From positions 1 through 25,543 of the forward strand of contig JAGHCC010000169.1 in assembly GCA_021160685.1 (NCBI GenBank): a DNA stretch of 25,543 nucleotides. Reading direction: 5' to 3'. The stretch comes from Desulfobulbaceae bacterium (GTDB taxonomy: Bacteria; Desulfobacterota; Desulfobulbia; Desulfobulbales; SURF-16). The translations under genes and the position numbers were made by a program. Shown here piece after piece: positions 1 through 25,543 of the stretch (positions are counted from its first letter, which is position 1; each line of letters begins with the position of its first letter). The notes below the pieces were generated by a model that was not told the DNA's origin, ran no database searches, and worked only from the letters and a program-made list of their open reading frames with translations.

Positions 1-1893
1 GTTCTGTTCCAGCCTGACCTGGACAACTCCCCGGACGGAATTAACCGCATAAATCCCATCGGCTTCAAGGAGATCATGCTCATGCAGCACCTTCTCCCTG
101 ACCCTTTCCCCGTTTTTTTCCAAAAGAAAGCGCCGCATGACACCCCCCAGCAGCCCGCATTCAATGGGCGGCGTGAAAAACATCTGCCCTTTCCTGATAA
201 AAATGTTGGTGATGCTGCCTTCGGTAACCTCCTCCCGTTCATTACAAAAAATTACCTCAAAACAGCCCCCATCAACCGCCTTTGTTCTTTCCGTATTGTA
301 GAGTTCCCGCATCGTTGTCTTATGAAACAGGGAGATCTGCCGAGAATCCGTCTTTTTCCCGGAAAAACGGATCAGGGAAAGATCAACGGTTGGGATATCA
401 TCTTGAAAAAAGGTGTTGCGCGGGGCGGAGCATGGAAAGGAACTGAGTTCCAGCCGGCCATCCTTGTGAAGAAGCAGGCGGACACGTTGAGGTGTTTTCC
501 ATGAAAATATTTCTTCCTGATTACGCAAGGCTTGACTGACCTGTTCCCGGCCGACCCGGAAAAAAAAGTAACGGGCTGAATTCAAAAGCCGGTCAAGATG
601 AAAATCAAGCAGCCAGAAACCCTGGCCCGTCTGCCAGAGAATGGTTTCAATGAGTTGAAAATCAGGCAAAGGGTTGGTCAGAAAATGACCTTTGAGTTTA
701 CATTCCCGCCATTCCTGCCCGGGATCAGAATCGGAAATGATACCGGAACCAATTCCCATTTCACCCTTGTTTTCTTCCAGAACCACGGTTCGGATGGGGA
801 CATTAAAACAACAATCACCATCCGGCCTGATATAGCCAATGGCGCCGGTATAAATTCCCCGGGGAACTGATTCAAGTTCATGGATAATTTCCATGGTATG
901 AATCTTAGGCGCGCCGGTCACCGAACCGCAGGGGAACAGGGCTCTGAACAGAGCGATGAGCGGGATGGAGGAGGGAATTTCACCGACAATGGTGGATGTC
1001 ATCTGATGCAGAGTCTCGTAGGTCTCGACATCAAAAAGCGACGACACGCTGACACGACCCATCCGGCCCAGATCGTTTCGCAGGAGATCAACGATCATGA
1101 CATTTTCACTTCTGTTTTTTATATCCAGCCCCAGGCAGCCGGCAATTGCCTCGTCCTCGGCCAGGGTCCGGCCCCGCCGGCTTGTCCCTTTCATGGGGCG
1201 TACCGTGCATCTGCTCCCCTCTTTCCTGAAAAAAAGTTCCGGCGAAAACGAGAGAACCCGCCGGCCGCCAAAGGTAAGATAAGCGGAGTATGAAACACTC
1301 TGATTTCGGCGCAGCCGCTGGTAAAGTTCATCAGGGGAACCTGCGAAGTCAAAGAGCAGTTTCAGAGTATAATTCACCTGATAGGTGTCGCCGGCAGCAA
1401 TATATTCCTTAATGCGATGAATTTTCTCCAGGTACTCCATTTTGTCCTGGCTGAAATGAAGATTGCTGATGACGCTGTCATTTTCCTGAATTTCCGCCTG
1501 AGTCGATGATGATGGCCATTGCCCGGAAATCGATTTCCCCAGCTGGTGATCAAAGACCGCCGGCGCCTCGAAAACAGCAAGGTGGGCCACAACAGTTTCC
1601 GGCTGCTGCCTGAACCGGGCAGACAGCACGGGTTCAAGGAGGTAGCCGAATTCATAGGCAAACCAGCCGGCAAGGTGGTATCCCTGATCCAGCTTTTCTT
1701 GGGCCTTTTGGAGAAATTGTTCGGGCTGTTGGCCGGCCGTGCAGGTGAGGTGCTCAACCGGATCAACGAACAGCAGGGAACACTGGTCTTCGTCCGTGAA
1801 CCGGGTCGTCTCGAAAAATGCAAATTCCCGCCCGGACAGGCCGGGGAGAAATTGCTGGAGGTCGTAAGAGGAAAATGGCGTCAATGTCTTCAT
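1..1893 (-). CDS. pabB: Aminodeoxychorismate synthase component I fused to class IV aminotransferase (ADC lyase-like); 3' end runs off the window
   Basis: Absent from the ORF track (no stop inside the window). Manual translation from ATG 1893 gives MKTLTPFSS...AGWFAYEFGYLLEP, YIAAGDTYQVNYT, SPELFF, RPMKGT, SENVMIVDLLRNDLGR, LFPCGSVTGAPK, GIGSGIISDSDPGQEWRECKLKG, then TPPIECGLLGGVMRR and AVNSVRGVVQV (class IV aminotransferase C-terminus). The frame is consistent at every segment checked. Confidence 0.93.
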   Translation of the reverse strand, partial: MKTLTPFSSYDLQQFLPGLSGREFAFFETTRFTDEDQCSLLFVDPVEHLTCTAGQQPEQFLQKAQEKLDQGYHLAGWFAYEFGYLLEPVLSARFRQQPETVVAHLAVFEAPAVFDHQLGKSISGQWPSSSTQAEIQENDSVISNLHFSQDKMEYLEKIHRIKEYIAAGDTYQVNYTLKLLFDFAGSPDELYQRLRRNQSVSYSAYLTFGGRRVLSFSPELFFRKEGSRCTVRPMKGTSRRGRTLAEDEAIAGCLGLDIKNRSENVMIVDLLRNDLGRMGRVSVSSLFDVETYETLHQMTSTIVGEIPSSIPLIALFRALFPCGSVTGAPKIHTMEIIHELESVPRGIYTGAIGYIRPDGDCCFNVPIRTVVLEENKGEMGIGSGIISDSDPGQEWRECKLKGHFLTNPLPDFQLIETILWQTGQGFWLLDFHLDRLLNSARYFFFRVGREQVSQALRNQEEIFSWKTPQRVRLLLHKDGRLELSSFPCSAPRNTFFQDDIPTVDLSLIRFSGKKTDSRQISLFHKTTMRELYNTERTKAVDGGCFEVIFCNEREEVTEGSITNIFIRKGQMFFTPPIECGLLGGVMRRFLLEKNGERVREKVLHEHDLLEADGIYAVNSVRGVVQVRLEQN

Positions 1894-2207
1894 AAATCGT
1901 GGGTATTTACCTGCCGAATCGCAGCCTCTATTTACTTCCGACCGATAAAAAAATCAATTAACCTCTCCAAGAAAATAAATTCCTTAAAATTCCCATCACG
2001 AATTCCTGGCAATCAATTAACACTGATCTGATCTTTTTTCCCTTTCCACAGAAGAAAAAGAGACAAAATCTTGCGGGATTGGCGGGAATATCTTATAAGG
2101 TTGGTGAAATATATTTTCTAACTTTTTCATTAAGAAAGCTGCCGGTCGGGATGTCGAAGTTTTCCAGCCCCGCCGGATGATCAATATACAGAAGGAGGAA
2201 GCACATA

Positions 2208-2891
2208 ATGCTGATTAGAGACTGGATGGCGAAAGACGTCCTGACTGTGGACGAAAACACCTCGCTGATGCGGGCCACCCGGATGATGAAGGAAAATACA
2301 ATCCGGCGGCTGCCTGTTGTCTCCCATGGTAAATTAAGCGGAATTATCACCGATCGTGATGTTAAGGATGCCTCGCCCTCAAAAACAACCTCGCTTGATG
2401 TCCATGAACTCTATTATCTTCTTTCCGAAATGAAGGTAAAAGATGTCATGACCCCAAGCCCCATGACCCTTCACGGTGATGATTCCCTGGAAAAAGCAGC
2501 GCTGATCATGCTGGAAAGCCGAATCTCCGGCATTCCGGTGGCTGATGACTCCGGGCATCTTACCGGTCTGCTCAGTGAAACAGATGTTTTACGTGGTTTT
2601 ATCCGCAGCACCGGCATTAAGAACGGGGCCATGCAGTATATCTTTGATCTGGAGGACAAGCCGGGTTCGGTCACTGAGGTGATTAAGACGATGCGTGATT
2701 TCAAGGCGCGAATCCTCAGTGTAATGACCTCTTTCGAGGATGTTGAAGAGGGGATGAAGCGGGTATCAATCCGGGTTGATGGCGGAGATGATGATCGTAT
2801 CGATGATTTGACCAAACAGTTGCAAGACAACGTTCAGGTGCTCTTTTATGCCCGTGACGATCTGACAAATCTCCCTGCAAAAAACAAATAA
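2208..2891 (+). CDS. CBS-pair plus ACT-like domain protein (AcuB-like)
   Basis: Two CBS repeats (IRRLPVV..GKLSGIITDRD; ISGIPVADDSGHLTGLLSETD) followed by an ACT-like segment (LEDKPGSVTEVIKTM). Strong RBS AAGGAGG upstream of the ATG. Confidence 0.88.
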   Translation: MLIRDWMAKDVLTVDENTSLMRATRMMKENTIRRLPVVSHGKLSGIITDRDVKDASPSKTTSLDVHELYYLLSEMKVKDVMTPSPMTLHGDDSLEKAALIMLESRISGIPVADDSGHLTGLLSETDVLRGFIRSTGIKNGAMQYIFDLEDKPGSVTEVIKTMRDFKARILSVMTSFEDVEEGMKRVSIRVDGGDDDRIDDLTKQLQDNVQVLFYARDDLTNLPAKNK

Positions 2892-2922
2892 AGTAACAAA
2901 TTACAATTTTTTGGCGGCAATT

Positions 2923-2953
2923 GCGGAGAAAATTTTTAAAAAATTTTCTCCGC
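2923..2953 (+). terminator. Intrinsic terminator hairpin between convergent genes
   Basis: Perfect 15-bp inverted repeat GCGGAGAAAATTTTT-a-AAAAATTTTCTCCGC followed by TGTTTTTC on the + strand. Confidence 0.7.
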
Positions 2954-2974
2954 TGTTTTTCTTCTCCTCTCCCT

Positions 2975-5434
2975 TCAACCCTTCATAATTACTTCAAGCT
3001 CATCTCCGTCGACGATCTCCTTTTTAATCAGGACAGCCGCCAATTTTTCTATCTTCTCCCAGTGTCGCTCCACCAGCTTTTCCGCCTTGACCGTGGCATC
3101 ACCAATCCACCGGGACAAGGCCTTTTCAATTTCTTGCCGAAAAAACTGCTTACTGACATTCTGGGCCAGAGTGTCAAAATGAATAGGGCCAAGTTCCTCA
3201 TCCATTCCCATATTGGCGATAGCCACATAGGCATGACGAGTTGCCTCTTCCAGGTCGTTTGCCGCCCCCGAGTCAATCCCTTTATCTCCGAATTCCCTCA
3301 CTTCCGCCATTCGGCCGGCCAGCAGGACACAAATATTATTAAAAACCTCTTTCCTGGAAACATTGCCGGCAAAATCTTCAGTTGAATATGAGATAAAACC
3401 CAAACTTTGCAGTCTCGGCGTTATGGTCACCTGTTCGATCTTGATATCCGGCAGCAGCAGGGAAGAAAGCACCGCATGACCGGCCTCATGATAAGCGGTC
3501 ATCCTGAGATCTTCTTCCAGATTTCTGATCCGTGTTTTTTCAAGTCTGGTGCCATACTTGATGATATTGATCTGTTCAATCAAAATCTCTTCGCTGATAA
3601 AGTCAAGACCGTTACGGATGGCCGCAAGCGATGCTTCCTTGCCGATCCGCTGCAGATCATAGCCATTCATTCCAGAGATATAACGAGCCACCCTTTCAGC
3701 GTCTATTTTACCGTCATTTGGTTTTTCCAGTATTTTTTCGATGAAAAATTTCCTGGCCTCCTTATCTAATTCCGGCACCTCGACAAAAAGATCAATTCTG
3801 TCCGGCGCTATCAACAGGGGACTCACCTCATCACGATTCTGAGCCGTGGCAAAGGTAAAGACAAATTCATCCGGATCAGTGGGCAGGCTGTCGAGCTCCA
3901 AAACCAATGGGTCCACCGGCATATAGGCATAGACCCCATCGACAAGCCCCTTCACATCAACCCCATCCAGGAAAACAATGCTTGGCGCGAACTCACGGGC
4001 TTTCTGATACACCAGCCAGATATAATTGGGATCAAAAAGATCACTGCGGGAAACATAGATGTAGGGCCGGCCGGCTTCCCTGGCAAACGCCTTACCAAAC
4101 ATTGTTTTCACTACACCTGCCGGGCCATGCAGCAGCATCCCCCTGGGGAGGTCAATGGCAAATTCCCTGACCAGTTCCGGGTTCTGGAGAATACCGATAA
4201 TCTCTTTAAATGTTTTTTTAATGGGCTCATTACCGGCAATATCATCAAAACACACAGATGAAAATTCCACAGCCGGCAGATCTTCCTGAAAGACCCCCTT
4301 GACCGGGGGCAATTTTTTCAGTTCTGCCTGTTCAAGGGTGATCAGCACCGTGTTCGCCTTTTCCTCCTCCTTCCAGCTTAACTCCACGGTCTCATTTCTC
4401 TTGAATAATTTCCGGACCAGCAGATCACCTTCCTGCAAAATTTCGTTCAAAAAAACCTTAACCTGCTGAGATGGTCTGAAAATAATTCTTGCCGGCAGCT
4501 TGTCAGTGTCCCGGATACATTGGGTCATTTTTGCCAAAATAATGTCCGGCAACTTCCGCCGAACCCTTTTTACATTGATAACAGGGGCAAAAGAGAGGGT
4601 CAACAGGGTCATGAGCTCTTTACGATCCTGCCATTCAAGCGTAATCCGGCTCTTGTCCAGCAGGCTTTTCGCCAGTAAATCCAGGGTGGCGGAACCGATA
4701 CGGACCATTGACGCCAGACTGAGTTTATTGAAAAGAACAAGATCATTGCGGGACATGACGGCAAGGAGCTTTGGCACAATGGCATCCTGAATCAATTCGT
4801 AAACAACTTTTTTCTCCTTTGAAACGGCCGCCATCATCAGCGATTGGGCTCTGACCTTATTTTTTTTGAAAGAATCAAGAAACTCTTTGTTCTGATACAG
4901 AACACTGCCAAGCGTGGAGGTAAAAACAAAGACAACCTCGCTGCAATCAAGGCCACTCTCATGATCGCTTGCTGTTATCAGATCGAGAAGGGCGAGCTGC
5001 AGCTGATTATCCGCTTTCTCGATAGAGTCAAAGACGATGACCGATTTAGGCTCTTTTTTTAGAAATCTGACCAGTTTTCCTTCCTGGACTTCATCATGGA
5101 CAAACTTGTGGCCAAGAAGTGTTCCCGCCTCCTCCGGCTCCGCATACTGCTCCATATCAAAAATCTTGAACCCTTTAATCTCATCAACATGTTCACTTAG
5201 CAATCGAGCCAGATAATTTTTGCCAACTGTTTCCGGCCCCAGAAAGGTAAAAATTGCCTTAGGCGGGGCTTCAATAGGCTTAAAGGCCATATGAATAAAG
5301 GCATCGATGACTTCATCAATGGCTTCATCCTGGTCAAAAATAATCGTTTTGAGCCGAGACCGAAGTTTTTCGAATTTTTCAAAAATATTTAGATTTGCAG
5401 TAGTCTGTTTCAATTCTTTTCCCGGTTTCCTCAC
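2975..5434 (-). CDS. Soluble AAA family protein: ClpA/B D2-like (AAA_2) module + FtsH-like AAA module + peptidase M41
   Basis: The N-terminus follows the ClpB D2 pattern (IIFDQDEAIDEV, FLGPETVGKN, DMEQY, VIVFDSIEKA, VFVFTSTLG). The C-terminal half follows FtsH (FDDIAG, PRGMLLHGPAGVVKT, TAYHEAGHA, GAANDLEEAT, MGMDEELG). No transmembrane segment is visible. Confidence 0.9.
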   Translation of the reverse strand: MRKPGKELKQTTANLNIFEKFEKLRSRLKTIIFDQDEAIDEVIDAFIHMAFKPIEAPPKAIFTFLGPETVGKNYLARLLSEHVDEIKGFKIFDMEQYAEPEEAGTLLGHKFVHDEVQEGKLVRFLKKEPKSVIVFDSIEKADNQLQLALLDLITASDHESGLDCSEVVFVFTSTLGSVLYQNKEFLDSFKKNKVRAQSLMMAAVSKEKKVVYELIQDAIVPKLLAVMSRNDLVLFNKLSLASMVRIGSATLDLLAKSLLDKSRITLEWQDRKELMTLLTLSFAPVINVKRVRRKLPDIILAKMTQCIRDTDKLPARIIFRPSQQVKVFLNEILQEGDLLVRKLFKRNETVELSWKEEEKANTVLITLEQAELKKLPPVKGVFQEDLPAVEFSSVCFDDIAGNEPIKKTFKEIIGILQNPELVREFAIDLPRGMLLHGPAGVVKTMFGKAFAREAGRPYIYVSRSDLFDPNYIWLVYQKAREFAPSIVFLDGVDVKGLVDGVYAYMPVDPLVLELDSLPTDPDEFVFTFATAQNRDEVSPLLIAPDRIDLFVEVPELDKEARKFFIEKILEKPNDGKIDAERVARYISGMNGYDLQRIGKEASLAAIRNGLDFISEEILIEQINIIKYGTRLEKTRIRNLEEDLRMTAYHEAGHAVLSSLLLPDIKIEQVTITPRLQSLGFISYSTEDFAGNVSRKEVFNNICVLLAGRMAEVREFGDKGIDSGAANDLEEATRHAYVAIANMGMDEELGPIHFDTLAQNVSKQFFRQEIEKALSRWIGDATVKAEKLVERHWEKIEKLAAVLIKKEIVDGDELEVIMKG

Positions 5435-5436
5435 TA

Positions 5437-6867
5437 TTAGTACTTTACCCGCACCGTATATGTCAGGGTTGCCTTGCCCTGGGCCGGAACCGGCACATAC
5501 CAGACAGCCCTATGACTTGCCGGTTTTTTATGTTTGTGAGATTCCTGACGCATTTCCCAGTCACCAGGAATCGGCTCGACAACTTTAACGGTTATGGCCT
5601 CTTTCTTGGCATTTTTCAAATCAATCTGAAAACTGCTGTCATAGACATAATGATAGCGGGAAAACCCGCTGATCTTCTTAAAATCCGTCTGTTTTTTATC
5701 GGCGGTCACATCAAAGGCATCGCCGAGCTTGAGGCGAATCGTTTCATTTTCCGGGGTATGATCAATGCGGTCTTCACCGATAAACTGCAGAGAAGCCTTG
5801 GAATCCTTTTTGTAAACCCGGATGACACCCTTGGGCATGGGCAGGCCGAGATTATTCTCCCTGCTGTTTTTCACTTCCACAGAAACACCGATTTTGATCT
5901 TCTTTTCTATTTCATCATACCGGCTCTGGTAATAGTAGTCGCTTCCACGGAGAACAAATTCCTTTTTGCAGGGAATCCGGCTTGCCTGGAGAAGGGCAAC
6001 CTGTTTTGTCTGGTTATCCTTGATTGTTGTTGGCCGGGACAGGGAATAAAGATGATATTCAAACATTGATTCTTCGGCCATTGAAGCATTCATATCCGCC
6101 ATCATTACTGCAGCTTTTTGCTGATAACGGGCCAGTTGCCGCTGTTCCGGCGGCGCCTGATGCACGTCACCGGCCACGAGTTGCAGCCTGGCATAAGGGT
6201 AAGTCGTTCCGCTGCGGTTAGTCAGGGTCACCCAGCCGTTGATATCGAGCTCGTCATCCGTGGCATTGAGCTCCGCCACATAATCAGCCTGCCAGCTCAA
6301 GCCACCGGTCAGATAACTCAATTCCACATCCTGGAGTCCGTCTGTGGAACTGTTGACATGCAAAACCAGGGTGGGGCGGTCCCGCAGATTACCGGGAACA
6401 TTGGGAAAAACCAAACGACCGGGAATTCCCATCTCAATATGGTCGGCCATGCGGAGGACAACACCATCATTGACACTTAACACCTGGGCCGACTCCCTGC
6501 TTTCCTCACCGGTAGTCGGATGATTCCTGACCACGGTGACCTCCTTTCCAACATATTTTTTCAACAGGGCCTGGGGAGTGAGGAGATCAAATTCAAAATT
6601 CTGCTCAATCACATTGAGATCACGGGATTTTAACAGGGCGGTCTCAGGCCTTATCCGGGCGCTGACCTCCCTGAAGGCCAGACTGCTTTCACCGGCTGGC
6701 AGCAGGATGGCCCGCAGATCTTTGACAAGAGCAAGATTCTGGTTGTAAATCGTCACAGAAATGCTTTTCTGGTCATCAAGCGAGGTAACCTTCTCCTCGA
6801 GAGCCGCTCCCGCAGGTGACACTAAAAGCGATACAACAAAACATAAACCAGTGATTGTTCGTAACAT
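5437..6867 (-). CDS. DUF4139-type secreted protein
   Basis: Signal-peptide-like N-terminus from ATG 6867, which has an RBS GAGGAGG upstream (the ORF track starts at 6885). Family-like motifs: SVTIYNQNLALVKD, LSYLTGGLSWQADY, GWVTLTNRSG, EYHLYSL, FIGEDRIDHTPENE. Confidence 0.8.
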   Translation of the reverse strand: MLRTITGLCFVVSLLVSPAGAALEEKVTSLDDQKSISVTIYNQNLALVKDLRAILLPAGESSLAFREVSARIRPETALLKSRDLNVIEQNFEFDLLTPQALLKKYVGKEVTVVRNHPTTGEESRESAQVLSVNDGVVLRMADHIEMGIPGRLVFPNVPGNLRDRPTLVLHVNSSTDGLQDVELSYLTGGLSWQADYVAELNATDDELDINGWVTLTNRSGTTYPYARLQLVAGDVHQAPPEQRQLARYQQKAAVMMADMNASMAEESMFEYHLYSLSRPTTIKDNQTKQVALLQASRIPCKKEFVLRGSDYYYQSRYDEIEKKIKIGVSVEVKNSRENNLGLPMPKGVIRVYKKDSKASLQFIGEDRIDHTPENETIRLKLGDAFDVTADKKQTDFKKISGFSRYHYVYDSSFQIDLKNAKKEAITVKVVEPIPGDWEMRQESHKHKKPASHRAVWYVPVPAQGKATLTYTVRVKY

Positions 6868-6887
6868 TTTACGACTCCTCCTCAAAA

Positions 6888-6900
6888 TATCAATAACTTG
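6888..6900. promoter_or_regulatory. Candidate IHF binding site
   Basis: TATCAATAACTTG is an exact match to WATCAANNNNTTR, about 20 bp upstream of the DUF4139 start. Confidence 0.4.
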
Positions 6901-7139
6901 AACCTGCGTGAATTAACCCACTAAAGCGGAAAAAAACATCAGATTTTTCAGGACTCTTTTCAGTACTCGCTTGGCGGGTGTAAGCGCCTTGTCTTAGAGG
7001 CTCATCCTTGTTTCAAAAGGAACTTCCAGTTTCTTGTTTTTTTTATGACAAGCTTTCAGGAGTAAGGCACTAAAGCCTGTCAGGCGTTTCCAGTCAACCA
7101 TTAAGCCTGTCGGCCATTCGAGAACCTGACCTGAATCCG

Positions 7140-9158
7140 TCAGTCAGCCAATCCGAGGGGCAACTGATCCTTTCTGAACGGCTGCCATGTAGATTTATCC
7201 CTGTTATCCGGATCGAATTTGCCGGTTGTATGATCAATGGGCAGAAAGGTGATTCCTTTGGGAACCTGAAAATCTCCGCCCGGATACATTTTTTCCGCTT
7301 TACGCATAAAATCAAGCCAAATCGGCGCACAGGCCCGGCCACCGGTTTCCTTTCTTCCCAGAGTCTTTTTTTTGTCGAACCCCATCCAGACGCCGGCTGC
7401 CAGTGACGGAGTATAGCCGACGAACCAGGCATCCCTGTTCTGATCTGTTGTGCCTGTCTTACCCGCTGAAGCTGACTGCAACCCCCAAGCCTTCTTTCCT
7501 GTTCCTTCGGCAATAACACTCTGAAGCAGATCCGTAATCTGGAACGCTGTGCGCGGGTCAAGGGCCGGAGTGGCAGACTGGTGATGCTCCAGCAAAATCT
7601 TTCCATCACAATCTTCAATCTTTGTAAAAAAAACCGGTTTGCTCCACTGTCCGCCATTGGCAAAAACCGTGTAGGCCGAGGTGATCTCCAACAGAGACAT
7701 CTCGGAAGATCCCAGGGCCAGGGAAAGATCCGGCCGCAATTCAGAGTGAATTCCCATCATTTCAGCCAGGTCAATCACCCCGTCAATGCCGATTTCCTGC
7801 AGCAACTTGATGGCGACGATATTACGCGACTGAACAAGACCACTCCAGAGGGTTGTCGGACCCTCAAATTTGTTATCAAAATTTTTCGGTTGCCATAAAC
7901 TTGAACCGGATCTTTTCAAGCTGAGAGGCGTATCATCTAAAAGAGAGGCGCCATTATACCCCCTGGTAAAAGCGGCGGCGTAGACAAGAGGTTTAAAAGC
8001 CGAGCCAGGCTGCCGTCTGGCCTGGGTTGCCCGGTTAAACTGGCTGCGGGAAAAATTAGTTCCCCCGGTCAAGGCACGAACCAGACCCGTTTTGACCTCC
8101 AAGACGACAAGGGCGGCCTGGGGCAATTTTTTTGAAGATGAAGACTGGCGAATTGCCCAATGGGCCACGCCTTTCTGGACAGCCAGATCAGCCTCGCGCT
8201 GCAGACGTTGATCCAGGCTAGTGTGGATGGTCAAACCGCCCTCAAACAACGCATCACGACCAAACTTTTTTCTTACCTCGTTACGGACCTGCTGAATAAA
8301 ATATTTTGCATCCAGAGGCGCGGTATCACTCCCGCCCCATACCAGGGTCTGCTTGAAAGCCCTGCGTGCAGCAGTGGGCGTGATAAAGCCTTCCTCCGCC
8401 ATCCTGTTCAGCACATAGGCCTGTCTTTTTTTAGCCCGCTTGTAATGCTTAAAAGGAGAATAACGGCTCGGAGCCTGGGGCAGGCCGGCAAGGATGGATA
8501 ACTCGGCGAGATTCAGATCCCGTGCCTTCTTGTCAAAATAAACATGGGCAGCCGCTTCCACGCCGTAGGCGCCCGCGCCAAGGTAAATCTGGTTCAGGTA
8601 AATCACGATGATTTCTTCCTTGGCCAGCATCTTATCTATACGATAGGCCAGGATGGCCTCCTTGACTTTCCTTGTATAGGTCTTTTCCGGTGTCAGCAGC
8701 AGGGAGCGGGCAACCTGCTGGGTGATGGTGCTGCCTCCCTGCTTCTTTCCCCCTTCCCTGACATTATGAATAATAGCTCGCAGGATTGACCAGCTGTCCA
8801 CCCCGGGATGCTGGTAAAACCGGTCATCCTCTGCCGCGATAAAAGCCTTTGGCAGAAGATCCGGCATTTCACTCAATGATATGACCCGCCTGTTCCGGGT
8901 AAAAATTCGATCTATTTCTTTTCCCTGGTTGTCAAGGATCAAAGTTGCCTGGGGCGGCCGATAACTCTCCAGGGAACTGATGTCAGGGATATTGAGAGCG
9001 ACAAAAACATAGAGAAGTGTACCGATAAACAAGGTCAACAGACCACAGATAAAAAACAGGTAGAATGAGAGATGGACATGGGTCCATTGCCAGATCCTGG
9101 TTTTTATTTGTTTCTTTTTTGGGGGAGTCGAGCGTTTTTTCGCTGGGCGTGATGTCAC
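7140..9158 (-). CDS. Class A penicillin-binding protein (PBP1A family; transglycosylase + transpeptidase)
   Basis: GT51 motifs EDDRFYQHPG, GGSTITQQ, RKVKE, YLN; transpeptidase motifs SAFK, SRN, KTG; one N-terminal TM helix. The track start (TTG 9218) lies inside the upstream terminator, so GTG 9158 is preferred. The start is uncertain. Confidence 0.92.
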   Translation of the reverse strand: MTSRPAKKRSTPPKKKQIKTRIWQWTHVHLSFYLFFICGLLTLFIGTLLYVFVALNIPDISSLESYRPPQATLILDNQGKEIDRIFTRNRRVISLSEMPDLLPKAFIAAEDDRFYQHPGVDSWSILRAIIHNVREGGKKQGGSTITQQVARSLLLTPEKTYTRKVKEAILAYRIDKMLAKEEIIVIYLNQIYLGAGAYGVEAAAHVYFDKKARDLNLAELSILAGLPQAPSRYSPFKHYKRAKKRQAYVLNRMAEEGFITPTAARRAFKQTLVWGGSDTAPLDAKYFIQQVRNEVRKKFGRDALFEGGLTIHTSLDQRLQREADLAVQKGVAHWAIRQSSSSKKLPQAALVVLEVKTGLVRALTGGTNFSRSQFNRATQARRQPGSAFKPLVYAAAFTRGYNGASLLDDTPLSLKRSGSSLWQPKNFDNKFEGPTTLWSGLVQSRNIVAIKLLQEIGIDGVIDLAEMMGIHSELRPDLSLALGSSEMSLLEITSAYTVFANGGQWSKPVFFTKIEDCDGKILLEHHQSATPALDPRTAFQITDLLQSVIAEGTGKKAWGLQSASAGKTGTTDQNRDAWFVGYTPSLAAGVWMGFDKKKTLGRKETGGRACAPIWLDFMRKAEKMYPGGDFQVPKGITFLPIDHTTGKFDPDNRDKSTWQPFRKDQLPLGLAD

Positions 9159-9187
9159 TTTGTTTCCGGCGATACTGAAATGTCCAT

Positions 9188-9224
9188 AAAAAAAGGCTGC
9201 TGCCCCGCAGGACAACAACCTTTT
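9188..9224 (-). terminator. Intrinsic terminator of the cytochrome c3 gene
   Basis: Minus strand AAGGTTGTTGTCC-loop-GGGCAGCAGCCTT pairs fully only with G-U wobbles on this strand and is followed by a U tract. Confidence 0.75.
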
Positions 9225-9256
9225 ACAACATCAAAAAATTGATCGGCAGTGATCAA

Positions 9257-9649
9257 CTATTCTGCTTTTTTAGGATGACACTCTTTACATTTGGTCGGGC
9301 CCTTGCCTGCAGCTTTATGGCAGCCTTTACAGTTGGTATGGGCAGCGCCCTTGAAGCCTTTTATCTTTTTCTGTGATTCAGCGGTCATAGCATCATGACA
9401 GGAGGCACATTTTTCGATTTTCTGACCGTCTATATAGGCAACCTGCTTGCCATCCGCGTCCTGGCCATGATGGCACTCGCCACAAGTGGATCCTTCAAGT
9501 TTCTGATGCGCGGCATGGTTAAAGGTACACGGTTTTTTGCCGTCGGCTCCCAATGTCATCTCGGCCGGGCCGTTGTCAGCCATGGCGGCAACGCTGAAAC
9601 TCATCAGAAAAGCTAACGCTGCTGTACAGATAATAGATTTTTTGATCAT
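9257..9649 (-). CDS. Tetraheme cytochrome c3 (class III)
   Basis: Sec signal peptide (…VAAMA); four CxxCH motifs (CGECH, CASCH, CKGCH, CKECH); four extra His for distal ligation (FNHAAH, CHH, AAH); RBS AAAGGGGG. Confidence 0.93.
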   Translation of the reverse strand: MIKKSIICTAALAFLMSFSVAAMADNGPAEMTLGADGKKPCTFNHAAHQKLEGSTCGECHHGQDADGKQVAYIDGQKIEKCASCHDAMTAESQKKIKGFKGAAHTNCKGCHKAAGKGPTKCKECHPKKAE

Positions 9650-9816
9650 TTTTTCCCCCTTTGAAGAAATATTAAGTTAAGAATGAAGCTCCGTTCATTT
9701 TTTCAAAACAATCAGTACGCTTTCCAGAAAATTTTGTCAAGCAGGAATAAAACAAATTTTTATTTTTTTTACCTTTTGTCTCTTTCCAGGGACAGTTTCA
9801 TGAAAAGCAGTTATCA

Positions 9817-10662
9817 CTAACTGCTACCATAGCTATGCAGTCCGGCCAGGAGAAAATTGACACCAAAATAGGTAAAAATAACTGAGACAAAACCAATGAT
9901 GGCCAGCCAGGCAATGCGTTTGCCTGTCCAGCCCCTGGTGAATCGAGCATGAAGGGTGGCGGCATATACAAACCAGGTAATCAGAGACCAGGTCTCCTTA
10001 GGATCCCAACTCCAGTAGGTTCCCCAAGCCGAATTGGCCCAAATGGCGCCGGTGATAATACCGACGCTGAGCCAGAGAAAACCAAAGATAATAGTTTTGT
10101 GAATAAGGTCATCAATGATTTTCAAGGCCGGCAAGGTACCGATCAGCCCGGTTGTCTTTTCCTTTTTCCCATCGCGTTTCAGCAGATACATGATTCCGAG
10201 GCCGCAGGCCACGGCAAAGGCGGCATAGCCGATAAAGCAGGTCATGACATGGGCGATGAGCCAGTTACTCTGCAGGGCCGGAATCAGTGGGGCAATCTCC
10301 TGATTGATCCCTTTGGCAAAAGAGGCGTAGGCCATGCTGACAAAGGCAAACGGAATGGCAAAGGCACCCAGAATTCTATTTTTAAATTTAAATTCAAGGA
10401 CCAGATAAAAAATAACAATACTCCAGGCAAAAAACACCAGGGACTCGTACATATTGGAAAGAGGAGCATGACCGAATCCCATCTGATACGATTCATACCA
10501 CCTGAGACCGATGCCGCCGGTCAGCACCAGAAAAGTCAACAGGGTGAGGATCGAAGCCACGAGGCTGACGGTTTTGGCTCGAAAAATCAAGGCGCCTATA
10601 TAAAGCATTGAGGCGAGAAGAAAACCCAGTGTTGAAACACCTAAGAGTTGTGAACTATTCAT
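9817..10662 (-). CDS. ccsA: System II cytochrome c biogenesis protein CcsA/ResC
   Basis: WWD domain WGTYWSWDPKETWS, PALQSNWLIAHV, LAGLHSYG; multi-TM protein; ATGA overlap with the resB stop. Confidence 0.95.
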   Translation of the reverse strand: MNSSQLLGVSTLGFLLASMLYIGALIFRAKTVSLVASILTLLTFLVLTGGIGLRWYESYQMGFGHAPLSNMYESLVFFAWSIVIFYLVLEFKFKNRILGAFAIPFAFVSMAYASFAKGINQEIAPLIPALQSNWLIAHVMTCFIGYAAFAVACGLGIMYLLKRDGKKEKTTGLIGTLPALKIIDDLIHKTIIFGFLWLSVGIITGAIWANSAWGTYWSWDPKETWSLITWFVYAATLHARFTRGWTGKRIAWLAIIGFVSVIFTYFGVNFLLAGLHSYGSS

Positions 10663-12020
10663 GATGATTCCTTAGCGTGACCAGAGGCCGCTTCTATTTG
10701 CTCATTTTCCTGGATCGATTCGGTTAATGCCGCGAAAGTTGTATCAAAACCAACCTTATTCTTATTGGCTGATCCACTGATGAGGATCCTGCTGCCCTGA
10801 CCGGATTCACTGACGTGCACCCAGATTCTCCGATGCGAAAAGAAAAAGGCGACGACAAGGCTGAGAATCATAAGAGTGCAGCCGAAATAAACACACCAGA
10901 CTCCCGGATCCTTTGTCACCTGCAGACCGGTGGCAAAAAATTCTTTTAAAGTAATCGTATATGTTGCCTGGGGACGCTGAAGGGAGGAGGTGGAATCTTC
11001 TTCCATCCACATGCTAGCCGCTTCACCATTGTTATCATTAAACCAGACTTTATAACGAAAATGGCCGGGTGTCGCGGTCATCTGTTTATTGATGACACCG
11101 AAAGAAACCTTTTCCTCAGTCCAGGGAATTTCCTCCCCCGGAGGAATCAGAAATTCCTTGCTGACACCGGTTTCATTATTTTTCAACGTCACGAGCAACT
11201 TCTGATACGCCTCATAACTGGATTGATAGAAAGTCAATCCCTTGTAGCTCAGGGGATCATTGACGACAATTGATTTGGTCAGAACTTCCTTACCATTTTC
11301 GATGATGGCCAGATCAGACCGGAACTCTTTTGGCATGCCGGTCTCGTAATAGGTTAACGTAAACCTTTTGCATTTAACCATAAAATCGAGCTTGATCGGT
11401 TTTTGGGTGCCAAACTCATAGACGGTATCGGTGGTGGTGGTTTCAGCGATTCTCACACCGGCTTTATACCCCCAGAAAGAGCCGATCATGGCACCGACAA
11501 AAATGATAAGGATACTGGCATGAAAGGCATATACGCCAAGCCGGGACCATGTCCCTTTCTGGGCGAAAAGCAGGGTCCCGTCATCCTGGCTTTTCTGCTG
11601 AAACTTCCAGCCCTTCCGGGCAAAGATATCCTTCATGGCTTCAGTTGTCTTTGATGGGGACATATCTGAAGAAAATAGTCTGCGCTGCCCCATCCTCTCA
11701 AGTTTCTGCAACTTCGTCTGCAGATTGTCCATGGTCATCAGCCGCCAGGCATTGGGAAAACGCTCCAGAATGCAGACAATCATGTTGAGGCTGAGCAGGA
11801 TCAGCAACCCGGTGAACCACCATGAACTATACATGTCCGGTACATCCAGTGTCTGGAACAGCCCGGCCATATTGGCGCCATAGACCTCAACATAAAACTC
11901 GGCAGGCTTGTTCTGTGGCACGACAGTGCCGATGATGGACAGTATCGCCAGCATAAACAGAACAAACAAGGTGAGTTTAACCGAGGCAAAAAACGCCTGA
12001 ATAGGATTTTTCTTCTTCAT
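10659..12020 (-). CDS. resB: System II cytochrome c biogenesis protein ResB/CcsB
   Basis: SVKL...SIIGTVVPQ, MYSSWWF, FHASILIIFVG, VNDPLSYKGLTFYQSSY, TGLQVTKDPGVW, FFSHRRIW. Confidence 0.93.
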   Translation of the reverse strand: MKKKNPIQAFFASVKLTLFVLFMLAILSIIGTVVPQNKPAEFYVEVYGANMAGLFQTLDVPDMYSSWWFTGLLILLSLNMIVCILERFPNAWRLMTMDNLQTKLQKLERMGQRRLFSSDMSPSKTTEAMKDIFARKGWKFQQKSQDDGTLLFAQKGTWSRLGVYAFHASILIIFVGAMIGSFWGYKAGVRIAETTTTDTVYEFGTQKPIKLDFMVKCKRFTLTYYETGMPKEFRSDLAIIENGKEVLTKSIVVNDPLSYKGLTFYQSSYEAYQKLLVTLKNNETGVSKEFLIPPGEEIPWTEEKVSFGVINKQMTATPGHFRYKVWFNDNNGEAASMWMEEDSTSSLQRPQATYTITLKEFFATGLQVTKDPGVWCVYFGCTLMILSLVVAFFFSHRRIWVHVSESGQGSRILISGSANKNKVGFDTTFAALTESIQENEQIEAASGHAKESS

Positions 12021-12110
12021 ACTCCCCGCTTTTTAAGGATGTTGTCTTTTTTAACGTCATGGCCTAAAGCCATTTATGCTCATTGTTGGCACAAGGTTGC
12101 ATGAAACGTA

Positions 12111-12175
12111 AACCACGGAACTCACGGAAAATACCAAAAAGGAATATTTTGGTATTTTCCGTGAGTTCCGTGGTT
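12111..12175. repeat. Perfect 29-bp inverted repeat with a 7-nt spacer (REP/MITE-like)
   Basis: AACCACGGAACTCACGGAAAATACCAAAA (12111-12139), spacer AGGAATA, exact reverse complement at 12147-12175. Confidence 0.9.
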
Positions 12176-12380
12176 AAAAAAAGACTTTCATAAAAAATGA
12201 TATCAAGTTAAGAGGTCTGGTTACCACGAAATTTGATACCCTGTCAAATCAAAATGCTCAATTGAGGGATGGAGATCCCGGCAAACAAGTCAAAAGCATT
12301 TTAAAGAAGACAGCGTTCTGGAAAATTTGTTCGTTTTTTCAATCAAGTTTTCCGCATGGCAAAAAGCTAATGAAAAAAAG

Positions 12381-12409
12381 TTGCGCGCTAGGCTCAGACA
12401 GGGTATAAA
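12381..12409 (+). promoter_or_regulatory. Candidate sigma70 promoter of rpmB
   Basis: TTGCGC-17 bp-TATAAA, about 80 bp upstream of the ATG. Confidence 0.45.
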
Positions 12410-12487
12410 GCTATGTTTTTGATTGAGTCTAATAAAATATTATAACAGCCGCTCATGGCGGAGAGATGTTGTCTGGAGGAAAAAAAT

Positions 12488-12703
12488 ATGGCTAGAGAAT
12501 GCGCAATCTGCGGAAAAAAACCAATGTCAGGAAATAATGTCAGCCACGCCCACAACAAAACGCGTCGTCGCTGGCTGCCCAATCTTAAAAGAGTTCGTAT
12601 GGCCACTGCAGGCGGCAATGCCAAGCATGTCATGGTCTGCACACGGTGCATCCGTTCCGGAGCAGTGGTTAAACCGTCCAAAAGAGTCTCACCCAGTGTA
12701 TAA
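12488..12703 (+). CDS. rpmB: 50S ribosomal protein L28 (zinc-ribbon form)
   Basis: [33 protein letters not shown]...CTRCIRS. True start is ATG 12488 with RBS GGAGG; two CxxC pairs. Confidence 0.97.
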
Positions 12704-12730
12704 AGGATTAACGCTCCTTTAAAAAATAAT

Positions 12731-12780
12731 GGAATTGCGGATTTCCCCTCCTAAAAAATTCATTTCGAAATCCGCATTCC
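12731..12780. terminator. Hairpin between convergent rpmB and RSH genes
   Basis: GGAATTGCGGATTT ... AAATCCGCATTCC: 13-bp stem, one bulge, 23-nt loop. Confidence 0.5.
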
Positions 12781-12796
12781 AAAATCAAACAGGCCA

Positions 12797-14992
12797 CTAC
12801 CTTCTTCTCGCCTCTAACACTCCTTTAACCTGGCGAAGATGCTGTAACACCATGCTCAGATGACTCAGATCATCCACCTCCACCACCAGATTAAGCATAG
12901 CCCGGCTGTTTTTCGATGTATGGGCATCTACATTAACGATATTGGCGTTATCGGTTGACAGCGAATCACACAACGAGACCAGCAGCCCCTTCCGATCAGT
13001 GGCGACAACCTGGATCTGAGCCCGGTGAGCCGGTTGATCGTCGCTGGACCAACTGACCTCGATACGACGGACGGGATCAGTGGCCAGAAGATTCGGACAA
13101 TTTGCCTTATGGACCGTAATCCCCCGACCGGTCGTAATAAACCCCATAACCTTGTCTCCCGGCATTGGCAGACAACACTGACTGATTTTAACGAGCATAT
13201 CATCAATTCCATCAATGACAATACCATTCCCCCCACTCTTTGTGCCGGAATGGCTGCTCTCTTCATCTCTTTTCTGGATATTTCTGGCCAGCTCTTCATC
13301 ACTTCTGTTTTCCCTGATCTCCGCCGGCAGCAGGATATCGACAATTTGACCAGTACTAATCCTGTTTGACCCTACCTTTCTGAGCAAATCCTCGAGAGAA
13401 TTACAGGAAAGCGCTTTCAGTACTTCTTTGAGATGGCCGGTTTTGATAAATTTTTTCAGACTGAGACCATGGGAGCGCAGTTCCCGGTCACAAATTTCCT
13501 GGCCCGCTTTAAGATCATTTTCCAGTTCTTCCTGGCGCAGCCAATGCCTGATTCGACTCTTTGCCCGGCTTGTTTTGACCAGAGACAGCCATCCACGGTT
13601 GGGATGCCGGCTCGCGGATGTCATAATTTCAAGCACATCGCCGTTTTTTAAACGATACTTCAGGGAAACGATGCGGCCGTTAATCTTGGCGCCGCTGCAG
13701 GTATTGCCGACTTCAGTGTGAATGGCGTAAGCAAAATCCAGGGGACTGCTCCCTTCGGGGAGCTCTTTGACATCACCGTTCGGGGTCAAAACGTAAATCT
13801 TAGCCTGGTCAAGTTCGTCCTTGACCGTCTCCAGAAATTCCCTGGGATCTTTCAATTCCTGCAGAGAATGAATCAACTGCTTGAGCCATTGAAACATTTT
13901 GGCATCTTTCCGGGAAATCGCCGTGCCTTCCTTATAGGCCCAATGGGCGGCAATGCCCTCTTTGGCAATCCTGTCCATTTCCTCGGTGCGGATCTGAATC
14001 TCCATGAACTCTCCCGAGGGTCCAATCACCGAGGTATGGAGGGATTGATACATATTCGCCTTGGGACTGCTGATAAAATCCTTAAATCGGCCGTCAATAG
14101 GCTGCCACAAGGCATGTACCATTCCCAAAGCCTCGTAACATTCCTGGACGGTATGTAAAATGATCCGGAACGCAACCTTGTCATAGACCTTTTCCAGGGG
14201 AATGTTCTGGGCAATAATTTTTTTATAGATGCTGAAAAGATGCTTTGGCCGACCAAAAATTTGAAAATCATGCAGGCCGAACTCCTTCAGTTTCCTGGAG
14301 AGCAGGGATTTGACCTCGTTGACATAAGTGGCCCGATCCATGGTGGATGTTTCCATCCTGGCCACAAGATCCGCAGATTCAGCAGGATAAATTAAGGCAA
14401 AGGAGAGATCTTCAAGATCCCGCTTCATCCAGTCTATTCCCAGCCTGCTGGCCAGGGGAGCATAGAGGTCAAGCGTCTCCTGGGCAAATTCCTTTCTGGT
14501 CTCTTCAGGTATATCCATAATCTGCATATCATGGAGCCTGTCAACCAGCTTGACCAGCAGGACCCGGATGTCAGCTGACATCGCCAGCAGCATTTTGCGG
14601 ATATTTTCAGCCTGATAGGCGGCCTTGGAGTTAAACTTAACATTTTCGATTTTCGTGGCGCCGGCAACAATAACAGCCACATCCCGGCCAAATTTTTCTT
14701 CCAGTACCTTTTCAGAAACGTCGGCCCCAGGTTCTTTCAGAACACTGTGCAAAAGCCCCGCCGTCAGGCTATCCACATCAAGCCCCATGGCCGCCAGAAT
14801 CCGGGCCACCTCCAGGGGATGGGAGATATAGAGATCACCATTGGGCCGCAACCGTGAACCGTGAATCTCTGCGGCATACTCATAGGCCTCCCGCAGAGTA
14901 TCCAGATCCTTTTTCTTAAGATACTGCCCGGCCTCGGCAAGAACAAGGTCAATGGTTGTCGTGTTGCTGTGCTGTTCGGATAATTGTGACAT
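12797..14992 (-). CDS. relA: Long RelA/SpoT homolog (HD-SYN-TGS-ZFD-ACT) with a degenerate hydrolase motif
   Basis: Synthetase motifs GRPKHLFSIYKK, RFKD, YQSLHT, EIQIRT, GIAAHWAYK; TGS LDFAYAIHTEVG; CCLPMPGD; ACT DRKGLL. HDxxED is replaced by HSVLKE. Confidence 0.93.
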   Translation of the reverse strand: MSQLSEQHSNTTTIDLVLAEAGQYLKKKDLDTLREAYEYAAEIHGSRLRPNGDLYISHPLEVARILAAMGLDVDSLTAGLLHSVLKEPGADVSEKVLEEKFGRDVAVIVAGATKIENVKFNSKAAYQAENIRKMLLAMSADIRVLLVKLVDRLHDMQIMDIPEETRKEFAQETLDLYAPLASRLGIDWMKRDLEDLSFALIYPAESADLVARMETSTMDRATYVNEVKSLLSRKLKEFGLHDFQIFGRPKHLFSIYKKIIAQNIPLEKVYDKVAFRIILHTVQECYEALGMVHALWQPIDGRFKDFISSPKANMYQSLHTSVIGPSGEFMEIQIRTEEMDRIAKEGIAAHWAYKEGTAISRKDAKMFQWLKQLIHSLQELKDPREFLETVKDELDQAKIYVLTPNGDVKELPEGSSPLDFAYAIHTEVGNTCSGAKINGRIVSLKYRLKNGDVLEIMTSASRHPNRGWLSLVKTSRAKSRIRHWLRQEELENDLKAGQEICDRELRSHGLSLKKFIKTGHLKEVLKALSCNSLEDLLRKVGSNRISTGQIVDILLPAEIRENRSDEELARNIQKRDEESSHSGTKSGGNGIVIDGIDDMLVKISQCCLPMPGDKVMGFITTGRGITVHKANCPNLLATDPVRRIEVSWSSDDQPAHRAQIQVVATDRKGLLVSLCDSLSTDNANIVNVDAHTSKNSRAMLNLVVEVDDLSHLSMVLQHLRQVKGVLEARRR

Positions 14993-15008
14993 TTTCGATT
15001 TAAAATTG

Positions 15009-15036
15009 AATGTAGATTACAGGAAGAGAGTCTCAA
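15009..15036 (-). promoter_or_regulatory. Candidate sigma70 promoter of the RSH gene
   Basis: Minus strand TTGAGA-16 bp-TACATT just upstream of ATG 14992. Confidence 0.3.
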
Positions 15037-15061
15037 TAATGAGTGACGCTCTATAAACAAA

Positions 15062-15089
15062 TCCCCCTTCCCCCTCTACTTAAGGGGGA
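15062..15089 (-). terminator. GC-rich hairpin downstream of proS
   Basis: TCCCCCTT...AAGGGGGA stem. No clear U tract immediately after it. Confidence 0.35.
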
Positions 15090-15109
15090 GGTTGGCAGTA
15101 CACCGCCAC

Positions 15110-16843
15110 TTATTGAGAATTTATGGAGGAATCGGCAACCATCTCGGAATCGATCATTTTTTTGAGTCTTTCGACTGTTTCAGACAACGACGCGGTAAAG
15201 GTTTCACCGGTTCGCCGGCTTCGAATTTCAACAACACCGTCCTTGCTGAAACTCCGACCCACTGTCAGGCGAATCGGAATACCGATGAGGTCGGCATCCT
15301 TGAACTTCACTCCAGGCCGTTCATCACGGTCATCCATGAGAACCTCAACACCCCTGGCCAGACATTCTTTGTAAAGCCCCTCGGCCGCCTGGGTAATTTC
15401 TTCATCTTTCGTGGAAAGATTCAGCAAAACAACCTGGACCGGGGCAATGGGCATGGGTAAAATCATGCCGTCTTTGTCATGGTTCTGCTCAATGGCCGCA
15501 GCCACGCTACGACTGACGCCAATGCCGTAACAGCCCATGACAAAGGGCTGCTCCTGCCCCTGATTGTCGAGAAAAGTTGCATTTAAGGCCTCACTGTAGG
15601 AAGTGCCCAGCTTAAAGATATGGCCCACCTCAATCCCCCTGGTCAACTTAAGCCCGCCACCGCAGGACGGACAACGGTCATCAGCCGTGACCATACGGAG
15701 ATCGGCGAATTCCGAAACCTCAAAATCCCGGCCGACATTGACATTCAAAGAGTGAAAATTCTTTTCATTGGCCCCTATGGCAAAGTTGCTCATTTTCATC
15801 ACTTCAAGATCCGCCACAACCTTGATTTCCAAACTAACCGGGCCCAAATAACCGGTGGGGACACCAGTGACATCGAACACCTGCTTGTCGTCGGCCATCT
15901 CAACCTCCAGAGCGCCAAGCAGATTCTGGAGTTTGACCTCCTGCACCTCGTGATCGCCACGCATCAGGACAGCAACCGGCTTGCCATCAGCCAGATAAAC
16001 AAGTGTTTTCACTAATTCTTTTGCTGAGATGTTCAAAAACTCGGTAACGGCCTTCACCTTACGTTTCCCTGGAGTCTCTATCTTTTCCATCGGCAGCAGA
16101 TCCGGAGTCTCGACTGCGGGACTTTCCATGGCCCTTGCTTTTTCCATGTTGGCGGCATAGCTGCAGTTCTTGCAGACAACGATGGTATCCTCGCCGGTAT
16201 CAGCCAACACCATAAATTCACGGGAAAAGCTGCCGCCAATGGTGCCGGAATCCGCCTCAACCGCCCGGAACTTCAGACCGCAGCGGCTGAAAATACGCTG
16301 GTAGGCCCTGTTCATTTTTTCATAGGTTTCACCGGCAGCCTCATCCGTGGCATCAAAACTGTAACCATCCTTCATAATAAATTCCCGGCCACGCATGAGT
16401 CCGAACCGAGGCCGGATCTCATCCCTAAACTTGGTCTGGATCTGGTAGAGATTGATGGGTAGCTCACGGTAGGAATGGACATTCATCCGCACCAGGTCAG
16501 TGATGACCTCCTCATGGGTTGGCCCCAGACAGTTTTCGCGCTGATGACGATCGGTAAAACGCAGCAGTTCCGGGCCATATTTCTGCCAGCGGCCGGACTC
16601 CTGCCAGAGTTCAGCGGGCTGGACCATGGGGAGCAGCAACTCCTGGGCGCCGGCCCGGTTCATCTCTTCACGAACAATCTGCTCAACCTTCCGGATTGCG
16701 GCCAGCCCCAGGGGAAGATACGAATATATTCCGGAGGCCAGTTTACGGATAAATCCGGCCCGAAGCATAAGCTGATGGCTGATCACCTCGGCCTCAGCCG
16801 GAGTTTATTTTAAAGTGGGGATAAGAAATTTTGAAAAACGCAT
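15110..16843 (-). CDS. proS: Prolyl-tRNA synthetase (bacterial type with INS editing domain); in-frame TAA at codon 13
   Basis: ATG 16843 has RBS AAGGA and lies 10 nt after the ispG stop. It reads [29 protein letters not shown] and stays in frame with the track ORF. Motifs [49 protein letters not shown]. Confidence 0.95.
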
Positions 16844-16853
16844 GTCTGTCCTT

Positions 16854-17915
16854 TTATTCTGTCATTTTCTCTAATTCTTCTATAAAAACATCATAAATCT
16901 CATCTTCGGAGACCTTTTTATACAGCTTGCCTTTCTTGAACAGGATCCCGACGCCATTCCCGCCGGCAACGCCGAGATCCGCCTCTCGGGCTTCGCCCGG
17001 GCCGTTCACCACACAACCCATGACCGCAATTTTCAGAGGAGTTGTAATGGTCTGAACATACTGTTCGATTTTTTCGGCCAAACTAAAAAGATTGATCCGG
17101 CAGCGGCCGCAGGTCGGGCATGATATCAACTCAGGACCGCGTTGGCGGATATGCAGGGCACGAAGAAGCTCATAGCAGACCCGAATCTCCTCCAGGGGAT
17201 CGCGGGTCAGAGAGACACGGAAAGTGTCGCCGATGCCGTCCAGAAAAAGAACTCCCAGGGCAAAACTCGATTTGACCGTGCCGCCGATCAGTCCTCCGGC
17301 CTCGGTCACCCCCAGATGCAAGGGGTAATCAGTTTGCTCGGAAAGCAGCCGATAGGCCTCTATAGTGGCAAGGGCATCGGATGATTTGATGGAAATTTTT
17401 ATCTCATGAAAATCAAGCTCTTCCAGAAGACGGGTATTCTTCAGAGCGCTTTCCACTAGAGCCGCCGGCGTGGGATGGCCGTGCCTGGCCAGGATTTCCT
17501 TTTCCACGGAACCCGAGTTGACCCCAACCCGAATCGGAACTTTAAATTTCCTGGCCGCCCGAACCACTTTGGCCAACTTCTCCGCCCCTCCAATGTTGCC
17601 GGGATTAATCCGGATTGCCTGGGCGCCATTTTCCATGCTGGCCACGGCCAGGCGATGATCAAAATGAATATCGGCAATCAGGGGAATATCAATCCGCTCG
17701 CGGATCGCTCCAATGGCCCGGGCCGACTCCGGCTCAGGCACCGCCACCCGAATCACTTCACAGCCGGCCGCTTCCAGCCCTTTAATCTGGGCAACGGTTG
17801 CCTCAACGTCCCGGGTGTCGGTATTGGTCATTGACTGAACAATAATTGGCGCATCAGCGCCGATGGGGACATTCCCGATATGAATCTGCCTTGTTTTTTT
17901 TCTCTTGATCATCAT
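16854..17915 (-). CDS. ispG: (E)-4-hydroxy-3-methylbut-2-enyl-diphosphate synthase
   Basis: VQSMTNT, ADIHFD, RINPGNIG, HLGVTEAG, CPTCGRC, AVMGCVVNGPGEA. Confidence 0.97.
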   Translation of the reverse strand: MMIKRKKTRQIHIGNVPIGADAPIIVQSMTNTDTRDVEATVAQIKGLEAAGCEVIRVAVPEPESARAIGAIRERIDIPLIADIHFDHRLAVASMENGAQAIRINPGNIGGAEKLAKVVRAARKFKVPIRVGVNSGSVEKEILARHGHPTPAALVESALKNTRLLEELDFHEIKISIKSSDALATIEAYRLLSEQTDYPLHLGVTEAGGLIGGTVKSSFALGVLFLDGIGDTFRVSLTRDPLEEIRVCYELLRALHIRQRGPELISCPTCGRCRINLFSLAEKIEQYVQTITTPLKIAVMGCVVNGPGEAREADLGVAGGNGVGILFKKGKLYKKVSEDEIYDVFIEELEKMTE

Positions 17916-17954
17916 ATTTTAAACGGCTCTCCACCTTAGGGCCTGTAACATTTT

Positions 17955-17983
17955 ATTATACCCCTTTGGCTGAAAAGTTGCAC
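17955..17983 (-). promoter_or_regulatory. Candidate sigma70 promoter of ispG-proS
   Basis: Minus strand GTGCAA-17 bp-TATAAT (perfect -10), about 40 bp upstream of ispG. Confidence 0.55.
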
Positions 17984-18125
17984 CATTCACCTGGATTTCC
18001 CCGGGGATTCTTCAAGACGGACAAGGAAAAATGCAGACAACATGGGGATCCATTTGTTTTTTTGCTCAATCATAAAAAAATAGTCCCTGCTCAGGTGCAT
18101 ACAAAAAAATTATAAACGATCCGCA

Positions 18126-19004
18126 TCAACCGGCAATATAATCGACAAAGACATTGTAATACGCGGGTAAACTCCGTTTTTTGAGCTTGGTCAAATAAAA
18201 ACTCCGCTCCATGCGCAGGCCGTCCAGCTTTATTTCTATAAGAGAACCGGCGACAAGTTCCTCCTCAATGGCCTTGCGGGATAAAACCGAACCGCCAAGA
18301 CCGGCCTTCATGGCCTCCTTGATTGAAGCGGTTGAGCCCAGCACGGCGACAACATTCAATTTGCCGATATCAATCTGCAATTCTCTGAAGAACAACTCCA
18401 TATTCCGCCTGGTCCCGGAACCCTTCTCCCGCATGAGAAAAGGGATTTTATTAATTTCATCAATACCGCCCTTTTCCCCGGAAACCAGCTGCGGAGACAC
18501 CCCATAGACCAGCTCATCTTGGCAAAAGGGCTCATATTGAAGTTTTTTTGAGTTCATTTTGGCGCCAACCACGCCGAGGAGCAACTGATGACTCTCCACC
18601 ATCTCGACAATCTTGCCGGTATCGCCGATAATGATCTCAAAAGAGATATCCGGATATTTCTTTTTAAATTCCGAGGCTAGAACAGGAAGCATATAGGTGC
18701 CGGGAATGGTGCTGGCGCCAATGACCAGATGCCCGCTGACCTCCTGGCCACTTATCTTGAGAGAATCCTTTATCTTTTCAAGACCATCTATCACTTGAAG
18801 AGCTCCTGGCAGGATGATTTCCGCCGCCTGGGTGGGCTCGATAGTCCTTCCAAGCCGGTCAAACAGCAAAGAACCCAGTTCGTTTTCCAGGTTTTTTATA
18901 TGTTCGCTGATTGTGGGTTGACTGATGGAGAGTTTCAGCGAGGCCTTTGAAAAACTTTTATTTTGATAAACGGCCACAAATATTCTTAATTGATGAACAT
19001 CCAT
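18126..19004 (-). CDS. LysR family transcriptional regulator (CysL-like / selenium-metabolism-associated type)
   Basis: N-terminal HTH SFSKASLKLSISQPTISEHIKNLE, LFDR, GASTIPGTYMLP, REKGSGTR. Confidence 0.88.
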   Translation of the reverse strand: MDVHQLRIFVAVYQNKSFSKASLKLSISQPTISEHIKNLENELGSLLFDRLGRTIEPTQAAEIILPGALQVIDGLEKIKDSLKISGQEVSGHLVIGASTIPGTYMLPVLASEFKKKYPDISFEIIIGDTGKIVEMVESHQLLLGVVGAKMNSKKLQYEPFCQDELVYGVSPQLVSGEKGGIDEINKIPFLMREKGSGTRRNMELFFRELQIDIGKLNVVAVLGSTASIKEAMKAGLGGSVLSRKAIEEELVAGSLIEIKLDGLRMERSFYLTKLKKRSLPAYYNVFVDYIAG

Positions 19005-19137
19005 ATAACAGACCTCGCTAAATCATCGTAAAATTGATGCTGTTTTCTAGACATTCGGCTGAATTTTGCACGGGATCTCGTTCAAGGTTCAAGGTTCAGA
19101 TGGTATCCGTTATCTCATATGAATCCAGCAAAATTGA

Positions 19138-19548
19138 CTAATGCAAGTCCTCACCGGTGCTGCTCATGGCCAGATTTCCGTCTTTGACCCCGCGAATCGC
19201 GGTCAACTTTTCCGCCAGGTCCCGAACTTCCAGGGCCTTGCCCCGGACAATAACCACCTCCAGGCAGTTATCATGATCCATATGAATATGTGTCGTGGAG
19301 ACAATCTGGTGATGAAAACCGTGCTGCAATTCAGTGATCCTCTCCTGGAGCTGATATTGATGATGATCGTAAACCAATGAAATCACGCCGACAACTTCCT
19401 TGCCAGCCTCCCACTCGTCCTGAATAAAAGACTTACGAATCAGATCACGGATAGCCTCGGATCGGTTACTGTACTGACGGCGCAGGATAAAATCATCGAA
19501 TTCCGCCAACAAATTTTCATCAAGAGAGATGGAAAAACGTTTAATCAT
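19138..19548 (-). CDS. nikR: Nickel-responsive regulator NikR
   Basis: Ribbon-helix-helix KRFSISLDENLL...NRSEAIRDLIR; nickel-site residues in LQH...HIHMDHDNCLEV. Confidence 0.95.
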   Translation of the reverse strand: MIKRFSISLDENLLAEFDDFILRRQYSNRSEAIRDLIRKSFIQDEWEAGKEVVGVISLVYDHHQYQLQERITELQHGFHHQIVSTTHIHMDHDNCLEVVIVRGKALEVRDLAEKLTAIRGVKDGNLAMSSTGEDLH

Positions 19549-20090
19549 ATTTTCACCGTTGGTAACAAATTCTGTAACTATTCAAGTTGTGCTCCATAGT
19601 TGGCAAAACTAAATTTTTAGTAATTTAGAGTGAACGATGTTTGAAGTCAAGAAAGTCTCAGCCTGTTTGCCTGAAATTTTTTCAGGCCTGATTCCAGGTG
19701 GCCATTAGAAAAAATCAAAAGCTACGAGGTTGCAGTATCCAATAAGTAAAAAAAAGAGAAAAGAACAGGAAACAACAGATAAAACGAGTAAAGCTGAGCT
19801 TAATGATTTAATTAAGTAGATAAAATCCTAATAGAACACCCATAAAACTATAGAATCACAGGCCTTTTCTGGGGTGCAAAAAAAGCACGATTTTTTAACA
19901 AATTAAAAGACGACTCCGTCAACAACCATGCCATACAGGCTTTTCCAGAGTGTTGATAAGTCTACAAATCAGGATTAAAAATCCGCCTCAACCGTCTTTG
20001 ACAGCTCCCCTCTTTTTTAATTAAAACTAGGCAACATTTCAAACTGATCCCGGTTATTTTTTTTAAACTCTTTTTTTCGACTTACAAACA

Positions 20091-21422
20091 ATGTTGTGGA
20101 ATAATATAAAAAATAAATTGTCTAAAAAGCTGTCAAACAGTGTTTATTCGCTCTGGATTGAGCCAATCTGCTGCCTTAAAGAAGACAGTCAGGGGTTGGA
20201 ACTGGCCGGACCGGATGTTTTTTTCTGTAATTGGATTAAAAATAATTACCTGACAGAGATCAAGAGCTGCCTGGATGAACTTGACCGAAATAATATCACT
20301 ATCCGGTTCACTGTTGATGGTTCGAGTCGAAGGCCGCTGCTCACCGGCAGAAGCGAGCAACTGCGCCTGCCAACCATGCCCAAAGCGCGGTCATACGTTC
20401 GAGCCCTGCACCCCCGCCACACCTTTGCTGAATTTGTGGTCGGAGAAAGCAATATGGTTGCCCACGGTGCCAGCGAGGCAATGGCTATGAACGATACGAC
20501 TCTCGGACCTTGTCTTTATATCAAGGCCGCCACCGGCCTGGGAAAAAGCCACTTGACCCATGCCGTGGCCCACCATATCCTGAATCACTCGCCGGGAACG
20601 CGACTGCAATACCTCACGGCCCAGCAACTCACAGGAGAAATGGTTAAAGCGATTCAAAATAACAGCATGAACAGCTTTAAAAAGAAGTATCAAAACCACT
20701 GCGATATTCTGCTGATTGAAGATATTCACACCTTGGGCGGCAAACCCAAGACCCAGAGTGAACTGGCGGAAACTCTTGATTATCTTATGGATCGAGGAAA
20801 ACGGATTATCATGACCAGCTCCATGACCCCGCTGGATATTCCTGACATTGACTCTGCTTTCCGCTCCAGATTAACCTCTGGACTAATCACCACCATCAAC
20901 CCTCCGGACCTAAAAACCCGTATTCGAATTATCAAAAGAAAAGCCGACAACTGCCAGCTTCCCCTCAACGAAGAACAGATCCTGTTCCTGGCTGAACAGG
21001 TCAAAGGTGACATCCGCCAAATCAAAAGTATCATTGTCGGCATCAAGGCTCAATGCGGCCTGCTCAAAACCAGCCCTGATCTTACTTTGGTCAAGGAAAC
21101 CCTGAGAGATATTATTGGTCGCCACAATGACCTGACCGCCGAAACCATCCGTAATTTTATCGCCAGCCAGTTCAAGGTTACCATTAATGATCTCTGCTCC
21201 AAATCCAGGAAAAAAGCCATTACCTTTCCTCGGCAGATTTCAATGTACCTGGCCCGTAAATACACGAACCAGCCTCTGGCCGATATTGGCAGAGCTTTTA
21301 ACCGGGATCATTCAACCGTGGTTCATTCCGTTCGGGTCATCTCCGATCAAATCACACGATCCGGCAGCGTGCGGGGCCAAGTCGAACTTATTTCCACCAA
21401 GCTTGAAAAACAGTTTTTGTAG
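20091..21422 (+). CDS. dnaA: DnaA family protein (likely a second, divergent paralog)
   Basis: YSLWIEP domain I, HTFAEFVVGESN, Walker A TGLGKSHL, Walker B LLIEDIH, domain IV RQISMYLAR and FNRDHSTVVHS. No dnaN follows. Confidence 0.92.
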   Translation: MLWNNIKNKLSKKLSNSVYSLWIEPICCLKEDSQGLELAGPDVFFCNWIKNNYLTEIKSCLDELDRNNITIRFTVDGSSRRPLLTGRSEQLRLPTMPKARSYVRALHPRHTFAEFVVGESNMVAHGASEAMAMNDTTLGPCLYIKAATGLGKSHLTHAVAHHILNHSPGTRLQYLTAQQLTGEMVKAIQNNSMNSFKKKYQNHCDILLIEDIHTLGGKPKTQSELAETLDYLMDRGKRIIMTSSMTPLDIPDIDSAFRSRLTSGLITTINPPDLKTRIRIIKRKADNCQLPLNEEQILFLAEQVKGDIRQIKSIIVGIKAQCGLLKTSPDLTLVKETLRDIIGRHNDLTAETIRNFIASQFKVTINDLCSKSRKKAITFPRQISMYLARKYTNQPLADIGRAFNRDHSTVVHSVRVISDQITRSGSVRGQVELISTKLEKQFL

Positions 21423-21813
21423 CTCTTCGCAAGCAATGAATACAGATTGAAACGAGTCGTTCCGGCCAACCATCAGAATGGCGCGGAGAAGAGAACTTTT
21501 ATGTCAGCCTCATTTGGAATTTATCTGGTGAGGCTCGACCATACGATCTTTCTTCTGATCCTGCAAAATTTTCCATTTAATTTTTTCACAAAAATATCCT
21601 TCACGCCTTTTCTTTTCTATTTTCCCCGCAGTATTCAGTTAAACAAAATTAATATATTTCTACAGTGCATTTGTCCAATTTTTCCTTTTAACAATTCATG
21701 GAAATCTGTCATAATTTTAATAGAAAAGATGCGACGCTCGTGGCTTGCAAAAAGGTCTTGCCTGTTGCCACGCAAACCGTAAAAAAGCACAAAGGAGATA
21801 ACACGGGAGATGG

Positions 21814-21828
21814 CGGCATATTTTTTGC
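21814..21828 (+). promoter_or_regulatory. Candidate sigma54 (-24/-12) promoter
   Basis: CGGCATATTTTTTGC has GGCA and TTGC at exactly the canonical spacing of TGGCAC-N5-TTGC, about 80 bp upstream of ATG 21910. Confidence 0.55.
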
Positions 21829-21909
21829 GAGTCAATTAAGTAAGATAAAAATTCTGTGCCGCCAAAAACTTATCCCGCTGCTCAAAAAAATAATCAGAGA
21901 TGTCAACCA

Positions 21910-23292
21910 ATGAACACTTTACAGAAATTCAACATCAAAGAAAAAATGATTCTTGGCTACATGCCTATTCTGCTGGCGATCATCGCAATTGCCGTTTTTT
22001 CTCTGCAAAGCCTCAACCAGTTTGAAAGAATCAATAAAGACATCGTGGAAAACGATACCGTTCTCCTCCTGACAACAGACAAATTAGTGGATAATCTTCT
22101 GGCCCAGGAAGCGTATGGCCGGCGCCATATGATTCTGGGGAGCCCGCAGATGCTGGAGTTATTCCGGCAGCGCAGTCATGCCTTTGATTCGCTTATGGAC
22201 CAAATCCGAGCCCTGCCGAAACGTAAAAATATTCCCATCGAACAGCTGGCATCTCTCCATTATGAACTGAATGAGCTGTATACAAAAAATTTTGCATCAT
22301 TAAACAACTCAGCAGCAGGTCCTGTTCCGAGATACGACAATCAAATACAAGGGAAGCTTGACGAGATTCTTGTGCTTATCCAACGTATTGAAAAAGTCGG
22401 CTGGGAAAACCAGCACCAAAAAATAGTCAATGCCAGCACCATCGGCATGAGAACATTCCGGATTACGGGACTGTTATCGGTTTTGGGATTCATCCTGGGA
22501 TTTGTCGCAATATCGTTGATCAGCCGCAGTATCTCCCGCTCAATCCAACAGTTAAAATCTTCCGCCAAGCTGATATCGGAAGGACATTTTGACCATTACC
22601 CGAACGTCGGCACCAAAGACGAATTCAGAGAACTTGCCAGCTCTTTTGGTGACATGGCTCAACGATTGGCGTTTCTGGAAGTGATCCATCGGGACGCAAA
22701 TCCCTTAACCAGACTGCCTGGGGGAACAGCCATTGAAGATGTTCTTAAAAACAGTCTGGCTACGAATAAAAATATTTCATTCTGCATGCTGGACCTGGAT
22801 AATTTCAAGTCATTTAACGACCGCTACGGATATGCCCAGGGCAATGAAATCATCAAGGCGACAGCGGAATTAATCAAATCCACCATTTCCAGGTATAACT
22901 CTGATGACAACTTTGTCGGTCACATTGGCGGAGATGATTTTGTCGCGATTGTCAATCAACGTCACCACAGGGCAATATGCGAGACTATTATCAAAGAATT
23001 TGACCGAATGGTTCCCGATTATTATAATGTCAAAGACAGAAAAAAAGGCTACATTGTCGGCAATACGCGACAGGGACTGGAAGTGAGATTTCCCATCATG
23101 ACTATTTCAATCGCAGTGGTGAACGTTGACCCTCAGAGTCCGACAAATCATTTAATAATCGGGGAGATTGCCGCAGAATTAAAAGGGCACGCCAAGTCGA
23201 TCCCGGGCAGCGTGTTCGTTGTCAACCGCAGAGGTCAGAAAAGACAACAACCCGGTTTCCGGCCTAAGCTTGTCGGCCAAGGTGGGAAATGA
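21910..23292 (+). CDS. Membrane protein: periplasmic helical sensor + HAMP + GGDEF-family domain (GGDDF variant)
   Basis: Two TM segments (MILGYMPILLAIIAIAVFSL; ITGLLSVLGFILGFVAISLI); HAMP (SIQQLKSSAKLISEGHF...DEFRELASSFGDMAQRL); DANPLTRLP, LDLDNFKSFNDRYG, GHIGGDDF, IMTISIAV. ATG 21910 is preferred over the track start at 21856. Confidence 0.88.
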   Translation: MNTLQKFNIKEKMILGYMPILLAIIAIAVFSLQSLNQFERINKDIVENDTVLLLTTDKLVDNLLAQEAYGRRHMILGSPQMLELFRQRSHAFDSLMDQIRALPKRKNIPIEQLASLHYELNELYTKNFASLNNSAAGPVPRYDNQIQGKLDEILVLIQRIEKVGWENQHQKIVNASTIGMRTFRITGLLSVLGFILGFVAISLISRSISRSIQQLKSSAKLISEGHFDHYPNVGTKDEFRELASSFGDMAQRLAFLEVIHRDANPLTRLPGGTAIEDVLKNSLATNKNISFCMLDLDNFKSFNDRYGYAQGNEIIKATAELIKSTISRYNSDDNFVGHIGGDDFVAIVNQRHHRAICETIIKEFDRMVPDYYNVKDRKKGYIVGNTRQGLEVRFPIMTISIAVVNVDPQSPTNHLIIGEIAAELKGHAKSIPGSVFVVNRRGQKRQQPGFRPKLVGQGGK

Positions 23293-24050
23293 AACATTTC
23301 AGGCTACTAAGGACTTGTTCCTTAATAAACTTTACATCTTGCTTGTCTTTTTACCCATACTCTGCGTTGCACAAACAGTTACATAACCGAGCTATGCGCC
23401 TGTTTGTGCGCCTTGATTATGGACAAAAAATCCTGCGCAATATTGTAAAATTTATTTCGTCTCAAATCCTAAAGTCAGATTTTCGACCATTCATTCTCCT
23501 GTTGTCCTGTGTCGGGTTGCTTACAAGCGGCTGTGTTGACAAATCCTTATTCAACACCTATCCCCACTATTACCTGTCCATTGAAAGTGAAAATATTGAA
23601 CCGGAAATCATCCGTCTTGAAAAAACCATAGCCGATAAACCAGATTCAGCGGCTGCCGCAGAGTCATTTTATTATCTTTCCCTCCTCTACTCACACCACA
23701 AAAAACGACAACCCGATTACCAAAAGGCCTTGCAGAATCTTGAAAGCTATATCCGGCTCAATCCCGAGGCAGGAAAGAAAAATGACGTCAAGTACCTTCT
23801 GTCGTTATTCCGGAAGATTGAGACATTAGGAACCAAAAATAATACACTAAAAGCCAAAAACAATGCCCTGAAAGCCAAAAATGATGCCTTAAAAAAAGAT
23901 AGAGTGAAGCTGAAACGCAACAGCACAACATTAAAAAGGGAAAAAGAGCAGCTGACAACAGAAAATCTAAATCTGCAGGACATAATTGAACAGCTGAAGC
24001 TTCTTGATATCCAGCTTGAGAAAAGAAGAAAATCCGTAACTATTCAGTAG
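23289..24050 (+). CDS. Putative lipoprotein with a TPR-like helix pair and C-terminal coiled coil (QseG/YfhG-like)
   Basis: ATGA overlap with the upstream stop; hydrophobic stretch ending LLTSGC; TPR-like SFYYLSLLYSH...DYQKALQNLESYIRLNP; heptad tail ending EQLKLLDIQLEKRRK. The true start may be downstream (e.g. 23394). Confidence 0.65.
   Translation: MKHFRLLRTCSLINFTSCLSFYPYSALHKQLHNRAMRLFVRLDYGQKILRNIVKFISSQILKSDFRPFILLLSCVGLLTSGCVDKSLFNTYPHYYLSIESENIEPEIIRLEKTIADKPDSAAAAESFYYLSLLYSHHKKRQPDYQKALQNLESYIRLNPEAGKKNDVKYLLSLFRKIETLGTKNNTLKAKNNALKAKNDALKKDRVKLKRNSTTLKREKEQLTTENLNLQDIIEQLKLLDIQLEKRRKSVTIQ
23833..23895 (+). repeat. Three imperfect 21-bp tandem repeats encoding heptads
   Basis: ccaaaaataatacactaaaag / ccaaaaacaatgccctgaaag / ccaaaaatgatgccttaaaaa, encoding KNNTLKA KNNALKA KNDALKK. 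Confidence 0.8.
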
Positions 24051-24168
24051 TACCTGTCAGCAGTTAAAAGGGACAGAAATATGAAGCAGAAAAATCAGTC
24101 AATGCCTTATTTCCTATTAACTTCAAGGTGTTGTCGCGATTAAAAAATGCATAATTAAACAAAATCAC

Positions 24169-25542
24169 TCAAAAATAGACCCCTTTTACCGCATCCTTCT
24201 CGGCTTGACCACGGCCACCGGCCACAATCGCCTCGGCAACCCTCCTTGCCGACTTGGTCATATCATTGATTCCGATACCTTCCCAGCCAAAACCGCAGAC
24301 ATACAATCCCTTTTCTTTATCCTCCAACATCCTCCGCCATTCAAGGAGGCGGGGATGATCCATCTCCAGCTGTGGAATACCTCCGGCCGGCTTCAACACC
24401 CTGGCAAAGACCGGCGGCTCGGGCAGATCCATCAGTTGTTTGAGATCGTCAAGAACCCTCTTAATGATTTCCTCGTCAGCCAGCTCCAGTTTTTCCGGAT
24501 GTCGGCGACCGCCGACAAGGGCTTCAATCAGCACATGACCGGCCGGAGCACGGCCGGGAAACATCTGTGATGAAAAAAGAGCGCCCAGGGCAAAACGATT
24601 TTCCCTTTCAGGAGCCAGATAACCGAACCCATAAGGAATTTGAACCCGGTCGGAAAACCCCAAAGCGACATTAAAAATACGTGCCACGGGAATAGCAGCT
24701 ACAGGAGGAGTACTGAGCTTAGAGAGCAGAGAAAGAGCCGGATTGACAGGCAGAGCCATGACCACGTTGTGAGCCGAAAATATTTTCTTTTCCGTGTCAA
24801 TATGGTAGCAGCCATCATCCTGCCTGTTCAGCCGGCATACCGAAGAGTTAAAGACAATCTCCCTGTTCCGGGCCAGAACCTGAACCAGCCGTTCAAGTCC
24901 TTGGGGAAAATTCTTCATGGTCGGCAGGGGGCCGGATCTTTTGCTCTTCTTTTTTTTTGCTTTCAGTCCTCGAAAAATGGAGCCATGCTCCTTCTCCAGC
25001 CGGCGCACGCCCGGCATGACCGCGTCGATACTGAGACGCTGATAATCTCCGGAAAAAGTACCGATCACCGCCACATCCACCAGGGGAAGAACTCCCTTGC
25101 CGAAACGATACTCGGCCCATTGGGCAATGGTCTGATCGGCCTGACAAGGCTTCATCCAGAGATCACCGAGTAGCCGCAGCTTTGCCTTCACTGAAAGCAG
25201 CGGCGTAGTCAGCATACTCTGGGGTTTCTGGGGCAGGGGGATCAGTCTCCCCCGATGGCAGACAAAACGGCGAAAATCGCCAAGGGGCACGGGCTGGGCT
25301 TCTTTTTCAAGACCGGTATCGCGTAGAATTTCCCGGCTTTCCTCGACATTGTCCAAAAAACCGTGCGGCCCACACTCAGCCAAAAATCCATCCTCGGAAA
25401 AAGATTGAATGGCTCCTCCGGCCCGCTCGGACTTTTCAAGAAGCAGGACGCGCAGATCAGGACGTATTTTCTGCAGGAAATGGGCCGTGGCCAGACCGGA
25501 AATGCCGCTGCCGATAATTATCACATCGTAAATTGTTTTCAT
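24169..25542 (-). CDS. hemG: Protoporphyrinogen/coproporphyrinogen oxidase, HemY type
   Basis: FAD-binding IIIGSGISGLATA, EKSERAGGAI, GPHGFL, GFGYLAP, FSSQMFPGRAP, GIPQ, GFGWEGIGIND. Confidence 0.92.
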   Translation of the reverse strand: MKTIYDVIIIGSGISGLATAHFLQKIRPDLRVLLLEKSERAGGAIQSFSEDGFLAECGPHGFLDNVEESREILRDTGLEKEAQPVPLGDFRRFVCHRGRLIPLPQKPQSMLTTPLLSVKAKLRLLGDLWMKPCQADQTIAQWAEYRFGKGVLPLVDVAVIGTFSGDYQRLSIDAVMPGVRRLEKEHGSIFRGLKAKKKKSKRSGPLPTMKNFPQGLERLVQVLARNREIVFNSSVCRLNRQDDGCYHIDTEKKIFSAHNVVMALPVNPALSLLSKLSTPPVAAIPVARIFNVALGFSDRVQIPYGFGYLAPERENRFALGALFSSQMFPGRAPAGHVLIEALVGGRRHPEKLELADEEIIKRVLDDLKQLMDLPEPPVFARVLKPAGGIPQLEMDHPRLLEWRRMLEDKEKGLYVCGFGWEGIGINDMTKSARRVAEAIVAGGRGQAEKDAVKGVYF

Positions 25543-25543
25543 A

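Follow-up and report, generated by a model that had tools for sequence, protein, structure and literature searches.

FtsH-family proteases are the textbook case of ATP-driven proteolysis, and FtsH is expected in most bacteria. In plastids, the FtsHi proteins of the Ycf2-FtsHi motor have kept the ATPase and lost the zinc site. The pore-loop residues of FtsH have been reported to be essential for degradation (Yamada-Inagawa 2003, as cited in PMC2734466), and, in paraplegin, the arginine equivalent to R546 of the protein described below has been named a putative arginine finger (PMC2734466). The protease LonC of Meiothermus taiwanensis is a hexamer; it lacks ATPase activity although six nucleotides are bound to it, and its ATP-free degradation is confined to unfolded substrates (PMC3391209).

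The window analyzed here is a stretch of 25,543 nucleotides from a Desulfobulbaceae bacterium (contig JAGHCC010000169.1), and the features of the open reading frame (ORF) under study are collected in Table 1. The encoded protein matched three Pfam domains: AAA_2 (E = 7e-16), AAA (3e-15), and Peptidase_M41 (3e-34). The initial annotation had described it as a soluble chimera of a ClpB D2 module and FtsH, in which both ATPase modules are degenerate and the M41 zinc site is intact. The chimera was borne out by both sequence and fold, all three of the expected Pfam domains were found, and the quoted motifs were all present as written and in the places given, including the two that are not listed in Table 1 (GPAGVVKT, residues 437 to 444, and GAANDLEEAT, residues 723 to 732). 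The absence of a membrane anchor also held, since no transmembrane helix was found in the ORF protein and its highest mean Kyte-Doolittle hydropathy over 19 residues was 1.3. The real start is likely the TTG codon at position 5413, which gives a protein of 812 amino acids; it is preceded by a GGGAA-type ribosome-binding site, and the database version of the protein (P0002) also has 812 amino acids.

The hairpin downstream of the ORF is likely a bidirectional terminator, judging from its pattern of bases. Synteny of the ORF with the upstream DUF4139 gene and the convergent CBS gene is confined to the genus, and the neighbors in other genera are unrelated (DctP, CxxCxxCC, FtsX/MacB, PilZ, and a Na+/H+ antiporter). 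Thus, no gene neighbor was conserved across the genera compared, and the surroundings gave no hint of a partner or a substrate. Searches of plasmid and phage collections with the protein returned no match, and the PADLOC defense models gave short generic AAA matches only, such as IetA (2e-8, residues 398 to 465).

Table 1. Coordinates of the features in and around the ORF (window positions; strand as given, with a point for no strand)
Feature	Position	Strand	Residues	Basis or remark
Hairpin, 14-bp palindrome with T/A runs	2923..2953	.		Separates the stop codon of the ORF from the convergent CBS gene; pattern match only
Whole ORF	2975..5434	-		819 amino acids from GTG at 5434
Peptidase_M41 domain	2993..3514	-	641-814	Pfam PF01434, 119.1 bits versus gathering score 29.9
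Third zinc ligand, Asp727	3254-3256	-	727	
Zinc motif, HEAGH	3476-3490	-	649-653	
Module 2, FtsH-type AAA	3773..4138	-	433-554	Pfam AAA
Second region of homology (SRH) remnant, LIAPDRID	3791..3814	-	541-548	Alignment to FtsH and family
Module 2 Walker B, FLDGVD	3956..3973	-	488-493	Motif position and family alignment
Six-residue deletion at FtsH pore loop 1 (MFVGVG)	4028..4033	-		Gap in the alignments with FtsH (HMMER, BLAST)
Codon 442 (Val in the window)	4109..4111	-	442	Family alignment and public contigs
Rest of D2-like module (small/lid subdomain) and alpha/beta linker with long beta-hairpin	4265..4822	-	205-390	
Module 1 large subdomain, ClpB/ClpA-D2-like AAA+	4823..5263	-	58-204	Pfam AAA_2
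Module 1 degenerate Walker B, FDSIEKA	5012..5032	-	135-141	Motif position and family alignment
Module 1 Walker A, GPETVGKN	5216..5239	-	66-73	Motif position and family alignment

Module 1 was matched to ClpB D2 by several comparisons. It scored 59 bits against AAA_2 (cut-off, 27 bits), a profile search against the PDB returned Thermus thermophilus ClpB D2 (E = 5e-28), Foldseek returned 4fcw (E = 5e-16), and the VIA fold comparison gave Z scores of 20.2 for CLPB/Skd3 and 19.1 for ClpA. Residues 13 to 365 have the large- and small-subdomain fold of ClpB, ClpA, and Skd3 (VIA Z scores of 18 to 20, with 280 to 318 residues aligned). The model of the N-terminal half, which was built on an alignment of 10 sequences and is of middling confidence (pLDDT, 65.5), still matched ClpB, Skd3, and ClpA unambiguously. 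The degenerate motifs recur in a family of 115 full-length homologues, which belong to Desulfobacterota and Campylobacterota. By database name, orthologues are carried by the cultivable hosts Thiovibrio frasassiensis, Desulfonema, and Nitratiruptor. In module 1 of this family, the P-loop glycines and lysine are kept (G66 in all 115, G71 and K72 in 114), the Mg-binding Thr/Ser of Walker A is found in only 22, and the Walker B Asp position holds Asp in 45, Glu in 50, and another residue in 20 members. The Walker B Glu position is Glu in only 12, and the Walker A Thr/Ser and a Walker B DE pair occur together in a single member. The pore-loop region is devoid of any aromatic residue in 80 of the 115 sequences, sensor-1 has been lost across the family, and the position of the ClpB D2 arginine finger is occupied by Thr, Ala, Val, or Leu. 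The proposal that module 1 has degenerate Walker motifs and no GYVG loop thus applies to the whole family.

The Walker A motif of module 2 behaved differently from what the window sequence indicates. Val442 is unique to the window copy, with Gly in 114 of the 115 sequences, and base 4110 was C instead of A, which restores Gly, in contigs from four public metagenome runs of four studies (Logan contigs, some at a depth below 5); the contig from one of these runs (X1) was otherwise identical to the window. None of the public runs listed as carrying the sequence was an RNA data set, which bears on expression in neither direction. With this base read as in the public runs, Walker A is canonical, and because of both lines of evidence we doubt the defect: the letters GPAGVVKT quoted in the initial annotation are present in the window, but they probably stem from a misassembly or from a rare allele. 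The rest of the module 2 P-loop is close to invariant (G437, G440, and K443 in all 115 and Thr or Ser at 444 in 111).

Other parts of module 2 have changed throughout the family. The site of pore loop 1 is short in every one of the 115 members. The Walker B Asp (D490) is kept in 114, while the catalytic Glu position holds Gly in 86, Glu in 28, and Gln in 1, so that the reported replacement of Glu by Gly was confirmed, and 28 members combine a full Walker A with a Walker B DE pair; the Nitrosophilus and Desulfonema orthologues are examples of members with this Glu. On the family tree, the Glu state has changed at least seven times, a pattern that would be expected once selection for hydrolysis has ceased. 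In the SRH, the first Arg is indeed kept in none of the 115 sequences, and the second (R546) is retained in 112. The placement of sensor-1 is ambiguous (position 532 by HMMER and 533 by BLAST), and Asn is conserved at neither, being present at 533 in the window protein and in 47 of the 115 sequences overall. The lid of this module is strongly conserved. A coupling of Walker B Glu loss to an acidic residue at position 545 appeared in the raw counts (67/86 versus 4/28), yet phylogenetically independent pairs gave it no support, and we rejected it.

The peptidase domain has kept its active site. The score lies above the family cut-off, and the HEXXH motif and the downstream zinc ligand are both present, which places the protein in peptidase family M41. 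HEAxH and D727 are found in 115 of 115 sequences, in agreement with the reported integrity of HEAGH and GAANDLEEAT, and, overall, at least 99% of the family has the P-loop Gly and Lys residues of both modules, HEAxH, and the third zinc ligand. A literature search for a soluble AAA_2-AAA-M41 architecture found no paper describing it, and the ESM Atlas returned "AAA + M41" clusters only.

The family is nested within a group of larger proteins. These sister proteins consist of an N-terminal extension followed by AAA_2, AAA, and M41 (for example, Caminibacter pacificus WP_123352578; P0125 to P0159), and their motifs are canonical, with GPPATGKT/DEIEKAH/TSNLG and GPPGTGKT/FIDEIDA/ATN/LRSGRID in the two modules. 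In a tree with ordinary FtsH loci as the outgroup, the window family and the sisters formed one clade apart from canonical FtsH, and the degenerate group was itself a single clade (SH-aLRT, 100) among the canonical-motif proteins. The sisters share with the window family the same three-domain core, homology over the full length (E values down to 1e-47 for the N-terminal half), and the short pore loop of module 2. They differ in their length (840 to 1,120 amino acids, with the additional N-terminal region), in having canonical Walker A and B motifs, sensor-1, and RxxR in both modules, and in having an aromatic residue in the module 1 pore loop. The new finding here is that the degenerate family is a single clade inside this longer, uncharacterized double-ring M41 group with canonical ATPase motifs; we found no experimental study of the sister proteins in the literature. 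The family would have arisen once from this group, shedding the N-terminal extension and the catalytic residues.

From the pattern of lost and retained residues, we consider it probable that the protein is a functional cytosolic M41 protease that acts independently of ATP hydrolysis, with its rings as nucleotide-binding scaffolds or gates. The parts of the motor that both modules have lost are the pore-loop aromatic, the Walker B Glu, and a conserved sensor-1 Asn; module 1 is also without its arginine finger, and module 2 is without the first SRH Arg. The P-loop Gly and Lys residues are retained in both modules, and in module 2 so are the Asp of Walker B and the second Arg of the SRH. Because the motor residues are gone and the P-loops are kept, the rings most likely are nucleotide-binding scaffolds or gates and not unfoldases; the near invariance of both P-loops points to modules that no longer hydrolyze ATP or translocate substrates but can still bind nucleotide. 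The initial annotation had left a choice between an ATP-independent and a nucleotide-gated protease, and P-loop conservation favors the second. Together with the strongly conserved lid of module 2, it suggests that the nucleotide state matters and that "ATP-independent" may be too strong. By analogy with FtsH and ClpB, the two modules should stack as rings, and we infer that the protein forms hexamers and binds nucleotide without hydrolyzing it; the monomer model has a pTM of 0.58, and the relative placement of its domains and the oligomer are therefore provisional. The protein would cleave only those polypeptides, unfolded or loosely folded, that can get to the zinc sites with no translocation driven by ATP. 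Bound nucleotide may adjust assembly or access. The current database labels for the family, "AAA family ATPase" and "ATP-dependent Zn protease," are probably misleading.

Three other explanations were weighed against this reading, and a decaying, nonfunctional copy whose odd motifs are damage is by far the least plausible of them, to the point that we give it hardly any credence. Many of the catalytic motifs are noncanonical and Val442 occurs in the window copy alone, but the latter is contradicted by the four public runs, and the dN/dS ratio versus same-genus orthologues was 0.14 to 0.15 overall and 0.08 to 0.22 per domain, with purifying selection on all four parts of the protein. The reading frame was intact in all of the orthologues found, and sequences from the two phyla are 46 to 64% identical, with the zinc site and the P-loops invariant. 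The scenario that the initial annotation had set against its own reading, a decaying copy among homologues with canonical motifs, is thus contradicted on both counts: the degeneracy of catalytic and pore residues extends across the family of 115 sequences, and the copy is not decaying.

The same selection on the AAA modules, the near-invariant P-loop of module 2, and the retention of D490, R546, and, in 28 members, the Walker B Glu could also be read as signs of an unfoldase-protease that is still fueled by ATP through noncanonical residues. Module 2 would then rely for hydrolysis on Walker A, on the Asp of Walker B, and on R546 in trans, at least where the Walker B Glu is present, and the precedent of the second SRH Arg in paraplegin, together with the 28 members that have a full Walker A and DE pair, means that slow hydrolysis may occur in some members. 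As an account of the family, however, we consider this unlikely: the catalytic Glu is Gly in the clade of the window protein, at a position that has flipped repeatedly, module 1 has none of the Mg-binding Thr/Ser, Walker B acids, sensor-1, or arginine finger, the pore loop of module 2 is deleted in all 115 sequences, and that of module 1 has no conserved aromatic; pore-loop residues are reportedly needed by FtsH for degradation. Alternatively, the protease ring might not find substrates on its own, and the pseudo-ATPase rings would either dock a separate unfoldase or adaptor or assemble together with the canonical membrane FtsH, which is present in the same genome with all of its motifs intact. 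The strongly conserved surfaces and lids of the modules and the mixed FtsH/FtsHi assemblies of plastids (PDB 8xku and 8xks) fit such docking. Against it, no partner gene is conserved nearby across genera, and the additional N-terminal ring and the absence of transmembrane helices would make for a poor fit with the side of FtsH that faces the membrane. Orthologues were found in only 13 of 40 relatives and in 3 of 300 genomes from a sample spanning the phylum, whereas FtsH would be expected in most bacteria (a Pfam M41 control had matches in 10 of 14 reference genomes). We regard this alternative as quite unlikely. The coexistence with a canonical FtsH indicates that the window protein is an extra, specialized paralogue.

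Returning to the hydrolysis-independent protease, we tentatively raise the possibility that it is the first protease of the FtsH (M41) type to work with no ATP hydrolysis, in which a double pseudo-ATPase ring would read the nucleotide state through its P-loops and open or assemble the chamber. If so, energy status would switch, not power, the proteolysis of unfolded proteins, and one clade would capture how an active double-ring unfoldase-protease turned into a nucleotide-gated one. It would show that an M41 chamber is usable without a motor, as LonC did for Lon. Canonical FtsH, the active double-ring relatives, the Glu-bearing members, and the Gly-bearing members would make a natural series for AAA+ rings after pulling has been lost, and the protein, being soluble, should be far more tractable than membrane FtsH.

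Compared with the known systems, the C-terminal 430 residues of the window protein align end to end with the cytosolic region of FtsH (MEROPS M41; TIGR01241; PDB 2ce7, 3kds, 4ww0, and 7tdo), at an E value of 1e-50 and approximately 30% identity (Foldseek E = 6e-30). Both have the AAA fold, a lid, HEAGH, and an Asp that serves as the third zinc ligand. Unlike FtsH, the window protein has no transmembrane helices or periplasmic domain, carries the ClpB-D2-like module in front, and has a deleted pore loop 1, a Walker B DG, an AxxR in the SRH, and an unconserved sensor-1 Asn. Its scores were far below the FtsH equivalog cut-offs (TIGR01241, 211.9 versus 600 bits; NF008004, 132.8 versus 1008) and those of ClpB and ClpA (TIGR03346, 69 versus 1232; TIGR02639, 72 versus 993). 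With the D2 modules of ClpB, ClpA, and Skd3 (AAA_2; PDB 4fcw, 7xbk, and 1ksf) it shares the fold and a recognizable hhhFDxIEKA Walker B context, but it is without GYVG, the Walker B acids, the sensor-1 Asn, the arginine finger, and the Walker A Thr of ClpB/ClpA D2 and has no D1, middle, or N domain. LonC is the nearest functional analogue, by a presumed likeness in mechanism only and not by membership: both are self-compartmentalizing proteases with an AAA-like module that has lost its ATPase function, which for the window protein is read from its sequence. The motif pattern of the family is compatible with the nucleotide binding without turnover and the ATP-free cleavage of unfolded substrates reported for LonC. 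LonC has a Ser-Lys Lon domain instead of an M41 zinc site and one pseudo-AAA module instead of two, and the Pfam scan found no Lon domain in the window protein. The plastid Ycf2-FtsHi structures 8xku and 8xks were among the fold hits, and FtsHi is the mirror image of the window protein: FtsHi is without the zinc site, while the window protein keeps the zinc site and has probably lost the ATPase. Each is an FtsH paralogue left with only one of its two activities.

The description of the window protein as a soluble ClpB-D2/FtsH chimera proved correct in both sequence and fold, since its two halves gave Hsp100- and FtsH-type matches, and all of the motifs quoted in the initial annotation were found as written. 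The N-terminal 365 residues comprise a complete Hsp100 second nucleotide-binding domain (NBD2) with large and small subdomains, matching T. thermophilus ClpB D2 in a profile search of the PDB (E 5e-28), 4fcw in Foldseek (E 5e-16), and CLPB/Skd3 (Z 20.2, 318 residues aligned), ClpA (Z 19.1) and ClpB NBD2 (Z 18.1) in VIA-align. The C-terminal 430 residues aligned end to end with cytosolic FtsH; this half matched the T. maritima and A. aeolicus FtsH structures at E 1e-50 (Foldseek against FtsH structures, E 6e-30) and was 30% identical to the FtsH of the same genome. The highest 19-residue hydropathy mean was 1.3, and thus there is no transmembrane helix. In the full-length AlphaFold model (mean pLDDT 83.9, pTM 0.58), the individual domains are confidently predicted, with their relative placement not settled.

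Positions of the protease gene, its domains and neighboring features
Feature	Window position	Strand	Residues	Remarks
PabB-like/PabC-like gene	1-1893	-		frame open at 3' end, product C-terminus outside the window; chorismate-binding domain joined to class IV aminotransferase domain, looks like a PabB-PabC fusion
Palindromic hairpin, 14-bp	2923-2953			between protease stop codon and convergent CBS-pair gene
Protease gene	2975-5434	-		single open frame, 819 codons from GTG
HEAGH	3476-3490	-
Module-2 lid and linker to protease	3515-3772	-	555-640
AAA_2			58-204	Pfam
AAA			433-554	Pfam
Peptidase_M41			641-814	Pfam
Alternative start, TTG	5413	-		GGGAA-type ribosome-binding site just upstream
DUF4139 protein gene	5437-6885	-		482 aa; weak MuiA-family similarity
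dnaA	20091-21422	+		about 15 kb from protease gene
253-aa ORF	23289-24050	+		4-nt overlap with stop of HAMP-GGDEF gene; no Pfam match at E <= 1e-5

A word-indexed homologue search returned 669 matches. Full-length homologues with the same architecture (780-840 aa; 46-64% identity to the window protein) were found in Desulfobulbales, Desulfobacterales and Thiovibrio and in the Campylobacterota Nitratiruptor and Nitrosophilus, and two same-genus orthologues showed 88-92% identity. When Walker A, Walker B and SRH states were tabulated in 115 full-length homologues, the degenerate motifs were not confined to the window copy, and the M41 zinc site was intact throughout (HEAxH and Asp727 in 115/115). 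Overall, the residues for hydrolysis and substrate gripping have been lost, and those for nucleotide binding and zinc catalysis are retained. Aligned with FtsH, the window protein has a 6-residue gap exactly at the MFVGVG pore loop, and its Walker B reads DG instead of DE and its SRH AxxR instead of RxxR. The module 2 Walker B Glu state changed at least seven times on the family tree, which fits a position freed from catalytic constraint.

Motif states in the degenerate family (115 full-length homologues) and in the longer sister group
Motif	Family, module 1	Family, module 2	Sister, module 1	Sister, module 2
Walker A	G66 115/115; G71, K72 114/115; Mg-binding Thr/Ser 22/115	G437, G440, K443 115/115; G442 114/115; T/S444 111/115	GPPATGKT	GPPGTGKT
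Walker B Asp position	D 45, E 50, other 20	Asp 114/115	DEIEKAH	FIDEIDA
Walker B Glu position	Glu 12/115; Thr/Ser together with DE 1/115	Gly 86, Glu 28, Gln 1
Sensor-1 Asn position	Thr 90/115	Asn 11/115 at 532 (HMMER) or 47/115 at 533 (BLAST), placement ambiguous	TSNLG	ATN
Arg finger/SRH	ClpB Arg-finger position T/A/V/L	first Arg 0/115 (Glu 52, Ala 50, Ser 8); second Arg, R546, 112/115		LRSGRID
Pore loop	no aromatic in region, 80/115	deleted, 115/115	aromatic kept (GY, HW, FY)	already short

Few stretches of the family alignment are as conserved as the module 2 lid and linker (PELDxEARRFFIEKILEKPNDGKID ... EEILIEQINxIKYG), with many invariant positions (R561, G575, Y585, G588, R596, N623 and K626-G628). 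The equivalent part of FtsH is different in sequence, and in this family the segment may provide a surface for inter-ring contacts or regulation.

One of the reported changes is probably not real. The module 2 Walker A GPAGVVKT contains Val442, which depends on base 4110 and is found in no other of the 115 homologues. In Logan contigs from four public metagenome runs, drawn from four studies that sampled hydrothermal vents and marine sediments, this base was C and not A, giving Gly442; one of them, run X1, showed no other base difference from the window over five near-identical contigs that span roughly half of the gene. This is most simply read as an assembly consensus error, in which case the natural protein has the canonical GPAGVGKT. 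Val442 may otherwise be a rare allele, as depth was low in three of the four runs (about 3-8) and contigs rather than reads were compared. The case for degeneration had been presented as independent of base 4110, and this holds.

Decay of the window copy, for which a dN/dS near 1 had been named as the sign, is not seen: Nei-Gojobori values were 0.148 and 0.140 against the two same-genus orthologues, and per-domain values were 0.08-0.22, with the M41 domain under the strongest constraint. The same genome encodes a separate, normal membrane FtsH with all canonical motifs. Of 40 related genomes, 13 had an orthologue, with a patchy distribution even inside the family, and so did only 3 of 300 other genomes from an even sampling of the phylum; thus, the protease gene is an accessory gene.

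An exhaustive HMMER search of 1.84 billion cluster representatives with the N-terminal half gave 31 proteins below E 1e-30. Besides the degenerate family itself, these matches included uncharacterised soluble proteins of 840-1120 aa (P0125-P0159), in which the AAA_2, AAA and M41 core follows an additional N-terminal region with no Pfam domain and both modules have canonical ATPase motifs. From their sequences, the ClpB-D2-like ring seems to be the only one with the substrate-gripping aromatic. In this sister group, one cluster member (P0273) reaches 2046 aa, and the named members (Caminibacter pacificus WP_123352578 and Campylobacter sp.) carry no annotation beyond "AAA family ATPase." When the FtsH-like half was placed in a maximum-likelihood tree, all double-ring proteins formed one clade separate from 13 canonical FtsH sequences (SH-aLRT 100). 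Within it, the degenerate proteins of ~800 aa formed a single clade (SH-aLRT 100, stem length 0.44) nested among the active-looking proteins; assignment to the two groups was based on length and motif state, and the alignment still included the motif columns. Additionally, ESM Atlas matches to the window protein included several clusters of AAA + M41 proteins from Bacillota, Campylobacterota and archaeal Hadarchaeota; at only 420-490 aa, these would be too short to include the N-terminal region usual in FtsH and may represent further soluble FtsH-like lineages.

The database version of the window protein has 812 aa, which matches the TTG, and orthologue starts coincide with that position. The DUF4139 gene ends only 2 nt upstream of the GTG, or 23 nt upstream of the TTG, so the two genes are probably co-transcribed; this pairing is kept only in the two same-genus genomes and is absent from other genera. 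Synteny of the neighborhood is likewise confined to the genus, with unrelated flanking genes in other genera. The window is an ordinary chromosomal region (ProRS, IspG, DnaA, RelA/SpoT, ResB/CcsA and PBP1 genes), and the protease gene had no match in the plasmid and phage collections searched and no meaningful PADLOC match. Given dnaA, the replication origin may be close to the window; cumulative GC skew fell steadily over its whole length, with no turning point.

The best-supported reading is that of a soluble protease of the M41 type in which the two AAA+-derived rings would act as nucleotide-binding scaffolds or gates, not motors, and unfolded or loosely folded polypeptides would be cut with no need for ATP-driven translocation; here we infer the oligomeric state, nucleotide binding, absence of hydrolysis and substrate class. 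In FtsH, hydrolysis-coupled degradation needs pore-loop residues, the Walker B acids, the sensor-1 Asn and the SRH arginine (PMC2734466), and a working motor in the window protein is therefore unlikely. However, the second Arg of the RPGR motif, the putative finger in that work (PMC2734466), is kept in the family, so we do not claim the loss of all trans-acting contacts and retain slow ATP hydrolysis by some family members as an improbable alternative to the scaffold or gate reading.

No curated family covers the window protein, and a full-text literature search found no paper on the AAA_2 + AAA + M41 architecture. The protein is a genuine M41 peptidase that falls outside ClpB/ClpA and, without a transmembrane anchor and with the catalytic AAA motifs missing, outside FtsH proper (score of 212 versus a cut-off of 600). 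The closest experimental precedent for the proposed mechanism is LonC, a hexamer without ATPase activity in which six nucleotides are nonetheless bound and which, with no ATP present, degrades substrates only when they are unfolded (PMC3391209).

Follow-up and report, generated by a model that had tools for sequence, protein, structure and literature searches.

Can the sensing logic of QseE and QseG, in which a lipoprotein sets the activity of an inner-membrane kinase, be connected to an enzyme that makes a cyclic dinucleotide instead? Two adjacent genes, here called gene A and gene B, raise this question. They lie near the end of the window, by which we mean the whole 25,543-nucleotide stretch of DNA that was analysed. 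A preliminary description of this DNA had proposed that a QseE/QseG-type pair was kept and the kinase replaced by a GGDEF domain. As a whole that description was confirmed, with each element that it described found in place, and its central proposal is supported by co-conservation of the two genes, by kinase-type operons carrying the same pair, by profile alignment of the sensors with hhalign and by Foldseek. We consider it probable that the two genes form a trans-envelope signalling operon, in which gene A is a sensor cyclase and gene B a dedicated accessory lipoprotein that sets its activity.

Organization of the operon

The open reading frame of gene A spans 21856-23292, and the ATG at 21910, which is conserved among homologues, was taken as its start. 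The main elements of the locus are:

21814-21829, plus strand: sigma54-type -24/-12 element CGGCATATTTTTTGCG, roughly 80 nt before the start of gene A
21910-23292, plus strand: gene A, predicted inner-membrane sensor cyclase of 460 aa, with TM1, a four-helix-bundle periplasmic domain, TM2, HAMP and a GGDDF-type GGDEF domain
23289-24050, plus strand: gene B, partner lipoprotein open reading frame, 253 codons here

The ATG of gene B, downstream of a Shine-Dalgarno sequence AAGGTGGG, overlaps the stop of gene A (ATGA, 23289-23292), just as had been claimed. The next gene 3' of gene B is convergent, lies on the minus strand and encodes an amino-oxidase family protein, in keeping with the claim that the operon holds no response regulator.

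The exactly spaced -24/-12 element of the preliminary description is present, with GG at 21815-16 and GC at 21827-28 forming the canonical GG-N10-GC in a TGGCAC/TTGC-like context, but it is a weak match here (8/12 consensus positions). Equally good matches number 43 in the window, counting both strands, so the element alone is not above chance. Upstream regions of the orthologues in close relatives (L009, L012, L013, L015/16) carry elements matching at 9/12 to 11/12 positions; none was found upstream of the orthologue in L014 or of any distant orthologue. The same genome encodes rpoN (contig C318; Sigma54_DBD, E 2e-62), and none of the RNA runs searched holds this locus. From sequence, sigma54-dependent transcription of the operon is plausible.

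A four-helix-bundle sensor with a conserved distal tip

The features of gene A upstream of its catalytic domain are:

22015-22455, plus strand: periplasmic four-helix-bundle sensor domain, CHASE3/4HB_MCP-like, about residues 36-182
22105-22137, plus strand: membrane-distal tip motif of sensor helix 1 (Q66 E67 .. R71 R72 .. I75 L76), conserved in the family alignment
22516-22668, plus strand: HAMP domain, residues 203-253 (Pfam PF00672, E 1.7e-10)

Homologues of gene A number more than 5000, and their identity to it over the full length is around 50%. In an AlphaFold model of residues 1-262 (pLDDT 88), two long membrane-spanning helices flank a helical periplasmic domain, and this model and the Pfam HAMP and GGDEF matches agree with the two TM helices, HAMP and GGDEF domain originally claimed. 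Pfam gives weak 4HB_MCP_1 and CHASE3 matches to the sensor. Foldseek searches with the sensor model return QseE/GlrK, KinB, chemoreceptors and NarQ as top matches, and QseE/GlrK is the top Swiss-Prot match (E 1.7e-5, TM 0.73, 256 residues), which bears out the expected structural similarity to GlrK. By VIA structural comparison the sensor scores Z 12-16 against many four-helix-bundle (4HB) sensors, with LytS-N and TorS among the matches and QseE at Z 11.9, rank 42 among the 4HB sensors matching the model. By geometry, then, the modelled sensor is a generic four-helix bundle.

Sequence comparison with GlrK gave a mixed result. The GlrK periplasmic segment that the preliminary description had quoted as similar was accurate, and BLASTP places it in the same register, but the resemblance lacks significance (18% identity, E 0.17). 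The gene A family profile aligns with the N-terminal 250 aa of GlrK at hhalign 94.4% over 233 columns, and with the periplasmic part alone at 7.8%; NarX and Tar align with the profile over TM2/HAMP only.

The periplasmic invariant residues concentrate at the distal end of helix 1. Across 45 sequences Q66 and R72 never vary, while conservation of E67 and L76 is at least 90%. In the register given by BLASTP and hhalign this tip motif aligns to the segment of QseE that QseG contacts (E69, R73, Q74, V77, L78). The QseG-QseE complex, solved by cryo-EM in 2025, shows QseG as an N-terminal helical domain followed by a long C-terminal helix (PMC12691602; PDB 9m08, 8jwd). The tip of that helix straddles the QseE 4HB dimer at exactly the segment aligned here (PMC12691602).

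The partner lipoprotein

Gene B carries the following features:

23532-23534, plus strand: lipobox cysteine (LLTSGC) with Val as the +2 residue, the sole invariant column in an alignment of 36 partner lipoproteins
23586-23777, plus strand: two-repeat TPR-like domain, model residues 39-102, motif YYLSLLYSH..QPDYQKAL
23781-24044, plus strand: single 88-residue helix, predicted coiled coil, about 13 nm (model helix 104-191, pLDDT 93-99)
23833-23894, plus strand: 21-nt tandem repeat in 3 copies, encoding heptads KNNxLKA (Tandem Repeats Finder)
23982-24032, plus strand: C-terminal tip motif IIEQLKLLDIQLEKRRK, candidate sensor-docking site, family consensus IExLKxLDxxLExKxK

The lipoprotein-like gene with a TPR-like pair and a coiled-coil tail could thus be recognized in each of its parts: lipobox, two-repeat TPR-like domain and 88-residue helix. 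The structure model has an overall pLDDT of 91. Its TPR-like domain finds TPR proteins by Foldseek (E about 0.04-0.1) and by VIA (Z 9-10 over 70-80 residues), Pfam reports weak YfiO/TPR matches, and most family members have coiled-coil Pfam matches. The number of tandem repeats varies among close relatives, with homologues of 199, 192 and 182 aa differing by heptad units. A family profile of gene B recovers 1637 cluster representatives at E <= 1e-10. In a family otherwise 25% identical, the C-terminal tip is the best-conserved stretch, and beyond the lipobox Cys it alone is strongly conserved in gene B.

Significant profile or structural similarity to QseG, which had been anticipated for the lipoprotein, was not seen in these comparisons. 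Pfam Lipoprotein_20 (PF13942), to which E. coli QseG scores E 1.5e-80, has no gene B match at E <= 1 and does not rank among the 25 families that the 36 partner lipoproteins match most often; QseG is not among the structural matches listed for the gene B model. The hhalign comparison sets the gene B tip on QseG LENLTDIERQLSTRK, in the register L198/E202/R208/K209 (L/D/KR), at a probability of 19% that is dominated by coiled coil. Membership of gene B in the enterobacterial QseG family is not supported by these comparisons. In its modelled layout gene B is like QseG, since a helical domain at the N-terminus is followed by a long C-terminal helix that ends in conserved charged residues; it is unlike QseG in that the N-terminal domain is TPR-like.

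Conservation of the pair and kinase-type operons

The preliminary description had suggested a gene-neighbourhood survey, and ours found the pair to be co-conserved across several phyla. Among the order-level loci, 15/16 encode downstream a lipoprotein that shares the lipobox, the TPR motif, the coiled coil and the C-terminal motif of gene B, and sensor cyclase and lipoprotein are paired in 18/23 wider loci, which include Geobacter, Geomonas, Desulfuromonadales, Smithella, Syntrophus and Nitrospirota. At five Nitrospirota loci and at L026 no lipoprotein was seen downstream of the cyclase. The 4-nt overlap recurs in many loci, and most relatives either retain it or separate the two genes by <= 25 nt; besides being co-conserved, the genes are translationally coupled. 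Working from the other gene, a HAMP-GGDEF protein is also encoded upstream of L114 and L120, two lipoprotein representatives that the profile search had returned. The operon has no conserved third gene, and what lies downstream varies among the loci examined.

The sensor-lipoprotein pair also occurs with a different output. Gene B homologues P0253 and P0254 sit between a HAMP-HisKA-HATPase kinase and a Response_reg/Sigma54_activat regulator, so that these kinase-type operons (loci L117, L119) have the qseE-qseG-qseF gene order. The lipoproteins match the gene B family profile at E 1.6e-49, and the sensor and HAMP parts of the kinases are homologous to those of gene A (hhalign 99.4% and 99.7%; BLASTP 4e-12). 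At the level of sequence, these operons show the module to be portable: other genomes have the same pair joined to a histidine kinase and accompanied by a sigma54 regulator. Because the same pair is also wired to a kinase, genes A and B look like the QseE/QseG mechanism with a different output. Gene A resembles QseE in its two TM helices, periplasmic four-helix bundle, HAMP domain and directly following lipoprotein gene; it differs in that its output is a GGDDF cyclase instead of HisKA/HATPase, neither HisKA nor HATPase_c being found in it with Pfam or NCBIfam, and in that the operon lacks a response regulator.

A model for signalling across the envelope

We propose that gene A would act as a dimeric inner-membrane sensor whose four-helix bundle is coupled, via TM2 and HAMP, to a GGDDF domain that makes a cyclic dinucleotide. 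Gene B would be lipid-anchored, probably in the outer membrane, with its charged C-terminal tip reaching the membrane-distal tip of the sensor dimer. We infer that the two proteins touch physically at these tips, and that this contact would set cyclase activity as QseG sets QseE kinase activity, whether by activation or by inhibition. The dimensions are compatible, as the 88-residue helix (about 130 A), the TPR domain, a linker and a sensor of roughly 60 A together come close to a periplasm of 19-25 nm (PMC12691602).

It is also conceivable, though we think it unlikely, that gene B is a structural periplasmic coiled-coil protein, such as an Lpp-like tether or ruler or a CpoB/BamD-like TPR adaptor, that is merely co-transcribed with a sensor whose four-helix bundle binds a small ligand, like those of NarX, McpN and PcaY. 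The sensor fold is indeed nearer many ligand-binding 4HB domains (Z 14-16) than QseE (11.9), Arg residues of helix 1 are conserved as they are in nitrate sensors, and gene B has weak family matches to BamD/YfiO, TolA_bind_tri and generic coiled coils. But the same sensor domain precedes the lipoprotein for cyclase and kinase output alike, a pattern not easily accounted for unless the two are directly linked in function; the tight 4-nt overlap is kept across phyla; and the best-conserved part of gene B is its free C-terminal tip rather than an anchoring or peptidoglycan-binding element. Four-helix-bundle sensors that read a protein partner instead of a free ligand have precedent in TorT-TorS and XylFII-LytS, and the length of a helical lipoprotein matters for trans-periplasmic signalling in the case of Lpp and RcsF. 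In these systems and in NlpE, however, the partner is either a soluble binding protein or an unrelated lipoprotein, and in no case is a GGDEF output involved.

The GGDDF domain and its product

The catalytic features of gene A are:

22702-23229, plus strand: GGDEF-fold catalytic domain, supported by Pfam and NCBIfam GGDEF matches, PDB alignments to diguanylate cyclases and the family alignment
22843-22845, plus strand: Asn312, the base-specifying position (PleD Asp344, GacA Ser348) by alignment to solved GGDEF domains
22927-22941, plus strand: active-site motif GGDDF, residues 340-344, invariant in 120/120 homologues

Pfam PF00990 (GGDEF) matches residues 265-373 with 58.2 bits (cut-off 23.8; E 1.1e-15), and TIGR00254 scores 57.7 bits. 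The guanine-reading Asp (PleD D344) is replaced by Asn312, with GYAQGNEII in gene A against GH..GDEV in solved cyclases. Asn predominates in the gene A family: of the 120 closest homologues, 112 have N and 7 have S as the specificity residue, and it is Ser in Geobacter, Syntrophales and Nitrospirota members. Hypr enzymes are expected to have Ser/Thr at GacA position 348, where gene A has Asn, and Asp, rather than Glu, at the third motif position according to the Goldilocks model (PMC6456294), as in GGDDF. Five residues before GGDDF, where gene A reads ..SDDNFVGHI.., the RxxD inhibitory site is absent. Gene A may make c-di-GMP, 3'3'-cGAMP or a different purine dinucleotide. By our reading each of the four GEMM-I riboswitches in the genome resembles the c-di-GMP type, so that they lend no support to cGAMP signalling here.

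The nearest characterized enzyme is GSU1937 of Geobacter sulfurreducens, a second Hypr GGDEF linked to cGAMP (PMC8835794). Its deletion cuts a cGAMP reporter by up to 70%, a GGDDF fusion made cGAMP and c-di-GMP while the GADDF mutant was dead, and the wild-type full-length enzyme showed no activity in E. coli (PMC8835794). The same paper mentions 'many homologues within Deltaproteobacteria' and names no partner lipoprotein (PMC8835794). Gene A matches the GSU1937 family by its published description, and is presumably orthologous: it shares TM, HAMP and a GGDDF domain without EAL/HD-GYP, replacement of the base-reading Asp and a deltaproteobacterial distribution, but has Asn, as do 112/120 closest homologues, in place of Ser. 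Geobacter-lineage homologues that align along full gene A (31-38% identity) carry Ser and GGDDF. The GSU1937 locus was not found in 239 Geobacterales genomes using the primers of PMC8835794.

We regard it as quite improbable that the GGDDF domain is no cyclase in vivo and serves as a degenerate nucleotide-binding or protein-interaction domain, signalling by protein contacts. Such a role would suit a motif outside the accepted active-cyclase definition, [G/A/S]G[D/E]E[F/Y], and a domain that covers only Pfam profile positions 5-115 of 161 and has an unusual insert, roughly 30 residues long, before its last strand; the P. aeruginosa GGDDF/EAL protein PA3258 is likewise reported inactive, as is wild-type GSU1937 in E. 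coli (PMC8835794). Against this stand the activity of the GSU1937 GGDDF fusion, its loss in the GADDF mutant and the effect of the deletion on the reporter (PMC8835794), and the family alignment, in which no variation is seen at the metal-binding Asp, the Asn of KxFND, GGDD or the C-terminal Lys. Inactivity of full-length GSU1937 in E. coli is, moreover, what would be expected if a partner lipoprotein were required, and the absence of such a putative partner would offer a concrete explanation for it.

Control of a cyclase by a lipoprotein has itself been described. In the three-component system YfiBNR (TpbB; Pseudomonas, E. coli), an inner-membrane HAMP-GGDEF cyclase answers envelope signals under the control of an outer-membrane lipoprotein, YfiB, which acts by sequestering the periplasmic repressor YfiR (PMC4655355, PMC4887326). 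That gene B works in this manner, sequestering and releasing a separate periplasmic regulator encoded elsewhere without touching the cyclase, has this precedent in its favor but seems very improbable, as the operon has no yfiR-like or conserved third gene, profile searches match neither gene B nor its partner-lipoprotein relatives to any OmpA/Pal-type family, the fold of YfiB is described as different, and the sensor is a four-helix bundle with the YfiN periplasmic domain not among the matches listed. The preliminary description was not aware of this arrangement having been described, a statement to be qualified on two counts: the enzyme family is published (GSU1937, PMC8835794), and a lipoprotein-controlled diguanylate cyclase is known from YfiBNR, where the mechanism differs.

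Implications of the pairing

If gene B sets the activity of gene A, the QseE/QseG logic may extend beyond a described Pseudomonadota kinase system (qseEGF is reported in Pseudomonadota only; PMC12691602) and feed cyclic-dinucleotide synthesis. The lipoprotein family, with well over a thousand cluster representatives, occurs in Desulfobacterota and Nitrospirota, and its cyclase-type and kinase-type operons amount to a natural experiment in rewiring sensory input modules to different outputs. We tentatively speculate that gene B is a periplasm-spanning ruler whose spacer decides whether the conserved tip gets as far as the sensor, so that the distance between outer and inner membrane, or the integrity of the envelope, would be converted into a second messenger; in Asn-type enzymes this would be a purine cyclic dinucleotide different from c-di-GMP, namely 3'3'-cGAMP or c-di-AMP. 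The spacer would be either the coiled coil, varying by whole heptads, or, in kinase-type versions, the stacked TPR modules. Were this so, the sensor and lipoprotein would be an ancient portable cassette common to cyclases and kinases, and enterobacterial QseE/QseG one derived branch of it.

A mobile element in gene B

Gene B has 253 codons in the window versus 182-199 aa in close relatives, and it contains an insertion that went unnoticed in the preliminary description:

23308-23472, no strand assigned: MITE-like insertion of 162 nt plus a duplicated TAA, with terminal inverted repeats TAAGGACTTG / CAAGTCCTTA

The MITE lies in frame among the first 82 codons of gene B, within the signal-peptide n-region. 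Given this position, the partner lipoprotein may be mis-exported and the module partly disabled in this genome. The same genome has at least 8 near-full copies of the element (79-86% identity). A 96%-identical gene B homologue without the MITE begins MKHFRLLK|LDFRPF, and the site is empty in the relative L009. In two marine-sediment runs, contigs join 23306 to 23469, again an empty site, and read depth over the MITE is about 10x that of its flanks.

A conserved pairing of sensor cyclase and lipoprotein

Two genes that follow dnaA, here called gene A (a sensor cyclase) and gene B (its partner lipoprotein), overlap on the forward strand, and the region is laid out as follows.

20091-21422, + strand: dnaA, followed by a 487-nt spacer and then the two overlapping + strand genes
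21814-21829: -24/-12 element with exact GG-N10-GC spacing, at only 8/12 consensus positions
21856, + strand: GTG at which the gene A ORF opens; all homologues begin at the ATG at 21910
23308-23472: MITE-like repeat, 162 extra nt (a duplicated TAA is counted in the coordinates), with terminal inverted repeats (TAAGGACTTG...)
23833-23894: 21-nt tandem repeat in three copies, encoding coiled-coil heptads of gene B

Read from the shared start (MNTLQKFNIKEKM), gene A encodes 460 aa, and its stop overlaps the gene B ATG as ATGA (23289-23292), as the preliminary description had noticed, with AAGGTGGG directly 5' of that ATG. An amino-oxidase-family gene on the minus strand converges on the pair from downstream. 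Pfam finds HAMP at residues 203-253 (E 1.7e-10) and GGDEF at 265-373 (E 1.1e-15) of gene A, the periplasmic part gives weak 4HB_MCP_1 and CHASE3 matches, and the model of residues 1-262 (pLDDT 88) consists of TM1, a four-helix bundle, TM2 and HAMP, which confirms the two-TM, HAMP and GGDEF architecture first read by eye. The reading of gene B as a lipoprotein with a TPR-like pair and a coiled-coil tail is likewise borne out by its lipobox and by its AlphaFold model (pLDDT 91), in which a two-repeat TPR-like domain is joined to a single 88-residue helix; structural searches with this model (Foldseek and VIA) returned generic TPR proteins only. Close relatives of gene B (199, 192 and 182 aa) are separated in length by complete heptads, and strains therefore differ in how long the periplasmic helix is.

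Single-copy orthologues of gene A occur in 17 of 81 genomes of the order, and in 15 of 16 foreign loci of the order the next gene is a lipoprotein on the same strand, often with a 4-nt overlap. No second copy of the sensor domain was found in the bacterium's own genome (78% complete). Within the order the partners share the lipobox, a YYxLALLYSHxNNPxPDY-like motif, the coiled coil and a C-terminal motif, IExLKxLDxxLExKRK. Of 23 loci further afield, 18 have a partner lipoprotein of this kind next to the cyclase, a short version that lacks the TPR part occurs at two loci, and of the 1637 cluster representatives matched by the family profile (E <= 1e-10), those at L114 and L120 come after HAMP-GGDEF genes. 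The gene-neighbourhood survey proposed at the outset thus found the pair widely kept, and kinase-type operons besides. Mean identity among 36 partner lipoproteins is only 25%; the lipobox Cys alone is invariant, and conservation over a stretch is highest at the C-terminal tip. The lipoprotein probably sits in the outer membrane: Asp at +2 is present in no partner, though the sorting rules may not apply in this phylum. One Nitrospirota-like gene call (P0109, 543 aa) joins the cyclase C-terminus to the lipoprotein start in one frame, with signal peptide, lipobox and TPR motif; this fusion could be read-through, a frameshift or an assembly artefact, and it confirms the adjacency in that lineage too. 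In one genus (L015, about 2880-3280, and L016; oriented coordinates) an array of short tandem repeats, read as LKCLKYLK / EVPKVLEV repeats in two frames, widens the gap between gene A and the lipoprotein gene to 216-414 nt.

The preliminary account of gene B did not include the MITE-like element. Proteins closely homologous to gene B have 182-199 aa and start MKHFRLLK-LDFRPFILLLSCVGLLTSGC, and the ORF in the window has 54 additional codons following MKHFRLL. The element belongs to a family with at least 8 near-full copies in the own genome (79-86% identity, about 165-190 nt, some with an additional internal segment of 24 nt); copies beyond the window lie on contigs C429, C11, C305, C226, C127, C133 and C142. 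The site is empty in the relative at L009. In contigs of two marine-sediment runs 23306 is followed by 23469, a MITE-free junction, and a vent metagenome contig bridges the 3' end of the element into gene B, so the insertion is polymorphic. The insertion keeps the reading frame and spares the hydrophobic core and lipobox; it extends the n-region of the signal peptide to more than 60 residues, and export of the MITE-bearing protein may for that reason be impaired.

One cassette, two outputs, and the comparison with QseE and QseG

Longer matches to the lipoprotein profile carry two to four tandem TPR modules and the same tail. Two of them, P0253 (434 aa, E 1.6e-49) and P0254 (343 aa), have a HAMP-HisKA-HATPase kinase gene on one side and a Response_reg/Sigma54_activat regulator gene on the other (loci from three assemblies), which is the gene order of the qseE-qseG-qseF arrangement. 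The N-terminal sensor and HAMP of those kinases are homologous to those of gene A (BLASTP 4e-12; hhalign 99.4%, E 5e-22, and 99.7%, E 5e-26). Homologous lipoproteins and homologous sensors, found beside a kinase and beside a GGDEF domain, indicate by their relatedness that one sensor-lipoprotein cassette serves both cyclase and kinase outputs. The original idea that the sensor/lipoprotein pair was kept while the kinase was exchanged for a cyclase is supported by these kinase-sigma54 regulator operons.

A Foldseek comparison with GlrK (QseE), one of the checks initially suggested, gave QseE and GlrK as the sensor's best matches among Swiss-Prot models (E 1.7e-5, TM 0.73), with KinB, chemoreceptors and NarQ/NarX close behind; against the PDB, NarQ came first and the QseG-QseE complex 9m08 ranked seventh, and by pure geometry the domain is a generic four-helix bundle (Z 16 for LytS-N, 14.5 for KinB, 11.9 for QseE). 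As for the likeness to GlrK that had been seen in the periplasmic segment, the gene A family profile aligns with GlrK residues 1-250 (233 columns, 94%, E 9e-8), where the alignments of two controls, NarX and Tar, are confined to HAMP or TM2+HAMP, but BLASTP of gene A against E. coli GlrK, although collinear, is non-significant (E 0.17), and the periplasmic part of GlrK alone reaches 7.8%.

Cryo-EM has shown QseG to be a parallel dimer with an N-terminal helical domain and a long C-terminal helix, whose tip (L209, E213, R214, R219 and K220, Salmonella numbering) straddles the QseE four-helix-bundle dimer at E67, E69, R70, R73, Q74, V77, L78, D80 and T82 (mBio 2025, PMC12691602). This contact segment is the very one compared in the preliminary description, and its counterpart in gene A by alignment is the invariant Q66-E67..R71-R72..I75-L76. 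When the partner family is compared by hhalign with a QseG alignment, the two C-terminal tips fall in register, with Leu, an acidic residue at +4 and basic ones at +10/+11, but the probability is only 19%; QseG is not among the matches listed for gene B by Foldseek and VIA, and no partner lipoprotein is among those listed for Pfam Lipoprotein_20, which E. coli QseG itself matches at 1.5e-80. From sequence, both common ancestry and convergence stand as readings of the relation between QseE/QseG and this cassette. The QseG paper names neither GGDEF nor Desulfobacterota (PMC12691602).

The architectures, gene coupling, co-conservation and portability of the module are direct observations. We propose that the lipoprotein would span the periplasm, since the summed dimensions of a ~13 nm helix, the TPR domain, a linker and a ~6-nm sensor fit the quoted 19-25 nm (PMC12691602), and that, by analogy with QseG, its tip would dock on the sensor dimer and set cyclase activity. 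With these caveats, the initial interpretation as a whole is supported, and the cyclase-lipoprotein partnership appears undescribed in the literature searched.

The cyclase family and its product

The cyclase family itself, of the GSU1937 type, is by description already published. In PMC8835794, GSU1937 of G. sulfurreducens is described as a transmembrane HAMP protein with a Hypr serine, a GGDDF motif and "many homologues within Deltaproteobacteria". Its deletion lowered a cGAMP reporter, on Fe(III) citrate by 70%. Fused to GacA, its GGDDF domain made cGAMP and c-di-GMP; in E. coli the full-length protein showed no activity, and no partner lipoprotein is mentioned (PMC8835794). Full-length homologues from Geobacter, Geomonas and Desulfuromonadales MAGs (31-38% identity, Ser, GGDDF) fit this description. 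Three primers from that paper gave no match in 239 Geobacterales genomes (124 of them allowing up to 3 mismatches), so the link between GSU1937 and gene A rests on the published description; neither GSU1936 nor GSU1938 is mentioned in the literature searched. On a Geobacter-like metagenomic contig (L120:1-2058) genes for Rieske, cytochrome b and multihaem cytochrome c proteins immediately precede the cyclase-lipoprotein pair, a neighbourhood worth noting given the reported role of GSU1937 during Fe(III) reduction.

GHIGGDDF, PLTRLPGG and DLDNFKxFNDxYGY are invariant among 45 aligned members of the gene A family, and the GGDEF domain of gene A has no RxxD I-site. When aligned with solved diguanylate cyclases, gene A has Asn312 in the place of the guanine-reading Asp344 of PleD and of Ser348 of GacA. 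GGDDF is present in all 120 best homologues, 112 of which have Asn and seven Ser at the specificity position; Geobacter-lineage, Syntrophales and Nitrospirota members have Ser. GSU1937, the relative linked to cGAMP, is of the Ser type. Asn, as in gene A, could by our reading recognise either purine, and the product of gene A may be c-di-GMP, cGAMP or another purine dinucleotide. The GGDDF catalytic domain alone, behind other N-termini, is widespread, with members in Clostridia, Omnitrophota, Gemmatimonadota, Elusimicrobia and other groups (L051-L107; 42-47% identity, confined to the catalytic domain).

The own genome has four GEMM-I (c-di-GMP-I clan) riboswitches (C232:5258-5332, C17:1110-1183, C175:3094-3189 and C80:17927-18010; L110-L113). 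Two of the four score highest with the c-di-GMP-I-GGC variant model, although their variant position reads AA and not GA. All four have G at what we take, by Vc2 numbering, to be the G20 position, so none looks cGAMP-type (A20), and they look c-di-GMP-type.

The candidate promoter and the dnaA neighbourhood

The sigma54-type promoter claimed for the operon has the exact -24/-12 spacing, but its level of consensus match is found 43 times in the window. Closer relatives have better elements upstream of the gene A orthologue (9/12 in L009, 10/12 in L012, 11/12 in L013 and L015/16), only two sites in the whole window score 10 or more, and rpoN is present in the own genome; upstream of more distant orthologues there is no such element. 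We lean slightly towards sigma54 dependence of the operon in this clade. A sigma-70 scan marked a sigma70-like site at 21688-21715 and found promoter-like sites no commoner than in shuffled sequence.

In the region 20091-21909 it is this operon, not dnaN, that comes after dnaA. A replication origin beside dnaA was considered and rejected, as six single near-consensus DnaA boxes are scattered over the window and cluster on neither side. The best sigma54-type matches in the window, TGGCAAGCCGGTTGCT (11/12) at 15986 (-) and TGGCAAGCAGGTTGCC (10/12) at 9452 (-), both lie inside listed ORFs, and from the latter it is about 230 nt downstream to where a 692-aa ORF (7140-9218) starts.
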